In this document: one piece after another, positions 1 through 64,000 of the stretch | Layout: every line of letters begins with the position of its first letter | Numbering within the stretch: position 1 is the first letter of the stretch | Origin: Steroidobacteraceae bacterium | GTDB lineage: Bacteria > Pseudomonadota > Gammaproteobacteria > Steroidobacterales > Steroidobacteraceae | NCBI GenBank assembly: GCA_035720205.1 | Contig: DASTOQ010000118.1 | Coordinates: 6,546 to 70,545 of the forward strand | DNA: 64,000 bases | Reading direction: 5' to 3' | Position numbers and translations under genes: made by a program | The notes under the pieces: generated by a model | The model's database searches: none | The model's input: only the letters and a program-made list of their open reading frames with translations | Told to the model about the DNA's origin: nothing

Positions 1-1644
1 GATCTTCAGCATCCCGATCATGTAGGAAGTCGCCTGCCCGGGATTGAGGATGTAGCGCTCGGTCGCGCGGATCGCGGCGTCCTCGCCGGTCGGGCTGTTC
101 TCGACGTGGTAGCGGATCGTCTGTTCGCGATTCCAGCGCTTGGCGTGCAGGCCGGTGTCAACGACCAGTCGCACGGCCCGATGCAGCTCGAGCGCGAGGC
201 GGCCGAACTCGGAGTAGGGATCGGAGTAGAAACCGAGCTCCTTGCCGAGCCGCTCGCTGTAGAGCCCCCATCCTTCGGAGTAGGCGCTGTATCCGCCGAG
301 CCGGCGGAAGCGCGGCAGCGAGTCTTCCTCGGTCGCGATCGCGATCTGCATGTGATGGCCGGGGATCGCCTCGTGGTAGACCAGCGCCTCCAGCTCGTAC
401 TTCGGCATTTCCTTCATCTGGTACAGGTTGCCGTAGAAGACGCCCGGGCGCGTGCCGTCGAGCGACGGACGCTGGTAGAAGGCCTTGCCGGCGGACTTCT
501 CGCGGAACGGCTCGACCGCCTTCACCACGACGTCCGTCTTCGGCAGCGTGATGAAAAGCTGCGGCAACCTCTCCCGCATGTCGTCGATGTAGCGGTTCGC
601 GTCGGCGAGCCACGCAGTGCGGCCCGCTTCGCTGTCGTCGTAGTAGAAGCGCGGGTCGGTGCGCATGAACTCGAAGAACGCCTGCAGGTCGCCCTCGAAA
701 CCCACCTGCTTCATGACGCCGCGCATGGCCTCATGGATGCGCGCGACTTCGCGCAGGCCGATCGCGTGGATCTCCCCCGCCGTCAGCTTCGTGGTGGTGA
801 AGTTCTCGAGCAGGTAGTCGTAGTAGGCGGCGCCGTCCGGCAGCTTCCAGACGCCATCGTCTTCGGTCGCCTGCTTTTCGGTCTCGCGTGCCCAGGCGAT
901 GACCGCATCGTAGGCAGGACGCACGGAGCCGAGCAGCGCGAGCTCCGCGCGCGCGAGCAGCGACTCGCGCTTCGCCTCCTCGATCTGCAGCGCCCCGACC
1001 TTGCCGCGGAAGTCCGCGAACAGCGGGCTGTCGGCGGGGCCCCCGTCGAAGGGCCTGCCGCGGATGATGTTCCCGGCGTCCTCCACGACGTAGGCGAACA
1101 CGAACTTCGGCGGCAGGATGCCCGCCTTCGCCGCAGCGGTCGCGCGTTCGAGCTGGCGTTCCATCAGTTCGCGCATGCCCTCGAGCCGGCGGACGTAGGC
1201 GATCGCGTCGGCCTCGGTCTCCACGCGATGCGTGTTGATCAGGAACGCCGGCAGCGACACGTGGCTGCCGTTCTTGTCGAACCGGTAGTTGTGGTTGCGC
1301 CAGCGGTGGCGCGCGATGCGCCGCTCCTCGGCACGCTCGAAGGCCTGCCAGGAGAGGCGCGTGGCGTCGTCGAGCTGCGCCGGGTCGATGCTCCGCAGTT
1401 CGCGCAGCTGGCGCTCGGCCATCGCGAGGCGCTGTGCGTCACCCTGCTCGGTGGGGTCCGGCCAGCGGTCGTAGCCGATCCGCAGGCCGAGGCTGGCCGC
1501 GAGTCCGGGATCGATCTGCAGGCGCTCGTCGAGGGCGCGCTCGAAGAAGGCCCGGGCCGCCGCGTTCGGGTCAGCCGCCGGTTCCTGGGCCTGGGCGCAA
1601 AGCGTGGCGGCCGCCGCCACGGCCGCGAAGATGGCTCGCATCAT
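1..1644 (-). CDS. DUF885-family secreted protein (metallopeptidase-like); 3' end cut by the window edge
   Basis: Absent from the ORF track because it runs off the left edge. Manual reverse translation from ATG at 1644 gives a signal peptide MMRAIFAAVAAAATLCAQA and an open frame down to base 1. It contains HEAIPGHH (plus-strand ~346-376), typical of DUF885. The first ~525 aa of + ORF 106..4080 are its antisense shadow. Confidence 0.8.
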   Translation of the reverse strand, partial: MMRAIFAAVAAAATLCAQAQEPAADPNAAARAFFERALDERLQIDPGLAASLGLRIGYDRWPDPTEQGDAQRLAMAERQLRELRSIDPAQLDDATRLSWQAFERAEERRIARHRWRNHNYRFDKNGSHVSLPAFLINTHRVETEADAIAYVRRLEGMRELMERQLERATAAAKAGILPPKFVFAYVVEDAGNIIRGRPFDGGPADSPLFADFRGKVGALQIEEAKRESLLARAELALLGSVRPAYDAVIAWARETEKQATEDDGVWKLPDGAAYYDYLLENFTTTKLTAGEIHAIGLREVARIHEAMRGVMKQVGFEGDLQAFFEFMRTDPRFYYDDSEAGRTAWLADANRYIDDMRERLPQLFITLPKTDVVVKAVEPFREKSAGKAFYQRPSLDGTRPGVFYGNLYQMKEMPKYELEALVYHEAIPGHHMQIAIATEEDSLPRFRRLGGYSAYSEGWGLYSERLGKELGFYSDPYSEFGRLALELHRAVRLVVDTGLHAKRWNREQTIRYHVENSPTGEDAAIRATERYILNPGQATSYMIGMLKI

Positions 1645-1689
1645 GGGTGTCGTGCCGTACATGGGTGGGCGGCCAGTATAATCCGGTGC

Positions 1690-4080
1690 ATGAGCGACTT
1701 CGAAAAGCTGGGCGCCTTCTACCTGGGCCGGGAGTACGACCCCGCCAGCGACGCGACCGCCGCCGCGCCCCTGATGTACGACTCGAAGGACCTGACGACG
1801 CACGCGGTCTGCGTCGGCATGACCGGCAGCGGCAAGACGGGCCTCTGCATCTCGCTGCTCGAGGAGGCCGCGCTCGACGGCATCCCCGCGCTCGTCATCG
1901 ACCCGAAGGGCGACATTGCGAACCTGATGCTGACCTTCCCGGAACTGACGCCGGCCGAGTTCGAGCCCTGGATCGACGCGGCCGAGGCGGAACGCAAGGG
2001 CACGACGCCCGCCGCACTCGCCGCGAAGATCGCAGAGACCTGGAGGAACGGCCTCGCGGAATGGGGCCAGGACGGCGCGCGCATCCGGAAGTTCCGCGAC
2101 TGCGTGGACCTCGCGGTGTACACGCCCGGCAGCACGGCGGGGCTCCCGCTGTCGGTCCTGCGGTCGTTCGCGCCGCCGGCCCAGGGATCCGATCCGGCCT
2201 CGACGCGCGACCGCATCTCGGCGACCGTCGCGGGGCTGCTCGGGCTGGTCGGCATCGCCGCGGACCCGCTCAAGAGCCGCGAGCACATCCTGCTGTCTTC
2301 GATCGTGGACGCCGCCTGGGCGAAGGGCCATGCGCTCGACCTCGCGGGGCTGATCGGCGCAATCCAGAAGCCGCCGTTCGAGAAGGTCGGCGTGTTCGAC
2401 CTCGAGACCTTTTATCCTTCGAAAGAGCGGCTCGAACTGGCGATGGCGATCAACAACCTGCTCGCCTCGCCGGGTTTCGGCGTCTGGCTCGAGGGCGAGC
2501 CGCTGGACGTCCAGCGCCTGCTGTTCACGGCCGAGGGCAAGTCGCGCATCTCGATCGTCTCCATCGCGCACCTGACCGACGCCGAGCGCATGTTCGTCGT
2601 GACGCTGATCGCGAACGAGCTGGTCGCCTGGATGCGCCAGCAGCCCGGCACTTCCGCGCTGCGCGCGCTCTTCTACATGGACGAGATCTTCGGCTTCTTC
2701 CCGCCCTCGGCGATGCCGCCATCGAAGCTGCCGATGCTGACGCTGATGAAGCAGGCGCGCGCCTTCGGCCTCGGCGTGGTGCTGGCCACCCAGAACCCGG
2801 TGGACCTCGACTACAAGGGCCTGTCGAACGCCGGCACCTGGTTCATCGGGCGGCTGCAGACGGAGCGCGACCAGCAGCGCGTGATCGACGGGCTGTCGAG
2901 CGCGCTGCTGGGCCAGGGCTTCGACCGCGCCACGCTCGAGAAGCTGATGGCGGGCATTGCGCCGCGCGTGTTCCTGATGAGGAACGTGCACGACGACCTG
3001 CCGGTGCTGTTCCGCACGCGCTGGGCCATGAGCTGGCTGCGCGGCCCGCTGACGCTGCCGGAGATCACGCGCCTGATGGCGGCACGCAAGGCGGCGGCAC
3101 CCGCCGCCGCGCCGGCCGGTGCCGAGCAGGCGAAGCCCGCCGTGCGGCCGGTGCTTCCTGCGGGCGTGCAGGAGGTGTTCCTGGCCGCGAAGCCCGGCAG
3201 CGGCGAACTCAGCTATCGGCCGCGCGTAGCGGCGACCGCCGAGCTGCACTACGCGGACAAGCCCGCGGGCGTGGATGCCTGGACGCGCAATGCCTGGCTC
3301 GCGCCCTTCGCCGAAGGCGACGGCGCACCCGCCTGGACGGACGCGACCGTCATCGCGGACCTCGATGCCGTGCTGGCCGACGGTCCGGTGGACGGCGCGG
3401 CGTTCGCCGAGCTGCCGGCGGCGGCGCTGGCCGCGAAGAACTACTCGGACTGGGGCAAGGCGCTGGCCGCGCGCCTCTACCAGGAGGGCGCGGTCGAGCT
3501 CTTGTCCTGCAAGAGCCTCAGGCTCACCTCGAACCCGGGCGAGAGCGAGGGCGACTTCCGCGCGCGGCTCGCGCAGGCGCTGCGCGAGCACCGCGACTTG
3601 GCGGTCGCGAAGCTGCGCGAGAAGCACGCGGCGAAGCTGCAATCGCTGGAGAACCGCATTCGCGCGGCCGAGCAGCGCGTCGAACGCGAGAAGTCCCAGT
3701 ACTCGCAGCGCAAGCTCGACACGGCGGTCTCGATCGGCACCTCGGTGCTGGGCGCCATCTTCGGCGGGCGCAGCACTGCGGCCACGCGCGCGGGCTCGGC
3801 CGCGCGGCACGCCGGCAGGGTCTTCAGCGAGCGCGGCGACATCCAGCGCGCGGGCGAGAGCCTCGAGGCGCTGGCGGCAGAGCGCGACGAGCTCGTCAAG
3901 CGCATCGAGCAGGAGGTCTCGGACCTGGCCGCCTCGCTGGATGCGTCGCAGGTCGCGCTCGAGCGCCTGCGCATCGCGCCGCGCAAGTCCGATATCGCCA
4001 TCGGGCGCATCGCCATCGCCTGGGAGCCCTGGCGTGCGGGCGCCGACGGCTTCCCGCGCCCGGCGTCCATGCTGTCGTGA
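1690..4080 (+). CDS. HerA/FtsK-like P-loop ATPase (DUF87-type ATP-binding protein) with a coiled-coil C-terminal region
   Basis: In-frame ATG at 1690 (MSDFEKLGAFYLGREYD...). Walker A GMTGSGKTG. Sensible composition starts only at this Met. The C-terminal ~150 aa are heptad-like (LREKHAAKLQSLENRIRAAEQRVEREK). Confidence 0.8.
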   Translation: MSDFEKLGAFYLGREYDPASDATAAAPLMYDSKDLTTHAVCVGMTGSGKTGLCISLLEEAALDGIPALVIDPKGDIANLMLTFPELTPAEFEPWIDAAEAERKGTTPAALAAKIAETWRNGLAEWGQDGARIRKFRDCVDLAVYTPGSTAGLPLSVLRSFAPPAQGSDPASTRDRISATVAGLLGLVGIAADPLKSREHILLSSIVDAAWAKGHALDLAGLIGAIQKPPFEKVGVFDLETFYPSKERLELAMAINNLLASPGFGVWLEGEPLDVQRLLFTAEGKSRISIVSIAHLTDAERMFVVTLIANELVAWMRQQPGTSALRALFYMDEIFGFFPPSAMPPSKLPMLTLMKQARAFGLGVVLATQNPVDLDYKGLSNAGTWFIGRLQTERDQQRVIDGLSSALLGQGFDRATLEKLMAGIAPRVFLMRNVHDDLPVLFRTRWAMSWLRGPLTLPEITRLMAARKAAAPAAAPAGAEQAKPAVRPVLPAGVQEVFLAAKPGSGELSYRPRVAATAELHYADKPAGVDAWTRNAWLAPFAEGDGAPAWTDATVIADLDAVLADGPVDGAAFAELPAAALAAKNYSDWGKALAARLYQEGAVELLSCKSLRLTSNPGESEGDFRARLAQALREHRDLAVAKLREKHAAKLQSLENRIRAAEQRVEREKSQYSQRKLDTAVSIGTSVLGAIFGGRSTAATRAGSAARHAGRVFSERGDIQRAGESLEALAAERDELVKRIEQEVSDLAASLDASQVALERLRIAPRKSDIAIGRIAIAWEPWRAGADGFPRPASMLS

Positions 4081-4085
4081 CGTCG

Positions 4086-5336
4086 ATGCATGGTCCGCGG
4101 CGGCTGCCGTTGCTGTGCGTCCTGCTCGGCAGCCTGCTGCTGGCCTGCGACGGCGGCAGCCCTTCGGCCGGCACCCCACCGCTCGGCGCCTACCGCGGCG
4201 TGCTCTCGGTCGCCGGCGGCGACCTGCCGTTCGGGCTCGAGCTCACGCGCGAGAATGGCGCGATCGTCGCCTACCTCGTCAACGGCCCGGAGCGCGCGCG
4301 CGCGCCGGACGTGCGGCTCGAAGGCGACCGCCTCGAGATCCGCATGCCGGGATACCCGCACAAGCTGGAGGCGCGCTTCAAGGATGCGCGCTTCGAGGGC
4401 CAGATCAGCTTCCTGCGGCCGCGCGGCGTGATCCGCACGGTGCGCTTCGTCGGCATGCCGGGCCAGGACTGGCGTTTCTTCCCGAAGCCGGATGCCACGC
4501 CCGCCGATTTCTCCGGCCGCTGGGCACTCAGCTTCCGCGACGACGATGGCACGGAGCGCCCGGCCGTCATGGAACTGACCCAGCAGGGCCACGTCGTGCA
4601 GGGCACGGTGATGCGGCCCTCGGGCGACGACCGCTACCTCGCCGGCGAGGCGCGCGGCGATACGCTGTTCCTGTCCCGCTTCGACGGCGGCAGCGCCTTC
4701 CTCTATCTCGCCAGGCTGGGCGCGGACGGCACGCTGGCCGGCGATTTCCATACGCAGGGCGGCGCGCACGATACCTGGGTCGCCCGCCGCAATCCCGAAG
4801 CAAAGCTGCCCGATGCGGGCACGCTCGCGGGCCTCAAGCCCGGCATCGAGCGCCTGGAATTCAGCTTCCCGGACCTCGACGGCGGCATGCACGCCTTCCC
4901 GTCGGACCGCTACACGGGCAAGGTCGTGCTGATCACGATCGGCGGCAGCTGGTGCCCCAACTGTCACGACGAGGCCGTGTTCCTGCGCGAGCTGCTCGCG
5001 ACGCGGCGCACGCAGGGCCTCGAGGTGATCCAGCTCATGTTCGAGTACACGCCGGACTTCGCGAGCGCGTCCTCCGCGGCGCGTGCCTTCGTGCAGAAAT
5101 TCGACATCGACTACCCGGTGCTGATCGCCGGCACCACGAGCGACGACGACGTGCTGAAGAAGCTGCCGCAGCTCGCGGCGTTTCGCGCCTATCCGACGCT
5201 GATTGCGATCGACCGCCAGGGCACGGTGCGCGCGGTGCATACGGGCTTTTCCGGCCCGGCGACCGGCGAGCACCATGCGCTCCAGAACCGGGAGCTGAGC
5301 GCGCTGGTCGACGGGTTGCTGAGCGAACGCTCCTGA
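4086..5336 (+). CDS. TlpA/redoxin-like thiol-disulfide oxidoreductase lipoprotein with an N-terminal extra domain
   Basis: ATG at 4086, 5 nt after the preceding stop. Lipobox LLLAC. Thioredoxin-fold motif GGSWCPNCHDE in the C-terminal half. Confidence 0.8.
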   Translation: MHGPRRLPLLCVLLGSLLLACDGGSPSAGTPPLGAYRGVLSVAGGDLPFGLELTRENGAIVAYLVNGPERARAPDVRLEGDRLEIRMPGYPHKLEARFKDARFEGQISFLRPRGVIRTVRFVGMPGQDWRFFPKPDATPADFSGRWALSFRDDDGTERPAVMELTQQGHVVQGTVMRPSGDDRYLAGEARGDTLFLSRFDGGSAFLYLARLGADGTLAGDFHTQGGAHDTWVARRNPEAKLPDAGTLAGLKPGIERLEFSFPDLDGGMHAFPSDRYTGKVVLITIGGSWCPNCHDEAVFLRELLATRRTQGLEVIQLMFEYTPDFASASSAARAFVQKFDIDYPVLIAGTTSDDDVLKKLPQLAAFRAYPTLIAIDRQGTVRAVHTGFSGPATGEHHALQNRELSALVDGLLSERS

Positions 5337-5404
5337 ACTCCGGAAGGAAGACGAATACAATAACTAGTTGACTTTACAGCAATTTTATTTCTTGAATGCA
5401 TATC

Positions 5405-5423
5405 GTAATGCGAATCATTCTTA
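5405..5423 (+). promoter_or_regulatory. Fur-box-like site in the AT-rich gap upstream of the TonB-dependent receptor
   Basis: GTAATGCGAATCATTCTTA matches most positions of the 19-bp Fur consensus GATAATGATAATCATTATC. It lies in the only AT-rich island in this area (5340-5465), about 45 nt before the receptor ATG. Confidence 0.5.
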
Positions 5424-5465
5424 TTTATACTTACAGGCGTCCATCCTCGGGGAGCCTGGATCCGC

Positions 5466-7721
5466 ATGAACAAGAGCCCTCGGAAGGTCCTGTTCGCCGC
5501 CGCCATTGCCGCGATCCTCGCCGGTACGGCCGCCGCCGACACTGCCCCGCTCACCGAGCCAACGATCCTCGACCGCGTGGTCGTCACCGCGACCCGCGAG
5601 CAGCTGCGCGAGGTCGGCGGCTCGGTGCAGCTGCTCGACCAGGCCGTGCTCGAGCAGCATGCGCACGGCGACGTGAACCGCGTGCTGCGCCAGGTCCCCG
5701 GCCTCAACCTCGTCGAAGAGGAAGGCTACGGCATCCGCCCGAACATCGGCATCCGCGGCTCCGGCACCGACCGCAACAGCAAGATCGCGGTGATGGAAGA
5801 CGGCGTGCCGATCGCGCCCGCGCCCTACGCCGCGCCCGCAGCCTATTACTTCCCGCGCGTGCAGCGCATGAGCGGCGTCGAGGTCAGCAAGGGCCCGGCC
5901 GCGATCAAGTACGGTCCGCAGACCGTCGCCGGCGCGATCGGCTTCTACTCGTCGCCGATCCCGGGCGCGCCTGACGAGGGACCGGCCGGCCGCCTCGACC
6001 TGATCGGCGGCGATGACGGCGCGCTGCGCGGCCACGGCATCGTCGGCGGATGGTTCGATGCCGGCGGCTCGCGGCTCGGCCTCAGCTTCGAGACGCTGCA
6101 GGAGCACTCCGACGGCTTCAAGCACCTCGATACCGGCGGCGACACCGGCTACCGGATCGAGGATTACGTCGTCAAGCTCGGGTTCGAATCGGGCGGCGAC
6201 GCGGCGCTGCAGCAGTCCTTCGAACTGAAGCTGCAGCATTCGGACGAGGACTCCGACGAAACCTACCTGGGGCTGACGCTCGACGATTTTGCCGCCAGTC
6301 CGTTGCGCCGCTATCGCGCCAGCCAGGTGGACCACATGGACGTCGAGCACGATACGCGCCAGGCGACCCACCGGGTCCGCTTCGGCGAGCGCGTGGACCT
6401 GACCACGGTCGCTTACCACACCGGGACCGCGCGCACCTGGTACAAGCTGAACGACGTGCGCAATGCCGCGAATACGGGTTTCGTCAGCCTTGCCAGCATC
6501 CTCGAGAACCCCGGGGCTTTCCCGGTCGAGTTCGCGGCCATCGTCGGCGAACCGGGAACGTCGAGCGCCGCCGGCGCGCTGCGCGTGCGCAACAACGCGC
6601 GCGAGTACTATGCCGCCGGCATCCAGTCCGTGCTGGGCATCGAGTTCGACGCGGGTCGCAGTTCCCACACGCTCGAGTTCTCGGCGCGCTACCACCGCGA
6701 CGAGGAGGACCGCTTCCAGCACGACGACCGGTACCAGATGGTGGACGGCTCGATGCTGCTGACGACCGCGGGCACGCCCGGCACGCAGGACAACCGCATC
6801 GGGGAGGCGGAAGCCTGGGCCTTCTTCGTGCGCGACACGATCCGTGCCGGCGCCTGGACGCTGACGCCCGGCGTGCGCTACGAGACGATCTCGCTGCGCC
6901 AGACCAACTGGGGCGGCGCCGACCCGGGCCGCGCCGGCACGCCTGCGGTCGCGCGCAACGACGTGGACGCCTGGATGCCGGGCCTCGGCGTCACGCGCAC
7001 GATCGGCGACTCGCTGCGGCTCGTCGCCGGAGTTCACCGCGGTTTCGTCAACCCGTCGCCGGGCTCGAGCACGGATCCCGAGCAGTCCTGGAACTACGAG
7101 GCAGGATTGCGCTTCGAGCGCGGTGCGTCCGCGCTCGAGGCCATCGGCTTCCTGGTGAACTACGGGAACATCGTCGGCACCTGCACGGCTTCCACCGGCG
7201 GCGGCTGCAACATCGGCGACCAGTTCGACGGCGGGCGCGCGCGCGTGCACGGCCTGGAGCTCATGGCGAGCCACGATGCCGGACGCGCGCTGGGCCTGGG
7301 CGTCGGCATTCCGCTGTCGGCGGTCTATACCTGGACCGAGGGCGAGTTCCGCACCAGCTTCCAGAGCGGTTTCTCGGAATGGGGTGCCGTGCTGGCGGGC
7401 GACGAGCTGCCCTACGTGCCGGAGCACCAGTTGACCCTGAATGCAGGGCTCGAGGGCCAGGCCTGGCGGCTGTTCCTGACCGTCAACTACGTGGACGAAG
7501 CACGCGCCAGCGCAGGCTCCGGCCCGATCGCGGCCTTGGACCTGGTCGACAGCCGCGCGGTCGTGGACCTTTCCGGCGAGTACGACCTCGGCGAGCGAGT
7601 GCGGCTGTTCGCATCGGTGGAAAACCTCGGCGACGAGGAATACAACGTCGCGATGCGTCCCGCGGGCGCGCGCCCGGGCGCGCCGCGCACCATGCTGGCC
7701 GGGATCAAGCTGAAGTTCTGA
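5466..7721 (+). CDS. TonB-dependent receptor (siderophore/FecA-like class)
   Basis: 751-aa ORF with signal peptide and plug motifs (VVVTATRE, IGIRGSG, EDGVPIAPAPY). C-terminal beta-barrel ends in ...KLKF. Confidence 0.9.
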   Translation: MNKSPRKVLFAAAIAAILAGTAAADTAPLTEPTILDRVVVTATREQLREVGGSVQLLDQAVLEQHAHGDVNRVLRQVPGLNLVEEEGYGIRPNIGIRGSGTDRNSKIAVMEDGVPIAPAPYAAPAAYYFPRVQRMSGVEVSKGPAAIKYGPQTVAGAIGFYSSPIPGAPDEGPAGRLDLIGGDDGALRGHGIVGGWFDAGGSRLGLSFETLQEHSDGFKHLDTGGDTGYRIEDYVVKLGFESGGDAALQQSFELKLQHSDEDSDETYLGLTLDDFAASPLRRYRASQVDHMDVEHDTRQATHRVRFGERVDLTTVAYHTGTARTWYKLNDVRNAANTGFVSLASILENPGAFPVEFAAIVGEPGTSSAAGALRVRNNAREYYAAGIQSVLGIEFDAGRSSHTLEFSARYHRDEEDRFQHDDRYQMVDGSMLLTTAGTPGTQDNRIGEAEAWAFFVRDTIRAGAWTLTPGVRYETISLRQTNWGGADPGRAGTPAVARNDVDAWMPGLGVTRTIGDSLRLVAGVHRGFVNPSPGSSTDPEQSWNYEAGLRFERGASALEAIGFLVNYGNIVGTCTASTGGGCNIGDQFDGGRARVHGLELMASHDAGRALGLGVGIPLSAVYTWTEGEFRTSFQSGFSEWGAVLAGDELPYVPEHQLTLNAGLEGQAWRLFLTVNYVDEARASAGSGPIAALDLVDSRAVVDLSGEYDLGERVRLFASVENLGDEEYNVAMRPAGARPGAPRTMLAGIKLKF

Positions 7722-7733
7722 CATACTGCGCGG

Positions 7734-8687
7734 GTGCGCGCGGTATTCCTGGACTTCGCCACGGTCAGCAGCGGCGACCTCGACACCGGCCCGCTCGAAC
7801 GGATCCTGCCCGGGATCGTGCTGCACCGGCAGACGGCGAATGCGCAGGTCGCTGCGCGCATCGCCGGATGCGCGGTCGCGCTCGCCAACAAGTGCGTCTT
7901 CGACCGGGAGGCCATCACCGCCGCCCCGCAGCTGCGCCTGATCGCGCTGACGGCGACCGGCGTGGACAACGTGGACCTGGCGGCGGCGCGCGCCGCCGGC
8001 ATCGCGGTCTGCAACCTGCGCGACTACTGCACGCCGTCGGTGGTGCAACACGTGTTCGCGATGCTGCTCGCGCTCACCCACCGGCTCGCCGACTACCAGG
8101 CGCTGGTTCGCGCCGGGAGCTGGCAGCAGGCCGGGCGGTTTTCGGTGTTCGACCACCCGATCCGCGAACTGGCGGGCCGCACGATGGGCATCGTCGGCTT
8201 CGGCGCCCTCGGGCGCGGCGTGGCGCGCGTCGCTGAGTCCTTCGGCATGCAGGTGCTGCTCGCCAGCCGCCCGGGCACGGCGCCCGCGGACGGCCGCCAC
8301 GATCTGGACGCGATGCTGCCGCGCCTCGACGTGCTGTCCCTGCATTGCCCGCTGACCGAGGCGACGCGCGGTCTCGTGAGCCGCGAGCGCCTCGGCCGGA
8401 TGAAGCCGGACGCGGTGCTCATCAATACGGCGCGCGGCGCGCTCGTCGACGCGCAGGCGCTCGCCGATGCGCTGCGGGCCGGCCGGCTTGGCGGCGCCGG
8501 CATCGACGTGCTCGAGCGCGAACCGCCGCCCGCCGGACACCCTCTGCTCGATCCGGCGATCCCGAACCTGATCGTCACGCCGCACGTCGCCTGGGCCGCG
8601 CGCGAGGCGCGCCAGCGTTGCCTCGACGAGCTTGCGCTCAATGTCGAGTCCTTCCTGGCGGGTGGACAACGCAACCGCGTGATCTGA
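7734..8687 (+). CDS. D-isomer-specific 2-hydroxyacid dehydrogenase (glycerate dehydrogenase-like)
   Basis: 317-aa ORF with GTG start. NAD-binding GIVGFGALGRGVA and the typical catalytic region (NTARGALVD ... TPHVAWA). Confidence 0.85.
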   Translation: MRAVFLDFATVSSGDLDTGPLERILPGIVLHRQTANAQVAARIAGCAVALANKCVFDREAITAAPQLRLIALTATGVDNVDLAAARAAGIAVCNLRDYCTPSVVQHVFAMLLALTHRLADYQALVRAGSWQQAGRFSVFDHPIRELAGRTMGIVGFGALGRGVARVAESFGMQVLLASRPGTAPADGRHDLDAMLPRLDVLSLHCPLTEATRGLVSRERLGRMKPDAVLINTARGALVDAQALADALRAGRLGGAGIDVLEREPPPAGHPLLDPAIPNLIVTPHVAWAAREARQRCLDELALNVESFLAGGQRNRVI

Positions 8688-8724
8688 CGGCAAGCCGCTG
8701 TTTTATAACACTAATGTCTAATTA

Positions 8725-8739
8725 TTGACACTGTGTCAA
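8725..8739. promoter_or_regulatory. Perfect 15-bp palindrome, candidate TetR operator
   Basis: TTGACAC-T-GTGTCAA lies 21 nt upstream of the TetR ATG in an AT-rich gap. The TTGACA half could double as a -35 box. Confidence 0.55.
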
Positions 8740-8759
8740 TGGCGGCCTAGACTGCGGCC

Positions 8760-9404
8760 ATGTCCTACATCGCCGTGCGCCGTGAAGAGGAAAAGGAGCG
8801 CCGCCGCGCCGAGATCGTCGATGCGGCCGAGGAGCTCTACGCCGAGCTCGGTTGGGACGCCGTCACGATGGAGAACGTGGCGAAGACCGCCCGCCTCTCG
8901 CGCGCGCTGATCTACGTCTACTTCCGCGACAAGAGTGACCTGCTGCACGCGATCACCGAGCGCGCGCTGCTCGAATTGCGCGAACGCTTCGTGGCGGCCG
9001 CCGCCAGGCATCCGCTCGGGCTCGACAAGGTGCAGGCCATCGGCCGCGCCTACGTGCTGTTCCAGCAGGAAAAGCCCTATCGTTTCGACGCCTGCAGCCG
9101 CTTCCACGCACACCAGTCCGCCAACGAAGAGCCGACCGAGGCGGCCTGCGCCGCCGCCGGCGACGCCGTCATCGCCGTGATCGTGCAGGCGCTGATCGAA
9201 GGCCAGGCCGACGGCTCCATCCGCAGGGACCTCGGCAACCCGGCGCAGGTCTGCGTGATGCTGTGGGCATTCACCCACGGCCTGATCCAGATCGGCAACA
9301 ACAAGAAGCAGGAGATCGCGCGCCTCGGCATCGAGGTGTCGCAGTTGATGGAAGGCTCGTTTGCCATGTTGCGCTACATGCTGATCGCGCAGCCCGCGCG
9401 GTGA
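8760..9404 (+). CDS. TetR/AcrR-family transcriptional regulator
   Basis: 214 aa. N-terminal HTH (AEELYAELGWDAVTMENVAKTARLSRALIYVYFRDKSDLL). Sits immediately upstream of an efflux operon. Confidence 0.9.
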   Translation: MSYIAVRREEEKERRRAEIVDAAEELYAELGWDAVTMENVAKTARLSRALIYVYFRDKSDLLHAITERALLELRERFVAAAARHPLGLDKVQAIGRAYVLFQQEKPYRFDACSRFHAHQSANEEPTEAACAAAGDAVIAVIVQALIEGQADGSIRRDLGNPAQVCVMLWAFTHGLIQIGNNKKQEIARLGIEVSQLMEGSFAMLRYMLIAQPAR

Positions 9405-9420
9405 TTTTTTGGCCCGTCAT

Positions 9421-9434
9421 TTGACACATGTCTA
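9421..9434. promoter_or_regulatory. Second, imperfect copy of the TetR-operator-like palindrome, overlapping the efflux operon start
   Basis: TTGACAC/ATGTCTA has half-sites TTGACAC and TAGACAT and shares the half-site with 8725-8739. It overlaps the ATG at 9428. Confidence 0.4.
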
Positions 9435-10777
9435 GTCCAGCGACAACTGCACATCTCAGGCGACCCGCGCTGGCGCTGGCGGCTTTGCTGCTGGCCGGCG
9501 CGGCCCATGCGGAAACCCCGCCGGTGAAACGCGTGGCCGATGCGCTGGTGGCCGAAGCACTCGAGTCGAATCTCGGCCTGGCCGCGAACGCCGCGGGCCT
9601 GCGGCAGAAGCAGGCGGCGCTCGACGCGGTGCGCGCCGAGTACCTGCCGCAGCTCGACCTGCAGCTGCGCTACAGCGAGGCCGACGGCGGCCGCAGGATC
9701 GAGGTCCCCGCGCTCGGCCTCGACTTCCGCTTCCTGCGCGAGCGCGAGCAGGATTCGGTGTTGCGCCTGACGCAACCGCTCTATGACGCCCGCCTCGGCG
9801 CCCTGCGCCAGGGCGCCGCCCACGACTTCGACGCCGCGCAGCACGGCCTCGCCGCCTACCGCGCGACGCTGGCGCGCGACGTCCGCCAGGCCTACTACCG
9901 CTGGCTCGCGGCGCGCGAGGCGATCGGCGTGCTGGAGGCCACCGCCGCGCTCGCGCGCGAAAACGAGCGCGTCAACGACAGCCTGCACCGCAACGGCAAG
10001 GTGACGCGCGATCTGCTGCTGCGCGCCGAGGCCGAGCGCCTGGAAGTCGAGCAGCTGCTGCTGCGCGCCCGCGCGACGGAATCGCTGGCGCGCCGCTACC
10101 TCAACCTGCTGTGCAACGCGCCGCTCGAGCGGGAACCGGAAGCGACCGCCGTGAGCGACGCCGACCTGCCGCAACTGGCCGCCGGGATCCCGGCGCGCAA
10201 CGGCGCGCGCCTGGCGGACGCGGCGCTGTCCTCGCGGGCCGAACTGCGTCAGCTCGACGCGGGGCTCGCGGCGGCCGGAGCCTCCGAACGCGCGGCGCGC
10301 GCCGCCTTCAAGCCGCAACTCGCGCTCGCCGTGGACGCCGGTACCCAGGGCGCGGACTGGGGCTACGACGACCACGATCCCTACGTGATGGCCTCGCTGG
10401 TGGTCCGCTTCAACCTCTGGAACGGCGGCGGCGACCGCGCGGCGCTCGCCGGCGCGCGCGCGAAGAGCGCGGAGCTTTCCGCGGGCCGCGCGCTCGCCGA
10501 GCAGCAGATCCGCATCGAGGTGCAGGAGGCGCTCACCGACCTCGAGGTCGCGGAGGCCTCACTCGCGACCGCCGGCCGGCGCGTCGACGCCGCGACCGCG
10601 GCCTACGCGATCGTCGCGAAGAAGCGCGATCTCGGCCAGGTGTCGCCGGCCGAGTACCTGGATGCGCAGCGCGCGCTCACCGAGGCGCGCCTGAACGGGA
10701 ACGTCACGCGCTACGAAGCGCTGGCCGCATTGGCGCAGGTGGAGTTCGCCATCGGCGGCATGGAGCAGCAACCATGA
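9428..10777 (+). CDS. TolC-family outer membrane efflux protein (OMF)
   Basis: 449 aa with signal peptide. Two-repeat coiled/beta architecture typical of OMF proteins. First gene of the OMF-MFP-RND set. Confidence 0.85.
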   Translation: MSSPATTAHLRRPALALAALLLAGAAHAETPPVKRVADALVAEALESNLGLAANAAGLRQKQAALDAVRAEYLPQLDLQLRYSEADGGRRIEVPALGLDFRFLREREQDSVLRLTQPLYDARLGALRQGAAHDFDAAQHGLAAYRATLARDVRQAYYRWLAAREAIGVLEATAALARENERVNDSLHRNGKVTRDLLLRAEAERLEVEQLLLRARATESLARRYLNLLCNAPLEREPEATAVSDADLPQLAAGIPARNGARLADAALSSRAELRQLDAGLAAAGASERAARAAFKPQLALAVDAGTQGADWGYDDHDPYVMASLVVRFNLWNGGGDRAALAGARAKSAELSAGRALAEQQIRIEVQEALTDLEVAEASLATAGRRVDAATAAYAIVAKKRDLGQVSPAEYLDAQRALTEARLNGNVTRYEALAALAQVEFAIGGMEQQP

Positions 10778-11811
10778 ACAGGAACACCGTCATCGGAATC
10801 GCCGCCGCGCTGGCGCTCGCCGGCTGCGGCAACGGCCAGCAACCCGCCGCGGAAAAGGGCGCGGCGCCGGTGCGCGTCGCCGTGGTCGAGACCGCGCCCG
10901 CGACGGAATCGCTGCGTGCCGTCGGCGTAGTGGCCCCGGCGGACGAGGTCCGCCTCTCCTTCAAGTCGGGCGGCGTGGTGCGCTCCATCGAGGTGCAACA
11001 GGGCGAGCGCGTGCGCGCGGGACAGCTGCTGGCGACGCTGGTGCAGGACGAAGTCGCGGCCGCGGTCGCGCAGGCACGCGCGGTGGCCGACCAGGCTGCG
11101 CGCGACCTCGAGCGGGGCCGCGCCCTGCTCTCCGACGAGGTCGCGACGCGCGAACAGGTTGAGGGACTGGCGACCGCGAATGCGGTCGCGCAGGCCCAGC
11201 TGCGCACCGCCGTGTTCAACGCGCGGCATTCGCGCATCGAGGCGCCGGCCGACGGTGTGGTACTGCGCAAGCTCGCGGAGCCCGACGAACTGGTGGCCGC
11301 GGGCCAGCCCGTGCTCGTCGTCGGCAACACCGGCGGCGGCTGGATCGTGCGCGCGGCGCTCTCCGATCGCGACGTGGTGCGCGTCCAGGCGGGCCTGGCG
11401 GCGGAGGTGTCGCTGGACGCCTTCCCGGGCCGCAGCTTCGCGGCGACGGTCACCGAGATCGCGGCCGCCGCAGACCCGCAGACCGGCACCTATGAAATGA
11501 AGCTCGCTGTGGATCCCGCCGGCGCCCGCTTCGTGCAGGGGCTGGTCGCCAAGGTCGTGATCACGGACGACGCGGCGGAAAGCGTCGCGGTCGTGCCGGT
11601 GACGTCGCTGCTGGAGGCCGATGGCCGCGAGGCGACGGTGTTCGTGGTCGCCGGCAGCGGCGTCGCGAAGCGGGTGGCGGTGCGGACCGGCCGCCTGCTC
11701 GGCGAGCGGATCGAGGTGCTGGGCGGACTCTCCCCCGGCGACCGCGTGGTGACCGAGGGCGCCGCCTGGCTCGACGACAACGACGCCGTGCGCGTGCTCG
11801 ACGCAAGCTGA
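10774..11811 (+). CDS. Efflux RND periplasmic adaptor (MFP) lipoprotein
   Basis: ATG at 10774 overlaps the previous TGA (ATGA). MNRNTVIGIAAALALAGCG lipobox. HlyD-like barrel-sandwich and hairpin regions. Confidence 0.85.
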   Translation: MNRNTVIGIAAALALAGCGNGQQPAAEKGAAPVRVAVVETAPATESLRAVGVVAPADEVRLSFKSGGVVRSIEVQQGERVRAGQLLATLVQDEVAAAVAQARAVADQAARDLERGRALLSDEVATREQVEGLATANAVAQAQLRTAVFNARHSRIEAPADGVVLRKLAEPDELVAAGQPVLVVGNTGGGWIVRAALSDRDVVRVQAGLAAEVSLDAFPGRSFAATVTEIAAAADPQTGTYEMKLAVDPAGARFVQGLVAKVVITDDAAESVAVVPVTSLLEADGREATVFVVAGSGVAKRVAVRTGRLLGERIEVLGGLSPGDRVVTEGAAWLDDNDAVRVLDAS

Positions 11812-11821
11812 ACGTCCACCC

Positions 11822-14800
11822 ATGAGCCTGTGGGCATTCTCGGTCCGGCGCTGGCAGTTCACGCTGGTCGTGTTCGCCCTGCTGATCGCGACCGGCCTGT
11901 GGGCCCTGTCGTCCATCCCGCGCGCCGAGGATCCGACCCTCAAGTTCCCGGGCTCGCTGGTGGTCGTGAACTACCCGGGCGCCGATCCCGAGGACGTCGA
12001 GCGCCTGGTCGTGGACCCGATCGAGGACGCGCTGGCCGAGCTCGAGGACGTCAAGCGCCTGAACAGCTCGGCGCAGGACGGCCTCGCCCTGATCGAGATT
12101 GAGTTCGTCTACGGCAGCGATCCCGACCGCAAGTACGACGAGGTCATCCGCGAGGTCAACGCGGTGCGCGGCACGCTGCCGCCGGACGTGTTCTCGATCG
12201 AAGTGCGTCAGTTCACGCCGGGCACCGTCAACATCGTGCAGCTCGCGCTGGTCTCCACCGACGCCAGCTGGCGCGAGCTGCGCAAGCACGCCGAGGACCT
12301 CGAGGAGCTGATCGAGACCGCGCCCGGCGTGCGCCGCGCCGAGACCTGGGCCTACCCGGATCCGGAGGTGCGCGTCGCCATCGACCTGGAGCGGCTGGCG
12401 GGGGCCCGCGTGACGCTCGGGCAGGTGATCGCGGCCGTGCAGGGCGAGAATGCCAGCATCCCGGGCGGCGCGGTGGACGTCGGCCTGCGACGCTACAACC
12501 TGAAGACTTCGGGCAGCTACGAGAACCTCGACGAGATCGGCGACACGGTGGTGGCCGCCGCCGGCTCGCGCATCGTGCGGCTGCGCGACATTGCGGAGGT
12601 CGGCTGGAGCGCCGGCGAGGAGCGCTACACCGGTCGCTTCAACGGCACCCGCGCCGTGTTCATCACGGCGAGCATGAAGGACAACCAGAACGTCTTCGAC
12701 GTGCGCGACGCGATCTACGCGCGGCTGCCGCAGTTCGAGGAGGGCCTGCCCGGGAACCTGCGCCTCGAGCGCGGCTTCGACCAGTCCTCGAACGTCGACC
12801 GGCGGCTGTCGCGGCTGCAGTTCGACTTCACCATCGCGATCACGCTCGTGATCCTGACGCTGCTGCCGCTCGGCCTGCGCGCCGCGGGCATCGTCATGAT
12901 CTCGATCCCGCTCTCGCTCGCGATCGGCCTCGCGCTCCTGTACCTCACCGGGTTCTCGCTGAACCAGCTCTCGATCGCCGGGTTCGTGGTGGCGCTCGGC
13001 CTGCTGGTGGACGACTCCATCGTGGTGGTGGAGAACATCGCGCGCAACGTGCGCAACGGCATGCCGCGCCTGCAGGCCGCGATCGCCGCGACCGACCAGA
13101 TCTGGCTGGCGGTGCTCGGATGCACGGTGACGCTGCTGCTCGCCTTCGTGCCGCTGCTGTTCCTGCCGGAGGGCGCCGGCGACTTCGTGCGCTCGCTGCC
13201 GGCCGCGGTGCTGTTCACCATCCTGGCCTCGTTCTTCGTGGCGCTCTCGATCATCCCCTTCCTCGCCAGCCGCCTGCTGCGCGGCGGCCGGGCGCGCGAG
13301 CCGCGCCAGCCGTGGCTGGCCGCGCTGTCCGCCCGCCTGCGCGGGATCGTGGACCGTTCCGACGAGGCGGCGGACGGCCTGCTGCGCCGGCTCATGAACG
13401 CGATCCACCGCATCTACGGGCCGGCGCTGCGCTTCGGGCTGGCGCGGCCGCGGCGCACGCTCGCCGCCGCGCTCGGCGTCTTCGCGCTGTCGCTGTTGCT
13501 GGTGCCGCTGATCGGCTTCAGCCTGTTCCCGACCGCCGACATCCCGCAGTTCCGCGTTCGCATCGAGGCGCCGGACGGCGCGAGCCTGGAGGAGACCGAC
13601 CGGGCGCTGCGCTTCGTCGAGGAGCAGCTGGCCGCGACCGAGGGCATCCGCTGGTGGTTCTCGAACCTCGGCCAGGAGAACCCGCGCATCTATTACAACG
13701 TGCTGTCGCGCCAGTCCGCCGCCAACGTCGCCGAGGTGTTCGCGGAGATCGGGGATTACCGCTCGGGGAAGGCGGAGCGCCTGCTCGACGGCCTGCGCGC
13801 CGAGTTCGCCGGCTATCCCGCCGCCCGCATCAGCGTGCACCAGTTCGAGAACGGCCCGCCGGTCGCGGCGCCGATCGAGATCCGCGTCATCGGCCCCGAT
13901 GTCGGGACGCTGCGCCTGCTGGCCGCCGACGTCGAGCGCGTGATCGAGTCCGTGCCCGGCACGCGCGACGTCGTGAACCCGATGCGGCTGCAGCGCACCG
14001 ACCTCGACCTCGGCATCGACACCGAGAAGGCGGCGCTGTTCGGCGTGCCGGCGATCGAGGCGGACCGCACGGTGCGCCTGGCGGTCGCCGGCCTTGCCGC
14101 CGGGCGCTACCGCGAGCCCGACGGCGACGAGTACGACATCGTGCTGCGCCTGCCGATCGGCGCGCGCCCGACTCTGGAACTGCTGCAGTCGGTGCAGGTG
14201 TCCTCGCTCTCCGGCCGCCAGGTGCCGCTCGCGCAGATCACGGACCCGGAATTCCGGACCGCGCCCTCGGTCATCAAGCGTTACGACCGCGAGCGCGCGG
14301 TGGCCGTCACCGCCTGGCCCGCGACCGGCCACGCGACCGACGAGCTGACGCGCCAGGTGCTGGCGAAGCTGGAGGCGATGGCCTGGCCGCCCGGCTACCG
14401 CTGGGTCGCGGCCGGCGAGATCGAGGCGCGGGAGGAGAGCTTCTCCGGCCTGGGCGTGGCGATGCTGGTGGCGGTGTTCGGGATCCTGGCCGTGCTGGTG
14501 CTCGAGTTCGGCAGCTTCCGCTCGATGCTGATCGTGTTCGGCGTGGTGCCGCTCGGCATCACCGGGGCGCTCGTGGGCCTGTTCCTGACCGGCTACACGC
14601 TCTCGTTCACCTCGCTGATCGGGATGATTGCCCTGGTCGGCATCGAGATCAAGAACTCGATCCTGCTGGTGGATTTCACCAACCGGCTGCGCGAGCAGGG
14701 CCGTCCGCTCGACGACGCGATCGCCGAAGCGGGCGAAGTCCGCTTCCTGCCGATCCTGCTGACCTCGCTGACCGCGATCGGCGGCCTCACGCCGCTCGCG

Positions 14801-14983
14801 GTGCAGGGTTCCGGGCTCTACTCGCCGCTCGCGATCGTGATCATCGGCGGGCTGATCAGCTCGACGCTGCTCGCGCGCCTCGTCACGCCCGTCATGTACA
14901 AGCTGCTGCCGCCGGCCATCGATAAAGGGGACGCGTCCCTTTACCAGCCGTCGGGAGAGCGGCTGTCGCCTGCCGGCTACTGA
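11822..14983 (+). CDS. RND efflux permease (AcrB/CzcA superfamily)
   Basis: 1053 aa with the 12-TM, two-large-loop architecture and typical N-terminus (FSVRRWQFTLVVFALLI). The last ~20 codons run through a REP-like repeat. Confidence 0.9.
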   Translation: MSLWAFSVRRWQFTLVVFALLIATGLWALSSIPRAEDPTLKFPGSLVVVNYPGADPEDVERLVVDPIEDALAELEDVKRLNSSAQDGLALIEIEFVYGSDPDRKYDEVIREVNAVRGTLPPDVFSIEVRQFTPGTVNIVQLALVSTDASWRELRKHAEDLEELIETAPGVRRAETWAYPDPEVRVAIDLERLAGARVTLGQVIAAVQGENASIPGGAVDVGLRRYNLKTSGSYENLDEIGDTVVAAAGSRIVRLRDIAEVGWSAGEERYTGRFNGTRAVFITASMKDNQNVFDVRDAIYARLPQFEEGLPGNLRLERGFDQSSNVDRRLSRLQFDFTIAITLVILTLLPLGLRAAGIVMISIPLSLAIGLALLYLTGFSLNQLSIAGFVVALGLLVDDSIVVVENIARNVRNGMPRLQAAIAATDQIWLAVLGCTVTLLLAFVPLLFLPEGAGDFVRSLPAAVLFTILASFFVALSIIPFLASRLLRGGRAREPRQPWLAALSARLRGIVDRSDEAADGLLRRLMNAIHRIYGPALRFGLARPRRTLAAALGVFALSLLLVPLIGFSLFPTADIPQFRVRIEAPDGASLEETDRALRFVEEQLAATEGIRWWFSNLGQENPRIYYNVLSRQSAANVAEVFAEIGDYRSGKAERLLDGLRAEFAGYPAARISVHQFENGPPVAAPIEIRVIGPDVGTLRLLAADVERVIESVPGTRDVVNPMRLQRTDLDLGIDTEKAALFGVPAIEADRTVRLAVAGLAAGRYREPDGDEYDIVLRLPIGARPTLELLQSVQVSSLSGRQVPLAQITDPEFRTAPSVIKRYDRERAVAVTAWPATGHATDELTRQVLAKLEAMAWPPGYRWVAAGEIEAREESFSGLGVAMLVAVFGILAVLVLEFGSFRSMLIVFGVVPLGITGALVGLFLTGYTLSFTSLIGMIALVGIEIKNSILLVDFTNRLREQGRPLDDAIAEAGEVRFLPILLTSLTAIGGLTPLAVQGSGLYSPLAIVIIGGLISSTLLARLVTPVMYKLLPPAIDKGDASLYQPSGERLSPAGY

Positions 14984-15005
14984 TCAAGGGACGCGTCCCT
15001 TTCAC
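14922..15005. repeat. REP-like palindromic element, locus 1 (two near-self-complementary copies of AAAGGGGACGCGTCCCTTT)
   Basis: ATAAAGGGGACGCGTCCCTTTAC at 14922-14944 and ATCAAGGGACGCGTCCCTTTCAC at 14983-15005. Same core as the elements at 20511-20580 and 42617-42679. Located at a convergent gene junction. Confidence 0.75.
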
Positions 15006-15621
15006 GCCGGTCGCCGGGCGCGCTGTCTGCGGGTTCGGATCCTGCGCGTGACTGGCCGCCGGACTTGCGTTCACACCGGAAGACATTGTCCGGATCCCGG
15101 TAGAAGTCGCATTGCGATTTCAGCGCCTCCTTCAGTCGGAGCCGCGCGCGATGGATCCTGATCTTGGCAGTGGCGACCGAGCAGCCGCAGATCTCGGCGG
15201 TCTGTTCGGCCGACAGGCCCTCGAGCTCGTGCAGGACCAGGGCGGACCGGTAGGCGTCCGGGAGGCTGTCGATCACCTGCCGGACGCAGGTGTTCATCTC
15301 GTCGACCACGAGGCGCTCGGAGATGGCACGATCCGTATCGACCAGTTCCGCGGCCTCATCCAGTTCGACGACCCGGGCCCTGCGTTCCGGCTCACGGAAA
15401 TGATCGGCAGCCACCCGGCTGGCGATGGCGAAGACCCATGTCCTGACCGACGAACGGCCGGCGAAGGCGGGCAGTCCGCGGTGCACCCTGATCAGCGTTT
15501 CCTGCCACAGGTCTTCCGCCACCGCCCGATTCCCGGCATACCGCTCGAGATAGCGCATGACGGGCTGCGCCAGTTCCCGGGCGATATCCTCGAATCCGGA
15601 CTGTGCATCAGCGGCATTCAT
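14977..15621 (-). CDS. ECF-type RNA polymerase sigma factor with a short Cys-containing C-terminal extension
   Basis: 214 aa with sigma-2 (DLWQETLIRVHRGL) and sigma-4 (LSAEQTAEICGCSVATAKIRIHRARLRL) regions. A ~45-aa tail follows with C-x11-C (CDFYRDPDNVFRC). Confidence 0.85.
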   Translation of the reverse strand: MNAADAQSGFEDIARELAQPVMRYLERYAGNRAVAEDLWQETLIRVHRGLPAFAGRSSVRTWVFAIASRVAADHFREPERRARVVELDEAAELVDTDRAISERLVVDEMNTCVRQVIDSLPDAYRSALVLHELEGLSAEQTAEICGCSVATAKIRIHRARLRLKEALKSQCDFYRDPDNVFRCERKSGGQSRAGSEPADSAPGDRRERDASLDQ

Positions 15622-15637
15622 CGTTGCGTGACCGCCG

Positions 15638-15970
15638 TCAGGTGCAGCACTCTTTCGTCGCCGCCGCAGTCCCCGCAGGCCCGACGTCCGTGGTTTCTGG
15701 CGAGGATCCGCACCCCGGGCGATCGCCGCCGGCGTTGCTTCGAGCGTCGCCGCTCGCAGCCGGCAGGAGTCTCAATGCAGCCTGCAGGGTCTTGCGCGCC
15801 GGCACCTGGCGGATCTTGTCCGCGTGCTGGATCGCGGCATGGATTTGCGCGTCCGAAAGCCCGGCCTTGCGGGACTCCGGGATGTGGTATTCCACGCAGG
15901 GGACGCAGTTGCTCCCCATGGCGGCGCCTAGCGCCACCAATTCGCGATCGCGTGAGATCAGTTCGTTCAT
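15638..15970 (-). CDS. Carboxymuconolactone decarboxylase (AhpD-like) family protein with a Cys-rich tail
   Basis: I prefer the ATG at 15970 (MNELISRDRELVALGAAMGSNCVPCVEYH) because GGAGAA lies 5-10 nt upstream. It has the CxxC AhpD-core motif and the tail ends ...KECCT. The track ORF starts 54 nt further upstream. Confidence 0.75.
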   Translation of the reverse strand: MNELISRDRELVALGAAMGSNCVPCVEYHIPESRKAGLSDAQIHAAIQHADKIRQVPARKTLQAALRLLPAASGDARSNAGGDRPGCGSSPETTDVGPAGTAAATKECCT

Positions 15971-16114
15971 GACGTTCTCCTCTAAGGTTGGATGACGAGT
16001 CGTGGGCCATTGCCCCCGCTCCACCTGCTTAGACGGAAATCCGTCACCAAGGGATACACCCTGGCGTCGTCAAGATGCACCCGCGGGACGCCGCCCGCAA
16101 GTCCTCGCAAGCCT

Positions 16115-16216
16115 TCAGTCCCGGTGCCCGCCGCCACGGCCTTTTGAGCGCGCAAGGCGCATCGCGACGATTGCGATCACCACGACGAGAACAAGGAGAA
16201 GTAGCGCACGGGCCAT
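16115..16216 (-). CDS. Candidate 33-aa single-TM mini-protein
   Basis: Below the track cutoff. AGGAG lies 8 nt before the ATG. Sequence MARALLLLVLVVVIAIVAMRLARSKGRGGGHRD (hydrophobic helix plus basic tail). Sits between the symporter stop and the CMD gene on the same strand. Confidence 0.35.
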   Translation of the reverse strand: MARALLLLVLVVVIAIVAMRLARSKGRGGGHRD

Positions 16217-16243
16217 GGCCGGCTCCTGGTGGTTCGCGGCGTT

Positions 16244-17575
16244 TCAGCCCTGTCTGGCCTCGCCGCCGTCCCCGAGTCTGGCGTAGCGGTCCACCACCGT
16301 GGCCGCGACCACGTCCGAACCCACGTTCACCATCGTCCGCGTCATGTCGAGCAGCCGGTCCACGCCCAGGATGATGCCGATGCCCTCGGGCGGGATGCCG
16401 AACGACGCCAGCAGCCCCGCGATCAGCGGCAGCGAACCGCCCGGGATGGCGGCCACCGCCACCGCCGACAGCACCGCGAGCAGCAGCAGGGTCAGCTGCT
16501 GCACCAGGCCCAGCTCGATGCCGAACACCTGCGCGACGAACAGCACGACGCAGCCTTCGTAGAGCGCGGTGCCCGCCATGTTCATCGTCGCGCCCAGGGG
16601 CAGCACGAAGCCGGCGACCGGCGGGCGCACGCCGACGTCGTTGCGGGCGACCGCAAGCGCGGTCGGCAGCGTCGCGGCGCTGGAGCTGGTCGAGAATGCC
16701 GTCACCAGCACCGGGCGCATCTGCTTCCAGAACTCCAGCGCACCCCGGCCCGCCAGCATCCTCACCCACAGCGACATGGTCCCGAACAGGTGCAGCAGCA
16801 TCACGAAGACGCAGCCCGCGACGAACACGCCCAGCGCGACCACGATGTCCCAGCCGATCTTGACGACGACGCTGTAGATCATCGCCGGCACCGCATAGGG
16901 CGCGATGGACAGCGCGAAGTGCACGATGCTGGTCATCAGGTCCGTGATCGTGGCGAGCGACGACCGGAACCGGTCGCGCGGCTCCCGCGCCAGGCGCGTC
17001 GCGGCGGCTCCGACCAGGATCGCGAACAGGATCAGCGGCAGCACGTCGCCCAGCGCATCGCGGCTGTTGCCGACGAAGGCGCCGAACAGGTTCCTCGGCA
17101 TGAACATCTCGACGATGGTCAACGGCGTCACGTCCGGCTGCGCGGCGCGGCGCTCGATATGCTGCTGCGCGGCGCCGCCGTATTCCGCGGTGAGGCGCGC
17201 CTGGGCCTCCGGATCCATCGCGGACCCGGGCGCGAGCACGTTCATCATCACCAGGCCGAGTGCGACCGCGATCGACATGTTCAGGAAGAACAGCAGGAAG
17301 GTACGGCCGGCGAGCGGGCCGAGCTCGCTGAGCCGCTCGAGCTGGGCGATGCCGCTCGCGAGCGAAGCGAACACCAGCGGGATGACGACGAAGAACAGCA
17401 GGCGCAGGAACACCTGCCCGAGCGGGTCCAGTACCAGCGTCGCGAACCGGCGGGCCGCGGTCACCAGGTCCGGATAGATCCCGCCGACCGCCAGCGTCAG
17501 GCCGCCGGCCGCCGCGCCGATCACCAGCCCCAGCAGAATGCGATTGGCGAGACGGGTGCTCATCTGGTCACTCAT
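16244..17575 (-). CDS. Dicarboxylate/amino acid:cation symporter (DAACS/GltP family)
   Basis: Start taken at MSDQMSTRLANRILLGLVIG (17575); the 95 upstream codons of the track ORF are Arg-rich junk. Contains typical DAACS helices and the motif AATLPTALAVA. Confidence 0.85.
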   Translation of the reverse strand: MSDQMSTRLANRILLGLVIGAAAGGLTLAVGGIYPDLVTAARRFATLVLDPLGQVFLRLLFFVVIPLVFASLASGIAQLERLSELGPLAGRTFLLFFLNMSIAVALGLVMMNVLAPGSAMDPEAQARLTAEYGGAAQQHIERRAAQPDVTPLTIVEMFMPRNLFGAFVGNSRDALGDVLPLILFAILVGAAATRLAREPRDRFRSSLATITDLMTSIVHFALSIAPYAVPAMIYSVVVKIGWDIVVALGVFVAGCVFVMLLHLFGTMSLWVRMLAGRGALEFWKQMRPVLVTAFSTSSSAATLPTALAVARNDVGVRPPVAGFVLPLGATMNMAGTALYEGCVVLFVAQVFGIELGLVQQLTLLLLAVLSAVAVAAIPGGSLPLIAGLLASFGIPPEGIGIILGVDRLLDMTRTMVNVGSDVVAATVVDRYARLGDGGEARQG

Positions 17576-17645
17576 CGGGCGCCCCTGCTTTTTAGCCGTC
17601 GCCCGGCAATGGTAACCTCTTGCAGGAATTCCCGGAGCCGAATCC

Positions 17646-19016
17646 TTGACGCGGCATGCCCTCAAGTGCGCGATCCTGATCTTCGCGGCGGCGGCGGCCG
17701 CGTGCGCGAATCCCGGGCGCGCGCCCGACCTCGCGCGCCTGTACCAGGCCCATGCACTGGACGACCGCCGCGTCCCGGTCATCCTCGTGCCCGGCATGCT
17801 GGGCTCCCGCCTCGCGCGCCGCGACACCGGCGAAGAACTCTGGCCGGGCGGAACCGCCAAGCTGCTGACCAGCGGCTACGAGGACCTGGCGCTGCGCATC
17901 GATCCGGACACGCTCGAGCCGCTGGACGACGGGCTTGAGCCCAGCGGGCTGTTCGACGCCGCGATCGGGCAGGACTTCTATGGGCGCATCACGCGCGCGT
18001 TGCGCGAGGTGGGGGGTTACCTGCCGAGCCGACCGGGCCAGCACGTGGTGCAGCAGAAAGCGAGGATGTACGTCTTCACCTACGACTGGCGCCAGGACAA
18101 CGTCGCCACCGTGCGCAAGCTCGACGAATTCATCGAGCAGATCCGCCGCGACTACGGCGACCCTGAATTGCGCGTGGACGTCGTCGCGCACAGCATGGGC
18201 GGCCTGATCGTGCGCTACTACCAGCGCTACGGCACCGACGACGTACTGGATGGCAACGCCTTCCCGGTGACGGGCGCCGGCGCCGCCAAGCTGCGCCGCG
18301 TCGTGCTGCTCGGCGTGCCCAACCAGGGCGCGACCATCGCGATCCACAAGTTCCTGAACGGCTACCAGGTCGGCATCTCGCGCCTGCCGACCGAGGGCGT
18401 GGCGACCATGCCGGGCCTGTTCCAGTTCTTCCCGCATCCCGCGGTCGACTGGGTGACCAACATCCGCGGCCGCCTGCTGGATTTCGACCTGTTCGACGTG
18501 GAGACCTGGCGGCGCTTCGGCTGGTCCATCTTCGATCGTCGCGTGCAGCGGCGCATCGCGAACCATCCCGACGTCTGGCCGGAGCCGCAGGTGTTCGAGC
18601 GGTGGTTCGAAAAACGCCTCGAGCGGGGACGGCGCTTCACCTGGTCATTGATGGTGCCGACCGACGAGGCCGACCGCGTCGAGCTGCTGAACATGGGCGG
18701 CGACTGCCTGCCGACACCGCGGCGGCTCGTCATCGAGGAGGCAGGCGGGGAATCCATCGCGCGCCTGCGGCCGGAGCAGATTGCGCGGCCCGTGCCGGGC
18801 ATCGACTACGAACTCTTGATGTACGAGCCGGGCGACGGCAGTGTCACGCGCTCCTCGCTGCTGGCGCGCCAGGAGATGAACCACACCATCCCCCGCTTCG
18901 AGTACTCGCGCGCCGGCCTCGGGCGCGCGTTCTTCGTCTGCGAGCAGCACGATGCGCTGACCGGCAACGTCAGCCTGATCGACAACCTGCTGCACTTCCT
19001 CCTGGACGAGGACTGA
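17646..19016 (+). CDS. Alpha/beta-hydrolase, LCAT/PGAP1-like lipase/acyltransferase (probable lipoprotein)
   Basis: 456 aa with TTG start. Signal peptide with a Cys (AAAAACANPG). Nucleophile elbow AHSMGG. Confidence 0.7.
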   Translation: MTRHALKCAILIFAAAAAACANPGRAPDLARLYQAHALDDRRVPVILVPGMLGSRLARRDTGEELWPGGTAKLLTSGYEDLALRIDPDTLEPLDDGLEPSGLFDAAIGQDFYGRITRALREVGGYLPSRPGQHVVQQKARMYVFTYDWRQDNVATVRKLDEFIEQIRRDYGDPELRVDVVAHSMGGLIVRYYQRYGTDDVLDGNAFPVTGAGAAKLRRVVLLGVPNQGATIAIHKFLNGYQVGISRLPTEGVATMPGLFQFFPHPAVDWVTNIRGRLLDFDLFDVETWRRFGWSIFDRRVQRRIANHPDVWPEPQVFERWFEKRLERGRRFTWSLMVPTDEADRVELLNMGGDCLPTPRRLVIEEAGGESIARLRPEQIARPVPGIDYELLMYEPGDGSVTRSSLLARQEMNHTIPRFEYSRAGLGRAFFVCEQHDALTGNVSLIDNLLHFLLDED

Positions 19017-19023
19017 GGCGGAC

Positions 19024-19746
19024 TCAGTCGCCGGTCCCGGCGGCGCGCGCCACGTAGGCGCAGAATTCGCATTCCTCGCCGGGGGCCGGCGCGTCCGCCG
19101 ATTCCGCGAGCTCCACGGCGCTGCGGAAGGTCGGCAGCACCCATTCGTCGTCGCCGTCGTAGGGAATCATGTAGAGGTCGAACTGCAGCCTGCCGCCGAA
19201 CTCGCCGGCCGCGGCATCGCCGTTCGCATAGACGAACCAGCCGCGGTCGCTGACCTCGAAGCGCTGGCGCCGGACCAGGAACTGGTACACGTCCATCTGC
19301 CGCTGGTACGACGGGTACAGCTTTGCGGCGGAGGGGGCCTCCGCGCGCGCAGTCGCCTTGTAATCCGCGACGATGAGTTCCCCGGTCGCCGCCTGCCACA
19401 GGTCGTCCACCGCGCCGAACAGGGTCCAGCCGGTTTCGTCGTCCAGCCAGCGCACGCCGGTGAAGTTGTGGCGCCAGCGGCCGAGTTCCGGATGCGCGAA
19501 GGGCACGGCATCGAGGTCCGCCGCCACCATCAGCGGATGCGGCTCGCCGGCCTCGCGGTAGCGGTCGAACTCCGCCTTCAGCAGCGCATCCACGGCGTTG
19601 TTGAGCGTGAATGGCGGCCCGCTCGGGCGGCGCACGCCCTGGCCGACGTCCAGCCAGAAGCAGCGCGGGCACTCGACGAACAGGTCGATCTTGGAGCGGC
19701 TGAGCTGGCGGCGCTGGCGCGAGTGGCTGGGCATTGCAGTGCACAA
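19024..19746 (-). CDS. PD-(D/E)XK nuclease family protein (Cas4/RecB-like fold) with terminal Cys pairs
   Basis: 240 aa. N-terminal CPRC, central D...(IVADYK) nuclease motif, C-terminal CEFC. Confidence 0.65.
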   Translation of the reverse strand: MCTAMPSHSRQRRQLSRSKIDLFVECPRCFWLDVGQGVRRPSGPPFTLNNAVDALLKAEFDRYREAGEPHPLMVAADLDAVPFAHPELGRWRHNFTGVRWLDDETGWTLFGAVDDLWQAATGELIVADYKATARAEAPSAAKLYPSYQRQMDVYQFLVRRQRFEVSDRGWFVYANGDAAAGEFGGRLQFDLYMIPYDGDDEWVLPTFRSAVELAESADAPAPGEECEFCAYVARAAGTGD

Positions 19747-19887
19747 TGCCGCCGGCGGGGCGGGTAAGGCAATAGCTGGCTGCGGCGAAGCGTTCAGGTG
19801 GCAGGATGAACTGGCGGGCCCCTGCGCTGGTCAGACCCTATCATCCAGATTGCCGCCCGGGCTGTTGGGCGGCCGAGGGAGGGTGCC

Positions 19888-20511
19888 ATGCCCGCGTCGA
19901 ACCGTTTCCTGCCGTCCTGGCGCAGCCTTTCCGCCTCGCTGGTCCTCGCCTGCGCGCCGCTCGCCGGCGATGCCATGGAGGCGCCCGCCTCGGCCCTCGC
20001 CGAAGGCATCGACCAGCTGCGCCAGACGGTCGGCACCTGGAACGTCACGACGACGCAGTATCGCGACGACGGCACCATCGCCAGGACCGTTGCCGGAACC
20101 TACCAGTTCGAGTGGGTCGTGCCGGATCGCGTGATCTCGGGCCGCTCGAACATCCCGATGCTGCGGGAGATGTCGGGCATCCTGATCTACGTCAACGAAC
20201 AGCGTGCGGCGCTCGAGATGGCGCAGGTGGACGCCAATGGCCAGCTCACGGTCCTGAGCGGCGCCGCGGGTAAGGAACTGCGCAGCACCGCCCCGGCCGC
20301 GGCGCCGGACGGCTCGAAGCGGCAGCTGCGCGTCACCCGGCTGAATGCCGGGCCGGATTGCTTCGAGTCGCGCCTCGACGTGAGCACGGACGGCGGCATG
20401 AGCTGGCGGCCCGGCCAGTACCAGCGCTTCGTGCGCGCCAAGGGCGAGGCCGGCGAAGCCGCCGGCCTGCGCTACCGCAAGCGCTCCCAGAACTACGTCC
20501 CCCTCACCTGA
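19888..20511 (+). CDS. Hypothetical secreted protein
   Basis: 207 aa. GAGGGAGG SD before the ATG and a signal-like N-terminus. I did not recognise a family. Confidence 0.6.
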   Translation: MPASNRFLPSWRSLSASLVLACAPLAGDAMEAPASALAEGIDQLRQTVGTWNVTTTQYRDDGTIARTVAGTYQFEWVVPDRVISGRSNIPMLREMSGILIYVNEQRAALEMAQVDANGQLTVLSGAAGKELRSTAPAAAPDGSKRQLRVTRLNAGPDCFESRLDVSTDGGMSWRPGQYQRFVRAKGEAGEAAGLRYRKRSQNYVPLT

Positions 20512-20580
20512 TAAAGGGGACGCATCCCATTTAGAAAGGGACCGCTGCTCCCCTTTCTAAATGGGATGCGTCCCCTTTAT
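20511..20580. repeat. REP-like element, locus 2: perfect 30-bp inverted repeat with a 10-nt loop (likely bidirectional terminator)
   Basis: ATAAAGGGGACGCATCCCATTTAGAAAGGG (20511-20540), loop ACCGCTGCTC, then the exact reverse complement (20551-20580). It spans the gap between two convergent stop codons. Confidence 0.85.
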
Positions 20581-21011
20581 TGGCGGGCGGGGACAAGGAG
20601 GACCGGCACGGTCGAGCGGCGGACCACGCCTTCGGCGACGCTGCCGACCAGGATATCGTAGACCGCGCCGTGGCCGTGGCTGCCGAGCACGATGAGCCCG
20701 GCGCCGAGCTTCTCCGCCTCCGCGATCAGCGTTTCGACCGTCGCGCCCTGCAGCAGCAACGCGGTCGTGTCGATCTCATCCGCGCGCAGGTCTTCCGCCA
20801 GCCGCTGCAGCTGCTGGTGCCGGGCACGGTGTTCGACCGCAACCTGTCCCCGCACGACGTCAGGCCCGGCGCTGTAACCGACGAAATCCGGCTCCGGTGG
20901 CGCGACGTGAACGAGAATCACCTTCGCAGGCATGGTCGCCGCGATGCGCCGCAGCGCATCCGTCACGTCCTGGGTGACCGCCGAGAAATCCACCGCCGCC
21001 AGGATGTTCAT
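20577..21011 (-). CDS. Universal stress protein (UspA family)
   Basis: MNILAAVDFSAVT... ending GSHGHGAVYDILVGSVAEGVVRRSTVPVLLV. Its ATG overlaps the upstream TGA (ATGA). Confidence 0.85.
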   Translation of the reverse strand: MNILAAVDFSAVTQDVTDALRRIAATMPAKVILVHVAPPEPDFVGYSAGPDVVRGQVAVEHRARHQQLQRLAEDLRADEIDTTALLLQGATVETLIAEAEKLGAGLIVLGSHGHGAVYDILVGSVAEGVVRRSTVPVLLVPARQ

Positions 21012-22081
21012 ACGCCCGATCTCCGCGCGAGATGATCGCGCAACCAGGGCACGTCCCGCATCAGTAATTCCACGTAAGCGCGCGTGAACTTCAGCTGCGA
21101 TTCGCCCGAAAGGTGCGACCATTCCGGCACCACGAGCCCCCGCATCGACTCGTGGTCCTCGAAGTGGATGCCGTAGGCGCCGGTCACCGCGAGCAGCCGG
21201 TCCCAGGTCCGGGCCCGCGGCTGGCCCTGCCGCTCGCTCTCGAGGTAGAGTCCCGCCGACGGCGCGCGGATGAACACGACCTCGCCGCCACGTGCGCGGA
21301 TCATGTCCACGTGCGTCTTCGTCTCCGCGACGATGCGCTGCGCGTCGGCCTCTTCGATGCGCGGCTCGCCGTTGAACGGACCCCAGACCCAGCGTGCATG
21401 GTCGCGCAGGTACTCGTCCGTCTCGAGCCGCGGCCACATGGTGGTCTGGCGGTCCTCGAAGACCTCGGCGATTTTCCACACGTCCCGGACTGGCCCGCGC
21501 ACGCCCGGGCGGTCCTTGAGCGGGGCCGCGCGGTCGATCAGGTTGCCGAGGCGATAGGCGTCGTCCAGGAATGCGAGGTGGCGCTGCAGCTCGATCCAGA
21601 CGAGGTGCCCGAAACGCGACGACGGCGATTCTTCGTGCCAGAAGGCGGTGAGCCCGGCGAACACCGGGATCCCCGGCCAGTCGGTAAAGAAGATGTCCGG
21701 CGTGACGCCGACCACCAGCAGGCCGGCAAAGTCGCTGTTCACGGCCAGGTCCTTGAGGTGCGGCCGCGGGTTGGTGCCCGGCAGCGCGAGCTGGATCGGC
21801 CGCAGGCCGCTCAACTGCTCCCAGGTGTCGAGGTTCGTGTCGAACAGGATGCGCGAGGATCCGATGATCACCACGCCGTCGTGCTCCCCGGTCGCGACCT
21901 TGCGCCGCTCCACCGCCCAGTGCGACCTGCTGTCGTCGAGGTCGCCCGCGCGCAGGCCGAGCCGGCGCATCTGCAGTTCCCAGGCGGCCACGGCCGCGAC
22001 CACCAGCGCCAAGGCGAGCCACGCGGCGGCGCGCCAGCGATGCTGTGGAATGACCCGCGTGATGACCTCGTCCGGGGTCAC
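21008..22081 (-). CDS. Membrane-anchored protein, paralog B; putative SGNH/DltD-like accessory of the MBOAT
   Basis: I prefer the GTG at 22081. It overlaps the paralog A stop as GTGA, and the N-terminus then aligns with paralog A (TPDEVITRVIP vs QDEVTTRVVP). One N-terminal TM. Conserved GSSRILFDT, LPGTNP and E-x-SHLS. Confidence 0.7.
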   Translation of the reverse strand: MTPDEVITRVIPQHRWRAAAWLALALVVAAVAAWELQMRRLGLRAGDLDDSRSHWAVERRKVATGEHDGVVIIGSSRILFDTNLDTWEQLSGLRPIQLALPGTNPRPHLKDLAVNSDFAGLLVVGVTPDIFFTDWPGIPVFAGLTAFWHEESPSSRFGHLVWIELQRHLAFLDDAYRLGNLIDRAAPLKDRPGVRGPVRDVWKIAEVFEDRQTTMWPRLETDEYLRDHARWVWGPFNGEPRIEEADAQRIVAETKTHVDMIRARGGEVVFIRAPSAGLYLESERQGQPRARTWDRLLAVTGAYGIHFEDHESMRGLVVPEWSHLSGESQLKFTRAYVELLMRDVPWLRDHLARRSGV

Positions 22082-23148
22082 GATCCCGCCGCCGGGCGCC
22101 GGTCGAGCCACGGATGTCGCTGCACCAGGACGGCGACGTAGGCGCGCGTGAAGCGCGTCGCCGATTCACGCGAGAGATGCGACATCTCGACCACATCGAG
22201 CCCTTGCATGCCGGCATGGTCCTCGAAATGGATGCCGAAGGAACCGGTCTGCTCGAGCAGCGCATCCCAGGTTACGGCGCGCGGGACGACCTGCAGTTCC
22301 CGCTCGTACAGGTCGCCGTCGGACGGCGCGCGGACGAACACGACATCGCCGCCGCGGCTGCGGATCTTCTCGACGTCCGCGCGTACGGAGTCGATGATGG
22401 CCGGGAACCGGCTGGCGTCGACGGGCCGGCCGAAATTCAGCCGCCACACGGCCTTCGCGTGCTCCCGCAGCCGCGCGTCGGTCTGCAGCCGCGGCCACAG
22501 GAAGTACTGGCGGTCGTCGAAACTCTCCGACAGCTTCCAGACCCTCATGTGCGGCCGGCGAACGCCGGGCCGATCCGGGATGTCCAGCTGATCCACAAGC
22601 GTGCCGAGGCGGTACTGGTCGTCGAGGAACGCGAGGCGACGCGAGAGCAGCAGCCCGACCTGATGACCGAAACGCCGTGACGGCGACTCCTCGCGCCAGA
22701 GCGTGTTCAGTTCCAGGTACTCGGGAAACGCCGTGGTGAAGTCCGTGAAGAAAACGGCGGGTGTCACGCCGACGATCACCAGCCCGCTGAAATCGCCGTC
22801 CTCCGCGAATCCGCGCAGCAGGAACCGCGGGTTGGTGCCGGGCAATGCGAGCTGGATCGGCCGCCGGCCGGTCAGTTCCTCCCAGGCGTCCAGATCGGTG
22901 TCGAACAGGATCCGCGAAGAGCCGTGGATCACGACGCCGTCGTGCTTTCCGGCGGCGATCTTGCGCCGTTCCACCGACCAGTGCGAGACGCCGTCGTCGA
23001 GATCGCCGGCACGCAGGCCGAGCCGGCGCATCTGGACTTCCCATGCGGTCACGCCGGCGACGATCAGCGCCAGCAACAGCCAGCCGATCGCGCCCCAGCG
23101 CACCGCCGGGACTACGCGTGTCGTGACCTCGTCCTGCCGCAGTTCCAT
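22078..23148 (-). CDS. Membrane-anchored protein, paralog A; putative SGNH/DltD-like accessory of the MBOAT
   Basis: 356 aa. About half the residues are identical to the downstream paralog by eye. Same conserved blocks. Confidence 0.7.
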   Translation of the reverse strand: MELRQDEVTTRVVPAVRWGAIGWLLLALIVAGVTAWEVQMRRLGLRAGDLDDGVSHWSVERRKIAAGKHDGVVIHGSSRILFDTDLDAWEELTGRRPIQLALPGTNPRFLLRGFAEDGDFSGLVIVGVTPAVFFTDFTTAFPEYLELNTLWREESPSRRFGHQVGLLLSRRLAFLDDQYRLGTLVDQLDIPDRPGVRRPHMRVWKLSESFDDRQYFLWPRLQTDARLREHAKAVWRLNFGRPVDASRFPAIIDSVRADVEKIRSRGGDVVFVRAPSDGDLYERELQVVPRAVTWDALLEQTGSFGIHFEDHAGMQGLDVVEMSHLSRESATRFTRAYVAVLVQRHPWLDRRPAAGS

Positions 23149-23158
23149 CGTGACGGCC

Positions 23159-24586
23159 CTAGAACTGGAAGTAGATGAAAGCCTCGCCCGAGCCCTGAGT
23201 CGTGATCACGGCGAACAGCATCGCCGCCACCACCAGTCCGGTCAGCCACCACGGCGCGCGCGCGACGACCTCCTCGAGCGTACGCCTGCGCATCAGCCAC
23301 TGGATCGCGACCATGCCCGCGACGATCACCGCGACCTTGACCATGAACACGGTGGGCAGGACCGCCACCGGCTCCGCGACCAGGCCCGCCATGCCCGTCA
23401 GGATGCGCGCCGCACCCTCGAAGGTCTCGGCCCGGAAGAACACCCAGGTGATGTTGACCAGGAAATAGGTCGCGAGCGCGAGCGCGAACCGGTTCCACGC
23501 ACCGGCAGGATCGCCCTGCACGCCGCTGCGCGAGCGGATCCAGCGCTCGGCCGCGAGGTAGAAACCGTGCAGCCCGCCCCAGACCACGAAGGTCCAGCTG
23601 GCGCCGTGCCAGAGCCCGCCGAGCAGCATGGTCAGCATCAGGTTGACGTAGGTGCGCGCCTCGCTGCCGCGGTTGCCGCCCAGCGGGATGTACAGGTAGT
23701 CGCGCAGCCAGGTCGAGAGCGAGATGTGCCAGCGCCGCCAGAAGTCGGAGAAGCCGATCGCCGCGTACGGCATGCGGAAGTTGTCCGGCAGCGCGAAGCC
23801 GAGGCAGAGCGCCACGCCGATGGCGATGGTCGAGTAACCGGCGAAGTCGCAGAAGATCTGGCCCGAGAATGCCAGCGTGCCCAGCCAGGCGTCGGCGAAA
23901 CCGACCGGCTTGTTCGAGCCGAACACCGCGTCCGCCGAGGCCGCGAGTCCGCTGTCCGCGATCACGATCTTCATGAACAGGCCGAGCACCATGAGCGCGA
24001 GACCCCAGAACAGCTGGTCGCGCGTCGCCTGCACCGGGCGCGCGAACTGCGGCACCAGCTGGCCGGGACGCACGATCGGGCCCGCGACCAGCTGCGGAAA
24101 GAAGGTCACGAACAGCGAGAAGTCGAGGAACGAGGTCAGCGGCTTCGAGCGCCCGAGGTAGACGTCGAGCGTGTATGCCATGGTCTGGAAGGTGTAGAAC
24201 GAGATGCCGACCGGCAGGATGATGTTCCATTCGGGCGGCACGTAGGTGACGCCGACCGAGGCCATCAAGGCCTGCCAGTTCGCGAGCAGGAATTCGCCGT
24301 ACTTGAAGAACGCCAGGAAGCCGAGGTTGACGGCGAGCGAACCGAGCAGCCACGCGCGCCGCAGCGCCCGGCTCTTCTCGCGCGCGTTCCAGAGGCCGCG
24401 CGCGACATACCAGTCGACCAGGGTCGAGATCCACAACAGGATGACGAATGGCGGATTCCAGGCCGCGTAGAACAGGTAGCTCGCGACCAGCAGGTTGAAT
24501 TTCTTCGCGGTCCAGGGCAGCGGCAGCCGGTGCAGCAGCAATACCAGTGCGAAGAACACGACGAACGTGAGCGAATTGAAGACCAA
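23159..24586 (-). CDS. MBOAT-family membrane-bound O-acyltransferase (AlgI/DltB/PatA-like)
   Basis: 475 aa, polytopic. Typical AlgI-like N-terminus (MVFNSLTFVVFF...) and the conserved region GISFYTFQ ... FFPQLVAGPIVR ... WHISLSTWLRDYLYIPLGGNR ... GLWHGASW. Confidence 0.9.
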   Translation of the reverse strand: MVFNSLTFVVFFALVLLLHRLPLPWTAKKFNLLVASYLFYAAWNPPFVILLWISTLVDWYVARGLWNAREKSRALRRAWLLGSLAVNLGFLAFFKYGEFLLANWQALMASVGVTYVPPEWNIILPVGISFYTFQTMAYTLDVYLGRSKPLTSFLDFSLFVTFFPQLVAGPIVRPGQLVPQFARPVQATRDQLFWGLALMVLGLFMKIVIADSGLAASADAVFGSNKPVGFADAWLGTLAFSGQIFCDFAGYSTIAIGVALCLGFALPDNFRMPYAAIGFSDFWRRWHISLSTWLRDYLYIPLGGNRGSEARTYVNLMLTMLLGGLWHGASWTFVVWGGLHGFYLAAERWIRSRSGVQGDPAGAWNRFALALATYFLVNITWVFFRAETFEGAARILTGMAGLVAEPVAVLPTVFMVKVAVIVAGMVAIQWLMRRRTLEEVVARAPWWLTGLVVAAMLFAVITTQGSGEAFIYFQF

Positions 24587-24751
24587 CGAATCGCCTTTTC
24601 TGGTTGGTGTTTGGCGGCGCCCGCGAGTATGCGCAGCCTCTCGCTCTTGTGCAAATGCGTGGATAGGAGGACGCTTCGCTACTTGCGCGTCGGAGCGGCC
24701 AGACCGGATCCGACGGATTACGTTTAATAATCAACAGCTTAGGGGAACAGC

Positions 24752-25261
24752 ATGCGTCAGTTGAATTGGCTTGCGGCCGCGCTCGCGGCGGCCCTGGTGG
24801 CAGCGGGCTGCGCCGCGAAGGCACCGGCCGTGGACACCGCCGCAGAGGCAGAGGCGGTGCGTGAACGCTCGGCGGAGTGGCTGAGGCTTGCCCAGGCGAA
24901 GGATGCCGCTGCGATCGCGGGCGGCATCTACACCTCCGACGCGGTGACGATGTTCGACGGCCAGATCCGCAAGGGCGCGGCCGAGATCCAGGCCGGGATG
25001 GAGGCCGAAACGGCTGCCATGCCGAACTCGACCATCAGCTGGACCACCAGCGACGTGCGCGTCGCATCTTCCGGCGACATGGCCTGGGAGACCGGCTCCT
25101 GGACCTTCGACCCGGATGGCGATGGCGCACAGCCGGCCATCAACGGCGAGTTCATCACCGTCTGGACCAAGGTCGACGGCACCTGGCGCGCGGTGGCCGA
25201 CGCGGGTACTTCGCCGAAGACCGAGGAACCGGCCGCGCCCGAGGCCGAAACCGCTGCCTGA
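24752..25261 (+). CDS. SnoaL/DUF4440-like (NTF2 fold) lipoprotein
   Basis: 169 aa. Lipobox LVAAGC. NTF2-like core (DMAWETGSWTF...NGEFITVWTKVDGTWRAV). Confidence 0.65.
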   Translation: MRQLNWLAAALAAALVAAGCAAKAPAVDTAAEAEAVRERSAEWLRLAQAKDAAAIAGGIYTSDAVTMFDGQIRKGAAEIQAGMEAETAAMPNSTISWTTSDVRVASSGDMAWETGSWTFDPDGDGAQPAINGEFITVWTKVDGTWRAVADAGTSPKTEEPAAPEAETAA

Positions 25262-25322
25262 GCCGGGCGCCGCCGGCCACGCCGCCTCGCCCGGGCTGCT
25301 GCGCGGCCTGACGCGTCTCGAC

Positions 25323-26567
25323 GTGGCCTCGCTGACGATCAACTCGGTCGTCGGCGCCGGCGTGTTTGCATTGCCCGCGGGGCTCGCGGTGTCCTCGGGA
25401 CGCTGGAGCCTCGCGGTCATCCTCGCGGCCTTCGCCGTGGTCGCGGTGCTCGCGCTGTCGCTCGCCGAGGTCTCGAGCCGCTTCGACGTCACCGGCGGTC
25501 CGCAGGTCTACGCGCTGCGCACCTTCGGCCCGCTCGCCGGATTCACGGTCGGCTGGCTGTTCACCGTCTCGCGCTTCGCCTCCCACGCATTGATCGCGCA
25601 GGTCATGCTCGACTACGCGGCGGCGCTCTGGCCGGCGCTTGCGGGTTACTGGCCGCGTGCGACCGCGATCACGCTGGTGATGGCGCTGCTGACGGCCGTC
25701 AACCTGCGCGGCGTCAAGGGCGGCGCCTGGACCGGCAACCTGCTGACGGCACTGAAGCTGCTGCCGCTGGCCGCAATCGCGCTGGCCGGGATCTGGTACG
25801 CGGGCTGGAACAACCTGCCCGATACGGCCCCGCAGGAGCCCGGCGGCCTGGTCGCCGGCCTGCAGCTTGCGCTGTTCGCCTGCGTCGGGTTCGAGGTCGC
25901 AGCAACGGTCGCGGGCGAAATGCGCAACCCGCAGCGCGACCTCCCCTTCAGCATCCTGACAGGCCTGGGGATCTCCTGCCTGCTGTACCTGTTGCTGATG
26001 CTGGCGAGCTTCGGCGTGCTCGAGGACACGGCCTCCCACGCACGCCCGCTGGTGAGCGTCGCCGGGCATTTCCTCGGGCCGGCGGGTGGCACGCTGATGG
26101 CCGCAGCGGCCGTCGTCTCCTGCGCCGGCGGGCTCGCGGTCTCGATCCTGACCTCGCCGCGCAACATGTTCGCGCTCGCCGAGGCCGGCGACCTGCCGCG
26201 CGCGCTCGCGGCCGTGCACCCGGTCTGGCGCACGCCGCACGTCGCCATCCTCATCTTCGCCGTGCTGTCGTGGCTGGCGACGATCACCGGCACTTTCCGG
26301 TACCTGCTGGAGCTCTTCGTGATCTCGCGGATCCTCGCCTACGGCTCGACCAGCCTGGCGCTGATCGTGCTGCGCCGCCGGGAGGGTCCGGCGCCCGTGC
26401 CCGTTCCGGGCGGACGGGCGGTCGCCGTGCTCGCGCTCGCCGCCTGCGCGGGGATCGTGACGACGGCGACGCTGACTTCGGTGCGCGACGTCGCGATCGT
26501 GATCGCGATCGGGTTCGTGATCCGCGCGTTGGTGCGCCGGCGCGGCGCGGTGGCCGCGGAACGCTAG
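25323..26567 (+). CDS. APC-superfamily amino acid permease
   Basis: Polytopic, with TINSVVGAGVFALPAG near the N-terminus. Between the previous stop (25261) and TM1 the only canonical in-frame start is GTG 25323. The alternative ATG 25116/25122 would overlap the upstream gene by ~145 nt, so the start is uncertain. Confidence 0.7.
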   Translation: MASLTINSVVGAGVFALPAGLAVSSGRWSLAVILAAFAVVAVLALSLAEVSSRFDVTGGPQVYALRTFGPLAGFTVGWLFTVSRFASHALIAQVMLDYAAALWPALAGYWPRATAITLVMALLTAVNLRGVKGGAWTGNLLTALKLLPLAAIALAGIWYAGWNNLPDTAPQEPGGLVAGLQLALFACVGFEVAATVAGEMRNPQRDLPFSILTGLGISCLLYLLLMLASFGVLEDTASHARPLVSVAGHFLGPAGGTLMAAAAVVSCAGGLAVSILTSPRNMFALAEAGDLPRALAAVHPVWRTPHVAILIFAVLSWLATITGTFRYLLELFVISRILAYGSTSLALIVLRRREGPAPVPVPGGRAVAVLALAACAGIVTTATLTSVRDVAIVIAIGFVIRALVRRRGAVAAER

Positions 26568-26574
26568 CGCGCGC

Positions 26575-27552
26575 TCAGTCCGGCCAGGCGCGATCCGCCA
26601 GCCGGCAGCTGCCGCCGGCTGGCATCAGCTGCTGAATGCGGTCACGGGAGTCCTCGACCGATTTCATCAGCGGCGTGCCGGCGGCGAACGCCGCCGCACG
26701 CTCGAGCTGACGGCGGGCCTCGTCGAAGCAGCCGGCGCCCGCGAGCGTGAGTGCCAGGTTGTTGCGCGCCGCCGCATCCTGTGGCGCGAGCAGGATGGCG
26801 CGCAGGTACTTGTCCGCCGCGGCCTCGAGCTCGCCATCCGCGAAGGCGACGTTGCCGCGGCCGAGCCAGAACAGCGGCTCTTCCGGCCAGCGCGCGATGG
26901 CGGTGTCATAGGCGGCCGCCGCCGCGCGGCGCTCGCCCGCCGCCTCGAGGCCAGCCACGGCCTCCAGGTATCGATCCGGGGTCGCGTGCGCCGGAATGGC
27001 CTCCGGAGGAAGCACGGCGATCGCCCAGCGCCCGGCGCGGTGCCAGCTCGCGGCGAAGCGCTGCCAGCGCATCTCGAGCCGCTGCCTGGTGCCCGAACGC
27101 AGGGTCGCGACGTTCCTGTCCGCGTCGTAGCCGACCAGCACGGCGTAGTGCCAGCGCGGCAGGAGATCGGTGCCGAGATTCTGCAACAGCAGCACCGGCC
27201 GGCCTTCGGAGAGCTCCGCGACCAGCGCATCGCCGTGCCCCGGCAGCAGGTACGCGACGCGGCCATGCCGGCGCGCAGCGCCGATCAGCTCCGCCTGCAG
27301 CGAGCCCTTGCGCTTCGGGATGAAGGTCTGGGGAGCGAGCGTGGCGGGTGCGACGTCAATACCGCTCGCGCCCAGCACGGTCGCGAGCGCGGCCGGGCCG
27401 CACTGGAAATCTTCCTGTGGATGGAACGGGACGGAGGCCAGCTCGATCGAGCGCGGCGCCGCCGGCGGCAGGCCCTCGGCGAGGCGCGGCGAGCTGGCGC
27501 AGCCGGCGAGCAGCGCAGCGAGCGCCGCCGCCGGCAGCGCCGCGAATCTCAC
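26575..27552 (-). CDS. PA2778-family cysteine peptidase (C39-like) with C-terminal TPR repeats; lipoprotein
   Basis: 325 aa. Lipobox LLAGC. QCGPAALATVL (papain-like Cys) and HYAVLVGYD (His). TPR-like C-terminal half. Confidence 0.7.
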   Translation of the reverse strand: MRFAALPAAALAALLAGCASSPRLAEGLPPAAPRSIELASVPFHPQEDFQCGPAALATVLGASGIDVAPATLAPQTFIPKRKGSLQAELIGAARRHGRVAYLLPGHGDALVAELSEGRPVLLLQNLGTDLLPRWHYAVLVGYDADRNVATLRSGTRQRLEMRWQRFAASWHRAGRWAIAVLPPEAIPAHATPDRYLEAVAGLEAAGERRAAAAAYDTAIARWPEEPLFWLGRGNVAFADGELEAAADKYLRAILLAPQDAAARNNLALTLAGAGCFDEARRQLERAAAFAAGTPLMKSVEDSRDRIQQLMPAGGSCRLADRAWPD

Positions 27553-27932
27553 GCCTTCTTGAAGATGTCGATGACGCCGGTGAACTCGAGGATCATCAGC
27601 ACCAGGAACACGATACCGATGACGGCCAGCGCATCGCCGCCTGCCGGCGCCTGCTCCAGTTGCTCCCCGAGCAGGGCGAGTTCCGCGTCTGTCAGCGCGG
27701 CCAGGCGGCCGTCGACCTCGGCGGGATCCACGCCCAGCGCCACCATGCGTTCGCGCACGTCGTCGCGCGCGAGCACCCCGCGCACGGCCGCGAGCGGGTC
27801 GGCCGCCTGGGCCGCCGCGACGGCCTCGGCCGTCCCGACGATGCCTGCAGCCGCGGGCGCCTGCAGGCCGAGCGAAACGAGACTCGCGCTCACGAGTACC
27901 GCACAGGCGCGGCGAAACCGTTCAATACCCAT
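27549..27932 (-). CDS. PA2779-family small protein (signal peptide plus C-terminal TM segment)
   Basis: Start at MGIERFRRACAVLV (27932) with GGAGGTG upstream. It ends ...APAGGDALAVIGIVFLVLMILEFTGVIDIFKKA. The stop overlaps the peptidase ATG. Confidence 0.65.
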   Translation of the reverse strand: MGIERFRRACAVLVSASLVSLGLQAPAAAGIVGTAEAVAAAQAADPLAAVRGVLARDDVRERMVALGVDPAEVDGRLAALTDAELALLGEQLEQAPAGGDALAVIGIVFLVLMILEFTGVIDIFKKA

Positions 27933-28035
27933 CGAACACCTCCGGTCAGGTGGGACCAGGCGCCAAAATACCACGAGTGGCGCCCGCGGGCAGCGCCGGC
28001 GGTCCCCATAGTCGCCGGATGGCGACGCAGGGAAC

Positions 28036-30789
28036 TCAGAATCGGTAGGCGAAGTCGATCTTGGCCGTCGTGCCGATCTTCTGCTCGAGCACGTCCACGC
28101 CACCCTGTTCGATGACCGTGTCCTCCCCCAGCAGGTTTTGCAGGCGGAGCTTCAGGCTCATCCGGTCGGTCGGATGGAAGGTGTAGACGAGATCGAGCGA
28201 ATTGAATGGCTGCTCACGCGCGTCGTCGGCGCCGCCTCGACCGGCGAAGAAGATCCGCTCGCTGTACATGTTGTACGCCAGCGAGGCGCTGTGCATGCCG
28301 CCAGGCGAATCGAAGCCGAGCTGCAGGTTGACGACCAGGTCCGAGTGCTGCGTCATCGGCCGCTTGTTATTGGTCAGGTTCGGGGCTGCGCCGCCGATCG
28401 TGATCTCGGAATCACTGACCGTGACGTTGCCCGACAGGAAGAACGCGTCGGTCCAGCCGCCGCCGCTCAGGAAACCCAGCCCCTTGAGCCCCTCGACTTC
28501 CAGGCCGTAGAGCTCCGCCGACTCGGCATTGATGAAGGTCAACCCGATGTTGTCGTCGGAGCCCGGGGCCTCGATGGTCTCGATCGGATTCGTGATGTCC
28601 TTGTAGAACAGCGACAGCGTCAGGTTGTCGCCGCCGGCGAAGAACCACTCGGCGCGCAGGTCGAAGTTCGAGAGCTCCGAGTCGAGCAGGTCCGGGTTGC
28701 CGCGCACGCGCGCCTCGGTCAGCGGGTCGATGTAGGTCGCTCCCGATACCTCGCGCAGGTCGGGCCGCGCCACCGTCTCGCTCCAGCCGAAGCGCAGCTG
28801 GAACTCGCCGGCCCAGAAACCGGGAATCATCCGGGTCACCGCCAGCGCCGGGTAGTAGTCATCGCCGGACTTGGTGATCGACCGCAGGTATTCGCCGAGG
28901 TCGTCGCCCTCGAACGGGATCTTGCCGATAGCCGGGTCGAACTGCAGCGGGTCGACCGGCACCGCGAGGCGCTCGAAGTCCTCCCAGCGCACGCCGCCGG
29001 TGAGGCGCCAGCGGTCGTTGAAATTGACGTCCATCTTGCCCCAGACGGCGTCCACCGTCTCGCCGGCGAGATAGCTCTCGGTGCCGATGCCGCCGATCGA
29101 CAACTCGAAGCCGTTCGTCGGGTCCAGGATGTTCGCGTCCGTGAACACCTGCCCCGGCGTGCCGACCAGGATCGGCTGGGCCGCCGCGGCCTGCGTGCCG
29201 AACTGCAGCTGCGTCTGGATGTAGCCGCGGCCCTTCTCGTAGTAGTCATAGCCGCCGCTCACCTCGACCAGGTTCGCACCCCAGGTGAACGGGAGCGCGA
29301 TCTTCGAGCCGTAGCTGGTCGCGGTGTCCTCGAGATCCGTGAAGCGGTACTCGGCCGCCGACAGGGACGAGCGGATCGACGTGCTCAGTACCTCGTCGGT
29401 GACCGGGTCCACGGTTTCGTTCGCCGTGAACAGCATCTCGCTGGGAATGTCGGTGCGCGCCTTCGATTCGGAGTAGTACCAGTCCACCGCCAGGTCACGG
29501 GCGATGGCCGGGTTCAGCCAGCCGGGCTTCCAGCGTTCCAGCAGCTCGCTGGTCGCCTGGCCGAGCTTGTGCTCGCCGCGCAGCTGGTAGAGCTCGAGCT
29601 CCCTCTCCTCGAAGCGGATCCGGTAGTTTCGCAGGCCGATGCCCGACGACTGCGGGAAGTTGGCGTTGTGGCCGCGCGTCAGCGAGGCCTCGTCTTCGCT
29701 GTTGCGCAGATAGATCGCCGTGGCTTCGACATGGTGCTCTTCGGCGAAGTCCACGCCGACGCCCAGCGAGCCGGTCATCACGACCTGGTTGGTCGTGCGC
29801 AGCTGGAAGTCGCGGTCGTTCTCCGGGTCCAGCACGGACCGAAGGGTGCGCTCGCGGTTGCGCCAGCTGTTCGAGTAGTCGCCGAGCGCGAGCATGCCGA
29901 TCTTCCACTGCTCGGCGTCGCCCAGGTACCAGCTGTTGCCGATGGAAGCCTCGATCGACTTGTCCGGCTCGATGGATTTCGACTGGAAATCCACGTCACG
30001 GTACAGGCTGGTCGCGAGCTGGCGGTTGATCGCCTGGGCCTCCGCGAAGCTGTGGAACTGCCCGTCCTTCAGCAGCTCGGTGAAGATGCTGGTCGAGCTG
30101 ATGTTGCCGCGGTAGGTCTGGATCGCGTCCTGGATCGCCGCCGGCAGCGCTCGCGTGCCGTCGTCGGTGCCGAGATCGTCGTCGCCGCCGCCCTGGTACG
30201 TCAGGCCGTCGCCCGAGCTCTCCGAGTTCGTTCCGAGGCCCACCTGGAAGTTGAAGTGGAAGTCGTCCGGCAGCGCGCGCGTGCGGATGTCGACGTTGCC
30301 GCCGCCGAAGGCGGCCGGCTGGTCCACCGAGTAGCCTTTCTGGATCGAGATGTTGCCGACGATCTCGGCCGGGAACAGGTCCATCGGGATCACGTTGCGC
30401 GTCAGGTCCGGCGACGGCACGTAGGCGCCGTTGACCGTCGTGCTCGAATAACGCTCGCCGAGCCCGCGGATGTAGATGAACTGGTCACCGACCAGCGTCA
30501 CGCCGGGCAGCCGCCGCAGCGCCAGCGACACGGTGCTGTCGCCGACGCGGCTGATCTGCTCGATGCTGATCAGGTCGGCGACGACTTCCGCGTCGATGCG
30601 CTCCTGCAGGATCTCGTCCGCCGCCGACCGCTGACGGCCGACCACTTCGACGTCCTCGAGCTGGGCCGGCGCCGCTGCCGCCGCATCCGCCTCGTCGCCC
30701 TGCGCGACCGGCACCATCAGGGTGCCGGCCAATGCCGATGCACCGACCAAGGCCCGGCGCACGGCCGCGGCCAGCGATATCCCGTTCAT
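28036..30789 (-). CDS. TonB-dependent receptor (large, Xanthomonas/Caulobacter-type)
   Basis: Start at MNGISLAAAV (30789) with GGGGGAGG upstream. Plug motifs VEVVGRQ, FIYIRGLGERYSSTTVNG and DLFPAEIV. C-terminus ...DFAYRF. Confidence 0.9.
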   Translation of the reverse strand: MNGISLAAAVRRALVGASALAGTLMVPVAQGDEADAAAAAPAQLEDVEVVGRQRSAADEILQERIDAEVVADLISIEQISRVGDSTVSLALRRLPGVTLVGDQFIYIRGLGERYSSTTVNGAYVPSPDLTRNVIPMDLFPAEIVGNISIQKGYSVDQPAAFGGGNVDIRTRALPDDFHFNFQVGLGTNSESSGDGLTYQGGGDDDLGTDDGTRALPAAIQDAIQTYRGNISSTSIFTELLKDGQFHSFAEAQAINRQLATSLYRDVDFQSKSIEPDKSIEASIGNSWYLGDAEQWKIGMLALGDYSNSWRNRERTLRSVLDPENDRDFQLRTTNQVVMTGSLGVGVDFAEEHHVEATAIYLRNSEDEASLTRGHNANFPQSSGIGLRNYRIRFEERELELYQLRGEHKLGQATSELLERWKPGWLNPAIARDLAVDWYYSESKARTDIPSEMLFTANETVDPVTDEVLSTSIRSSLSAAEYRFTDLEDTATSYGSKIALPFTWGANLVEVSGGYDYYEKGRGYIQTQLQFGTQAAAAQPILVGTPGQVFTDANILDPTNGFELSIGGIGTESYLAGETVDAVWGKMDVNFNDRWRLTGGVRWEDFERLAVPVDPLQFDPAIGKIPFEGDDLGEYLRSITKSGDDYYPALAVTRMIPGFWAGEFQLRFGWSETVARPDLREVSGATYIDPLTEARVRGNPDLLDSELSNFDLRAEWFFAGGDNLTLSLFYKDITNPIETIEAPGSDDNIGLTFINAESAELYGLEVEGLKGLGFLSGGGWTDAFFLSGNVTVSDSEITIGGAAPNLTNNKRPMTQHSDLVVNLQLGFDSPGGMHSASLAYNMYSERIFFAGRGGADDAREQPFNSLDLVYTFHPTDRMSLKLRLQNLLGEDTVIEQGGVDVLEQKIGTTAKIDFAYRF

Positions 30790-30811
30790 CACAACCTCCC
30801 CCGGGCCGCGC

Positions 30812-32428
30812 TCAGGGTGCGAACCAGAGCGGCACGTCCGCGTTGGACGGCCGCAGGCCGAAGGCCCACGGCGCTGTCCAGTCATCGTTCTGCTGCACCG
30901 CGCCGAGCCCGGAGGCGTCGGCTACCAGGGTCACGCCGTTGGCGTCCACGATCGAGGCCGCCGTGTAGAACGTGCCCGGGATCAGCACCCGCGTGTCCGG
31001 GTCGGTCACGTTGGCGCCGTCGATGATGAAATTGCCGGTGTTGAACGAGTAGTTCGCCCCGTTCGTGCTCGGGTTGGCCCCCAGAAACCATTCGCGGATC
31101 GGGTCGCCGTTCGCGAGGTTGTCCTTGGTCGGCTCGTTCTCGCAGGCGATGACCGTGTTGGTCACGCGGAAGTCGGCATTCGCCGAGGCGAAGTTCCGCG
31201 ACACGTTGTCGTTGTCGTCGATCTCATAGCACTCGTTCGACGTGCGCGCCGTCACCGTCGAGCCGTAGCCGGAATAGATCAGGCTGTTCTCGAGGATCAG
31301 CTTGGCGCCGCGGCGCATGGTCGGGCCTTCCGAGTCGTCGTGCGTGCCGCCCGCCGACAGGTCCTGGTTGCTGAGGATGCAGGTCATGTTGCGGACGGTC
31401 GGGTGGGTGAGCGGGGCCGTGTCGAGCGGCACGCCCGCGAGCGCCCGGCCCTCGCCGATGTTGTCGCCCTCGATGCAGCGGTTGCCGTCGGTCTGCCACT
31501 GGATCACGAGCGCGGTGTCGATCGTGCCGACGTAGCCGTCGGAGTAGTCGAGCGAGTCGTCGCGCGCGAAAAGCACGACCACGTTGTTCACGTTGACGGC
31601 GCCACCGAAGAACTCGAGGCCGTCGTCGTAGGTGCTGTACACCTGCACGTTTTCGACCACGGTGCCGGAGCCGACGGCGTTGAAGGTGATGCCGTTGAGC
31701 TCGTCGCCGGGGGCCACCTCGAAGCCGGTGTGCTTGACGATCACGTAGCGCAGGATTCCCGAGTTGTCGGCATTGTCGTTGCCGCCGTAGTTCGAGGGCT
31801 GGCCCTCGGACACCACGTGGCACAGGTTGCCCGCGCGCTCGGCGTCGGAGCAGTTGTTGGTGATGCCGTTGCCGTTGATGACCAGGCCGCCCCACTGCTG
31901 CACGTCGTTGGCGCCCGCGGTGCCGGTGATGGCGTCGGTGAACGAGGTGAAGGTGATGGGCGCGGTCGGCGAGCCGTTGGCGACGATCTGCGATCCACGG
32001 TTGATGAGCACGTAGTCGGCGGCGTCCTGGAACACCAGCGTGTTGCCGGCGGCGACCGTGAGCACGGGGCCGGTGCCGCCCGCGGGGGCCGCGCCGGAAG
32101 TCACGTTCTGCCCGACGAACAGGCTGTCCTGGAAGATGTGCTTGCCGGTGATGAACGGGATCGTCAGGTTGACCAGCAGCGGGTTGCTGGCACCGACGAA
32201 GTTCGAGCCGTACACGCAGTTAGTGCCGTCGAACGTGCCCTGGACCGGCTGGTTCGAGTTCGGCGGCGTGTAGCTGGCGCAGGGATTATTGGCGCCGCCG
32301 CCGCCCTGATTGACGCTGTTGTTGACCGAGTTGTCGACCGTGGACACGTTGAGGTCGACACCGCCGCCGGAGCAGGCACCCAGGCCGGCGAGCGCCATGC
32401 CCGCCAGCAGCATTCGAGACATTCTCAT
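30812..32428 (-). CDS. Lipoprotein with Asn/Gly/Thr-rich repetitive (beta-helix-like) sequence, partner of the downstream TonB-dependent receptor
   Basis: Start at MRMSRMLLAGMALAGLGACSGG (32428) with a lipobox and GGGAG SD. 22 nt from the receptor gene. Confidence 0.7.
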   Translation of the reverse strand: MRMSRMLLAGMALAGLGACSGGGVDLNVSTVDNSVNNSVNQGGGGANNPCASYTPPNSNQPVQGTFDGTNCVYGSNFVGASNPLLVNLTIPFITGKHIFQDSLFVGQNVTSGAAPAGGTGPVLTVAAGNTLVFQDAADYVLINRGSQIVANGSPTAPITFTSFTDAITGTAGANDVQQWGGLVINGNGITNNCSDAERAGNLCHVVSEGQPSNYGGNDNADNSGILRYVIVKHTGFEVAPGDELNGITFNAVGSGTVVENVQVYSTYDDGLEFFGGAVNVNNVVVLFARDDSLDYSDGYVGTIDTALVIQWQTDGNRCIEGDNIGEGRALAGVPLDTAPLTHPTVRNMTCILSNQDLSAGGTHDDSEGPTMRRGAKLILENSLIYSGYGSTVTARTSNECYEIDDNDNVSRNFASANADFRVTNTVIACENEPTKDNLANGDPIREWFLGANPSTNGANYSFNTGNFIIDGANVTDPDTRVLIPGTFYTAASIVDANGVTLVADASGLGAVQQNDDWTAPWAFGLRPSNADVPLWFAP

Positions 32429-32539
32429 TGCGAGGAACTCCCAGGAAACCGGTTGATTGCCTGGGAGCAAGGTAGGGGTCGCGAATGTCAGCGCCGTGAC
32501 AGGCGCATGACGGTTGCGTGACAGCCTGCGGACGCCGCC

Positions 32540-32893
32540 TCAGCGCGGTTCACCGCCCTCCGGGCCGTAGAAGAACACCCAGGTGGCGAAATCCTCCGTG
32601 AAATCGACGAAGCGGTGCTCGATGCCGGCCTCCACGAACAGCACGTCGCCGGGTCCGAACGGCGTGCGCGCCGCGCCGTGCGCGAAGCTGCCGGTCCCCG
32701 AGATCACGACGTAGAGCTCGTCGCGCCGGTGCGGCTTCTGTCTGTCGGTGCCCACCGGGCGGTAGATCTCGACTTCCAGCGTGCCGTGGCGGAACAGCGT
32801 CGTGAATTCGCCTCCCGCCCCGGCGAGCGCCGCCAGGGCGTCCTGCGCCGTGAAAGCCGCGCTCGTCGCCCAACGATCCACAGGTGTCGCCAT
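32540..32893 (-). CDS. Cupin-domain protein
   Basis: 117 aa. DELYVVISG...FGPGDVLFVEAGIEHRF, the cupin two-motif pattern. Confidence 0.75.
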   Translation of the reverse strand: MATPVDRWATSAAFTAQDALAALAGAGGEFTTLFRHGTLEVEIYRPVGTDRQKPHRRDELYVVISGTGSFAHGAARTPFGPGDVLFVEAGIEHRFVDFTEDFATWVFFYGPEGGEPR

Positions 32894-33054
32894 TTCAAGT
32901 CACCCCGCCTTTGAATCTGTCAAGCCGGATCTTTTCCAATGTACCAGCAGCGCCGTCCGCGCGCGTCGCCGACCAGCGACAGATTTCAGTTCAGGGGATG
33001 AACCAGGCCGGGGCCTTCGGGTCTCGTTCATCACGTGGAATTGGAGAGCGAATC

Positions 33055-33372
33055 ATGAATGCCAAGTTGACATCGATCCTCGTATCCGGGCTCGCCGCGC
33101 TGTTCGTTGCCGGCGCCGCGGCATCCGAAACCTCCCCGCCCGTGCAGCTCGCCGCGGAGCAGCTGGACGACGGCGCAATCACCGAGAAGGTGAAGGCCGC
33201 GATTGCGGCGGATGCATCGCTCGCCGGCGCCGAGATCGCAGTCGAGACGAACCAGGGCGAGGTGCAGCTGAGCGGCACCGTCGCGAGCGCAGGCGACATC
33301 CAGAAGGCCAGCGCCCTTGCCTTCAGCGTGACCGGCGTGAAGAAGGTCCAGAACAACCTGAAGTCCATGTGA
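33055..33372 (+). CDS. BON-domain periplasmic protein (OsmY-like)
   Basis: ATG at 33055 after GGAGAG. Signal peptide. ITEKVKAAIAADASLAGAEIAVETNQGEVQLSGTV...VTGVKKVQNNL. Confidence 0.8.
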   Translation: MNAKLTSILVSGLAALFVAGAAASETSPPVQLAAEQLDDGAITEKVKAAIAADASLAGAEIAVETNQGEVQLSGTVASAGDIQKASALAFSVTGVKKVQNNLKSM

Positions 33373-33392
33373 CGCAACGGAAGGAGGGGAAC

Positions 33393-33707
33393 ATGTCCGC
33401 CACGGAATACACGCAACGGCATCCGCTCGCCTGGACCCTGATCGCGGTCGTAGCGCTCGCGGGCATCGCGTCCGCAGGCGCGATCCAGGGGTGGCTGCCG
33501 GTGCCGGGGGTCGGGCCCGGACCGCAAGCCGCCAGCTGCGCCGACTGCGCCATCGTCGAGTCGGTGAGCAGTGACCCCTTCCACCACGAAGTCACCGTCC
33601 GCTACGAGGACGGGTCTACGGGCGTCTTCAGCCTGGCTGAGCCGCCGGCCTGGAAGGCCGGTGACCAGGTTCGGGTCGAGGACGGCATCCGTCTGGTGGA
33701 CGGCTGA
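33393..33707 (+). CDS. Small membrane-anchored hypothetical protein with a CxxC motif
   Basis: ATG at 33393 after AAGGAGGGG. One TM (LAWTLIAVVALAGIASAGAI), then CADCAIVESV. Confidence 0.6.
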   Translation: MSATEYTQRHPLAWTLIAVVALAGIASAGAIQGWLPVPGVGPGPQAASCADCAIVESVSSDPFHHEVTVRYEDGSTGVFSLAEPPAWKAGDQVRVEDGIRLVDG

Positions 33708-33746
33708 CCCCGGCTGCGCATCGATTCCCGAGCGCTCGAGCACGGG

Positions 33747-33770
33747 GCCGGCGGCAGGGACGCCGCCGGC
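33747..33770. terminator. GC-rich hairpin between convergent genes
   Basis: GCCGGCGGC-AGGGAC-GCCGCCGGC, a 9-bp stem. No clear U-tract. Confidence 0.4.
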
Positions 33771-33781
33771 TGCGATGCCGC

Positions 33782-34288
33782 TCAGTGGCCGCCCTTGACG
33801 ATGAGGCCGCGGGCGCGCAGCGCTTCCGCGAGCTCGACCTCGATGCGCGCCGCCTCCTGGCGCGCGACGAACTGCAGGTGCTGCACCGGGCCCGTCAGCA
33901 CTTCCATCCCGCGCTTGAGCACCGGGCCCGCGGCGCGGATGCCCGCCTTGTGCTGGTCGAAGCGCAGCGCCGCGCGATAGCGGCTCATGCCCACGTAGAT
34001 GCCGAAGGGCCCGCGCGCGCTGTCGGCGTAGTCGAGCAGGACGAGGTAAAGGTGCGTGCGGCCCGTCCTGCCGGCAACGCACCGGCCGGCGACCTCGTAG
34101 ACCGCCGGCAGCCAGTCCACGAAGCGCATCGGCAGCCAGTCGGGAATGGTGGCCGCCGCACGCTCCCAGAGCCGCGCAAGCGCCGCCTCGACGTTCATCG
34201 GCGGCTCGCCACGCATCCAGAGTTCGTGCACGCAGTGCGCGCCGGCTGCGCCGTCCGCGGCGGCGGTCGCCGCGGCCAGACGCGTCAT
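33782..34288 (-). CDS. GIY-YIG-like domain protein (start uncertain)
   Basis: HLYLVLLDY...GIYVGMSRYRAALRFDQHKAG fits the GIY-(x9-11)-YIG...R...H pattern. The track ORF extends to 34405, but those codons are Arg/Pro-rich; I chose the Met at 34288. Confidence 0.5.
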   Translation of the reverse strand: MTRLAAATAAADGAAGAHCVHELWMRGEPPMNVEAALARLWERAAATIPDWLPMRFVDWLPAVYEVAGRCVAGRTGRTHLYLVLLDYADSARGPFGIYVGMSRYRAALRFDQHKAGIRAAGPVLKRGMEVLTGPVQHLQFVARQEAARIEVELAEALRARGLIVKGGH

Positions 34289-34433
34289 GAGCTGCGGCGC
34301 GGACAGCGCGCGCAGCGGCCGCGAAGCCGGCGAACTCAGTCCTGCGGCGGGCTTTCGGCGGCGGGCGCGACGCGGCGATAAGTGACGCTGAACGGCGGTA
34401 TCCATGCCTCCCCTTCTCGGCGCGGGCGCCGCG

Positions 34434-35030
34434 TCAGCGCTTCGGCGCCTTGTCCGCGATCGTGAAGGTGGCGAGCGCCTTTTCGAAGGTCTCCACGTCG
34501 CGGTCGAAGTACTGGAGCACCGGCGCGCGGTAGCTGATGATGAAGATGCCCTGCGGCGAGTTGGTGCCGACCACGAACTCCCGGTAGCGCAGCGAGCCCG
34601 CGTCCACGGCCGTGCGGTAGCTGAACAGCACCCGGAACCCGGGCCTGCCCGCGACCACGACCGGCTCGTCGGAGAGGATCTCGACGTTCTGCAGCTGGCG
34701 CGCCTGTGTCGCCTCGGCGATGATCTTCTGGGCGAGCTCCTGCGGCGCCATGTCCGGCGTCGAATCCTGGTTGAGCGCGCGAAAGGCCTTGCGGTGCTTG
34801 CGGTAGTCCACCGAGATGGCGTGGATCGAGGGGCCGTCGCGGGAGGCGATGGTCTCGTCGCCGAAGGGCAGCTTGATCCAGCGCCAGCCGGCCGGGTACT
34901 GGATCGAGTAGCCGCTGTTCTTGTGCACGAACGGCGTGCCGTCGGCGACTTCCTTCCATGCGGCCATGGCCGGCGCGGCGAGCGCGAGGCCGGTGAGAAG
35001 CGCGACGATCCTGGTGGCGGCCCTGTTCAT
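34434..35030 (-). CDS. Secreted hypothetical protein
   Basis: 198 aa. Signal peptide ...LALAAPAMA-AW. The ATG overlaps the upstream stop (4 nt). Confidence 0.65.
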   Translation of the reverse strand: MNRAATRIVALLTGLALAAPAMAAWKEVADGTPFVHKNSGYSIQYPAGWRWIKLPFGDETIASRDGPSIHAISVDYRKHRKAFRALNQDSTPDMAPQELAQKIIAEATQARQLQNVEILSDEPVVVAGRPGFRVLFSYRTAVDAGSLRYREFVVGTNSPQGIFIISYRAPVLQYFDRDVETFEKALATFTIADKAPKR

Positions 35031-36208
35031 GGTCCGAGTTCCTTGCTGAGTGATTCGATGTACTGGCGGGCATAACCGCTCTGCCTGGGGTCCGGCTCCA
35101 GCTCGACATAGCGGCGGAACAACGCGAGCGCCCTCGCCTTGTCCCCGGCCCGGTGATGGTGCAGCGCGAGGGCCTGCCAGGTCGGCGCAAAGCCCGGAGC
35201 CTCCAGGATGGTGCGTTCGTACTCCTGCACCGCGCGCTGCGCGTCGACGATGCGCTGCGCCTCCTTTTCCTTCTCGCTGCGGCCGTCCCCGGACTCGCGC
35301 CGCGACTTCTCGGCGCGCAGCCGGAAGCCGTCGGCGAGGTAGAAGCGCGCGTGCGGCGGCAGGGTCGGCAGCAGGTTTTCGTCCTCCAGCAGGAACACCA
35401 GCACCTTGCCGTTGCCGGCGCGGTGGATCTGCTCGACGGCGTTCAGGCGCGCGCCCAGCGTCACGGCGAGGTAGCGGTCGGCGCCGCGCTCGCCCGGCGG
35501 CGGCGACTCGCCGCCGAATTCCATCAGGGTCGTCACGCGGTCCTGCACGTTCGGGTGACTGGCGAAGAAATACGGCCCCCGCTTCATGTGCCGCATTTCC
35601 AGCTCCCGGGCCAGGCGCGCGAATGCCTCGGCGCCGCCGCGCGCGTCGTAGCCCTCGGCGACCATGCGGTCGAAGCCGCCGCGGTCGGACTCGCGCTCGA
35701 AGGAGCGCGAGAACCCGGCCATGGTCGAGTACGCGATGATGCCCACGAGGTCGATCGGCACGCCGAAACCGACGGCGAGAAGCGCGCCGAACGCGGCGAC
35801 GACCGAGGCGCTCTTGGCCGACTTCACGTGGCGATAGACGTGATCTGCGACCACGTGCGTGCCCTCATGGCCCAGCACCGAGGCGAGCTGCGCCTCGTCG
35901 TTCAACCTGAGCAGCGCGCCGGTGTGGAAGTAGATCCCGCCGGTGGCGACCGCGAACGCGTTGAACTCGGGGTCGCGGAACGTCCTCACGCGCAGCTTCC
36001 CCTGCATCTCCGGGAACATCCGGTCCGTGACCTCCTGGAGGTATGCGTCGAGCGCCGGGTCGTCGAACAGGATCCCGCTGTGCTCGATCTGCTGCTCGAA
36101 CTTCGCGGTCTCGAATGCGATGCGGTCGCGCTGCTCCTGCTCCTCGAGCGCAGCGGCGGCGCCGGTGAACAGCAGCAGCAGGATGGCGGATGGAAGTCGC
36201 GCGCGCAT
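35027..36208 (-). CDS. M48-family zinc metallopeptidase with C-terminal TPR region (secreted)
   Basis: 393 aa with signal peptide. HEGTH (HExxH) plus a downstream E (SFERESD). TPR-like tail. Confidence 0.8.
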   Translation of the reverse strand: MRARLPSAILLLLFTGAAAALEEQEQRDRIAFETAKFEQQIEHSGILFDDPALDAYLQEVTDRMFPEMQGKLRVRTFRDPEFNAFAVATGGIYFHTGALLRLNDEAQLASVLGHEGTHVVADHVYRHVKSAKSASVVAAFGALLAVGFGVPIDLVGIIAYSTMAGFSRSFERESDRGGFDRMVAEGYDARGGAEAFARLARELEMRHMKRGPYFFASHPNVQDRVTTLMEFGGESPPPGERGADRYLAVTLGARLNAVEQIHRAGNGKVLVFLLEDENLLPTLPPHARFYLADGFRLRAEKSRRESGDGRSEKEKEAQRIVDAQRAVQEYERTILEAPGFAPTWQALALHHHRAGDKARALALFRRYVELEPDPRQSGYARQYIESLSKELGP

Positions 36209-36220
36209 GGCGAGGCCCGG

Positions 36221-37111
36221 TCAGAACGGCGGAAGCTTCACGACCTTCACCTCGGGGTAGCCGGCAAACATGCCGGTCACGATCTCGGCCGCGGTTTCGG
36301 GCTTGCGCGCGTCGGTGCCGGTCATGCCAAAGACCTGCGCCCCCTCCTTGTAGTTGAACCAGCGGATCGCGCCGTCCTTCAGGTCGATGATGCCCGCCGA
36401 CACGAACGTGCCGCCGCCGAGGCCGCCGAACATGAACTGCATGAACGCCTGCCCGCCGGTCTGCGCGACCTGCAGCCCGCCCAGGATGAAGGCGTAGTCG
36501 GCGCCGCTCTGCTCGGCGAGGAAACGCAGCCCGTCGCCGAGCGAGTAGTCGAAGTTTTCCCAGCGGGCGTTCCAGGCCTTGCCGCCGAACGACTTCAGCA
36601 GCGAGACGTTGCTGGCGATCAGCTTGAAGAATTCCACGTGCTCGCGCAGCAGGCCCGTCGCATCGGCGTCCAGCTCCGGCAGCGGCATGATCTGGAACCG
36701 GCTGTCCTGCTGCAGCATGCGCGCCGCGGCCTCGCCGAGCGCGAACTTCGCCGTCTCGGTCCAGTCCGGCACCGCCTCCAGCCCGGCCACCGAGCGCTGG
36801 TAGACGATGAACTCGACCGGCAGCATCACGATGCGCTTGGCACCCGGCTGCGGCGCGGCGGCCGGGACTTCGGCGGTCGCTTCACCCTCCGGCGCCGCGA
36901 CCTGTTCCGGCGCAGGCTCCGCAGCTTGTTCCGGCGCCGCAGCTTGTTCCGGCGCAGGCTCCACACCCTGTTCGGGCGCCGCCGGCGGGGCCGCGTCTTC
37001 CGCGACTGGCGGCGGCGCCGGGTCCGGCGGTTCCTGGGCGGAGGCGATCGGCTGGCACAGGCAAAGGACCGCGACGGCCATCAGCCGCAGCGAGATGGAT
37101 AGGCTGTTCAT
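36221..37111 (-). CDS. Secreted protein with a Pro/Glu/Ala-rich tandem-repeat linker
   Basis: 296 aa with signal peptide. APEQ-type repeats (PEQGVEPAPEQAAAPEQAAEPAPEQVAAPE), then a globular domain. Confidence 0.65.
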   Translation of the reverse strand: MNSLSISLRLMAVAVLCLCQPIASAQEPPDPAPPPVAEDAAPPAAPEQGVEPAPEQAAAPEQAAEPAPEQVAAPEGEATAEVPAAAPQPGAKRIVMLPVEFIVYQRSVAGLEAVPDWTETAKFALGEAAARMLQQDSRFQIMPLPELDADATGLLREHVEFFKLIASNVSLLKSFGGKAWNARWENFDYSLGDGLRFLAEQSGADYAFILGGLQVAQTGGQAFMQFMFGGLGGGTFVSAGIIDLKDGAIRWFNYKEGAQVFGMTGTDARKPETAAEIVTGMFAGYPEVKVVKLPPF

Positions 37112-37166
37112 GGTAATCGCTCCCCGAGGAAGCGAAGCCTACCCGATCCCCCCGGCTTGTCCAGCC

Positions 37167-39104
37167 TCAGGCGGCCGCCGCATGCAGCGGCGGCAGCGGG
37201 CAATGCAGCGCCGCGCAGATGGCGCGCAGCAGCTCGGATTCGGCGACCGTCATGCGCTGGTCGTGGGAGATCGTGCGCACCAGCGCCTGGACCACCATTT
37301 CCTTGGCGGCCGGCTGCAGGCCGTCGAGGCGCGTCAGCGCGTGGTCGAGCCGCGGCGGCCAGTGGCCCTCGCGCTTGAACGGCGGCCGGACGCGCGGCAG
37401 CAGCTCCTCCATGCCGGCCTCGTAGGCGCGCTGCGCCTGGGTGTCGTCCCCGCTGCCGTGCATCGCCAGGATGGAGAACAGGATCTGCAGCTCGTGGCGG
37501 GTCGCGTGCAGCGTCAGCGAGCCCGACACGCGGCGCCTCGGGTCCAGCTCGTCCTGCAGCTGCACCTGCGACAGCTTGCGCATGGCGTAGGCAAACACCG
37601 AGATGCGGCCCTCGCGCGTCAGCAGGCCGTTCAGGCACTTGAGCAGCGCGACGCGCTCGGCGCGCGCGAGCTGATGCAGCGCCCCGAACACCTGCAGCAG
37701 CGCCGGCATGCGCTGCACCGCCGCGAGCGTGTCGACCGAAGGCAGCAGCTCGATGACGGCGTCGTGGAAGTCGCCGCCGAGCTGCGCGTGGATGAACGCG
37801 AGCTGCCGCTGGCGCCCCTCGCTGGTCGGGTCCAGCGCCAGCGCGAGGAACAGCGCCGCGGCGCGCTCCGGGTCGCGCGCCAGCTCGCGGACGCCGGGCG
37901 GCAGCGACGACAGCAGGCCTTGCGCCTGCAGCACGTGCTCGGTGCCGGGATTCGCGACCAGGGCCGCGACCGCCGCCGGCGCGAGCACGATGGCGCCTTC
38001 CAGCAGGCCACCCGGTTTCGCCGCCGCTTCCGCCTTCGCGTCGGCGCCGCCGACCAGCTCCGCACGCTCCTCGTTCATGCGCCGGCGCATGACCTCGAAT
38101 TCCGCCGGGTCGAAGCGCGGGTCGATCTCGCGGATGCGCTCGACCAGCGGCGGGTGCGTGGCGAAGGCGCGCTGCACGCCCGCGGCAAACAGCAGGTGCG
38201 CCACTTCCTCCGCGTCCGAGTCCATGAAGCGCGAGCCCACGCCCAGCGCCCCGATCTTGACCAGCGCGCCGCGCAGGCCGTCGCGGTCGCGCGTGAACTG
38301 GATCGCAGACGCGTCCGCCAGCGACTCGCGCTTGCGCGACACTGCCGCCTGGATCAGGCGTCCGAAGAACAGGCCGATCCAGCCGAGCACCAGCACGATC
38401 GCGGCGGCCGCCATGATGACCGCGATCGCGCCACCGCCCTTGCGGCCGCCACGGGCCCGCGGCATGTGCCGCAGCACGAGCCGCGCGACCATCGCGACCA
38501 CCGTGAGGCCGAACAGCCAGCCGATCAGGCGCGTCGAGAGCCGCATGTCGCCGTTCAGCACGTGGCTGAACTCGTGCGCGATCACGCCCTGCAGCTCGCC
38601 GCGGTTGAGGTTCACCAGCGCACCGCGCGTGACCGCGATCGCCGCGTTCGCCGGGTTGTGTCCCGCGGCGAAGGCGTTGATGCCCGCCTCGCGCTCGAGC
38701 ACGTACACCTGCGGCACCGGCACGCCCGAGGCGATCGCCATCTCCTCGACCACGTTCATCAGGCGCCGGCGCAGCGGGTCGGTAGTGGTCGCCGACACCC
38801 GCGTGCCGCCCAGCGATTGCGCGACCGCGCTGCCGCCCGCCGACAGCGAGGCAGTGCGCACCAGGCTCGAGACGAAGATCGTGCCGAGCACGACGATCGT
38901 GGAGACCACGATGGCCAGCGGGTAGTCGACGAAGCGGACGGTTTCGGCGGTGAGCATGCCGCCGTCGTCGCTGGCGAGGATGCTGACCGCGACCACGACC
39001 ACCAGGTCGATCGCGACCACGATCGCGCCCACCGCGAGGACGAACAGCAGCACCAGCCAGCGCGACAGGCGCCGGGTCTCGGCCTGCCGCCCGAAGAAGT
39101 CCAT
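37167..39104 (-). CDS. Membrane-bound M48 metallopeptidase (HtpX-like) with a long C-terminal domain
   Basis: 645 aa. N-terminal TMs. HEFSHVLNGD (HExxH). Follows LemA by 20 nt. Confidence 0.85.
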   Translation of the reverse strand: MDFFGRQAETRRLSRWLVLLFVLAVGAIVVAIDLVVVVAVSILASDDGGMLTAETVRFVDYPLAIVVSTIVVLGTIFVSSLVRTASLSAGGSAVAQSLGGTRVSATTTDPLRRRLMNVVEEMAIASGVPVPQVYVLEREAGINAFAAGHNPANAAIAVTRGALVNLNRGELQGVIAHEFSHVLNGDMRLSTRLIGWLFGLTVVAMVARLVLRHMPRARGGRKGGGAIAVIMAAAAIVLVLGWIGLFFGRLIQAAVSRKRESLADASAIQFTRDRDGLRGALVKIGALGVGSRFMDSDAEEVAHLLFAAGVQRAFATHPPLVERIREIDPRFDPAEFEVMRRRMNEERAELVGGADAKAEAAAKPGGLLEGAIVLAPAAVAALVANPGTEHVLQAQGLLSSLPPGVRELARDPERAAALFLALALDPTSEGRQRQLAFIHAQLGGDFHDAVIELLPSVDTLAAVQRMPALLQVFGALHQLARAERVALLKCLNGLLTREGRISVFAYAMRKLSQVQLQDELDPRRRVSGSLTLHATRHELQILFSILAMHGSGDDTQAQRAYEAGMEELLPRVRPPFKREGHWPPRLDHALTRLDGLQPAAKEMVVQALVRTISHDQRMTVAESELLRAICAALHCPLPPLHAAAA

Positions 39105-39124
39105 CGCTCAGCCCGCGGCGCGGT

Positions 39125-39709
39125 TCAGGTGAAGCTGACCTTCGGCACTTCGCGCTTCTGCGGCGACTCGATCTCGAGCAGCTGCGCCGGCTGGAAGTTG
39201 AACATGCCGGCGACGATGCTGTTCGGGAACACCTCGCGCTTGTTGTTGTAGCCCATCACGGAGTCGTTGAAGGCCTGGCGCGCGAACGCGACCTTGTTCT
39301 CGGTCGTGGTCAGTTCCTCCGAGAGCTGCATCATGTTGCGGTTCGCCTTGAGATCCGGGTAGGCCTCGGCCAGCGCGAACAGGCGGCCGAGCGCGCCGGT
39401 CAGCGCGTTCTCGGTGGAGGCGAGGTTCTGCACCGCGGCGGCGTCGCCGGGATTGGCGGCGGCGGCCTTGAGCCCGGTGACCGCGGCGTTGCGCGCCTGG
39501 ATGACGGCTTCCAGCGTGTTGCGCTCGTGGGCGAGGTAGCCCTTGGCGACCTCGACCAGGTTCGGGATCAGGTCGTGGCGGCGCGTGAGCTGCACGTCGA
39601 TCTGCGCGAAGGCGTTCTTGTAGGCGTTGCGCGCCGTGACCAGGCCGTTGTAGATGCCGACCACGAAGACGGCGAGCAGGACGATGATGCCGAGGATTAT
39701 CCAGCCCAT
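39125..39709 (-). CDS. LemA-family protein
   Basis: 194 aa. N-terminal TM, then YNGLV..RN.....AQIDVQLTRRHDLIPNLVE. Confidence 0.9.
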   Translation of the reverse strand: MGWIILGIIVLLAVFVVGIYNGLVTARNAYKNAFAQIDVQLTRRHDLIPNLVEVAKGYLAHERNTLEAVIQARNAAVTGLKAAAANPGDAAAVQNLASTENALTGALGRLFALAEAYPDLKANRNMMQLSEELTTTENKVAFARQAFNDSVMGYNNKREVFPNSIVAGMFNFQPAQLLEIESPQKREVPKVSFT

Positions 39710-39746
39710 GGCGGCTCTCCCAGTCAGATGCGCGGATGATACTCCA

Positions 39747-40424
39747 TCAGCCGGCGGCCAGCCGGGCGCGCAGCCAGCCCGCGATGTCCTGGATCTCCGG
39801 CAGGCAGACCTGGTGCTGCATGGCGTACTCGTGCCACTCGACCGCGTAGCCCAGCGTGCGCAGCCATTCGCGCGCCATCGCGCCGAGCTGCGCCGGCAGT
39901 ACCGGGTCGTAGATCCCGTGGCACATCAATATGGGCGTCGCCCGGTTGGCCTCCGCCAGTTCCCCGGCAAGCGTCGCCTGCAGCGGCAGGTAGGTGGACA
40001 GCGCCAGGATGCCGGCCAGCGGCTCCGGGTGGCGCAGGCCCGCATGCAGCGCGATCGCGCCGCCCTGCGAGAATCCCGCGACGATGATCTTCTGCGAGGC
40101 GATGCCGGCGGCGCGCTCGCGCTGGATGTAGCGCACCAGCAGTGCCGTGGAAGCGCGGATGCCCTCCTCGTCGGCGCGCCCTTCCGCCGTCAGCGTCCTG
40201 ATGTCGTACCAGGCGCGCATGCGCATGCCCATGTTGAGGGTCACCGGCCGCACCGGCGCATGCGGGAACACGAAACGCACGGCGGGCAGTCCCAGCTCCG
40301 GCACGATCGGCACGAAGTCGTGGCCGTCGGCGCCCAGCCCGTGCAGCCAGATCACGCTGGCCGCAGCTTCCGTGGCGGGCGCCAGGATCACGGCGTCCGC
40401 GGATTCCTCGAGGCGGTGGGTCAT
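39747..40424 (-). CDS. Carboxylesterase/phospholipase family alpha/beta-hydrolase
   Basis: Start at MTHRLEES (40424). WLHGLGADG and the GFSQGGAIAL nucleophile elbow. Confidence 0.85.
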   Translation of the reverse strand: MTHRLEESADAVILAPATEAAASVIWLHGLGADGHDFVPIVPELGLPAVRFVFPHAPVRPVTLNMGMRMRAWYDIRTLTAEGRADEEGIRASTALLVRYIQRERAAGIASQKIIVAGFSQGGAIALHAGLRHPEPLAGILALSTYLPLQATLAGELAEANRATPILMCHGIYDPVLPAQLGAMAREWLRTLGYAVEWHEYAMQHQVCLPEIQDIAGWLRARLAAG

Positions 40425-41026
40425 CAGCAGTTCTCGTACTTCCAGTGGCGCGACTTGCCCTGCGCAATCCACTCGACGGCGGTCGCCAGGCGCCGCCGGC
40501 GCGTCGCTTCCTGCTTCGCCTCGGTGATCCACTCGACGTACTCGCGCCGCTTCGACGGCGGAAAAGCGTCGTAGGCCGCTTTCGCCTTCGGGCTCTGCTT
40601 CAGCGCCGCGGCGAGGTCCGCGGGCAGCTTCGGCGGCGGCTTCTTACGCCTGGCCGCCCTCGGTACCTTCACTCCCGCCTCGTTCAGGGCGATCGCGGCC
40701 TTGATGTAGCGCAGCAGCACCGCATCGGACGGGAGTTCATCCACCGAGCGGAACTTGCGCCCGCCCATGCTCGAGTCGCCGGCTGCCGGGAACAGCCCGG
40801 CCGGGTCGGCCAGCAGCTTCTGCTTCCAGAAGCCGAAGCTCGCATGCTGCTTGAACGCCGCCATGCCCGCGACCACGCCCCGGCGCTCGAAGTGCGGCAC
40901 GCCCCACTTGATCGTCTCCTCGATCCCCGGGCAGGCCTTGTGCATGAGCCCGCGCACGCGCCTGAGGATCGGCCGGGCAAAATCGGCCGACTTCGCGATG
41001 TAGGCGTCAACCGCCGGGTTCTTCAT
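40424..41026 (-). CDS. DUF1801 (YdhG-like) + YdeI/OmpD-associated domain protein
   Basis: 200 aa. N-terminal DAYIAKS...IKWGVPHF. C-terminal FPPSKRREYVEWITEAKQEATRRRR. Confidence 0.75.
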   Translation of the reverse strand: MKNPAVDAYIAKSADFARPILRRVRGLMHKACPGIEETIKWGVPHFERRGVVAGMAAFKQHASFGFWKQKLLADPAGLFPAAGDSSMGGRKFRSVDELPSDAVLLRYIKAAIALNEAGVKVPRAARRKKPPPKLPADLAAALKQSPKAKAAYDAFPPSKRREYVEWITEAKQEATRRRRLATAVEWIAQGKSRHWKYENC

Positions 41027-41038
41027 GCGCTGCGGATT

Positions 41039-41428
41039 CTAGCCCCAACCCGGCAGTTTCCGCAGGAACGGCGCAACGGCGGCCGCGACGACGGCAAGTG
41101 TCGCGGCGCCGATCACCATCGGGTCCACCGTGCCCGCGACATCGCCTGAGAAGCGCGCGATCTCCGGCGCGAACCGCCACACCAGCACTGCCGCGGCGGC
41201 GCCCACGCCGGCGGTGGTCACGCCATTCGCCCAGGCTTCGCGCCGCATGCGGCGGCGCGCCGCCAGGCGCCGCGCCTCGAACTGCGCCTTCAGGTCGGTC
41301 TGCGACGTGGCCAGCGACGCAATCCGGTCCTGCACGCGCGCCTCGAAACCGGCGCGCGCATCGAGCCCGGACATCAGGCGGCGCAGCCGCTGGTCCATCC
41401 CGGCGATGCGCGGGTCGTCGTCGTTCAT
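41039..41428 (-). CDS. Putative anti-sigma factor (single-pass membrane protein)
   Basis: The ATG at 41428 overlaps the sigma gene TGA (ATGA). 129 aa with a central TM (VTTAGVGAAAAVLVW). Confidence 0.6.
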   Translation of the reverse strand: MNDDDPRIAGMDQRLRRLMSGLDARAGFEARVQDRIASLATSQTDLKAQFEARRLAARRRMRREAWANGVTTAGVGAAAAVLVWRFAPEIARFSGDVAGTVDPMVIGAATLAVVAAAVAPFLRKLPGWG

Positions 41429-41967
41429 GCGACCTCCTTGCCGGCGGCGCCCAGCGCCGTGGCCAGGCTCGCCCTGGCCCGGTGCAGCTGCGTCTTCACG
41501 GTGTTGACCGGGATGCCCATCATCGCCGCCACCTCGTCCACGCTGCGCTCGTCCTGATAATAAAGAATGACCGCCTGGCGCTGCTTCTCGGGCAGCGCAT
41601 CCACCTGGCGCCAGAGCGCGGCATCCGGCGCGGACTCGGGCTCGGCTGCGACGCCTTCCGCCTCCAGCTGCACGCAGGGGTCGGACATCGAGGCCGTGCG
41701 ACGGCGTGCGCGCAGCGCGGAAACCGCGGCATTGCGCGTGATTGCGTAGATCCAGGTCGAGAGCCGGGCGCGGCCGTCGTATCTCGGCAGCGCCTGCCAC
41801 AGCTTCACGAACACCTCCTGCGCCAGGTCCTCGGCCGCGGCCCGGTCTCCCAGGATGCTGTAGGCGAGGCCGTACACGCGCCGCCGGTAGGCCGGGACCA
41901 GCTTCTCGAAGGCTTCCGCCGTGCTGCCGGCCTGGACCAGGCTGATGATCGCGTCGTCGGCCGGCAT
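41425..41967 (-). CDS. ECF-type RNA polymerase sigma factor
   Basis: 180 aa with sigma-2 (AEDLAQEVFVKLWQAL) and sigma-4 (SVDEVAAMMGIPVNTVKTQLHRAR). Confidence 0.9.
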   Translation of the reverse strand: MPADDAIISLVQAGSTAEAFEKLVPAYRRRVYGLAYSILGDRAAAEDLAQEVFVKLWQALPRYDGRARLSTWIYAITRNAAVSALRARRRTASMSDPCVQLEAEGVAAEPESAPDAALWRQVDALPEKQRQAVILYYQDERSVDEVAAMMGIPVNTVKTQLHRARASLATALGAAGKEVA

Positions 41968-41991
41968 CAGGTTCGGACCATCTCCACGGTT

Positions 41992-42020
41992 GATACGCGG
42001 CCGGCGGCCGCCGGGTTTCA
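41992..42020 (-). promoter_or_regulatory. ECF-type promoter (TGAAAC-N17-CGTATC) driving the sigma/anti-sigma operon
   Basis: Minus strand reads TGAAAC CCGGCGGCCGCCGGCCG CGTATCAAC. The -10 ends ~25 nt before the ATG at 41967. Confidence 0.55.
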
Positions 42021-42040
42021 GCTCATTCTAGCCCGGGCCC

Positions 42041-42069
42041 TGAAACCGGACCGCCAGGCCCGGCGTATC
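42041..42069 (+). promoter_or_regulatory. Second, divergent ECF-type promoter with identical -35/-10 elements
   Basis: Plus strand reads TGAAAC CGGACCGCCAGGCCCGG CGTATCAAC. It mirrors the minus-strand element across a ~20-bp centre. Confidence 0.55.
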
Positions 42070-42243
42070 AACGGGCATGAACGGGTCGAGATCCGCCATT
42101 GGCCCCGATCGGGGCATGCTGGAGACGATCGCGGCCTGCATCGCCGGATGGCTGGCCGCGAACGCGGCACGGACCGACCTGGATTTCGTCTGGCAGTCGC
42201 TGGGACTGCTGTTCAACCTCTGAGAACCCGGAGTATCAACTTC

Positions 42244-42609
42244 ATGGATCCCCAATCGATCGCTGTCCTGATCCCCATTTTCGGCATCGTGTTCGGCATC
42301 GGCATTGCGGCCGTGTCGATCATCTCGGCGCACCAGCGCAGGCTGCAGCGCTACGAGCTGCGCCACAAGGAGCGCCTCGCGGCGATGGAGAAAGGACTGG
42401 AGCTGCCGCCGGAACTGACCGAGCCCAGCGAGACCAACGGCAAGTCCAATGGACTGCGCAGCGGCCTCATCGGCCTCGGTGTCGGCGTGGTGCTCTACTT
42501 CGCGCTGCGCGAGGTGGCCGGCAGCGACGTGGCGCTGTTCGGCCTGATCCCCGCGGCCGTCGGCATCGCCCAGCTCGCCTACTACTTCATCGAAGGCCGC
42601 AAGAGCTGA
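42244..42609 (+). CDS. Small three-TM membrane protein (ECF-associated)
   Basis: ATG at 42244 after GGAG. MDPQSIAVLIPIFGIVFGIGIAAVSII..., 121 aa. Confidence 0.65.
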   Translation: MDPQSIAVLIPIFGIVFGIGIAAVSIISAHQRRLQRYELRHKERLAAMEKGLELPPELTEPSETNGKSNGLRSGLIGLGVGVVLYFALREVAGSDVALFGLIPAAVGIAQLAYYFIEGRKS

Positions 42610-42616
42610 TCTTAAA

Positions 42617-42679
42617 GGGGACGCATCCCATTTAACTTGGGAGATGCACGGACTGCCAAGTTAAATGGGATGCGTCCCC
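42617..42679. repeat. REP-like element, locus 3: perfect 24-bp inverted repeat with a 15-nt loop
   Basis: GGGGACGCATCCCATTTAACTTGG (42617-42640) and its exact reverse complement (42656-42679). Shares the core GGGGACGCATCCCATTTA with locus 2. Between convergent stops. Confidence 0.85.
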
Positions 42680-42692
42680 AATTGATTTTCCG

Positions 42693-43895
42693 TCAGCCGA
42701 TGCGGAGGCGGGCGCGGGTGCCGCGGGGCGCGCGCGGCTCGATCGTGAGGCCGCTATCCGGGCCGAAGCAGAGCCGCAGGCGCTCCGCCACGTTGGCCAG
42801 GCCATGGCCGGGGCGCAGCTCGATCTTCGCGTCGCCGGGCCCACAGCCGTCGTCTTCGACCTCGATGATCAGCCGGCGCCCCTCGCGCCAGGCGCGGATG
42901 TCCACCGTCAGTGGCGTCGGCGGGCTCATGCCGTGGCGGATCGAGTTCTCGATCAGGGGCTGCACCACCAGCGCCGGGAAGCGCAGATCGCGCAGCGCCT
43001 CCGGGATCGCGAGGCGGTAGCGGAACTGCCTGTCGAAGCGCAGCTCGCAGAGCTTCAGGTAGCGGTCCAGGAACTCCATTTCGTCGCCAAGCGTCATGCT
43101 CGTGACCCGGCCGCTGCGCAATGCGATCTGGAGCAGTTCGCCCAGCTGGCCAATCGCGTCGAAGGCGCGGTCTCGCTCCCCGGTCTGCACCAGGCCCGCG
43201 ATCGCGTTCAGGCTGTTCAGCAGGAAGTGCGGGTTGATCTGCACCTGCAGGGCCTGCAGACGCGCCTGCGCGAGCTGCGCCTCCAGGTGCGCGCCGCGCA
43301 ACTCCACCTGCGCCGCTTCCCACAGCGCCAGATCCCTGGTGCGCAAGCCGCGAAGCACGGCGAACGCCGCGAGCGCGAGCGCCAGGATGCTGAGATTCAT
43401 CGCGTGGAATGCCGGGCCGACCGGCGGCTGCAGGTAGATCTCGAACAGCTGCTGGAAGCCGAGCGGCAGGTCGTGGCGGATGGAATAGCTCAGGAACGAG
43501 AGGATGGTCGAGCCGGCCAGCGCGACCGTGCTCCAGGCCACCAGCGCCAGCAGCCAGACCGCGCGCCGGCCGCCCGCGATCGTCATGTGCAGCGCCCGGT
43601 ACAAGGGCGGGCTGCACAACGCCCAGACCAGGTAATGCGGAATCGTGGCCAGCAGCGACTGGGCGAAGGTGTCGTAGCGGCCGCCCGCCCGGTAGTTGAC
43701 GAAAAGCCCGAATCCCACGGAAAAGGCGACCGCGAGCCAGCTGCCTGCCAGCGGCCACCAGCGCTGGGGCTGATCGCCGATGAGGCGGTCCACGATGACG
43801 GGCCTTGCGGGCGATGATGCAGACGGGCTGCGCACCGGCGCCTCCTCGACCCGCCCCGGCAAGCCCTCGAGCACCTTGGTTTCCGTGCGCGCCAT
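42693..43895 (-). CDS. LytS/YehU-type sensor histidine kinase
   Basis: 400 aa. N-terminal TMs. INPHFLLNSLNAI (the His_kinase family H-box) and a GHKL ATPase C-terminus. Confidence 0.85.
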   Translation of the reverse strand: MARTETKVLEGLPGRVEEAPVRSPSASSPARPVIVDRLIGDQPQRWWPLAGSWLAVAFSVGFGLFVNYRAGGRYDTFAQSLLATIPHYLVWALCSPPLYRALHMTIAGGRRAVWLLALVAWSTVALAGSTILSFLSYSIRHDLPLGFQQLFEIYLQPPVGPAFHAMNLSILALALAAFAVLRGLRTRDLALWEAAQVELRGAHLEAQLAQARLQALQVQINPHFLLNSLNAIAGLVQTGERDRAFDAIGQLGELLQIALRSGRVTSMTLGDEMEFLDRYLKLCELRFDRQFRYRLAIPEALRDLRFPALVVQPLIENSIRHGMSPPTPLTVDIRAWREGRRLIIEVEDDGCGPGDAKIELRPGHGLANVAERLRLCFGPDSGLTIEPRAPRGTRARLRIG

Positions 43896-43898
43896 CGC

Positions 43899-44717
43899 TC
43901 AGTTGCCCGGGGCCGCGATCCCGTTCAACAGCTTTTCGAGGATCTCGCGCCGTGCTCGACCCATCGGCAACGCGTGGCCGCCATGCAGGACGATGTTGTA
44001 GCGTCCGTCGCCGGTCGAGCGAACCTCGCGCACGTGCGCCGCATTCACGATCGCCGAGCGGTGGATGCGGAAGAACCGGCTCGGGTCCAGTTCGCACTCG
44101 AGCGAGGCCAGCGTACGCGAGAGGAGGTACTCACCACCCTTGGTGTGCACGCGGCTGTACTGGCTCGCGCCCTGGATCCACGTGATCTCGCTGATGTCGA
44201 GCGAGAGAAGGCGGCGACGCACGCGGATCGTGAGCCGTTCTGCGTACGGTTCTTGCGGGCGCGCCCCGGCACCCCCCTGGCGCTCGAGCGCATGGGCAGC
44301 GCCCGCGATCTGCATCGCAAGACCGGCCACGCGGCGTTCGACGATGCGCTGCTTGGCACGCAGGAGGCTGCCGGAGAACCGCGGGCGCTGGACCGGCTTC
44401 ATCAGGTAATCCACCGCTTCGAGCTCGAATGCCGGCAGCGCGAACTCCGGATGCGCCGTGACGAAGATGACGTAGGGCATCGGCGCGCGGACGCCGCGCA
44501 GCACGTCGATGCCGCTGCCACCCGGGATCTCGATGTCCATGAAGACCAGGTCCGGGCGCTGCTCGGCGATCTGGCGCGCGGCCTCCGGCGCCGAGTCCGC
44601 CTCCCCCACGATTTCCACGTCGTCGTCGTGCTCCAGCAGCGTGCGCAGCACGCGACGGCCGAGTTCCTCGTCGTCGACGATCAGCACCCGCACCCGTTCT
44701 GCGCCGTTCGCCGCCAT
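43899..44717 (-). CDS. LytTR/AlgR-family response regulator
   Basis: Receiver domain (VLIVDDE...DLVFMDIEIPG) plus LytTR DNA-binding domain (ITWIQGASQYSRVHT...FFRIHRSAIVN). The start may be 44717 or 44735. Confidence 0.85.
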   Translation of the reverse strand: MAANGAERVRVLIVDDEELGRRVLRTLLEHDDDVEIVGEADSAPEAARQIAEQRPDLVFMDIEIPGGSGIDVLRGVRAPMPYVIFVTAHPEFALPAFELEAVDYLMKPVQRPRFSGSLLRAKQRIVERRVAGLAMQIAGAAHALERQGGAGARPQEPYAERLTIRVRRRLLSLDISEITWIQGASQYSRVHTKGGEYLLSRTLASLECELDPSRFFRIHRSAIVNAAHVREVRSTGDGRYNIVLHGGHALPMGRARREILEKLLNGIAAPGN

Positions 44718-44800
44718 GCCCCACCCATATGCCATGGCCGTTGTCGTTCTACAACATCAGATGCGACGACGCGCCAGAACGTTCACTCATGCTTGCGAGC

Positions 44801-44908
44801 AGCCGGAATCCTTTGCCAAAAGGCGGGTAATTCAAGGGCTTCCCGTCGTATCGTCTCCTTCCGCAACAGGGCCTTTGTGGCCGGCCATTGTTGCCGTAAA
44901 GCAACATT
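44801..44908 (+). promoter_or_regulatory. Conserved three-block upstream leader, copy A, before TonB-dependent receptor 44920
   Basis: Blocks AGCCGGAATCCTTTGCCA (44801-18), CCCGTCGTATCGTC (44842-55) and CAGGGCCTTTGTGGCCGGCCATTGTTGCCGTAAAGCAACAT (44867-907). They are near-identical to copy B at 48040-48145, with the same spacing to within 1 nt. Confidence 0.6.
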
Positions 44909-44919
44909 GGAGGTAATCG

Positions 44920-47871
44920 ATGTCCAGGAACCCACTCGCGCGGGCCGTCAAGCTCGCGCTTCTCACCGCGGGCGCGTCCGGCGCCGGCCTCGCGGGCATC
45001 GCGAGCCAGGCACAGGACGCGCTCGGCGAAATCACCGTGACCGGCTCGCGCATCATCCGCCAGGACTACGAGGCGACCAGCCCGATCGTCACCATCAGCG
45101 CCGAGACGTTCGAGCAGCAGGGCGTCTCGAACGCCGAGCAGCTGGTCAACACGCTGCCGCAGGTGGTGCCCTCGTTCAGTTCCGGCAACAACAATCCCGG
45201 CGGCGGGCAGGCCTGGGTGGACCTGCGCGGCGTCGGCTCGGTCCGCACGCTGGTGCTGGTCGACGGCAAGCGCATGACGCCGGCCGACGCCACGGCGGGC
45301 AGCCGCGTGGACATCAACACGATCCCGACCGGCCTGATCGAGCGCGTCGAGATCATCTCCGGCGGCGCCTCGGCCGTGTACGGCTCTGACGCCGTGGCCG
45401 GCGCGGTCAACTTCATCCTCAAGAAGAACTTCGAGGGCGTCGAGTTCGGCGGCCGCTTCGGCATGTCCGAGCAGTCCGACGCGCAGTCCCAGGCCTACGA
45501 CGTGACCATGGGATCCGACCTCGCCGACGGCCGCGGCAACATCGTGATCTACGGCTCCTTCGACGAGCGCGATCCGCTCGGCAAGGGCGACCGGGCGTTC
45601 TCGGAGCAGGCCGTGTCGCTGACGTCCTTCTTCCCGATGGGCGGTTACTTCGGCGGCGCCAACGGGCCGTCGCAGGCGGCGGTCGATGCGCTGTTCCAGA
45701 CCTATGGCGTGGCGCCCGGTTCGGTGCTCGCGACCGATACCTTCGCCTTCAACCAGGACGGCACGCTGTTCGCGACCAGCGCGTCGAGCGCGACCGTGGT
45801 GCAGAACTACCGCGGCGACCCCAACCACATCGACGTCGGCTCCAACTTCTTCCCGGGGCGCTACAGCTACAACTTCGAGCCCTGGAACAAGCTGATCATC
45901 CCGCAGGAGCGCGTCAGCGTCGGCGCGATGGGCACGTTCACGATCTCGGAGAAGGTCGAGGCCTACACCCGCATCCTGTTCACGAACTACAGCTCGCTGA
46001 CGGCGCTCGCGCCCTCCCCGGCGCCGACCGGCAACAACACCACGAACCTCGCGGCCGGCGCGTTCTTCACGGTGCCGGTCACGAACCCCTTCGTGCAGGC
46101 GAATCCCGACATGCTCGCGATCCTGAACTCGCGCACCGGCGATTCCGCGGCGCTGCCGGGATCCGGCGCCGACGAGGACTTCCTGTATCGCAGGCGCTTC
46201 GTCGAGAACGGCCCCCGGGTCGAGTCCTACGAGCGCGACGTGTTCCAGGCGGTGCTCGGCATGCGTGGGGACATCTCGGACAAGTGGCGCTTCGACGGCT
46301 ACTTCGCCCACGGCAAGCTGAACGGCCAGGAGAACCAGGGCGGCAACGTCCGCGTCTCCGCGGTCGAGCAGCTGCTGGACGCACCGGACGGCGGCGTCAG
46401 CCTGTGCGAAGGCGGCCTGAACCCGTTCGGCCAGGGCACGCTGTCGGCCGAGTGCGCGGCTTTCGTCGGCGTGCTGGCCAAGAACTCCGACAACATCGAG
46501 CAGAACCTCGCGGAGTTCGTGGTCTCCGGCGACCTGTTCAGCGTCCCGGCCGGCACCGTGTCGACCGCGATCGGCGCCTTCTACCAGGAACAGCACGTGG
46601 AACTGCTGAAGGACAGCGTGCTGGCCTCCGGCGACGTCGCCGGGTTCAACGCCGAGGACAACGTGATCGGCTCGATCGACCACGCCGACGCCTTCGTCGA
46701 GTTCTACGTCCCGTTGCTGAAGGAGCTGCCGGCGGTGCAGTCGCTCGCGTTCTCGGCGGGCTACCGCTACTCGGATCACTCGATCTCGGGCGGCAACTCG
46801 TCCTGGAAGGGCGAGCTCGACTGGAACGTCAACGACCAGCTGCGCGTGCGCGGCAGCGTCCAGCGGGCGGTGCGCGCGCCGAACGTCGGCGAGCTGTTCC
46901 GGCCGCAGGTCGAGGACAATCCGCAGGTGGACGATCCCTGCAATTTCGACAGCTCCTTCCGTACCGGCGCCAGCGCGGCGCAGGCGCGGGCGTTGTGCCT
47001 GGCGCAGGGCGTGCCGGCGGCGATCATCGACACCTACACGCAGACCACCGACCAGATCGACGCGCTGCTGGGCGGCAACCCGAACCTGCGCGAGGAATCG
47101 GCCGATACCTACACGCTCGGATTCGTGTGGCGGCCGGAGGCGCTGGATCGCCTGAGCATCTCGATCGACTACTACAACATGACGATCGAGGACGTGATCA
47201 CCAACATCGATCCGGTGACGGTCGCCAACCGCTGCTTCAACGCCGACGGCGCGAACCCGGACTTCGACCCCGGCAATTTCTACTGCAGCCTGTTCGGGCG
47301 CGACTCGATCGGCCAGATCGACGACCTGCTGGAGATCTCGAACAACCTCGCGGTCCTCGAGACCAGCGGCTTCGACCTGCAGGCCGACTACGGCTTCGGG
47401 CTCGGGCGCTTCGGCGACCTGAACCTGAACCTGGTTGCGAACTTCGTGCAGGCCTGGGACCTGCAGAATCTGCCCGGCGACCTGTTCCTGGACTACAAGG
47501 GGACGATCGGCGAGGACCCGGGCGAGGCGCTGCCGGAGATCAAGGGCACGTTCTCGACGCGCTGGAGCCTCGGCGACTTCTCGGCGACGGCGCGGCTGCG
47601 CTACATCGACGGCATGCGCCATGCGGTGACGACCAACCTCGGCACCACCGATCCGGACGACTGCGGCTGCACCGGCGTGCCGGCGACCTGGTACGTGGAC
47701 ACGTCGGCGGCCTGGCAGGCGACCGAGTCGCTGCTGCTGCGGCTCGGCGTGGACAACGTCACCGACCAGGCGCCGCGGCTGTACACGCCGGACGCCGACT
47801 CGGGCACGGATCCGTCGACCTATGACCTGATCGGACGCCGGTACTTCGTGAGCGCCACCTACAGGTTCTGA
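44920..47871 (+). CDS. TonB-dependent receptor (large type), paralog 1
   Basis: 983 aa with signal peptide. EITVTGSRI, plug, C-terminal ...ATYRF. Confidence 0.9.
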   Translation: MSRNPLARAVKLALLTAGASGAGLAGIASQAQDALGEITVTGSRIIRQDYEATSPIVTISAETFEQQGVSNAEQLVNTLPQVVPSFSSGNNNPGGGQAWVDLRGVGSVRTLVLVDGKRMTPADATAGSRVDINTIPTGLIERVEIISGGASAVYGSDAVAGAVNFILKKNFEGVEFGGRFGMSEQSDAQSQAYDVTMGSDLADGRGNIVIYGSFDERDPLGKGDRAFSEQAVSLTSFFPMGGYFGGANGPSQAAVDALFQTYGVAPGSVLATDTFAFNQDGTLFATSASSATVVQNYRGDPNHIDVGSNFFPGRYSYNFEPWNKLIIPQERVSVGAMGTFTISEKVEAYTRILFTNYSSLTALAPSPAPTGNNTTNLAAGAFFTVPVTNPFVQANPDMLAILNSRTGDSAALPGSGADEDFLYRRRFVENGPRVESYERDVFQAVLGMRGDISDKWRFDGYFAHGKLNGQENQGGNVRVSAVEQLLDAPDGGVSLCEGGLNPFGQGTLSAECAAFVGVLAKNSDNIEQNLAEFVVSGDLFSVPAGTVSTAIGAFYQEQHVELLKDSVLASGDVAGFNAEDNVIGSIDHADAFVEFYVPLLKELPAVQSLAFSAGYRYSDHSISGGNSSWKGELDWNVNDQLRVRGSVQRAVRAPNVGELFRPQVEDNPQVDDPCNFDSSFRTGASAAQARALCLAQGVPAAIIDTYTQTTDQIDALLGGNPNLREESADTYTLGFVWRPEALDRLSISIDYYNMTIEDVITNIDPVTVANRCFNADGANPDFDPGNFYCSLFGRDSIGQIDDLLEISNNLAVLETSGFDLQADYGFGLGRFGDLNLNLVANFVQAWDLQNLPGDLFLDYKGTIGEDPGEALPEIKGTFSTRWSLGDFSATARLRYIDGMRHAVTTNLGTTDPDDCGCTGVPATWYVDTSAAWQATESLLLRLGVDNVTDQAPRLYTPDADSGTDPSTYDLIGRRYFVSATYRF

Positions 47872-47890
47872 CGAACTGCAGGGGCAGGAG

Positions 47891-47930
47891 GGGCCGCCGG
47901 TCCGCCACAGGCCGGCGGCCCTGTCCGTTT
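47891..47930 (+). terminator. Hairpin terminator after receptor paralog 1
   Basis: GGGCCGCCGG-(11 nt)-CCGGCGGCCC followed by TGTCCGTTT. Confidence 0.5.
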
Positions 47931-48039
47931 CAAGGCTCCGGGTTTCCGGCTTGCCCTCCGGCCGACCTCGGCCTGATCGTTGCACTGACGCTACACAGGA
48001 TTCAAGGCTGCGGCAGGACAGGTCAAAAACCTTGTCAAC

Positions 48040-48145
48040 AGCCGGAATCCTTTGCCATCAGGCGATTTTTTGCCCACCACCCGTCGTATCGTCCAACTCA
48101 CAGCAGGGCCTTTGTGGCCGGCCACTGTTGCCGTCATGCAACATC
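48040..48145 (+). promoter_or_regulatory. Conserved three-block upstream leader, copy B, before TonB-dependent receptor 48168
   Basis: Same three blocks as copy A, at 48040-57, 48080-93 and 48104-44. The variable spacers between blocks show no similarity. Confidence 0.6.
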
Positions 48146-48167
48146 GGGCACGAAGTCAGGAGGGACC

Positions 48168-51062
48168 ATGAATCATTGCACCCTGGCGCACGCGATACGC
48201 GTCGCGCTGATCACGGCCGGCGCCGCCGGAGCCGGCCTTTCTGCTGCGCCGAGCGCCGCCCAGGACGAGCTCTCAGCCATCGTCGTGACGGGTTCGCGCA
48301 TCGCACGCACCGAGCTGGAGGCGGCCATCCCGACGATTTCGGTCGACTCCGACGACCTCATGAGCAAGGGCTACGAGAACCTGGCCGACGTGTTCGTCGC
48401 CATGCCCCAGTTCACGCCGTCGTTCGGCGCGTCGCGTACCCAGTCGACGTTCTCCGGGGTCGCCACCTCGGGCCTCAACCTGGCCAACCTGCGCAACCTC
48501 GGCGGATTCCGGACGCTGACGCTCATCAACGGACGGCGCCTGCCGGGCGGAACCTCGACCAGCACCAGCGTCGACTTCAACACGATCCCGTCCGCCAACA
48601 TCGAGCGCATCGAGGTCCAGACCGGCGGCGCGTCGGCGGTCTACGGTGCCGATGCCGTGGCCGGCGTCGTCAACATCGTCACGAAGAAGGATTTCAGCGG
48701 TATCGAGATCGGCGCGTCCTACGGCGAGGCCTCGGAGGGTGACAACCGGAATCCGAGCGCCTACGTCATGTTCGGCGGCGCGTTCGGGGAAGGCGGACGG
48801 GCGCTGTTCACGGCGCAGTACGACGAGCAGAGCCTGGTGACCTGCGCCGACCGCGAGTTCTGCGCCGACGACTTCGTCTGGTTCGACCCGGCCAACCCGA
48901 TCTTCGGGGCGAATGCCCGCTCCGGCGTGGGGCTGGGCGGTCGCTTCTTCGCGGGCAATGCCAGCTACACGATGCGCAACGGCAGCATCACCGACAGCAA
49001 CGGAGATCTCATTCCGTTCGTCACCGCCATCGACGGCTACAACCGCAATGCGCAGCGTGACATCGCGATCCCGACCGAACGCACGATGATCGCGGCGGAG
49101 GTCGAGTATCCGATCGCCGGGCGGATGTCCGTGTTCGGCGAAGTCAACTACGGGAACGCCGAGATCGATTCGCGGTTCGAGGCGCACCCGTTCCAGTCCC
49201 AGCAGCCGGGGAGCCTCTTTGGCGGCAGCCCGACCGTTCCCGGGCTGCAAGCGACCATCCCGATCGACAATCCGTTCGTGCCGCAGGTCCTGCGGGACGC
49301 GGTCCTCGCCGCGAACCCCGCGGCCACGGCGATCACCTGGTGGCAGCGCTTCGCGTTCTTCGACGACCGCGGCGCGAACAATACGCGCAACACGACGCGC
49401 GGCGTGGTCGGGCTCAAGGGCGACCTGGACCTGCTCGGCAACCCCTGGAACTGGGAGGTCTCGCACGTCTACGGCCGCACCCGCGTCAACCTCGGCACCG
49501 AGGGCCTGGTCAGCACCGAGATGCTGTACCACGGCCTGCGGGTCGAGCCGGACCCGGCGAGCCCCGGGCAGTTCCGCTGCGTCGATGCGGGCGCGCGCTC
49601 GCGCGGCTGCATCCCGATCAACCCGTTCGGCTACACCGAGCCCATGCTCGAGGCCCTGCGCCGCAACTCGGACTCCGAGGGCACCCAGGAGCTGGGCAAC
49701 ACGGTGGCCTGGATCAGCGGGTCCGCCTTCGACCTGCCGGCCGGCTCCGTGCGCTTCGCGCTCGGCGTCGAGCAGCGCGAGCTGAGCGGCTACCTGGACT
49801 ACGACCCGCAGATCAACGGGGGCACCACGACCGGCAACCAGATCCAGGACGTCGAGAAGTCGACGATCCGGACCCAGGAGGCCTTCGTCGAGACCCTGGT
49901 GCCGCTGCTGCGGGACCTGCCAGGCGCGCACGCGCTGGACTTCGAGGGCGCGTTCCGCACCACCAGCCCCGACTTCTCGGTCCCCGACCGCGTGGTCGCC
50001 GACGAGAGCTACGACACCTGGAAGTACGGCCTGAGCTGGGCGCCGATCGAGGACCTCCGGTTCCGCGTCATGCAGGCGCGTGCCGTGCGCTCCCCGAATC
50101 CGGGCGAGCTCTCGGGCATCGGCCAGACTTTCGGCGTCATCAACGACCCGTGCACGGCTGCCAGGCGCAACACCGGGCCGAACCCGACGGCGCGCGCGGC
50201 CAACTGCACCGCCGCGGGTGTGCCCGCGGACTACGCGCCGGGGCAGATCATCGAGCAGAGCGTGGCGGGCCTGACCGGCGGCAACGCAAACCTCGCGCCG
50301 GAGGAGGCTGACACGCTGACTTACGGGCTGGTCTGGACGCCGTCCTTCGTCGAGGGCCTGTCGATGACGATCGACCGCTTCGACATCGAGGTGGACGGCG
50401 TCATCGACGTGGTCGCCCGCCAGACAGCGGCGAACTTCTGCTACGACTTCAACCTCTTCTGCGGCTCACTGACCCGCGGAACGAGCCCGCTGCTGCCGGG
50501 GGCAAACTACGTGCTGACCTCGGTCAATCAGCAGCTGCAGAACGTGGCGAAGTACAACATCAGCGGCATCGATCTCGGCGCCACCTACGGGTTCAGCATG
50601 GGACGCTACGGCGACCTGAAGCTGAACCTGAGCGCGGTGTTCTACGATCAGGCCGAGAAGCTGCCGCTGCCCGGCGCGGCCGTGATCGACCTGAAGGGCT
50701 CCGCCGGAGGCGACACCGCCGACAGCGGCTACATCGACGAGCAGGTGACGCTGCTGGTGAACTACCGGCTCGGCAAGTTCTCTGCGATGTGGGACACGCG
50801 CTATATCGGCAGCGCCGAGATGGCGTACTTCAGTGCCGACGCCGGATTCGCGCCGATCGGTGCCAAGGACTACCACGCGCTGCGCTTCGGCTATGACCTG
50901 CGCGAGGGCAGCGAGTTGTACGTCGGCGTCACCAACCTGTTCGACCGGGATCCGCCCCTGCTCTGCTCGGGCTGCTCCGGGACGCAGGCGCTCGACACGA
51001 TTCCCGGCTATTACGACGTATTCGGCCGCTCGTGGTACGCGGGCGTGCGCCACAAGTTCTAG
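48168..51062 (+). CDS. TonB-dependent receptor (large type), paralog 2
   Basis: Start at MNHCTLAHAIRVALI (48168) after AGGAGG. AIVVTGSRI, plug, C-terminal ...GVRHKF. Confidence 0.9.
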   Translation: MNHCTLAHAIRVALITAGAAGAGLSAAPSAAQDELSAIVVTGSRIARTELEAAIPTISVDSDDLMSKGYENLADVFVAMPQFTPSFGASRTQSTFSGVATSGLNLANLRNLGGFRTLTLINGRRLPGGTSTSTSVDFNTIPSANIERIEVQTGGASAVYGADAVAGVVNIVTKKDFSGIEIGASYGEASEGDNRNPSAYVMFGGAFGEGGRALFTAQYDEQSLVTCADREFCADDFVWFDPANPIFGANARSGVGLGGRFFAGNASYTMRNGSITDSNGDLIPFVTAIDGYNRNAQRDIAIPTERTMIAAEVEYPIAGRMSVFGEVNYGNAEIDSRFEAHPFQSQQPGSLFGGSPTVPGLQATIPIDNPFVPQVLRDAVLAANPAATAITWWQRFAFFDDRGANNTRNTTRGVVGLKGDLDLLGNPWNWEVSHVYGRTRVNLGTEGLVSTEMLYHGLRVEPDPASPGQFRCVDAGARSRGCIPINPFGYTEPMLEALRRNSDSEGTQELGNTVAWISGSAFDLPAGSVRFALGVEQRELSGYLDYDPQINGGTTTGNQIQDVEKSTIRTQEAFVETLVPLLRDLPGAHALDFEGAFRTTSPDFSVPDRVVADESYDTWKYGLSWAPIEDLRFRVMQARAVRSPNPGELSGIGQTFGVINDPCTAARRNTGPNPTARAANCTAAGVPADYAPGQIIEQSVAGLTGGNANLAPEEADTLTYGLVWTPSFVEGLSMTIDRFDIEVDGVIDVVARQTAANFCYDFNLFCGSLTRGTSPLLPGANYVLTSVNQQLQNVAKYNISGIDLGATYGFSMGRYGDLKLNLSAVFYDQAEKLPLPGAAVIDLKGSAGGDTADSGYIDEQVTLLVNYRLGKFSAMWDTRYIGSAEMAYFSADAGFAPIGAKDYHALRFGYDLREGSELYVGVTNLFDRDPPLLCSGCSGTQALDTIPGYYDVFGRSWYAGVRHKF

Positions 51063-51088
51063 AGCCTCCCGGGTTCGTCCGGTCTTCG

Positions 51089-51118
51089 GCGGCGCCCTCC
51101 CGGGGCGCCGCTTTTTTT
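51089..51118 (+). terminator. Rho-independent terminator
   Basis: GCGGCGCCC-TCCCG-GGGCGCCGC followed by TTTTTTT. Confidence 0.8.
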
Positions 51119-51226
51119 GTGGCGCTGCCATTGCGGGTCGCAACGACGGGTCCCGGCACATCGGCGTGATGCCAGGTACGGCCTTGGCGACCCGGTCAAA
51201 CGCACATCGGGTGGCGAGCACGGCAT

Positions 51227-51697
51227 CTATGGCGCGCGGTCGACGCGGGCGGCGAAGCAACCACGCTTGGCGAAGTGCGCGTGCAGGTACGCGACGTCGG
51301 GCCGCGCCAGCAGGCTCTCGAACAGGGGCCCCGCCTCGCGTCCCTCGACCACGTCCGCGGCCACCATCATGTCGGCGTCGTCGTAGGCACGCACCGACAG
51401 CAGCCGCTGCGTCAGGTACGGCGGCAGCTCGCCGACGATGCGCCTTGCCTCGCCAAAACCCCGGCGCACGAAGATCGGGCCCGAGGCGCGATAGGGCGAG
51501 TCGCCGTCCTGGTGAGTGAACGGCAGCAGCAGCACCTCCTCGCCGACCGGCGCGTCCTCCAGCGTCACCCGGCAGGGAAAGCCGACGGCTGCGTCCACGC
51601 GCATGCGCCTCATGCCGCGCTTTCCGAGCTCGGCGTCATCGAGCTCGAACAGCTTCTCGAACTGGGCGGGTTCGAGTCCGCTGAGCTGGTAGTTCAT
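51227..51697 (-). CDS. DUF1203-domain protein
   Basis: Start at MNYQLSGLEPAQFEKLF (51697). GFPCRVTLEDAPVGEEVLLLPFTHQ..SPYRASGPIFVR is typical of DUF1203. Confidence 0.75.
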   Translation of the reverse strand: MNYQLSGLEPAQFEKLFELDDAELGKRGMRRMRVDAAVGFPCRVTLEDAPVGEEVLLLPFTHQDGDSPYRASGPIFVRRGFGEARRIVGELPPYLTQRLLSVRAYDDADMMVAADVVEGREAGPLFESLLARPDVAYLHAHFAKRGCFAARVDRAP

Positions 51698-51742
51698 GGC
51701 GCGCAGCTTGGTGAACCGGCCCGTGGCCCGGCAACCCGGTTC

Positions 51743-51769
51743 TTGCTGGGCCAGAAACTCAAGTATAAT
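51743..51769 (+). promoter_or_regulatory. Sigma-70-like promoter (TTGCTG/TCTTGC ... TATAAT)
   Basis: Perfect TATAAT at 51764-69, with a TTGC-containing -35 element 15-17 nt upstream. Lies in a relatively AT-rich gap before the gene at 51889. Confidence 0.45.
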
Positions 51770-51888
51770 CAATACGTTAAGCGGCGCCAGGTGTTTTGGC
51801 TTGGCCTGCCGGCCCCACCGGGCGTAGCATCGCCGAGCGGTACCGGCCGGCCGGGCCGCGTCAATAACAAGCTCAGTAGGGGGGTACA

Positions 51889-52197
51889 GTGAATCCATTC
51901 AAGCTCATGGGTTGGGCGGGCCTCGCGATCTGCATCGTCGGTGCGTTCGTCGAGATCCCGTACGCATCGCTGATCCTGGTGCTGCTCGGGCTCGCCGTCG
52001 GCGTCTCGATCGCGACCGAAGACAGCGTGCGTGTAATCGTCACGGCGATGGCGCTGATGTCGCTGTCGAGCGTGCTGATGCACATCCCGGCGATCGGCGA
52101 GTACCTGACGAAGATCTTCAGCGCGGCCGGCACACTGACCGCCGGTGGCGCGCTGACCATGATCTCCCGGAACGTGTGGAACCGGTTCAAGCCCTGA
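51889..52197 (+). CDS. Small three-TM membrane protein
   Basis: 102 aa. GTG start after GGGGGG. Hydrophobic throughout. Confidence 0.55.
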   Translation: MNPFKLMGWAGLAICIVGAFVEIPYASLILVLLGLAVGVSIATEDSVRVIVTAMALMSLSSVLMHIPAIGEYLTKIFSAAGTLTAGGALTMISRNVWNRFKP

Positions 52198-52223
52198 ACA
52201 AGGCCCAAGGACGCGGCTGACGG

Positions 52224-52252
52224 AAGGCCCGCCGAGAGGCGGGCCTTTCTTC
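52224..52252 (+). terminator. Rho-independent-type terminator
   Basis: AAGGCCCGCC-GAGA-GGCGGGCCTT followed by TCTTCC. Confidence 0.65.
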
Positions 52253-52340
52253 CGGCGCCTGCGGCCCGATACGCTCGAAACCGGCCACGCGATCCCAGCC
52301 CTCCGGGCCGCCACGCCATCGAACCTGACAGGGGATTCCC

Positions 52341-53507
52341 ATGCGCCGGCCTGCCGCCCTCCTCCTCCTGCTCGCTGCGGTTTGGGGGTTTACCAGCGCG
52401 AGTTCCGCGCAGGCGCCGAGGTACACGCCCGCGGGTCTCGAGGCAATCCAGACCCTGATCGATGGCGCGGTCCGCAGCGGCCGTATCCCCTCGGCCATCG
52501 CCATGCTGGCCCACGACGGGCGCATCGCCTGGCTGCACACGGCGGGCGAGATGGGCCCCGGCGTGCCGATGAGCGACGATGCGATCATCCCGCTCGCATC
52601 GGTCGGCAAGATGCACACCGCCGTGGCGGCCATGATGCTGGTCGAAGACGACGTCCTCTCGCTCGACGACCCCGTCGGCAGGTTCATTCCCGAGTTCACC
52701 CGGTTGTCGCCGGAGGTCCCGATCACCGTCCGGCACCTGTTGACGCACACGGCCGGCCTGACGGTCAGCGGCGACGAGTTCTGGGAGGTGTGGGACGCGC
52801 ACAGTGGGCGCACGACCACGACGGAATTCTCGCGCGCGCTGGCGGCGCTGCCGTTGCAGTCCAGGCCCGGCGAGAAGTTCGACTACGGGCAGACCGGCGC
52901 TTCGTACGAGGTGCTGGGCGCGGTGATCGAGATCGCGAGCGGGCGGACGCTGCAGGCGTTCATGACCGAACGCCTGTTCGAGCCCCTCGGCCTGCGCGAC
53001 ACGCACTTCCACCTGCCGGAGCCGAAGCGCGCGCGCCGGCCGGCGTTCTTCCGCCACGTGGACGGCGCGCTGAAGCCCGAGCGCCCCATGGGCGAGGATG
53101 CCCCGCGCAGCAATTACTTCCACGGCGGCGGCGGCGTGCAGTCGTCGGCGCGGGACATCGCGCGCTTCTCGCGCTTGTTCCTCGACGGCGGCGCCGTGGA
53201 CGGCGTGCGCATCCTCGCGCCCGCGACCATCGCGATGATGATGTCCGACCAGATCGGGGCGCTGACGCCGTTTCCGGGCGGCCTGAGCTGGGGACTTGGC
53301 GCGGCGGTCCGCACCGAGCCGGATGGTACCGTGACCCAGTACGGCTGGTCCGGGGGCGGCTACGCGACGCTCATCATCGACCCGGTCGGGCGCACCACGG
53401 CCTATTTCGCGTTTCCGGTCATGCCGCCGGGCGACAACGCCTTGCTGACGGAGTTTCGCCGGCTCGTGCGCGAGGCGAAGGCGCCGGCGGCCGCGGGGGG
53501 AACGTAG
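52341..53507 (+). CDS. Serine hydrolase (class C beta-lactamase/esterase family), secreted
   Basis: 388 aa with signal peptide. SVGK (SxxK) nucleophile motif. Confidence 0.8.
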   Translation: MRRPAALLLLLAAVWGFTSASSAQAPRYTPAGLEAIQTLIDGAVRSGRIPSAIAMLAHDGRIAWLHTAGEMGPGVPMSDDAIIPLASVGKMHTAVAAMMLVEDDVLSLDDPVGRFIPEFTRLSPEVPITVRHLLTHTAGLTVSGDEFWEVWDAHSGRTTTTEFSRALAALPLQSRPGEKFDYGQTGASYEVLGAVIEIASGRTLQAFMTERLFEPLGLRDTHFHLPEPKRARRPAFFRHVDGALKPERPMGEDAPRSNYFHGGGGVQSSARDIARFSRLFLDGGAVDGVRILAPATIAMMMSDQIGALTPFPGGLSWGLGAAVRTEPDGTVTQYGWSGGGYATLIIDPVGRTTAYFAFPVMPPGDNALLTEFRRLVREAKAPAAAGGT

Positions 53508-53531
53508 CGCCAGGCGTGCGGGCTGCCCCGT

Positions 53532-53891
53532 TCAGCGTCCCGCGACGTTGAAGTGCAGCCGGGTGTCCTGGTAGCGGTCGTCGACCCTGGCGCTGCCGGT
53601 CGCGACCAGCACGTAGAGGATATTGAGCGCCTGCAGCGCGTCGCGCACCCCCGCCCCGCGCGAGCGCGCGGCCAGCGCCTTGGCCGTGACGTCCTGCTTG
53701 CCGGCGTAGCGCTTGCGGATGCGATCGACGGCGGCGCGGCTCACGAGGTTGAAGTAACCGCTGGCGCGCTTGGTGCGCGAGGCCGACATCACCACGTAGA
53801 CGTCGCCGCTCTCGAAGACGTAGTAGGTCTGGCGCTTGCCGCTGGCCTGACCGCGGTACGTGAGCCCCTTGGCGAGGCTTCTGATGTTCAT
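53532..53891 (-). CDS. Basic hypothetical protein, last gene on the strand of the DUF692 cluster
   Basis: Start at MNIRSLAKG (53891) after GGGAGAA. 119 aa. No family recognised. Confidence 0.5.
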   Translation of the reverse strand: MNIRSLAKGLTYRGQASGKRQTYYVFESGDVYVVMSASRTKRASGYFNLVSRAAVDRIRKRYAGKQDVTAKALAARSRGAGVRDALQALNILYVLVATGSARVDDRYQDTRLHFNVAGR

Positions 53892-53928
53892 GCTGGTTCT
53901 CCCGGGCTGGTGCGGCAGTGTAATCCCA

Positions 53929-54786
53929 TTACTCCCGCGCGACACCCACGAACAGGCCGGCCGCGGCCCACTCGCGGAACCAGCGGCCCAGCATGGCGGC
54001 CAGCCGGTCCGCGCTCAGCCGGCGCCCGCGGACGGCGGCGCGCACGGCCTGTGCCAGCGTAGCGCCGGACTCGAGCGCGGCCAGCAGCCGGAACTGTGCG
54101 GGCGACTGGTCGCGCCGATACACCTGGAATGCGCGGCGGTAGACCATCGCGAACGTCCTGCGCGGCGACGGAAGTCGCGGCTTCCTCCCGCCGCGAATCG
54201 CATTCATGCAGTCGTTGGCCGGGTATCGCAACACCAGCAGGCGAAGGGCCGGGTTCATGACCAGGCGCAGGTGCCGCCACTCGTCCGCGCCGATCGCGGC
54301 GATCTCCGCCGCCGCCAACGGCTCGACCAGCGGCGCGTCGAACACGTCTTCCATGGCACGCTCGATCCGCGCCACATCCGCCGCCAACCCGCTCGCGCGC
54401 CCGCGGGGCAAGTGGTGCGCGAGGAAGTCCGGGAAGCGCGCACTCAGCCGGTTGAGGGTGCGGCAGCGCGACGGGTTCTTCGCCAGGAATTCCCGGGCGA
54501 CCCGGGCGAACGCTTCTGGTTGCAGGATGCGTCGCGTCACCGGATATTCGGCGTCCATGATCTCGAGCAGCCGCGCGTAATACATGTGCGCGTAGATGTC
54601 GAGGCGCTCGACGGACGTGAGCGACCGGGACGGCAGTACGATGGATTCGGGCGCCTTCGCCGCAACGGGCAGCAGCCGGCGCGCCCGGGGCGCACGGATG
54701 CCGCTGGCGGCGCCGTCCGGATGCATGACCACGGTCTGCATCCAGCGTTCGAGCAGGTCGAGCGACGGCGCGCTGGCGTGCGTCAT
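53929..54786 (-). CDS. DUF2063-domain protein (BufC/MbnC-like partner of the MNIO enzyme)
   Basis: The ATG at 54786 overlaps the DUF692 TGA (ATGA). 285 aa. N-terminal region LLERWMQTVVMHPDG...RLDIYAHMYYARLLE resembles DUF2063. Confidence 0.75.
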   Translation of the reverse strand: MTHASAPSLDLLERWMQTVVMHPDGAASGIRAPRARRLLPVAAKAPESIVLPSRSLTSVERLDIYAHMYYARLLEIMDAEYPVTRRILQPEAFARVAREFLAKNPSRCRTLNRLSARFPDFLAHHLPRGRASGLAADVARIERAMEDVFDAPLVEPLAAAEIAAIGADEWRHLRLVMNPALRLLVLRYPANDCMNAIRGGRKPRLPSPRRTFAMVYRRAFQVYRRDQSPAQFRLLAALESGATLAQAVRAAVRGRRLSADRLAAMLGRWFREWAAAGLFVGVARE

Positions 54787-55679
54787 GCGGCTGCGGTCTG
54801 CGGTGGCGCGCCGGCACGGAACCGGGCGGCCTTGCGAACTTCCTGCTGGAGCACCGGGAATGCGGGAATCCTGGCGTCCCACTCGAGCAGCGTGGCGCGT
54901 CCGCCCGTGCGCTCGTGCACGCGGCGATAGAGTTCCCAGACCTCGTCGATCACGCGGCCGTCGTGCGTATCGATGCAATGCGTGCCGTTGTCCGTGTGCC
55001 CGGCGAGGTGCACCTGCACCACGCGTTCGCAGGGGATCGCATCGAGATACGCCACCGGGTCGAGGTCGTGATTGCGGCAGGTCACGTAGACATTGTTGAC
55101 GTCGAGCAGCAGCGCGCAATCCGCCTCCACGGCGAGCCGCGCGATGAATTCCTCCTCGGGCATCGAGGAGGAAGCAAAGGTCAGGTAGGTGGAAGGATTC
55201 TCGAGCACCAGCGGTCGCTGCAGGTGGTCCTGGATGATGCGCACGCGCCGCACCATGTGCCGCAGACTTTCCTCGGTGTACGGCACCGGGTAGAGATCGT
55301 GGCCGTTGACGCCCGCGACCCCGGTCCAGCAGATGTGGTCGCCGAGCCAGTGCGCTTTCACGCGCTTCGCGAGCGCCGCCAGCTTGTCGAGAAAGGCGAA
55401 ATCGACAGGGTCCGTGCTGCCGACCGACAGGCAGACGCCGTGCATGGCGATCGGGTACCGTTCAGCGATCTGGTCCAGGTACCAGAGCGGGCGTCCACCC
55501 GTATCGAGAAAGTTTTCGGACAGGATCTCGAACCAGTCCATCGCCGGCCAGTGCTCGGTGATGTAACGGAAATGCGGGGTGCGCAGGCCAACGCCCAGCC
55601 CGAGGTCGGGCAGGCGCCAGCAGTTCGGCAGCGGCCGGGCGGCCATGTCGTGATCCCCTGCCATGGTCCCCGCCGTCAT
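54783..55679 (-). CDS. DUF692/UPF0276 family multinuclear non-heme iron oxidase (MNIO; MbnB/BufB-like)
   Basis: 298 aa. GLGVGLRTPHF, DWFEILSENF, YPIAMHGVCLSVGSTDP, HWLGDHICWTGV.G.NGHDLYPVPYTEE and LVLENPSTY are the hallmark DUF692 blocks. Confidence 0.9.
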   Translation of the reverse strand: MTAGTMAGDHDMAARPLPNCWRLPDLGLGVGLRTPHFRYITEHWPAMDWFEILSENFLDTGGRPLWYLDQIAERYPIAMHGVCLSVGSTDPVDFAFLDKLAALAKRVKAHWLGDHICWTGVAGVNGHDLYPVPYTEESLRHMVRRVRIIQDHLQRPLVLENPSTYLTFASSSMPEEEFIARLAVEADCALLLDVNNVYVTCRNHDLDPVAYLDAIPCERVVQVHLAGHTDNGTHCIDTHDGRVIDEVWELYRRVHERTGGRATLLEWDARIPAFPVLQQEVRKAARFRAGAPPQTAAA

Positions 55680-55723
55680 GCGCGCCGATCTGCGTGCATG
55701 ACGGCAGGGTCACGGGCTCGCGA

Positions 55724-56095
55724 TCAGCCCATGTGCGCCGGATCGACCGGCACCTTGCAGCCGCCCTTGCCCTTGCAGCTGTTCTTGCCGGCGCAGCCGC
55801 CGTCGCCGCCCTTGCAGCCGCCTTGGCCTTTGCAGCCATTCTTGCCCGCACACTCGTGCCTGGCCGCGGTAGCGCAGCCGCCCTTGCCCTTGCAGCTGTT
55901 CTTGCCGGCGCAACCGCCGTCGCCGCTCTGGCAACCGCCCTTGCCCTTGCACTCGTTGTGGCCCTTACAGATGTGCTTGTCGCCGCCGCCCTCCGCCGGA
56001 TTGGCGGATGCGACCCTGGCAAGCTCGGCGCCGGCGAGCAGACCGCCCGTCACGCCCAGCATCACCTTGCCGAAGTCCCGACGATTCATGGACAT
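55724..56095 (-). CDS. Exported 12-Cys repeat peptide: RiPP precursor (bufferin BufA2-like, 6/12-Cys class)
   Basis: Start at MSMNRRDFGKVMLGVTGGLLAGAELARVASA (56095) after GGGGGAA. The mature part is Gly/Lys/Cys-rich with two 6-Cys modules. It lies 44 nt upstream of the DUF692 gene. Confidence 0.85.
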   Translation of the reverse strand: MSMNRRDFGKVMLGVTGGLLAGAELARVASANPAEGGGDKHICKGHNECKGKGGCQSGDGGCAGKNSCKGKGGCATAARHECAGKNGCKGQGGCKGGDGGCAGKNSCKGKGGCKVPVDPAHMG

Positions 56096-56285
56096 TGTGG
56101 GTTCCCCCAAATCATTGAGTTGACGCTGAAATGACCCGAAGGGTCGGTGATTAGACCGGCCGTAGCGAGCAAATACTACGCCCGGATTGCCGGCGCAGGT
56201 CCGCGGCGTCGGCTTCTTGCGACGCAACACGCCGGCGACATTCCCAACATGGCCCGGGCGGCGCTCGGTACCATCGCGGCCACGG

Positions 56286-58514
56286 ATGAAGGTCCAGCGC
56301 CGCTTTGCTGTGATGTGGAGATCCCTGGGCCAGGCGCTGCAGCGCATCCTGCTCTCCGCGATTCCCCTGCTGTTCTTCGTGCTGCACGCCGCCGGCGTCC
56401 TGCCGCTCGAGTTCGTGCAGCGCATCGAGAATTACCTCTACGACGTGCGCGTCGGCTGGATGATGCCGAACGTCGTCGATCCGCGCGTCGTGATCGTGGA
56501 CATCGACGAGGCCAGCCTCGCGGCCGAGGGGCAGTGGCCCTGGCCGCGGCGCAAGATCGCGGCGCTCAACGACGCGCTGTTCGACGATTACGGCATCCGC
56601 GCGCTCGGGTTCGACGTGCTGTTCGGCGAGCCCGAGCGCAGCGCGGAACTGCAGCTGATCGAGGCCATCGCCAGCGGCCCGCTCGCGGGCGACACCGGGC
56701 GCCTGGTGCGACTGGAGGAGATCCGCCGCGAGCACGAGGGCGACCGCCTGCTCGCGGAATCCCTGATCGCGCGCGACATCGTGCTCGGCTACGTATTCAA
56801 GCAACGGCCCGGCCCGTCCGAGCCCGCGACCACCGGCCTGCTGCCGCCGCCGGTCACCTTCGCGGACAGCCGCATCCACGGCCACGGCTGGCTGCGGCCG
56901 CTGGGCTACGCCGCCAACCTCCAGGCACTGCAGCAGTCCGCCCCGGCCGGCGGCTTCTTCGACACGCCGCTCACCGACGAGGACGGCGTGGTGCGCAGGG
57001 TGCCGCTCTACCAGTACTACGACGGCAACCTCTACGAATCGCTCTCCCTCGGCCTCGCGCGACTCGCGCAGGGCACGCCGGCAGTGCAGTTCGCCTTCGA
57101 CGCGGGTCGCCCCGAGCGCCTCGCCTACCTCAGCCTCGGCGAGACCCGCATCCCGGTCGACGACCAGGGCGCGGTGCTGATTCCCTTTCGCGGCCCGCTC
57201 GGCAGCTTCCGCTACATCTCGGCCACCGACGTCCTGAACCAGCGGGCGCCGGCGGAGGCGCTGCAGGATGCCATCGTGCTGGTCGGCGCGAGCGCGCCGG
57301 GGCTGCAGGACGTGCGCGCGGTGCCGGTCGCCAAGGAGTACATCGGCGTGGAGGCGCACGCCAACCTGGTCTCGGGCTTCCTCGACGGCACGATCCCGTT
57401 CCGGCCGCGCCAGTCCGCGCTCGCCGAGATCCTGGCGCTGCTCGTGGTCGCGCTGCTCACGGCGCTCATCCTCCCGCGCCTGGCGCCGCTGGCCGGCTTC
57501 GGCCTGTTCCTGCTGCTGGTCGCCGCCGCGCTCGGCCTCAACCTCATGCTCTGGTCGCGCTACGGCCTGGTGCTCCCGCTCGCGGCCGTGCTGGTCTACA
57601 CGACCATCGCGGCGCTGCTGCAGCTCACCTGGGGATACTTCACCGCCACCCGCCGCCGCCAGCGCCTGTCGCGCATCTTCGGCCAGTACGTGCCGTCCGA
57701 GATCGTCAGCGAGCTCGACGCCGGCGGCGCGGAAGTCTCGCTCGAGGGCGAGAGCCGGGAGATGTCGGTGCTGTTCTCCGACGTGCGCGGCTTCACGACC
57801 ATCTCCGAGGGCCTGCAGGCGCGCGAGCTCACGCAGCTCATGAACGAGTTCCTGACGCCGATCACCGCCGCCATCCACCGCCACCGCGGCACCATCGACA
57901 AGTACATGGGCGACGCGGTGATGGCCTTCTGGGGCGCGCCGCTGCCGGATGCGGAGCACGCGGCGCACGCGGTCCAGGCGGCCCAGGCGATGGTCGCCGA
58001 GATGCGCGCGCTCAGGCCCGCCTTCGAGGCGCGCGGCTGGCCCGCGATCGAGATCGGGGTCGGCATCTCGAGCGGCGAGATGAACGTCGGCAACATGGGC
58101 TCGCAGTTCCGCGCCGCCTACACCGTGCTCGGCGACGCCGTGAACCTCGGCTCGCGCCTCGAGGGCCTCACCAAGACCTACGGCGTCAACATCATCGTCA
58201 GCGAACGGACCGTGGCGCTGGCGCCGGGCCTGAAATACCGCGAACTCGACCGCGTGCGGGTCAAGGGCAAGCAGGAACCGGTCGGCATCTACGAGCCGAT
58301 CGCGCCGGCGGACGAGCCCGCGGCGCAGCGTTTCGCGGACGCGCTCGCCTGCTACCGGGACCAGGACTGGGACGGCGCAGAGACGCTCGTCACGGAACTG
58401 GAAGCCGCCGCGCCGCATCCGCTCCACCGGCTCTATCTCGGGCGCATCCGGCATTTCCGGTCGCAGCCGCCGCCGCCCGATTGGGATGGTGTTTTCACCT
58501 TCCACGCTAAATAA
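56286..58514 (+). CDS. CHASE2-domain membrane sensor fused to a class III adenylate cyclase
   Basis: CHASE2 (VVIVDIDEASL...GQWPWPR), three TMs, then the cyclase domain (MSVLFSDVRGFTTISE, GTIDKYMGDAVMAFWGAP, YTVLGDAVNLGSRLEG). The start could be 56286 or 56313. Confidence 0.85.
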   Translation: MKVQRRFAVMWRSLGQALQRILLSAIPLLFFVLHAAGVLPLEFVQRIENYLYDVRVGWMMPNVVDPRVVIVDIDEASLAAEGQWPWPRRKIAALNDALFDDYGIRALGFDVLFGEPERSAELQLIEAIASGPLAGDTGRLVRLEEIRREHEGDRLLAESLIARDIVLGYVFKQRPGPSEPATTGLLPPPVTFADSRIHGHGWLRPLGYAANLQALQQSAPAGGFFDTPLTDEDGVVRRVPLYQYYDGNLYESLSLGLARLAQGTPAVQFAFDAGRPERLAYLSLGETRIPVDDQGAVLIPFRGPLGSFRYISATDVLNQRAPAEALQDAIVLVGASAPGLQDVRAVPVAKEYIGVEAHANLVSGFLDGTIPFRPRQSALAEILALLVVALLTALILPRLAPLAGFGLFLLLVAAALGLNLMLWSRYGLVLPLAAVLVYTTIAALLQLTWGYFTATRRRQRLSRIFGQYVPSEIVSELDAGGAEVSLEGESREMSVLFSDVRGFTTISEGLQARELTQLMNEFLTPITAAIHRHRGTIDKYMGDAVMAFWGAPLPDAEHAAHAVQAAQAMVAEMRALRPAFEARGWPAIEIGVGISSGEMNVGNMGSQFRAAYTVLGDAVNLGSRLEGLTKTYGVNIIVSERTVALAPGLKYRELDRVRVKGKQEPVGIYEPIAPADEPAAQRFADALACYRDQDWDGAETLVTELEAAAPHPLHRLYLGRIRHFRSQPPPPDWDGVFTFHAK

Positions 58515-58552
58515 TACGGCGCGACCCGGCGCGTCGTTCTCGGGGGGAGCCT

Positions 58553-59872
58553 GTGATCATCCGACTCATCCGCTGCATCGCGCTGGCGTGCGCGCTGGCA
58601 CCCATCGCCGCTGTCTCCCAGTCCGGCACGGTCCTTGCCGACGCGGAGCGGCTCATCCGCGACGGCCGCGGGGCCGAGGCGTATCGCCTGCTCGCGCAGC
58701 ACGAAGCCGCCCTCGCCGGCCAGTCGCTCTATGACTACCTCTATGGCGTCGCCGCGCTCGACGCCGGCCAGCCGCGCGCGGCCGTCGCGGCGCTCACGCG
58801 CGCGGTCGCCAACGACCCGCGCTCGGCAGCGGCGCGCCTCGAGCTCGGCCGCGCGTATCACGCCGCGGGCGAGCGCGCGGCGGCCGAGCGCCAGTTCCGC
58901 GAAGCGCTCGCACTGGGCCCGGCGCCAGGCACGCGCGCATCGGCCGAGGCCTGGCTGCGCGCGCTCGACCGGCCCGCCGCGGCGGCCACGTCCGGCTGGA
59001 GCGGAGGCTACGAGTTCGGCGCCGGCTTCGACAGCAACGCGAACGCTTCCACGGACGACGACACGTTCCTCGGCATCACGCTCAATCCCACCAATGTGGA
59101 GCAATCGTCGGCGTTCGCGACGCTCGCCGGCTGGTTCGGCCACGCAGCCGACCTCGGCGGCGGCCGCATCCGGACGCATGGCCGCATCGGCCATCGCTGG
59201 AACCCCGACGCCGACTGGGTGGACCAGACCATCGCTGCGCTCGGCACGCAGCTGCGCTTCGGCGAGGGCCCGACCGTCTTCGGCCTCGGCCTGGGAGGCT
59301 GGTACGGGCTGCTGCACGGCGACCCGCATCACTGGAGCGCGAGCCTCGACCTCTCGCTGAGCCGCAGCTTCGGCGACGGCTGGCGCGCGACGGGCCAGCT
59401 GCGCGCGGGCCAGCTGCGCTACGAGGAGAGCGAATTCCCCGGCCTGTCCGTGCTCGACATGGACCAGCTGCTGGCGGCGATCTCGCTGCAGCGCGCGGGC
59501 GATACCGGGCACTTCGGCATCACGGCGTTCCTCGGCTCCGACGAAGAGCAGGAATCCGGCTCGCCCTTCGGCAACGAGCGCCTGGGACTGCAGTTCTACG
59601 GCGGCATCCGGGACGCGGCCGGCCGGGACGTCGGCGTCCAGGTCTCCTGGCAGGAAGTCGATTTCGACGACGCGCCCGGCTTCTTCGGCGGCGTCGACCG
59701 CTCCGACAACGCCTGGTCCGCCGCGTTCACGATCGGCATACCCGACTGGCCGGTCACCGGCATGCAGCTCACGCCGCGCATCGGCTGGAGCGGCAACGAG
59801 TCGAACATCCCGCTCTACGATTACGACCGCTTCGAGGCCGGACTGACGCTCACGCGCAAGTTCCGCCAGTGA
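58553..59872 (+). CDS. TPR-containing putative outer-membrane beta-barrel protein (DUF560/Slam-like architecture)
   Basis: 439 aa, GTG start, signal peptide. N-terminal TPR-like helices, then alternating-pattern beta strands rich in G/D/N/W/Y. Confidence 0.55.
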   Translation: MIIRLIRCIALACALAPIAAVSQSGTVLADAERLIRDGRGAEAYRLLAQHEAALAGQSLYDYLYGVAALDAGQPRAAVAALTRAVANDPRSAAARLELGRAYHAAGERAAAERQFREALALGPAPGTRASAEAWLRALDRPAAAATSGWSGGYEFGAGFDSNANASTDDDTFLGITLNPTNVEQSSAFATLAGWFGHAADLGGGRIRTHGRIGHRWNPDADWVDQTIAALGTQLRFGEGPTVFGLGLGGWYGLLHGDPHHWSASLDLSLSRSFGDGWRATGQLRAGQLRYEESEFPGLSVLDMDQLLAAISLQRAGDTGHFGITAFLGSDEEQESGSPFGNERLGLQFYGGIRDAAGRDVGVQVSWQEVDFDDAPGFFGGVDRSDNAWSAAFTIGIPDWPVTGMQLTPRIGWSGNESNIPLYDYDRFEAGLTLTRKFRQ

Positions 59873-59880
59873 GGGACGCC

Positions 59881-60828
59881 ATGATGCCCCAGACCCACCG
59901 GATCCGCGCTTTCGTCGCCGCCTGCGCGGCCGCGCTCGCCTTCACCGCTGCCGCCGATGCGAAGGACGCCGGCAAGGCGCTGTTCGTCGCCGGCCAGGTC
60001 ATGCTCGAGCGCGCGCCGCCCGTCCCGCTCGCGCAGGGCGACGCGGTGCAGGTCGGCGACACGATCGCGACCGGCGACAAGTCCCGCGCGCAGATCCTGA
60101 TGAACGACGGCGCCCGCGTCGCGCTGCGCGCGAACTCGCGCTACCGCGTGGACGAGTTCAGCCTGCCCGCCTCGGTGGGAGCACCCACCCAGGCGACGAC
60201 CACGCGCGCGGAAGGCGTCAGCGTGGCGACGCTGCTGAAGGGCGGGTTCAGGAGCTCGACCGGCGCAATCGGCAAGGACGGCGCCGGCAGCTACGAGGTG
60301 CGCACGCCCATCGGCACGCTCGGCATCCGCGGCACCGACTACACCGCCGTCTGGTGCCAGGGCGACTGCGCGGACGTGCCCGCCGCGGCGCCGGCCCGAA
60401 ACGGCATGTACCTCGCGACGCACTCGGGCGCGATCGTGTTCCGCCATGGCGGGCGCGAGACCGTGGTCGAGGCGGGCCAGGCGATCTTCATCGCCGCGAC
60501 CGATGCCTTGCCCGAGCCGCTCGACCAGCTGCCCGAATGGCTGAAGACGGACGGCGCCGGTCCGCTCGTGACCGGCGGGCGCGACGACGGCAAGGGCCAG
60601 TCCGCGCTGCCCGATTTCTCGGCCACCCACCAGCCGCCCGCCGGCCAGGCGCCAACGGATTCCACGGCGCCGGACCCGTCGGATCCCGCCGGCAGGCCGG
60701 GCCTGGAGCGGCCGATCCGCGGCACCGTCGGCGGCCAGCCGATCGACCTGACGCAGGGCCAGATCGACCAGCGCAGCCCCAACAATCCGCCGCCCGGTAC
60801 GCCGTCCCAGCCTCCGCCCGGCAACTGA
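59881..60828 (+). CDS. Secreted FecR-domain protein with a Pro-rich C-terminal tail
   Basis: ATG at 59881 after GAGGGA. Signal peptide. FecR-like core (GDTIATGDKSRAQILMNDGARVALRANS...VRTPIGTLGIRGTDY). Confidence 0.7.
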   Translation: MMPQTHRIRAFVAACAAALAFTAAADAKDAGKALFVAGQVMLERAPPVPLAQGDAVQVGDTIATGDKSRAQILMNDGARVALRANSRYRVDEFSLPASVGAPTQATTTRAEGVSVATLLKGGFRSSTGAIGKDGAGSYEVRTPIGTLGIRGTDYTAVWCQGDCADVPAAAPARNGMYLATHSGAIVFRHGGRETVVEAGQAIFIAATDALPEPLDQLPEWLKTDGAGPLVTGGRDDGKGQSALPDFSATHQPPAGQAPTDSTAPDPSDPAGRPGLERPIRGTVGGQPIDLTQGQIDQRSPNNPPPGTPSQPPPGN

Positions 60829-60833
60829 GGGGC

Positions 60834-63164
60834 ATGAACCCCGGGCATCACCGGATCGCGATCGTCGGAGCCGGTCCGGGGGGCCTGAGCGCGGCGGCCC
60901 ACGCGGCACGGCTCGGGGTGGACCACGTGCTGCTCGAGGCGAGCCCCGCGCACGCGCACACGATCCAGCGCTACCAGAAGGGCAAGCACGTCATGGCGGA
61001 GCCGCCGGTGCTGCCGCTGCGCGCCGACCTGCCGTTCGAGGCCGGCACGCGCGAGACGGTGCTCGAGCGCTGGCGCGCCGGACTCGGGGCCACCGGCGCC
61101 AACGTCCGCTACGGCGCCGAGGTCACGGCGATCGCCAAAGGCGCCGACGGCTTCCGCCTCGCGCTCAAGGACGGCAGTGCGCTCACCGCCGACCACGTGG
61201 TGTTCGCGATCGGCATGCAGGGCAACCTGCGCCGGCTCGAGGTGCCGGGCGCCGACCTGCCCTGCGTGCAGTACCAGCTCGACGATCCCGACGAGTACCG
61301 CGGCGAGGTCATCGTGGTCGTGGGCGCGGGCGACGCGGCCATCGAGAATGCGGTCGCGCTGGCGGCGCAGAACGAGGTCGTCATCGTCAACCGCATCGAC
61401 GAGTTCGCGCGCGTCAAGGACGGCAACCTCAAGCTGATCCTGAAGTCGATCGAGTCCGGCCGCATCGGCTGCTACTACCGCAGCGGCGTCGCCGCCATCG
61501 AGCGCGCGCACGGCGACGGCGTGCGCCCATACGTGCTGGTGCTCAACACCGCGGACGGCGAGGCGCGCATCGCCTGCGACCGCATCATCGCGCGCATCGG
61601 CGCCATCCCGCCGCGCAAGTTCGTGGAGGCCTGCGGCATCGCCTTCCCGAGCGCGGACCCGATGGCCCTGCCCGCGCTGTCCTCGCGCTACGAGTCGAGC
61701 GTCAAGGGCCTCTACGTCATCGGCGCGCTCGGCGGCTACCCGCTCATCAAGCAGGCGATGAACCAGGGCTACGAGGTCATCGAGTACATCCTCGGCCGCG
61801 ACCTGCGCCCCGCGGACCATCCGCTGTTCGAGGAGAAGTTCGCGAAGCTGCGCTTCGGCCTCACGGTGGACGACACGCTCGGCCTGGTCCAGGAGCGCAT
61901 CCCGCTCTACCGCGAGATCAACCCGCTGCAGTTCCGCGAGTTCATGCTGGGAAGCCGGGTGCACCGCCCGGAGTCGGGCGCCACGATCTTCCGCCGCAAC
62001 GACTACACCGACACCTTCTTCGCGATCGTCGACGGCACGGTCGAGATCGAGATCGGCGAGGAGGAACCCTATCGCCTCAGGCTGGGCAGCGGCCAGTTCT
62101 TCGGCGAGATGAGCCTGCTGTCGGGACGCCGCCGCTCGGCCACGGCCTACGCGGGTCCCGGCTGCGTGCTGGTCGAATCGCCGCGGCGCGAGGTGCTGAA
62201 GCTCGTCAACTCGATCGAGGCCGTGCGCCACCACATCGACCGGCACTTCGTCATCCGCGCCATCCAGACCGCGTTCGCACCGAACGCCTCGGACGAGGAA
62301 CTCGAGGCGGTGGCGGAGCGCGCCAGGGTCAACGACTACAAGCCCGGCGCGGTGATCTTCGCCGAGGGGGCGGAGGCCGACACCCTGCATCTCATCCGCA
62401 GCGGGTCGGTGGCCGTGTCGCGCAACATCGGCGGGCGCGAGATCGTCACCTCCTACGTCGCCGCCGGCAATTACGTCGGCGAGATGGGGCTGATGGGCAG
62501 GACGCGCCGCGCCGCCACCGTGCGCGCCAATGTCGCGACCGAAACCGTGAGCCTCTCCGCCGCCGATTTCGACGCCTTGCTGGCGAGGAACCCCGAACTG
62601 CGTCAGAAGGTGCAGGCCCTGGTGCGCAAGCGCCTGGCCGAGAACGCGCGCATCTCCGCGCAGCCGCAGACCGGCGACATCGTCTCGTTCCTGATGCAGC
62701 AGGGCCTCGGCGAGGCGACCGACGTGCTCTTGATCGACGAGTCGCTCTGCATCGGCTGCGACAACTGCGAGAAGGCCTGCGCCGGCACCCACGACGGCAC
62801 TTCGCGCCTCGACCGCGAGGCCGGGCCGACCTATGCGCGCCTGCACGTGCCGACCTCCTGCCGCCACTGCGAGGACCCGCACTGCATGACCGACTGCCCG
62901 CCGGATGCGATCCGGCGCGCGCCGAACGGCGAGGTCTACATCCGCGACAACTGCATCGGCTGCGGCAACTGCGAGCGCAACTGCCCCTACGGCGTGATCC
63001 AGATGGCAGCAGCCGAGGCGGAGGGCCCGAAGAAGGCCGTCAAGTGCGACATGTGCAAGGACCTCTCCGGCGGGCCCGCCTGCGTGCGCGCCTGCCCGAC
63101 CGGCGCTGCGATCCGCGTCGGGCCCGAGAGCCTCATGGACCTGGTGGCGCGCGTGGAGCGATAG
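60834..63164 (+). CDS. Fusion protein: FAD/NAD(P)-dependent oxidoreductase + two cyclic-nucleotide-binding domains + four-motif 4Fe-4S ferredoxin (DmsB/NrfC-like)
   Basis: ATG at 60834. IAIVGAGPGGLSAA and VVVGAGDAAIENA Rossmann motifs. Two CNB signatures (FFGEMSLLSGRRRSATA and YVGEMGLMGRTRRAATV). Four Cys clusters (CIGCDNCEKAC, CRHCEDPHCMTDCP, CIGCGNCERNCP, CDMCKDLSGGPACVRACP). Confidence 0.85.
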   Translation: MNPGHHRIAIVGAGPGGLSAAAHAARLGVDHVLLEASPAHAHTIQRYQKGKHVMAEPPVLPLRADLPFEAGTRETVLERWRAGLGATGANVRYGAEVTAIAKGADGFRLALKDGSALTADHVVFAIGMQGNLRRLEVPGADLPCVQYQLDDPDEYRGEVIVVVGAGDAAIENAVALAAQNEVVIVNRIDEFARVKDGNLKLILKSIESGRIGCYYRSGVAAIERAHGDGVRPYVLVLNTADGEARIACDRIIARIGAIPPRKFVEACGIAFPSADPMALPALSSRYESSVKGLYVIGALGGYPLIKQAMNQGYEVIEYILGRDLRPADHPLFEEKFAKLRFGLTVDDTLGLVQERIPLYREINPLQFREFMLGSRVHRPESGATIFRRNDYTDTFFAIVDGTVEIEIGEEEPYRLRLGSGQFFGEMSLLSGRRRSATAYAGPGCVLVESPRREVLKLVNSIEAVRHHIDRHFVIRAIQTAFAPNASDEELEAVAERARVNDYKPGAVIFAEGAEADTLHLIRSGSVAVSRNIGGREIVTSYVAAGNYVGEMGLMGRTRRAATVRANVATETVSLSAADFDALLARNPELRQKVQALVRKRLAENARISAQPQTGDIVSFLMQQGLGEATDVLLIDESLCIGCDNCEKACAGTHDGTSRLDREAGPTYARLHVPTSCRHCEDPHCMTDCPPDAIRRAPNGEVYIRDNCIGCGNCERNCPYGVIQMAAAEAEGPKKAVKCDMCKDLSGGPACVRACPTGAAIRVGPESLMDLVARVER

Positions 63165-64000
63165 TGCAGGAGTCGCTGCTCGCCTACCGCCGCATGCGCT
63201 ACCTCTGGGTGGCCGGGGCGCTCGCCGCCGCCGCGATCCTCGCCTACGCCCTGCACCGCCCGCCCGAGGCGCCGGACGGCGGCACCTGGCTCGGCTACAC
63301 GCTGGGCGGCGTCGCCGCGGCGCTGGTGCTGCTGCTCGGCGCCTTCGGCATCAGGAAGCGCGCCTACGCCTCCACGCTCGGCAGCGTGCGCGGCTGGCTG
63401 TCGGCGCACGTCTACCTGGGGCTCGCGCTGGTGGTGGTCATGACGTTGCACGCGGGTTTCCAGTTCGGCTGGAACGTGCACACGCTCGCCTACCTTCTGG
63501 TGTGCGTAGTCGTCGCCAGTGGCGTTGCCGGCGTGTGGTTCTACCTGCGCTATCCGGAGCAGATGAGCCGCAACCGCGCCGGCGAGACGCGCGACCAGAT
63601 GCTGGCCGAGCTCGCCGACCTCGACCGCCTGTGCGCGAAGCAGGCCGCGGCGCTCGGCGGCGAATTCCCGGACGTGATCGTGAGCGCGCGCGACCGCACC
63701 GCGCTCGGTGGCGGCGCCATCGCCGTCCTCGCCGGTCGCGACCGCTCGCGCGTGGTGCTGCCGGGCGCGCATGGCGCCGGCGGCACGGTGCTGCCGAATC
63801 CCGGGCAGTCGCGCCTCGCCGACTGGCTCGGCCACGAGCTCGCCGAGAGCACCGACGGCGAGCGTACGCGCCTGATCCACGAGTTGATGGCGCTCGTCCA
63901 CACGCGCCGCGGCTTGCTCGAGCGCCTGCGCCGCGACGCGCAGATCCGCGCCTGGCTGGACGCCTGGCTGTACGTCCACGTCCCGGCCACCTGCGCGCTG
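63164..64000 (+). CDS. Polytopic membrane protein (possible membrane anchor/cytochrome-b-like partner); 3' end cut by the window edge
   Basis: Not in the track because it runs off the right edge. The GTG at 63164 overlaps the TAG (TAGTG). Manual translation gives VQESLLAYRRMRYLWVAGALAAAAILAY... with at least three TMs carrying His (SAHVYLGLALVVVMTLHAGF). The minus ORF 62987..63979 is its antisense shadow. Confidence 0.6.
   Translation, partial: MQESLLAYRRMRYLWVAGALAAAAILAYALHRPPEAPDGGTWLGYTLGGVAAALVLLLGAFGIRKRAYASTLGSVRGWLSAHVYLGLALVVVMTLHAGFQFGWNVHTLAYLLVCVVVASGVAGVWFYLRYPEQMSRNRAGETRDQMLAELADLDRLCAKQAAALGGEFPDVIVSARDRTALGGGAIAVLAGRDRSRVVLPGAHGAGGTVLPNPGQSRLADWLGHELAESTDGERTRLIHELMALVHTRRGLLERLRRDAQIRAWLDAWLYVHVPATCAL

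Follow-up and report, generated by a model that had tools for sequence, protein, structure and literature searches.

The closest described counterparts of the locus reported here are systems in which an MBOAT-family membrane O-acyltransferase is paired with an SGNH-like partner. In Neisseria and Campylobacter, PatA and PatB, which O-acetylate peptidoglycan, form a Gram-negative two-gene module whose MBOAT carries a fused C-terminal FxYxxF tail (PMC12148441). This motif has been defined as an acyl-tyrosine shuttle, as demonstrated for PatA, and in PatA-type MBOATs the acyl-Tyr tail lies in the periplasm; fusion of the tail to the MBOAT is typical of acyl-CoA users and is not seen in DltB (PMC12148441). 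Gram-positive lipoteichoic acid D-alanylation involves DltB, DltD, DltX, DltC and DltA, the shuttle motif being provided by the microprotein DltX. In DltD, an N-terminal membrane helix precedes the domain that carries the triad of Ser74, Asp373 and His376 (PMC13653941). Lastly, among the systems that O-acetylate alginate (AlgI/AlgJ/AlgF/AlgX) and cellulose (WssH/WssI/WssG/WssF), AlgJ and AlgX set a precedent for two SGNH-like partners per MBOAT (PMC4148444).

The window, i.e. the whole 64,000-nt stretch of Steroidobacteraceae DNA analysed, contains a related arrangement on its minus strand: an operon of four genes for a membrane acyltransferase, a DltD-like SGNH partner in duplicate and a stress protein. 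With a probability of roughly 0.72, we read it as a two-component MBOAT-SGNH acyl relay of the PatA/PatB type that uses a DltD-like partner family. Its genes and flanking elements are the following.

24587..24751, minus strand: intergenic region 5′ of the MBOAT gene, from the gene layout, with a divergent DUF4440 gene on its other side
23159..24586, minus strand: MBOAT-family membrane O-acyltransferase, AlgI/PatA-like (fused-shuttle type), 475 aa, TTG start
22078..23148, minus strand: paralog A, 356 aa, membrane helix at about residues 18–42, then a DltD-like SGNH-fold domain
21008..22081, minus strand: paralog B, 357 aa, architecture as in A, predicted Ser76, Glu320 and His323
20577..21011, minus strand: universal stress protein (Usp), 144 aa, Pfam PF00582 (89.6 bits against a cut-off of 24, E 3.5e-25)
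20497..20594, no strand: inverted repeat (arms of 44 nt, perfect core of 28 nt) that covers the stop codons of usp and of the convergent ORF

ORF calls, with coordinates correct to the base, recovered the gene order (MBOAT, paralog A, paralog B, Usp) and the spacing described in an earlier note on this DNA, and the Pfam match confirmed the identity of the downstream Usp. The MBOAT stop codon TAG is followed after 10 nt (ggccgtcacg) by the ATG of paralog A; A and B overlap by GTGA, with B beginning at its GTG, and B and usp overlap by ATGA, where usp begins. Start and length of paralog B agree with the annotation of a related MAG contig (88% identical). The region 24587..24751 is presumed to hold the operon promoter; a promoter scan upstream of the MBOAT gene found no sigma-70-like consensus. 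At the 3′ end, the inverted repeat, which occurs once in the window and is devoid of a T-run, probably forms a hairpin that may serve as terminator. In line with the earlier note, the gene layout here and on the related MAG contig revealed no polysaccharide synthase or carrier-protein gene within ~10 kb of the operon, nor any member of the DltA, DltC or DltX families over the same distance.

Five motifs were mapped within the MBOAT and paralog A.

23717..23731, minus strand: MBOAT WHISL motif with His287, the universally conserved MBOAT histidine, aligning with DltB WHMSL
23162..23179, minus strand: FIYFQF hexapeptide, MBOAT residues 470–475 (the last six), an FxYxxF acyl-shuttle motif
23023..23043, minus strand: juxtamembrane motif WEVQMRR of paralog A, with Glu37 invariant and Arg41 in 76/80 relatives
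22897..22923, minus strand: block I of paralog A, GSSRILFDT, with predicted nucleophile Ser78 (G76-S77-S78; conservation and model)
22171..22188, minus strand: block V of paralog A, EMSHLS, with predicted acid Glu321 and base His324 (conservation), following strand 5

The assignment of the first gene as an AlgI/DltB/PatA-like MBOAT held: Pfam MBOAT (PF03062) matches it with 101.9 bits (cut-off 27, E 5.6e-29), DltB is its closest PDB entry by sequence (E 5.5e-25), and it ends in the FIYFQF tail, of the same kind as that of AlgI. An identity as DltB equivalog was rejected (TIGR04091, 154.7 bits against a cut-off of 375). The MBOAT histidine has been described as a catalytic residue (PMC12148441). 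Of 70 partner-linked MBOATs, 68 keep the tail in the form FIYF[QA]F, and by analogy with PatA its Tyr472 is the predicted acyl carrier. Since this shuttle is fused to the MBOAT, no carrier protein is needed; PatA/PatB likewise has neither a carrier protein nor an adjacent polysaccharide synthase.

Aligned over 345 residues, the two partner paralogs share 60% identity (E 7e-127, far above chance). All three blocks previously noticed as shared were located in both proteins, namely GSSRILFDT (A 76–84, B 74–82), LPGTNP (A 102–107, B 100–105) and E-x-SHLS (A 321–326, B 320–325), and paralog B retains every motif of A. Sequence searches of Pfam, NCBIfam and the PDB gave no match for either paralog. 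More generally, a Pfam scan of 80 partner-family members left all 80 without family assignment, with no DltD (PF04914) among the families listed at E ≤ 0.1; a PDB search with the partner-family profile returned no match, DltD included, at E ≤ 10; solved PatB structures had no sequence match to the partner at E ≤ 10; and hhalign, run with four DltD sequences, put the probability of a relationship to the family at 0.3%. Membership in the AlgJ/AlgX family (PF16822 ALGX) was rejected, with one of 80 members matching at E 0.021 and a classical motif order.

Structure prediction produced the SGNH/DltD-like fold that the earlier note had suspected. The AlphaFold model of paralog A (pLDDT 93.4, pTM 0.91) shows the three-layer α/β/α fold of SGNH proteins with its five-stranded parallel sheet (strands at 72–75, about 98, 123–127, 268–273 and 304–307). 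In Foldseek, DltD was the top PDB match for both models (E 2e-5 and 2.4e-4), followed by rhamnogalacturonan acetylesterase (RGAE), PatB (E 1e-3 to 1e-2) and TesA, and almost all high-probability matches were SGNH proteins; the E-values are modest, and TM-scores reach 0.59–0.62 when normalised to compact SGNH targets and are ~0.3 for the whole chain. Partner and DltD also share their architecture, consisting of an N-terminal membrane helix (18–42 here), a putatively extracytoplasmic SGNH-like domain and a large insert (~134–245), which here sets block III some 110 residues apart from block V. Further likenesses are the GSS-type block I, a Gly about 26–30 residues past it, [ST]-P-x-x-F after strand 3 and, close to the C-terminus, a block V of the form acid-x-x-His. 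The motifs of the two are collinear (GSSR/GSSE, RPIQLA.G/RPFLLG.G, TPxxFF/SPQWF, FVRxPS/FVIPPVN, E.SHL/D.IHL). The partner is best read as a previously unannotated, widespread family that resembles DltD.

Conservation was counted among 80 diverse partner relatives, which share about 25–60% identity. Ser78 is invariant (80/80), its neighbor Arg79 occurs in 79/80, and the model places Ser78 at a helix N-terminus immediately past strand 1, where SGNH block I (G-[DS]-S) is found; members from Lysobacterales and Sphingomonas have the canonical GDS at this site. In block V, His324 and Ser323 are invariant (80/80), while position 321 holds Glu in 73 sequences and Asp in the other 7, the E-x-x-H spacing being comparable to the D-x-x-H of SGNH enzymes and DltD. 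Ser78...[E/D]321-x-x-His324 is, judged by sequence and model, a predicted SGNH triad in classical order, comprising the Ser, His and acid that the SGNH proposal called for. The block mapping of the earlier note stood for I (GSSR) and V (E-x-SH) but not for LPGTNP, which is better read as block II than as block III because it is located after strand 2. Its Gly104 (75/80) lies past that strand in the model, as does the oxyanion Gly of SGNH block II, and its Asn106 is not conserved, being mostly Ser in the relatives. At block III, after strand 3, the site reads GVTP and the relatives show no conserved Asn of the G-x-N-D kind; in PatB and AlgJ, too, the oxyanion hole is not the canonical one (PMC12148441, PMC4148444). 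The juxtamembrane WEVQMRR could dock on the MBOAT or on its shuttle tail.

Set against PatA/PatB, the operon agrees in that a partner of SGNH fold, anchored by an N-terminal membrane helix, is encoded next to the MBOAT and has PatB among its top structural matches. It differs in the lack of detectable sequence similarity to PatB, in the insert between blocks III and V and in having no ape1-like esterase gene after the partner; moreover, peptidoglycan is here a candidate acceptor rather than an established one. Although DltD is structurally closest, the partner has no Pfam DltD match and no significant hhalign score, its acid is mainly Glu instead of Asp, and the shuttle motif is fused to the MBOAT rather than carried by DltX. 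The hosts, furthermore, are Gram-negative. AlgJ and AlgX are circularly permuted, with D-x-H preceding Ser, whereas the partner has Ser first and E-x-x-H last; in contrast to the Alg and Wss systems, there is no AlgF/WssG-like gene here, and the module lies outside a polysaccharide synthase operon.

The genomic linkage on which the proposal depended extends well beyond this genome. Among 68 loci whose sequence reaches far enough upstream of the partner, 63, from several phyla, carry an intact MBOAT gene immediately before it. Two distant members, one from Saprospiraceae (Bacteroidota), show the linkage with reversed gene order, and a partner devoid of an adjacent MBOAT was seen at three loci of a single lineage. 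Most loci (65/79) have a single partner gene. The earlier note took the duplicated partner to suggest two acceptor or donor specificities; this is not supported, since only Steroidobacteraceae have the duplication and genomes with one copy are common. Any of three Steroidobacteraceae subclades can be the sole partner next to the MBOAT, and no more than two positions tell A-type from B-type sequences. The paralogs arose by duplication inside Steroidobacteraceae and probably act as alternative terminal transferases served by the same MBOAT.

The analysis itself gives the order and coupling of the genes, the fold, the invariant residues, the shuttle motif and the link to MBOAT genes; for the chemistry, topology, donor and acceptor, we infer the following scheme. 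The operon would most likely move acyl groups from the cytoplasm to a molecule of the cell envelope. The MBOAT would draw the acyl group, most likely acetyl, from cytoplasmic acyl-CoA and use His287 to load it on Tyr472 of the FIYFQF tail at the periplasmic face. From the tail it would go to the membrane-anchored partner, where His324 and Glu321 would activate Ser78 (Ser76 in paralog B) to receive it, and the resulting acyl-enzyme would acylate a hydroxyl on an extracytoplasmic acceptor. As most genomes have the module on its own and its hosts have very different surface polymers, our best guess for the acceptor is a common envelope component; candidates are peptidoglycan or some other ubiquitous glycan or lipid, probably an anionic one. 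On the best reading, this fits the known MBOAT-SGNH acyl-relay scheme, with the partner family as its new element.

Other arrangements of the same parts were weighed. The paralogs might work in series, one taking the acyl group from the MBOAT and the other modifying the polymer, as has been proposed for AlgJ and AlgX, which serve one AlgI in separate roles in alginate acetylation (PMC4148444), and both copies do keep all catalytic residues. Yet one copy is evidently sufficient, since each Steroidobacteraceae subclade occurs alone next to an MBOAT; the prevalence of single-partner loci, the membrane anchor common to both copies, their 60% identity and the two positions that set the clades apart also make this division of labor unlikely. 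Decidedly unlikely, too, is that the partners are esterases that remove or edit acyl groups (cf. Ape1, DltE), with the MBOAT itself or a protein encoded elsewhere as transferase. SGNH-fold enzymes are mostly hydrolases, RGAE and TesA rank among the top structural matches, and AlgJ has esterase activity in vitro (PMC4148444). However, in all bacterial MBOAT systems characterised so far, transfer is carried out by the neighboring membrane-anchored SGNH protein (PMC12148441), the module offers no other transferase candidate, the genes are tightly linked and coupled in 63/68 loci, and the MBOAT bears a shuttle tail whose purpose is to feed an SGNH serine.

The GSS-type block I, the N-terminal anchor and the top structural rank of DltD could also point to a Gram-negative Dlt-like pathway for D-alanine or another aminoacyl group. 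We consider this very improbable, given an MBOAT well below the DltB equivalog cut-off, the absence of DltA, DltC and DltX genes within about 10 kb, and a fused FxYxxF tail of the acyl-CoA type, which DltB lacks (PMC12148441). Hardly more credible is a role of the partners as non-catalytic or cytoplasm-facing scaffolds or regulators of the MBOAT only. To some extent the window proteins leave room for it, as three Arg follow their membrane helix and render the positive-inside rule ambiguous; across the family, however, net charge is slightly positive ahead of the helix and negative past it, a weak hint at an N-in, C-out orientation that agrees with analogy to the known systems. The acyl-Tyr tail of PatA-type MBOATs also faces the periplasm (PMC12148441), and Ser, His and Glu/Asp are invariant at the SGNH catalytic positions over a range of ~25–60% identity. 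The relay of PatA/PatB type remains the preferred reading.

Among 69 loci whose sequence reaches far enough downstream of the partner, 24 have a Usp gene after it. The Usp of this operon, a cytoplasmic protein of the ATP-binding type, carries the G-x2-G-x9-G-[ST] motif as GSHGHGAVYDILVGS at residues 110–124; we take it as a lineage-specific accessory that may couple the system to stress.

Positions 20577–24586 hold four genes, all read from the minus strand, an arrangement that an earlier note had described as an operon with a 10-nt gap followed by GTGA and ATGA overlaps, and that was confirmed in full:

24586 (TTG start) to 23159, minus strand: MBOAT gene, 475 aa, TAG stop
23148 (ATG) to 22078, minus strand: paralog A, 356 aa, with its ATG ten bases past the TAG stop of the MBOAT gene
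22081 to 21008, minus strand: paralog B, 357 aa, with a GTG start overlapping the stop of A (GTGA)
21011 to 20577, minus strand: universal stress protein (Usp) gene, 144 aa, with an ATG overlapping the stop of B (ATGA)

The related MAG contig JAHCAM010000016.1, whose DNA is 88% identical across the operon stretch, is annotated with an identical set of four genes of the same lengths and overlaps. Paralogs A and B are indeed paralogous (60% identity, E = 7e-127), and the three blocks quoted as shared between them are present in both. The main interpretation, an MBOAT enzyme with SGNH/DltD-like partners, is supported by the predicted fold of the paralogs, their invariant residues and their linkage to MBOAT genes.

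The MBOAT protein itself matches the Pfam MBOAT family (E = 5.6e-29) and carries the conserved histidine of such enzymes (His287, in WHISL). Among solved structures, DltB is the nearest in sequence (E = 5.5e-25); identity as a DltB equivalog was rejected at 155 bits versus a cut-off of 375. The C-terminal six residues, FIYFQF, constitute an FxYxxF acyl-shuttle motif. In PatA, acetyl-CoA supplies the acetyl group with which the enzyme modifies the tyrosine of its C-terminal FxYxxF, and the acetylated peptide then serves as donor for PatB, the SGNH partner; the Dlt pathway carries the motif on a separate microprotein, DltX (PMC12148441). Fusion of the FIYFQF tail to the MBOAT accounts for the absence of a carrier-protein gene nearby.

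Neither A nor B matched Pfam or NCBIfam models or PDB sequences, and both phmmer and a profile of the partner family (the relatives of A and B) returned only chance matches from the PDB. Likewise, a Pfam scan of 80 diverse family members gave no significant match; isolated hits to SGNH (PF19040) and ALGX (E = 0.02–0.05) were rejected as insignificant. The paralogs nonetheless have more than 1,000 close relatives, and an exhaustive profile search recovered 2,313 clusters (50% identity) at E ≤ 0.001, 437 of them at E ≤ 1e-30. Almost all names found for members are 'hypothetical protein', including those of RefSeq entries WP_162349486.1, WP_143011827.1 and WP_407908371.1, the sole exception being the UniRef label 'SGNH/GDSL hydrolase family protein' on a Pseudoxanthomonas gei member. 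Literature searches found no paper describing the family. Members from Lysobacterales and Sphingomonas (fetched loci L054 5902–7083, L065 5890–7074 and L075 5887–7095) have a longer, presumably cytoplasmic N-terminal tail of ~45 residues before the membrane helix, and this tail opens with a conserved MPSS[IT]SS; the proteins in the window have no such tail.

Structure prediction points to an SGNH-like architecture. AlphaFold models of paralog A were built on 39 close relatives (pLDDT 81) and on 80 diverse relatives (pLDDT 93.4, pTM 0.91). Both comprise an N-terminal membrane helix (residues ~18–42) followed by five parallel strands alternating with helices, with an insert of ~110 residues between strands 3 and 4. 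With either model, Foldseek ranked DltD first among PDB structures (E = 2e-5 and 2.4e-4), followed by rhamnogalacturonan acetylesterase, PatB, TesA and further SGNH enzymes. TM-scores were ~0.3 for the full chain; normalisation to compact SGNH targets raised them to at most 0.62. Judged from these matches and scores, the core fold of the modelled partner is SGNH-like, yet that of a distant member.

Conservation was assessed in the 80 diverse relatives, which share about 25–60% identity with A (numbering as in A). No substitution occurs at Glu37, Ser78, Ser323 or His324; Arg79 is kept in 79 and Gly104 in 75 sequences, and position 321 is glutamate in 73 and aspartate in 7. The residues of the predicted triad, Ser78, His324 and Glu/Asp321, are thus retained throughout the sample. 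In the model, block I is represented by Ser78, which opens the helix behind strand 1, block II by Gly104 behind strand 2, and block V by [E/D]-x-S-H behind strand 5. In Lysobacterales and Sphingomonas members, block I reads as a canonical GDS. The site of block III reads G-V-T-P, with no conserved asparagine; together with the position of Gly104, this makes LPGTNP better read as block II. Consequently, of the suggestion that GSSRILFDT, LPGTNP and E-x-SHLS represent blocks I, III and V, the first and last assignments hold and the middle one has to be moved. Among the defining features of the SGNH superfamily, the partner has the fold and blocks I, II and V, and lacks the block III asparagine. 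Near-invariant arginines sit on or beside the predicted active-site loops, namely Arg79 next to the nucleophile and Arg273 after strand 4, and further ones are found at positions 193, 213 and 290. They hint at an anionic acceptor, or at binding of the C-terminal carboxylate of the shuttle peptide. We also looked in the family for conserved cysteine pairs, as a disulfide would mark a periplasmic protein, and found none.

Among known MBOAT partners, DltD offers the closest parallel. Its catalytic triad (Ser74, Asp373 and His376) lies behind an N-terminal helix (PMC13653941), and its motifs are collinear with those of the partner family (partner/DltD: GSSR/GSSE, RPIQLA.G/RPFLLG.G, TPxxFF/SPQWF, FVRxPS/FVIPPVN and E.SHL/D.IHL). 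An hhalign comparison of the family profile with four DltD sequences recovered from PDB alignments was likewise collinear, but not significant (probability 0.3%). We therefore use the alignment as a motif correspondence rather than as proof of homology, and regard the family as resembling DltD in architecture and fold but as lying outside the DltD family. By sequence, the partner did not pass as a member of the DltD, PatB or ALGX families. AlgJ and AlgX differ in motif order, being circularly permuted with D-x-H ahead of the serine (PMC4148444). By analogy, the system would work like PatA/PatB, with a partner that most resembles DltD. A DltD-like architecture, familiar from the D-alanylation of teichoic acids in Gram-positive bacteria, is here paired in Gram-negative bacteria with MBOATs of the PatA/AlgI type that have a shuttle tail of their own.

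The association with MBOAT genes extends well beyond the window. A scan of one genome per species yielded 203 relatives, and 79 loci were fetched from Steroidobacteraceae, Lysobacterales (Pseudoxanthomonas gei, Lysobacter, Luteimonas, Tahibacter), Sphingomonas, Rhizomicrobium, Myxococcota and an acidobacterial MAG. Upstream sequence of 1.3 kb or more was available for 68 loci; in it, 63 of these encode an intact MBOAT on the same strand, ending no more than 200 nt from the partner start, and two more a fragmented one. The remaining three, all of one lineage, have a saccharopine-dehydrogenase-like gene in its place. FIYF[QA]F ends 68 of 70 linked MBOATs. In two distant members, one from Saprospiraceae (Bacteroidota), an MBOAT gene is adjacent as well, but downstream of the partner, so that the expected linkage elsewhere is borne out in either gene order. 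Beyond the MBOAT, no neighbour that might reveal the acceptor recurs across the lineages of the fetched loci; single lineages contribute a sulfotransferase (Rhizomicrobium), a FabH-like gene, DUF6875 with an FAD monooxygenase, an RND pump or methyltransferases. The conserved unit is the MBOAT–partner pair.

Individual loci showed further peculiarities. In a gammaproteobacterial lineage (L047 4502–7047, L051 3874–6460 and L064 4497–7012), the partner lies behind the saccharopine-dehydrogenase-like NAD(P)-binding gene and may be an orphan or have its MBOAT encoded elsewhere. On the MAG contigs of L025, L034 and L066, the upstream MBOAT frame is broken into several ORFs, which may be pseudogenes or reflect sequencing or assembly frameshifts. 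Two Rhizomicrobium MAGs (L058 7094–8068 and L071 7085–8074) carry a same-strand gene directly downstream of the partner and overlapping it; that of L058 matches sulfotransferase PF00685 and that of L071 falls into the same sequence cluster, a hint that the target there may carry more than one modification.

Two partner genes occur in 14 of 79 loci, all from Steroidobacteraceae or close relatives. A neighbour-joining tree resolved three subclades inside the Steroidobacteraceae group, with one or two copies per genome in varied combinations; the closest relatives of paralog B, for instance, are encoded at loci L008, L009 and L014, which have no A copy. The duplication is therefore lineage-specific and dispensable for the mechanism. 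A-type and B-type proteins are separated by only two clade-specific alignment positions, 53 (Gly/Ser) and 141 (Phe/Ile), the latter in the loop after block III, near the substrate contact site of DltD. The proposal that the duplicated partner reflects two specificities thus finds no positive support; different specificities of A and B are possible. The Usp (Pfam E = 3.5e-25) has the G-x2-G-x9-G-S motif of the ATP-binding class. As its gene follows the partner in only 24 of the 69 loci whose downstream flank was long enough, we consider it accessory.

A relay modelled on PatA/PatB would proceed in three steps. With the help of His287, the MBOAT would load Tyr472, in its periplasmic tail, with an acyl group taken from acyl-CoA in the cytoplasm; the tail would deliver this group to the anchored partner at Ser78, which His324 and Glu321 would activate; and the acyl-enzyme would pass it to an extracytoplasmic acceptor. 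We infer the periplasmic orientation of the partner from a weak family-wide charge bias and the known location of shuttle tails. Invariant Glu37 and near-invariant Arg41, at the end of the membrane helix, may dock on the MBOAT. Given that the module stands by itself and is also found in Sphingomonas, in which glycosphingolipids replace LPS, peptidoglycan or another common component is a reasonable guess for the acceptor, though only a guess. A more far-reaching reading would combine all parts: the family (~2,300 clusters at 50% identity) would define a distinct, widespread Gram-negative envelope-acylation pathway, whose acceptor is not alginate, cellulose, peptidoglycan MurNAc or teichoic acids, but possibly an anionic periplasmic glycan or membrane lipid head group; Glu37/Arg41 would be a novel element that docks the acyl-Tyr tail or takes part in its catalysis; and the Steroidobacteraceae paralogs would steer one acyl donor to different acceptors under Usp control. 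Taken as a whole, we give this combination about one chance in four.

MBOAT–SGNH pairs are the general bacterial route for acylating surface polymers, and such acylations govern resistance to lysozyme and antimicrobial peptides, autolysin control and biofilm properties. The relay is an established mechanism class; what is new is the widespread partner family, and the gain lies in the annotation of a large family and in a clear experimental question. A large 'hypothetical' family, ranging over soil and water Gammaproteobacteria, Alphaproteobacteria, Myxococcota, Acidobacteriota and Bacteroidota, is now given a predicted fold, a probable catalytic triad and a partner enzyme. The modified envelope molecule is approachable in cultured hosts, namely Pseudoxanthomonas gei, Sphingomonas sp. 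YR710 and Lysobacter claricitrinus.

In the window, a divergent DUF4440 gene flanks the operon upstream and a long inverted repeat downstream. A scan upstream of the MBOAT gene found no sigma-70 consensus. The repeat (20497–20594; 44-nt arms, 86% complementary, with a perfect 28-nt core at 20513–20540/20551–20578 and a 10-nt loop) covers the stop codons of usp (minus strand) and of a convergent 207-aa ORF (19888–20511, plus strand), occurs once in the window and lacks a T-run. It could terminate transcription in both directions, or be a palindrome to which a protein binds. The DUF4440/SnoaL-like gene (24752–25261, plus strand) encodes a putative lipoprotein and lies inside a ~626-bp stretch (24657–25282) that has no counterpart in JAHCAM010000016.1, in which permease and MBOAT genes are only ~100 bp apart; this stretch is an indel directly upstream of the presumed promoter region of the operon. 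Further away, at 26575–28103 on the minus strand, a DUF6627 gene (27549–28103) precedes a gene for a C39-like peptidase domain with TPR repeats (26575–27552). The pair is kept in the related MAG, beside a TonB-dependent receptor gene, and appears unrelated to the operon.

Follow-up and report, generated by a model that had tools for sequence, protein, structure and literature searches.

The bufA-bufB-bufC operon and its duplicated precursor

The window, which is the whole stretch of 64,000 nucleotides analysed here, carries on its minus strand a set of genes headed by bufA (55724..56095, stop codon included). This gene encodes a 123-aa precursor of the bufferin-2 type (a “Cys-Lys captophorin”) in its duplicated, 12-Cys form, and a Shine-Dalgarno-like GGGGGA can be read from the sequence on the same strand (56103..56108), 7 nt 5' of the ATG at 56095. 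After a gap of 44 nt comes bufB (54783..55679, minus strand), whose 298-aa product is an MNIO (DUF692) bufferin maturase. It scored 345.8 bits on NF050167 (MNIO_BufB), above the curated cut-off of 310 bits, and matched PF05114 at 1.5e-102. The third gene, bufC (53929..54786, minus strand), starts on the stop codon of bufB in an ATGA overlap and encodes a DUF2063 partner of the PME1 type of 285 aa (PF09836, 64.6 bits for a cut-off of 27.2). Its C-terminal RRE-like domain scored just under the cut-off of NGO1945_C (24 bits for 27), and the score of bufC on NF050145 (HvfC), 56.6 bits, was below the cut-off of 142. No sigma or anti-sigma gene was seen in this operon.

By searching a collection of 5.8 billion proteins, we found more than 6999 homologues of the bufA peptide, and a profile search with the bufA family returned 1342 representatives at 50% identity. 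In nearly all of 80 related loci from named genomes, bufB and bufC adjoin the precursor gene. The nearest of these, at 77-86% identity, belong to metagenome-assembled genomes of Steroidobacteraceae, and in a BufB tree the BufB of the window nests within the Steroidobacteraceae clade. Given that BufB lies above its curated cut-off, that a DUF2063 partner is encoded next to it, that the gene order is shared and that HNECK and NSCKG in the precursor match the “Cys-Lys” motifs, we consider it near certain that the three genes form an operon of the bufferin-2 type, bufA-bufB-bufC, with bufA as the precursor gene in its duplicated form. We place this operon in a Steroidobacteraceae-like gammaproteobacterium.

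The operon shares with that of bufferin 2 (BufA2-BufB2-BufC2 of Caulobacter vibrioides, the Buf2 or “BUF_6/12Cys” precursors; Leprevost et al. 2024, PMC11626156; Microb Genom 2025, PMC12452194) a Cys-rich exported precursor whose gene precedes those of an MNIO enzyme and a DUF2063 partner, as well as six Cys per module and the existence of a 12-Cys duplicate. It differs from it in several respects. The window precursor scored 41 bits (E 1.6e-10) on NF050166 (BufA2), below the cut-off of 60. Ten relatives with either of the two signal types described below, RR-type and Lys-type, scored 30-55 bits on this model; since both types are sub-threshold, the Gly/Lys-rich group as a whole is a sister set to the curated equivalog, with significant matches (E about 1e-10) that stay under its cut-off. 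For the same reason the RR motif was ruled out as the cause of the low score. The operon is also followed, 3' of bufC, by an extra conserved gene of 119 aa (53532..53891, minus strand) whose product starts with MNIRSLAKGL and had no match in Pfam or NCBIfam. Nine loci, all of the Steroidobacteraceae-like clade and two of them from one contig, keep this gene after bufC; none of the other loci has it there. Finally, the window precursor carries a signal with a conserved twin-arginine-type motif, whereas the two papers describe Sec signals and 16% lipoprotein signals.

The “Cys-Lys” captophorins (Gadgil et al. 2026, PMC13097082) resemble the window system in their multiple Cys-Lys dyads (CKG) and in the MNIO-PME1 pair, and their common 5-mers HNDCK and NACKG are close to HNECK and NSCKG of the window. 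The fontiphorin of the same paper belongs to another group (Lys-Cys, EGKCG), unlike the window precursor. Export signals are not discussed there, the terms “signal peptide”, “Tat” and “periplasm” occurring 0 times.

The full translation of bufA (55724-56095, minus strand) is MSMNRRDFGKVMLGVTGGLLAGAELARVASANPAEGGGDKHICKGHNECKGKGGCQSGDGGCAGKNSCKGKGGCATAARHECAGKNGCKGQGGCKGGDGGCAGKNSCKGKGGCKVPVDPAHMG. It reads as the signal peptide MSMNRRDFGKVMLGVTGGLLAGAELARVASA followed by NPAEGGGDKHI, a first module, the linker ATAARHE, a second module and KVPVDPAHMG, with 12 Cys in all. Module 1 (residues 43-74; 55874..55969, minus strand) and module 2 (residues 82-113; 55757..55852, minus strand) have the same spacing, C-x5-C-x5-C-x6-C-x5-C-x5-C, and the peptide GDGGCAGKNSCKGKGGC is present twice. 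The linker between them, taken from the translation (residues 75-81; 55853..55873, minus strand), corresponds to a family linker A-[TS]-x-A-K-H-x of 6-8 residues. The internal duplication announced by the original prediction, with two modules of this spacing joined by 7 residues, is therefore borne out by the translation. A tandem repeat had also been announced for the underlying DNA and is indeed present, but its size and period, given as about 105 nt, had to be corrected: two direct copies of 106 nt (55757-55862 and 55874-55979), 83% identical, recur with a period of 117 nt. Over the 96 nt of the modules themselves, 82 bases are identical, and the codon differences comprise 4 synonymous and 6 non-synonymous ones. 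Tandem Repeats Finder reported a shorter period of 57 nt (19 aa with three Cys, 3.4 copies) together with a period of 18 nt; each module is therefore itself composed of smaller repeats, the C-x5 units. Of the 92 residues in the inferred mature peptide, 28 are Gly, 14 are Lys and 12 are Cys.

Among 268 collected relatives, the exact double module was found in 116 (with a linker of 7, 8 or 6 residues) and the exact single module in 120, so that the module spacing is present in 236 of them. By looking at the 24 close relatives that carry the signal peptide of the window, we found 6, 7, 9, 10 or 12 Cys. Moreover, in one locus (L001, 83% identity) a 12-Cys and a 6-Cys precursor gene stand in tandem and share one signal peptide. 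This range of Cys numbers under one signal peptide, together with the tandem, suggests that module number changes readily; the alternation of 6-Cys and 12-Cys forms that had been expected among homologues thus occurs even inside a single locus. Module identities within and between proteins were all 74-79%, values too constrained to date the duplication. The 12-Cys duplication is already published: 90% of Buf2 precursors are 6-Cys and 10% are 12-Cys, the latter described as duplicated domains (PMC12452194). In this respect the precursor of the window is one more example and nothing new beyond that.

Twin-arginine-type signals in the window and in the family

The signal peptide of bufA occupies residues 1-31 (56003..56095, minus strand), as judged from its n/h/c layout and AxA, and would be cleaved after A-S-A. 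The twin-arginine-type motif N4-R5-R6-D7-F8-G9-K10 (56066..56086, minus strand) was recognized from the sequence and from RR-type relatives. We could confirm the leader as it had been described from the DNA, with NRRDFGK, a hydrophobic stretch and VASA-N: the motif is followed by 13 uncharged residues and then by ELARVASA-N. Over its 13 residues the h-region has a mean Kyte-Doolittle value of 1.77 and 31% Gly, and the c-region holds a basic residue, R27 in ELARVASA. Relatives of bufA likewise begin with M-[SAT]-M-N-R-R.

This N-terminus has in common with Tat signals an N-cap residue, twin Arg, Phe two positions later and Lys four positions later. As in Tat signals, too, its h-region is rich in Gly and Ala, its c-region includes a basic residue and an AxA cleavage site can be recognized. 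Side by side, MdoD reads M-D-R-R-R-F-I-K (PMC13323110), relatives of bufA read M-D-R-R-E-F-T-K and the window reads M-N-R-R-D-F-G-K. However, the consensus Leu position is occupied by Gly in the window and by N, G, T or S in most relatives; the signal is 31 residues long compared to a mean of 37 for Tat signals (PMC1182353); and the cargo is a small, apparently unfolded peptide, not a cofactor-bearing folded protein.

The likeness to the Tat motif S/T-R-R-x-F-L-K, which had been pointed out in the original prediction, stands for one part of the evidence and falls for another. The window motif agrees with the consensus at the N-cap, both Arg, Phe and Lys. Because G9 occupies the Leu position, RRDFG does not fit the default TatP pattern RR.[FGAVML][LITMVF], which covers 97% of the training positives of that tool (PMC1182353). 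With the N-terminus submitted in three formats, we also obtained no match at E <= 10 to the Tat-signal models TIGR01409, TIGR02811, PF10518 and PF10399, while the control CueO scored 22 and 25.9 bits, above the cut-offs of TIGR01409 and PF10518. As an in-genome yardstick, we searched the window for further N-termini of the Tat kind and found none. Held against strict Tat criteria, the copy of the motif in the window matches weakly.

For the family, signal types were counted in 150 representatives at 50% identity. RR-x-F was found in about 65-70 of them (42 with RR-x-F-x-K and 28 further ones with RR-x-F), and 68 of the 150 had no RR and carried Lys-type or lipoprotein signals. A basic pair, then any residue and then a hydrophobic one were present in 77 representatives; the pair was RR in 69, of which 65 had Phe, and RK, KK or KR in 8, none of which had Phe after the pair. 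Within the clade of the window RR-x-F is invariant. Lack of conservation of the RR pair among homologues had been set beforehand as the result that would speak against the idea; the pair turned out to be conserved, both in this clade and in the wider set of representatives.

Among 72 RR-type N-termini, in which RR is invariant, we found Phe in 66, Lys or Arg four positions after the second Arg in 49, and N, D, S or T before the pair in 49, while 56 had N, G, T, S or A where the consensus has Leu. In a larger set of 186 RR-type relatives, 48 carried the TatP pattern. In the cryo-EM structure of TatBC with MdoD published in 2026, the N-cap residue, both Arg and Phe contact TatC, and the residues at the Leu and Lys positions are turned towards lipid (PMC13323110). 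What the family keeps is precisely the set of residues in contact with TatC (N-cap, R, R, F), its Leu position being variable, a pattern that can be explained by the structure. According to a BufB tree of 69 loci, the distribution of signal types needs 4 changes compared to 22 with shuffled labels, and the RR type persists over Pseudomonadota, Planctomycetota and Acidobacteriota.

We then compared 72 RR-type and 48 Lys-type N-termini of 42 aa with Tat-signal models at E <= 10. TIGR01409 matched 20 of the 72 RR-type and none of the 48 Lys-type sequences (Fisher p = 2e-5), and TIGR02811 matched 29 and 1, respectively (Fisher p = 7e-7). When the RR-type N-termini were run against Pfam, the Rieske Tat-signal model PF10399 was among the two most-matched models (12/72), and PF10518 matched 3/72. 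Members with RRxFL reached or came near the TIGR01409 cut-off of 16.7, with 17.3 and 14.6 bits. Together, these data indicate that the twin-arginine-type signal, as recognized from N-terminal sequences, is a family-wide variant, unreported in the literature that we searched.

The two signal types also differ beyond the Arg pair. Gly makes up 20% of the h-region in the RR type and 12% in the Lys type (p = 1e-10), and uncharged runs are shorter in the RR type. Among non-lipoprotein signals, 20 of the 50 RR-type sequences had a short h-run ended by Lys or Arg, compared to 1 of the 31 Lys-type ones. A basic residue directly after a short h-region is a Sec-avoidance feature of Tat signals. In contrast, Kyte-Doolittle hydrophobicity of the h-region did not differ between the RR type (1.75) and the Lys type (1.54; p = 0.54), and the first charged residue past the h-run was basic or acidic in 26 and 23 RR-type sequences versus 14 and 16 Lys-type ones, which is not significant. 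Another c-region test, anchored on G-x3-G, was discarded, this anchor being unreliable.

Export route of the precursor

The statement in the original prediction that bufferin precursors are described as Sec substrates was correct, Sec being the only route given in PMC11626156 and PMC12452194. In four papers on bufferins and MNIOs (PMC11626156, PMC12452194, PMC13097082 and PMC8692599) the terms “Tat” and “twin-arginine” are absent, and the supplementary files of PMC12452194 contain no TAT or SignalP class table. A literature search combining Tat with DUF692, bufferin, MNIO or RiPP found neither natural Tat export of such peptides nor any natural class of RiPPs bearing a Tat signal. The sole reported export experiment is a fusion of the BufA1 signal peptide to beta-lactamase, which its authors read as Sec export (PMC11626156). 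This fusion did not discriminate Sec from Tat.

With the system and the duplication already known, what is new at this locus, with regard to the literature searched, is the twin-arginine-type signal, probably of the Tat type or ambivalent between Tat and Sec. Our preferred reading, to which we give a probability of roughly 55% on the sequence evidence, is that the Tat translocase is the most likely partner of the signal peptide, with Sec as a possible competitor. Engagement of Tat fits a cargo that must remain cytoplasmic until it is modified. On the other hand, related operons with plain Lys-type or lipoprotein signals work, so Tat is not intrinsically needed by the cargo.

It had further been proposed that Tat export would imply folding or metal loading in the cytoplasm, and for this we found no support. 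In an AlphaFold2 model of the precursor (48 aligned sequences), built with neither thiooxazoles nor metal, the mean pLDDT was 50.9, the whole core was below 50 and the sole confident part was a helix at residues 5-30. The unmodified core is thus predicted to be disordered, and with such values the model gives no indication that the cargo folds before export.

The conservation of the N-terminus could be explained differently, if the precursor left by Sec and if N-R-R-x-F-x-K together with AAVAG-x3-G served as a leader for BufB-BufC, read by the RRE-like domain of BufC and overlapping the signal peptide. We consider this less likely than engagement of Tat, but a serious rival, and it accounts for several observations. 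The h-region is unusually conserved for a signal peptide, with G18 and G22 conserved at 90% or more in the 48-sequence alignment that mixes RR-type and Lys-type sequences, and with G16 invariant in the RR-type set. NF050125, a model of another MNIO precursor class, matched 7 of the 48 Lys-type N-termini, which suggests a shared, functionally read N-terminus; Tat signals do not typically have a polar residue where the consensus has Leu; and a leader overlapping the signal peptide was left open by PMC11626156. However, the same work found the BufA1 signal peptide dispensable for modification, and RRE engagement of FonA needs no single pre-core position (PMC13097082). Moreover, Lys-type relatives without RR-x-F share the hydrophobic region and still adjoin BufB and BufC, and therefore BufBC does not need RR-x-F. 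The positions conserved in the RR type are those that contact TatC, and it is on curated Tat models that RRxFL members score. If, instead, the signal were promiscuous, a small, hydrophilic and probably unfolded cargo could leave by Sec or by Tat, the Arg pair only biasing or delaying export and Tat not being obligate. The h-region hydrophobicity, which is as in the Lys-type relatives, and the predicted disorder of the core are consistent with this, as is the BufB tree, on which signal type switched at least 2-4 times with the operon otherwise visibly unchanged. Recognition of Sec and Tat signals is also reported to overlap, depending on hydrophobicity (PMC5539426). Yet Lys is strictly kept out of the Arg pair and Phe is conserved along with it, which implies selection for specific recognition and not for mere charge, and in 40% of the RR-type non-lipoprotein signals a short h-region is directly followed by a basic residue. 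We regard promiscuity as improbable.

One could also suppose that the Arg pair has no function and arose by chance or from the composition of the genome. This genome is rich in GC, which favours Arg over Lys, and the window motif does fail strict Tat predictors. The family makes this explanation hardly credible, since RR-x-F is kept in three phyla and over long BufB branches, and since Arg is chosen at the pair (69/77), the Lys-containing pairs standing before Phe in 0/8 cases. The same N-termini prefer Lys at the Lys position of the motif (132 K against 19 R in the 186 RR-type sequences, 38 K against 11 R in the 72), and the mature region is rich in Lys, with 14 in 92 residues; base composition is therefore not the explanation of the Arg pair. 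Near-identical copies as the source of the RR-type set were excluded by using representatives at 50% identity.

A possible path from synthesis to copper binding

The precursor would be made with its 31-residue signal peptide, as read from the sequence. In the cytoplasm, BufB and BufC are expected by analogy to turn Cys residues into copper-binding 5-thiooxazoles. In Buf2 of C. vibrioides, modification affects the four central Cys, and a disulfide joins the first Cys to the last (PMC11626156); by analogy, the 12-Cys peptide of the window could carry up to eight heterocycles and two disulfides. The modified peptide would then be exported, probably by Tat, and its signal peptide cut after ASA, whereupon the Gly/Lys-rich peptide may bind or buffer excess copper in the periplasm, as other bufferins suggest. 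A far stronger version, which we hold to be highly doubtful, would make a large clade of bufferin-2-type RiPPs, that of the window included, obligate Tat cargo and the first natural class of RiPPs to travel by Tat: BufC would hold the signal until BufB has completed the thiooxazoles, in the manner of Tat proofreading chaperones, and export, perhaps with Cu(I), would then remove cytoplasmic copper stoichiometrically.

The route matters because the place and time of modification, folding and metal loading of a bufferin depend on it. Bufferins are presented in the literature as the model of Sec-exported RiPPs, a generalization that would need correcting if about half of the Buf2-like environmental precursors use a twin-arginine signal. 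If engagement of Tat is true, this pathway would gain a new kind of cargo, namely small, Gly/Lys-rich peptides bearing heterocycles, and heterologous production would have to allow for the export route. It would also offer a testable answer to how a signal-bearing RiPP escapes export before it is modified.

One paper, on Tat-routed lanthipeptides in phage display (PMC5686179), does mention the twin-arginine pathway along with a modified ribosomal peptide. As far as the accessible part of that paper goes, its lanthipeptides were engineered for phage display, whereas the window precursor is natural.

Hydrophobic core of the signal peptide

By comparing the precursor alignments A1, A3 and A4 over the hydrophobic core of the BufA signal peptide (residues 11-31; 56003-56065, minus strand), we found that the pattern AAVAG-x3-G is at least 90% conserved across relatives of both signal types, the RR type with its twin-arginine pair and the Lys type, which lacks RR-x-F. 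Also, 7 of the 48 Lys-type N-termini matched NF050125, a chryseobasin-related precursor model. This combination is unusual in a signal peptide and is a hint of a second, sequence-specific role.

Precursor duplicates and Cys-number variants

Two precursor genes, one encoding a 12-Cys and the other a 6-Cys form, lie in tandem in the closely related loci L001 (8001-8738; same contig as L004) and L063 (about 4001-4710). In both loci, the two signal peptides are identical or nearly so, and a single bufB-bufC pair is found downstream of both genes. Other relatives differ in Cys number. In the 10-Cys variants (proteins P0008, P0020 and P0027; loci L005 and L007), one half-module has the sequence GGGENAGKNS, with the loss of two Cys. 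The 9-Cys variants (proteins P0011, P0012 and P0015) look like products of recombination between repeated CAGKNSCKGKGGC segments.

The bufA region (55462-56134, both strands) is also covered by several long, overlapping ORFs, some in alternative frames and some on the opposite (plus) strand, such as one of 402 aa (54915-56123, plus strand). None of these is a gene; all are read-throughs of GC-rich repeat DNA. Repeat DNA of this kind, read in a shifted frame, also seems to account for some database "homologues" (P0189, 432 aa; L070, 311 aa).

Genes adjacent to bufferin precursors and operons

A 119-aa gene starting with MNIRSLAKGL (53532-53891, minus strand) follows bufC, and searches of Pfam and NCBIfam gave no match for it. 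It is kept at this position in L001-L006, L013, L031 and L063, loci of a Steroidobacteraceae-like clade (L004 and L001 being one contig listed twice), and is absent from every bufferin locus examined outside the loci of that clade.

On the other side, bufA has as its divergent neighbour a CHASE2-adenylate/guanylate cyclase gene (56187-58514, plus strand; PF05226, PF00211). At most about 190 nt separate the two genes, the exact length hinging on the cyclase start codon, which the ORF list places at a TTG at 56187.

In some Acidobacteriota loci, a second small exported Cys-containing ORF lies upstream of the Buf2-like precursor (L029, about 1450; L034, about 2091; L047, about 3501). Its product, with 7 Cys and the signal MN..LLVAALAGML.., is unrelated to that precursor.

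Follow-up and report, generated by a model that had tools for sequence, protein, structure and literature searches.

A widespread flavoprotein/cyclic-nucleotide-binding/four-cluster ferredoxin fusion as a candidate NAD(P)H-linked subunit of a transmembrane electron chain

The window analysed here is a 64,000-nucleotide stretch of a Steroidobacteraceae genome (contig DASTOQ010000118.1, positions 6,546 to 70,545). It ends within a tight operon in which no terminator-like sites were found. The genes of this operon, and the domains of its central fusion gene, are as follows.

56187..58514, + strand: CHASE2 sensor fused to class III adenylate cyclase, at the head of the operon (Pfam CHASE2 1.9e-56, Guanylate_cyc 8.3e-19)
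58553..59872, + strand: TPR and SlipAM-like (Slam-type) outer-membrane beta-barrel protein (Pfam TPR_16 1.6e-07, SlipAM 3.5e-07)
59869..60828, + strand: FecR-domain protein, predicted periplasmic (Pfam FecR 5e-10)
60834..63164, + strand: the reported fusion ORF, 776 aa, flavoprotein / 2x CNB / 4x[4Fe-4S]
60852..61769, + strand: TrxR-fold flavoprotein domain with two dinucleotide-binding motifs (residues 7-312; Pfam, AF2, Foldseek)
61965..62243, + strand: cNMP-binding domain A (residues ~378-470; Pfam cNMP_binding), PBC FFGEMSLLSGRRRSATA
62334..62591, + strand: cNMP-binding domain B (best Pfam stretch, residues 501-586), PKA-like PBC GEMGLMGRTRRAATV
62727..63116, + strand: four-cluster [4Fe-4S] ferredoxin domain (residues 632-761) with 16 Cys (Fer4_11 and related Pfam models)
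63164..64000, + strand: five-TM partner, a candidate transmembrane dihaem b of 294 residues; the window stops near its residue 279

The stop of the TPR/SlipAM-like gene overlaps the start of the FecR gene by 4 nt, and the FecR gene ends 5 nt ahead of the fusion ATG at 60834. The fusion stop, TAG at 63162-63164, is in turn overlapped by the GTG start of the partner (TAGTG), the two genes being translationally coupled. Both starts agree with those of relatives: the fusion shares its start codon with close homologues, which have the N-terminus M(N/D)PGHHRIAIVGAGPGG, and the N-terminus of the partner agrees with those of two homologues (P0271 and P0272).

The fusion ORF is made up of three parts, a TrxR-fold flavoprotein, two cNMP-binding domains and a 16-Cys four-cluster region, and every Pfam match in it lies above its gathering score. 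An earlier note on this DNA had named the same three modules, all of which the Pfam annotation supports, but had regarded the fusion as unusual and had named a sequencing or assembly error among the things that would refute it. Instead, the family is large, with more than 6,000 homologous proteins and at least 596 species genomes carrying one, and the three-part architecture is kept down to 33% identity. The hosts are Steroidobacteraceae, Woeseiaceae, Lysobacterales, relatives of Alcanivorax and Colwellia, and some Alpha- and Betaproteobacteria. The 120 best matches, from independent assemblies, are all 765-820 aa long with an identical Pfam set, and relatives of 33-37% identity retain the three-part order, so a mis-assembly, missed stop or frameshift is scarcely conceivable and was rejected. 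The fusion is also uninterrupted in thousands of independent assemblies, among them the isolate genomes of Tahibacter soli, Pseudomarimonas arenosa, Cognaticolwellia sediminilitoris and Alcanivorax sp. Judged by its sequence, the window copy is thus an ordinary member of a real, widespread family with an architecture that had already been catalogued.

The flavoprotein domain matches Pyr_redox_3 (4e-28, residues 10-297) and Pyr_redox_2 (1e-24, residues 7-312), and its AF2 model has a pLDDT of about 80-95. It contains both of the N-terminal dinucleotide-binding motifs noted earlier, GAGPGG (12-17) for FAD and GAGDAA (164-169) for NAD(P)H, each conserved to at least 93% among 42 sequences that represent clusters at 50% identity. 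The description ‘thioredoxin-reductase-like’ holds for the fold but not for the CxxC disulfide. No CxxC (CATC) is present in the NADPH domain, where the equivalent stretch, LPCVQYQ, holds a single Cys144 that is conserved in only 2% of the 42 representatives; in the same set no Cys within residues 1-330 is conserved above 58%. The nearest structures found by Foldseek are YpdA (7a7b, the best at 1e-23) and the TrxR-type ferredoxin-NADP+ reductases 2zbw, 3ab1, 3lzw, 6gar and 5ygq (E 1e-21 to 1e-22), with thioredoxin reductases at about 1e-19 to 1e-20. A true thioredoxin reductase is ruled out by the absence of CxxC and by a TrxB (TIGR01292) score of 66.1 bits, far under the cut-off of 343.45. 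A true YpdA is ruled out by a YpdA/Bdr (TIGR04018) score of 109.6 bits against a cut-off of 339.9 and by the lack of the active-site Cys, which in YpdA/Bdr sits in the N-terminal FAD motif; the GAGPGG of the fusion has no Cys.

What the domain does possess is a TrxR fold without CxxC, the combination by which TrxR-type ferredoxin-NADP+ reductases are recognised. YumC of B. subtilis (3lzw), the C. tepidum enzyme (3ab1) and YpdA/Bdr (7a7b) share the two-Rossmann FAD/NAD(P)H fold and likewise lack the TrxR CxxC; Foldseek aligns them with the flavodomain at E values from 1e-23 to 1e-21, the TM-scores on target being 0.6-0.75. However, the TrxR-type reductases and YpdA/Bdr are free-standing proteins of ~330 aa with soluble ferredoxin or bacillithiol disulfide as substrate, whereas the fusion has a four-cluster acceptor in cis with the CNB domains between; sequence identity to them is ~20%, with scores far under the family cut-offs. 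For a putative NAD(P)H-dependent reduction of a ferredoxin by the flavodomain, the fusion in cis of a ferredoxin-like four-cluster domain is no more than a circumstantial pointer.

In the C-terminal region, Fer4_11 (PF13247) matches residues 671-758 (1.1e-12, 48.4 bits against 26.2), as do other Fer4 models. Four Cys groups had been described here, and four there are (C639/642/645/649; C676/679/684/688; C707/710/713/717; C738/741/750/754), but the strict CxxCxxCxxxC spacing applies only to groups 1 and 3. Group 2 is Cx2Cx4Cx3CP and group 4 is Cx2Cx8Cx3CP, spacings that are common in proteins with four clusters. None of the 16 Cys varies among 43 close homologues, and each is at least 95% conserved across the 42 cluster representatives. 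The comparison with the beta subunits of the DMSO-reductase family is justified at the level of four-cluster likeness but not of any specific equivalog: the NCBIfam matches, to the AegA N-terminus, DmsB, HydN, FdnH, NrfC and HmcB, are partial and all far under cut-off (DmsB 63.8 bits against 214, HydN 61.8 against 260, FdnH 59.2 against 335). A PDB profile search gives HycB3/4 (7qv7), HycB (7z0s) and ArrB (6cz7). The AF2 model of this domain has a pLDDT below 50 and was discarded as evidence; no structural inference and no cofactor distances were drawn from it.

HycB, HydN, DmsB, FdnH, NrfC, HmcB and the AegA/YgfT N-terminus all share with the fusion 16 Cys in four groups and Fer4_11, and in AegA and YgfT the four-cluster domain is also joined to a flavoprotein. 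The fusion differs from them in having no Mo/W-bisPGD, hydrogenase or GltD-type partner, with no Mo/W-bisPGD or hydrogenase catalytic gene among the conserved neighbours, and its Fe-S domain is cytoplasmic and without a Tat signal. Among these four-cluster ferredoxin systems the CNB insertion is unique to the fusion family. The arrangement first proposed, in which a beta-subunit-like ferredoxin would be wired to a fused flavoprotein that replaces the Mo/W catalytic subunit and would be controlled by CNB domains, fits all of these findings.

The CNB tandem lies C-terminal to the Pyr_redox domain and is matched in two stretches by Pfam cNMP_binding (PF00027; 1.7e-34, 118.1 bits against a gathering score of 27.5); PDB profile searches with this region return the tandem CNBs of PKA-R and PKG, and CRP. 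The two PBC motifs are present as had been claimed, as FFGEMSLLSGRRRSATA (422-438) and YVGEMGLMGRTRRAATV (547-563). Both are canonical (Gly-Glu, Arg-(S/T/A)-Ala) and are invariant among the 43 close homologues. Family-wide, in the 42 representatives, conservation in domain A is 95-98% for the Gly-Glu pair and 65% for the Arg, and over both PBCs the Arg is conserved at 65-67%. Since no more than about two-thirds of the clusters in the family retain the Arg, gating by cyclic nucleotides may not be universal in the family. A tandem CNB C-terminal to a pyridine nucleotide-disulphide oxidoreductase is also the definition of the ‘Bact_Pyrredox’ CNB subfamily (Pyr_redox + tandem CNB; row 13 of the table of Kannan et al. 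2007, PMC2246266), whose PBC consensus, GEMGLISGRRRGATVRA, agrees closely with the PBCs of the fusion. That entry is a table row only, with no mention of an Fe-S domain, partners or function.

A nucleotide for these domains could be made close by. The catalytic domain of the cyclase that heads the operon is nearest to P. aeruginosa CyaB (3r5g, 6e-34) and has the same IDK..GD Lys and YT..G Thr, at positions that determine ATP specificity. The CHASE2 cyclase is likely to be the source of the cNMP signal in the lineage of the window. The trio of cyclase, FecR and Slam-like genes is co-linear with the fusion gene in only ~14 of 80 loci.

The partner gene, whose product is a candidate membrane partner that the earlier note had not named, is far more constant. 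It directly follows the fusion gene at 69 of the 74 loci, the median gap being ~27 nt, and this adjacency spans Gamma-, Alpha- and Betaproteobacteria. Its product has no Pfam match at E<=0.1, nothing meaningful in NCBIfam and no match in a PDB profile search; with Foldseek the best PDB hit has an E of 0.5, and NarI first appears at rank 32. Its AF2 model shows five TM helices. H82/H96 and H272/H286 do not vary (68 sequences; 40 sequences), nor does H106, and the two pairs are retained in a 24-40%-identical soil lineage. Each pair is a His-x13-His (i/i+14) on one helix, and the positive-inside topology places one His of each pair near each membrane face. It is this pattern and topology that suggest a transmembrane dihaem b. 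In the NADPH oxidase/ferric reductase (FRD) family and in bc1 cytochrome b, two stacked b haems are bound by two pairs of His, the members of a pair lying ~13-14 residues apart on a single TM helix, and the electrons that cross the membrane come from a cytoplasmic NAD(P)H flavoenzyme. The likeness of the partner to these proteins, with two candidate bis-His pairs on two TM helices, is one of functional analogy. It has no Pfam Ferric_reduct (PF01794), cytochrome-b or Foldseek match to them, and five TM helices with a 140-aa cytoplasmic insert in place of the six-TM FRD fold. The dehydrogenase here is TrxR-fold plus Fe-S rather than FNR-fold as in FRD/NOX, and the proposed output is to multihaem cytochromes rather than directly to O2 or Fe.

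Further genes follow the partner in related genomes. Sister genomes have in the same cluster a decahaem cytochrome c that is periplasmic, with a TM-helix anchor and an FHA domain on the cytoplasmic side; genes for an HbpS-like lipoprotein, a probable outer-membrane barrel and a giant LVIVD decahaem come after it. Over 80 loci the downstream order is FHA-decahaem (63 loci), HbpS-like protein (52), a ~605-aa protein (47) and giant decahaem (45), the absent genes being mostly at contig ends; in Betaproteobacteria the same genes occur in permuted order. The ~605-aa conserved protein has no Pfam, NCBIfam or PDB match, but its signal-peptide-like N-terminus and C-terminal aromatic residue suggest an outer-membrane barrel. 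Weak partial matches in the cluster are to HmcB (4.7e-13), TmcA (8.5e-06) and the DmsE family (8.5e-05). The first three isolates named above and Alcanivorax sp. 1008 carry the cluster.

The order CNB-[4Fe-4S], multi-TM protein, deca-/nonahaem c, found in 63-70 of the 80 loci, matches published descriptions. In ptdABCDEFG, ptdEFG encode a CNB/[4Fe-4S] protein, a five-TM or ‘ferric reductase-like’ membrane protein and a decahaem/nonahaem cytochrome (bioRxiv 10.1101/2023.11.21.568154), and the ‘NHC’ cluster of Ferrigenium has the same trio with an FHA-bearing cytochrome (bioRxiv 10.64898/2026.01.22.701106). Both preprints left the function of the trio open, and neither mentions a TrxR-fold domain, the His pairs or a cyclase link; the trio of the present family is likened to theirs by gene order and descriptions. 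The ptd cluster has genes of its own, for a pentahaem, a porin, the flavohaemoprotein-like PtdC and a tetrahaem (10.1101/2023.11.21.568154), whereas window-type clusters have the HbpS-like protein, the ~605-aa putative barrel and the giant LVIVD decahaem. PtdC was considered as a split copy of the flavodomain and rejected, being flavohaemoprotein-like, and the Tenderiales uet cluster and the systems of a peat multihaem-cytochrome survey proved to be different.

Variants of the fusion reinforce the grouping of these parts. In one protein (P0126) the fusion and the TM partner form a single ORF, and two others (P0141 and P0129) carry FHA domains. A metagenome profile scan, where a single-protein scan with P0240 gave nothing, found a soil-metagenome lineage of 44 loci in which the same 2xCNB plus four-cluster protein is NuoG-type at its N-terminus and lies behind a NuoE-NuoF fusion; the next genes are a homologue of the five-TM protein, with the same His pairs, and then a multihaem c. 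Thus, two unrelated NAD(P)H dehydrogenase modules are found on one core, which argues that the job of the N-terminal domain is NAD(P)H coupling. Stand-alone 2xCNB+FeS proteins of ~450-510 aa also occur, and the loci retrieved for them proved to hold the NuoG-fused form.

The domains, their conservation and the coupling of the fusion to the partner genes in the genome are all directly observed, and from them we infer an electron path in which the cytoplasmic fusion would be the cyclic-nucleotide-gated input subunit of a dedicated transmembrane chain. NAD(P)H would reduce the FAD of the TrxR-fold domain, a step suggested by the resemblance of this disulfide-free domain to TrxR-type ferredoxin-NADP+ reductases, enzymes that reduce ferredoxins. 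Electrons would then pass through the four [4Fe-4S] clusters to a cytoplasmic haem of the five-TM protein (His82/His272), cross the membrane to the second haem (His96/His286) and reach the periplasmic FHA-anchored decahaem cytochrome c, from which the HbpS-like lipoprotein, the probable barrel and the giant LVIVD decahaem could carry them to the cell surface. The tandem CNB, between flavin and Fe-S wire, would switch the flux on or off, and in the window lineage its ligand would probably be cAMP from the CHASE2 cyclase. That the fusion is the NAD(P)H-linked subunit of a transmembrane electron chain is, on the genes and their arrangement, reasonably probable, and the chain is probably trans-envelope. 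A net outward flow, from NAD(P)H to the periplasm or surface, has somewhat less than an even chance; the arguments for it are energetics, regulatory load and mostly heterotrophic hosts only.

The logic of a cytoplasmic Fe-S protein, a membrane b and a periplasmic multihaem c is shared with Hmc/Tmc/DsrMKJOP and MtrCAB-type systems, and the barrel and surface decahaem that follow recall an MtrCAB-type porin-cytochrome conduit. However, the matches are weak and partial, no quinone-linked subunit is evident in the window-type cluster, and those systems have nothing that corresponds to its input from NAD(P)H or its control by cNMP and FHA. As a counterpoint to outward flow, NuoEF-type modules are reversible in other enzymes and the Hmc/Tmc-type complexes of sulfate reducers move electrons inward. 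The same complex might then work in reverse, with periplasmic or external electrons (from H2- or formate-linked cytochromes, Fe(II) or cathodes) passing through the dihaem and the Fe-S wire to NAD(P)+, and the NuoEF-type modules of the sister architecture and the weak HmcB and TmcA matches are in keeping with this. Ferrigenium, which also has the trio, is an Fe(II) oxidiser, and the preprint that describes its cluster considered electron uptake (10.64898/2026.01.22.701106). Reversal seems unlikely nonetheless: electrons would have to move against an inside-negative potential and up to -320 mV, calling for a very low-potential donor or energy coupling, and no energy-coupling component is seen in the cluster. 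The hosts, Steroidobacteraceae, Lysobacterales and relatives of Alcanivorax and Colwellia, are mostly aerobic or facultative heterotrophs, and heavy CNB and FHA gating would better suit a costly, dissipative reaction.

HbpS-type proteins sense redox stress, and the HbpS-like protein of the cluster is found amid a dense signalling content: two CNB domains, FHA on the cytochrome or flavoprotein, the CHASE2 cyclase and FecR. A small flux, or the redox state of the cytochromes, might be read alongside cAMP and phospho-threonine (FHA) signals, and the combined readout would govern some other process. Such a sensing device is improbable, since the cluster has no conserved output domain (kinase, DNA-binding or GGDEF), and sensing would hardly call for ~20 c-haems and four Fe-S clusters, nor for a complete dehydrogenase module, which another lineage replaces by NuoEFG. 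It is more improbable again that the fusion is a stand-alone cytoplasmic cAMP-regulated reductase, of the YpdA-like low-molecular-weight-thiol or ferredoxin type, with functionally unrelated neighbours. It is true that the flavodomain matches YpdA/Bdr best, both in NCBIfam and by structure, and at two loci (L059 and L064) the fusion gene is without partners within the sequence available. Yet the YpdA score is far short of its cut-off, GAGPGG contains no Cys, and the flavodomain has no conserved Cys; the stop/start overlap with the TM gene, the adjacency across three proteobacterial classes and in the NuoEFG-type lineage, and the single ORF that joins both proteins all speak against unrelated neighbours.

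The transmembrane chain fed by NAD(P)H is thus the reading preferred here. In its fullest form, which is tentative and rather doubtful, it would be a self-contained cAMP-gated chain that exports NAD(P)H electrons to the surface and bypasses the quinone pool, a bacterial functional analogue of NADPH oxidase. If so, the surface-export chain would consist of a dehydrogenase of TrxR-fold (or NuoEFG) type, a wire of four clusters, a dihaem membrane protein of a new kind and ~20 c-haems. It would be the first electron-transport chain with a wire switched directly by a cyclic nucleotide, and the first case in which cAMP acts directly on an electron wire and not on transcription. The cluster would provide a new input module for extracellular electron transfer and a new family of haem-b membrane proteins, and would be a possible source of the superoxide-forming or NAD(P)H-dependent extracellular reductase activity that aerobic heterotrophic bacteria show. 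A gene cluster very common in soil and marine bacteria would then encode a route, independent of quinones and gated by a second messenger, from cytoplasmic NAD(P)H to multihaem cytochromes of the periplasm and surface.

The fusion is encoded by one open reading frame of 776 codons and a TAG stop (60834-63164, plus strand), with a GAGG-type ribosome-binding site immediately 5' of an ATG that lies 5 nt past the stop of the preceding gene. Pfam models place Pyr_redox_3/Pyr_redox_2 at residues 7-312, two cNMP_binding stretches (E 1.7e-34) in the middle and Fer4_11 with other 4Fe-4S models at about 630-760, all above gathering thresholds. The single polypeptide of three modules described in the earlier note is thus borne out, including by the domain models (Pyr_redox, cNMP_binding, Fer4) that it proposed as a check. 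Its motifs, in residues of the fusion, are:

12-17: GAGPGG dinucleotide motif
164-169: GAGDAA dinucleotide motif
422-438: phosphate-binding cassette (PBC) A, FFGEMSLLSGRRRSATA
547-563: PBC-B, YVGEMGLMGRTRRAATV
639/642/645/649: Cys group 1, strict CxxCxxCxxxC
676/679/684/688: Cys group 2, spacing not strict
707/710/713/717: Cys group 3, strict CxxCxxCxxxC
738/741/750/754: Cys group 4, spacing not strict

The two N-terminal dinucleotide-binding motifs and the two complete PBCs are therefore present as reported. Four C-terminal groups of four cysteines are also found, but the fourfold CxxCxxCxxxC pattern claimed for them is strict only in groups 1 and 3.

The likeness of the N-terminal domain to thioredoxin reductase (TrxR) holds for its fold but not for disulfide reduction. 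The AF2 model of the flavodomain is confident (pLDDT about 80-95), and in Foldseek its nearest folds are YpdA/Bdr (7a7b, 1e-23) and the TrxR-type ferredoxin-NADP+ reductases (2zbw, 3ab1, 3lzw, 6gar, 5ygq), with true thioredoxin reductases ranking after these. Conservation of the two dinucleotide motifs is at least 93% across 42 full-length representatives, and no flavodomain cysteine is conserved among them; the site equivalent to the TrxR CxxC is Cys in 2%. Because of this, and because the NCBIfam scores of the fusion are far under the cut-offs (YpdA, 109.6 versus 339.9; TrxB, 66 versus 343), a disulfide reductase of either type is rejected; as judged from its sequence and predicted fold, the domain is a TrxR-fold NAD(P)H flavoenzyme. 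R187 and R193 (88% and 74% conserved among family representatives) occupy the site at which the NADPH 2'-phosphate is bound in E. coli TrxR, which hints at NADPH as the donor.

Both PBCs carry the Gly-Glu and Arg-x-Ala signature, invariant in close homologues; across the family, conservation is 95-98% for the Gly-Glu of PBC-A and about 65% for the Arg in either cassette. A PDB profile search aligns the CNB pair with the tandem CNBs of PKA-R and PKG, and with CRP. One homologue of 1212 aa (P0131) has several long insertions, roughly 100-250 aa, inside and between its CNB domains. All 16 cysteines of the Fe-S domain are at least 95% conserved. Its earlier description as a ferredoxin of the DMSO-reductase beta-subunit type is right as to the 16 cysteines, the four clusters and the kinship, the relatives being HycB3/4, HycB, ArrB, the AegA N-terminus, DmsB, HydN, FdnH, NrfC and HmcB, but every score against them is sub-threshold, and the domain is a generic four-cluster wire outside any specific beta-subunit family. 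Its pLDDT is below 50, and the AF2 model of that part was therefore not used.

A search of 5.8 billion proteins gave 6,118 homologues of the fusion at E<=1e-10. The best 120 of these, drawn from NCBI, JGI, ENA and Logan assemblies, are all of 765-820 aa, with coverage of at least 93% and the same Pfam set, and most bear the name 'cyclic nucleotide-binding domain-containing protein'. When the representatives of 50%-identity clusters were scanned exhaustively with HMMER, 931 clusters scored E<=1e-30, and full-length members as low as 33% identity keep the three-part order. At least 596 stretches of the one-genome-per-species GTDB contigs encode a relative. Among the matches listed, the closest is in a Steroidobacteraceae MAG (95% identity), which places the window in that family; other hosts are Woeseiaceae, Lysobacterales, Alcanivoracaceae, Cognaticolwellia and some Alpha- and Betaproteobacteria, and they include the isolates Tahibacter soli and Pseudomarimonas arenosa. 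Because the same full-length architecture recurs across independent assemblies and species, an artefactual fusion is excluded. The architecture is widespread, with Gamma-, Alpha- and Betaproteobacteria among its hosts, and Kannan et al. (2007; PMC2246266) had already catalogued its Pyr_redox and tandem-CNB part, as the 'Bact_Pyrredox' CNB subfamily, so that 'catalogued but never characterised' is a more apt description than 'unusual'. A MAG labelled Klebsiella pneumoniae (L017, CAMAQZ010000018.1) has the entire cluster at 65% identity, in a form typical of Steroidobacterales- or Woeseiaceae-like genomes; the contig is probably mis-binned or mislabelled.

The fusion is gene 4 of a tightly packed plus-strand operon, and no terminator-like sites were found between 55600 and 64000. 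The other genes are:

56187-58514, plus strand: gene 1, CHASE2 + class III cyclase
58553-59872, plus strand: gene 2, TPR + SlipAM-like (Slam-like) barrel; ends 4 nt into gene 3
59869-60828, plus strand: gene 3, FecR-domain protein
63164 (GTG start), plus strand: gene 5, 5-TM partner, cut off by the window end; start overlaps the fusion TAG (TAGTG)

The N-terminus of gene 5, MQESLLAYRR, agrees with full-length homologues. For the cyclase domain the closest match is P. aeruginosa CyaB (3r5g, 6e-34), with which it has in common the Lys (IDKYMGD) and Thr (YTVLGD) at the two ATP-specifying positions of class IIIb enzymes; since these residues are shared, the local messenger is probably cAMP. There is a precedent in Sinorhizobium meliloti, where a CHASE2 cyclase likewise goes with envelope proteins of the FecR and TPR kinds. 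The cyclase/SlipAM-TPR/FecR trio accompanies the fusion in about 14 of 80 loci, only those of Steroidobacteraceae and Woeseiaceae type. Divergent from the operon lies a bufferin-type RiPP cluster (53929-56092, minus strand), which also holds MbnB/DUF692 (1.5e-102) and DUF2063; its precursor (122 aa, Cys-rich, with an RRDFGK Tat-like signal and two CxGxNxCKGxGGC repeats) matches NCBIfam BufA2 at 1.6e-10, under the cut-off and at about twice the model length.

The family of the 5-TM partner numbers more than 4,000 'hypothetical proteins' and has no Pfam model. Its gene is the next one 3' of the fusion in 69 of the 74 genome loci with at least 1 kb of downstream sequence, at a median gap of about 27 nt. 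The AF2 model (pLDDT 85) shows five TM helices, with 140 aa inserted between TM4 and TM5; by positive-inside counting, both this insert and the N-terminus would be cytoplasmic. Five histidines are invariant in alignments of 68 and 40 members: H82 and H96 on one helix and H272 and H286 on another, each pair spaced i/i+14, together with H106. In the predicted topology H82/H272 lie near the cytoplasmic face and H96/H286/H106 near the periplasmic face. This pair geometry is that of the ligands of the two stacked b haems in the cytochrome b of bc1 and in NOX and ferric reductases. The likeness does not extend to sequence or fold, for which Pfam, PDB and Foldseek gave no match to any of these; for that reason membership of a known haem-b family is unsupported, and we infer only by analogy that the partner works like a transmembrane dihaem b.

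The genes that follow lie past the window end and were read in sister loci, among them L002 and the 95%-identical L001. In order 3' of the TM gene, with their frequency, they are:

63/80 loci: FHA-decahaem (FHA domain in the cytoplasm; single TM helix; 10 CxxCH)
52/80 loci: HbpS-like lipoprotein, 650-720 aa
47/80 loci: possible outer-membrane barrel of about 605 aa, without Pfam match, that starts with a signal-like sequence and ends in an aromatic residue
45/80 loci: giant decahaem, >1,200 aa, with 10 CxxCH and LVIVD repeats

Absences are mostly at contig ends, and two loci (L059 and L064) have the fusion gene alone. That the HbpS-like lipoprotein is a Slam substrate is pure speculation. Part of the giant decahaem (L002 18643-22328 and homologues) matches ExtM, from the Geobacter selenite/tellurite-reduction operon, at 7e-19. 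Three betaproteobacterial loci, Usitatibacter included (L068, L072, L075), have the same genes in another order: the FHA-decahaem comes first, then the HbpS-like gene, the barrel and the giant decahaem, next an additional tetrahaem of 440-470 aa, and the fusion last. In a Pseudomonadales MAG with a 35%-identical fusion (L081/L082, P0163), a 304-aa gene without Pfam match, presumably the TM homologue, and a multihaem gene are kept 8 kb from the fusion. The intervening 8 kb or so holds opposite-strand genes (HXXSHH, a PSCyt3/PSD planctomycete-type cytochrome-domain protein, sulfatase-like).

A profile of CNB+FeS-only relatives retrieved a second architecture, in 44 soil-metagenome loci (within L084-L139), which comprises:

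NuoE-NuoF fusion gene (2Fe-2S_thioredx, Complex1_51K, SLBB, NADH_4Fe-4S)
723-aa protein with a NuoG-type N-terminus (Fer2_4, NADH-G_4Fe-4S_3, Fer4_Nqo3), 2x CNB and the four-cluster domain
5-TM homologue, 24-40% identical, with the same two H-x13-H pairs
TM-anchored multihaem cytochrome without FHA domain

Some of these loci have a giant decahaem homologue on the opposite strand. No TrxR-fold domain occurs in the 44 loci, and no NuoEF or NuoG module in the 80 proteobacterial ones. Because these two sets of loci share no dehydrogenase module, two unrelated NAD(P)H-dehydrogenase modules are seen to be grafted onto one core of CNB-FeS protein, TM protein and cytochrome. No other evidence at hand argues as strongly as this swap that the fusion's N-terminal domain serves to couple NAD(P)(H) to the core, and the swap speaks as well for the CNB pair as an integral, ancestral control element. 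Fusion variants point the same way: in P0126 (1110 aa) one predicted ORF, either a natural Rosetta-stone fusion or the product of a lost stop codon, joins the flavo-CNB-FeS protein to its 5-TM partner with both His pairs, and in P0141 (1134 aa) and P0129 (970 aa) FHA domains are N-terminal on the flavo-CNB-FeS protein, not on the decahaem cytochrome.

The analysis shows the domains and how well they are conserved, the coupled genes and the module swap; all of these fit the earlier interpretation of a flavoprotein under CNB control with an Fe-S wire, which was a reasonable one. They would be accommodated by a mechanism in which cofactor occupancy, physical contacts, ligand and direction of flow are inferred. 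NAD(P)H would reduce the FAD of the fusion, and electrons would run along the four [4Fe-4S] clusters to the cytoplasmic-side haem b, then to the periplasmic-side haem b and the decahaem c. Beyond it, their path to the surface may lead via the HbpS-like lipoprotein, the possible barrel and the giant decahaem. At the tandem CNB domains, cAMP would gate the flux, its source in the lineage of the window being the CHASE2/FecR/Slam-like envelope sensor; phospho-threonine signalling via the FHA domain would perhaps be a second gate.

The same complex could run in reverse, with electrons moving inward. Outward flow is favoured on argument, because it is downhill and along the membrane potential, because the hosts are mostly heterotrophs and because a dissipative reaction would explain the heavy gating. 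A sensing role for the complex and a fusion that acts as a stand-alone enzyme are further rivals to this outward, gated conduit.

Two preprints have noticed a trio of Fe-S, TM and cytochrome genes, neither assigning a function: the ptdEFG paper (bioRxiv 10.1101/2023.11.21.568154) and that on the Ferrigenium 'NHC' cluster, in which an FHA-nonahaem stands with a motif-free 5-TM protein and a [4Fe-4S] protein (bioRxiv 10.64898/2026.01.22.701106). These trios and that of the window are alike by their published descriptions. In full-text literature searches no paper came up that covers the NuoEFG swap, the cyclase linkage, the TrxR-fold input or the pattern of His pairs in the TM family. As an ordinary member of a large, long-catalogued family, the fusion is not in itself novel. 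The interest lies in its system, comparable in kind to the known transmembrane or porin-cytochrome redox conduits: probably a cyclic-nucleotide-gated NAD(P)H:multihaem-cytochrome transmembrane conduit, with the 5-TM partner as its new candidate haem-b subunit.
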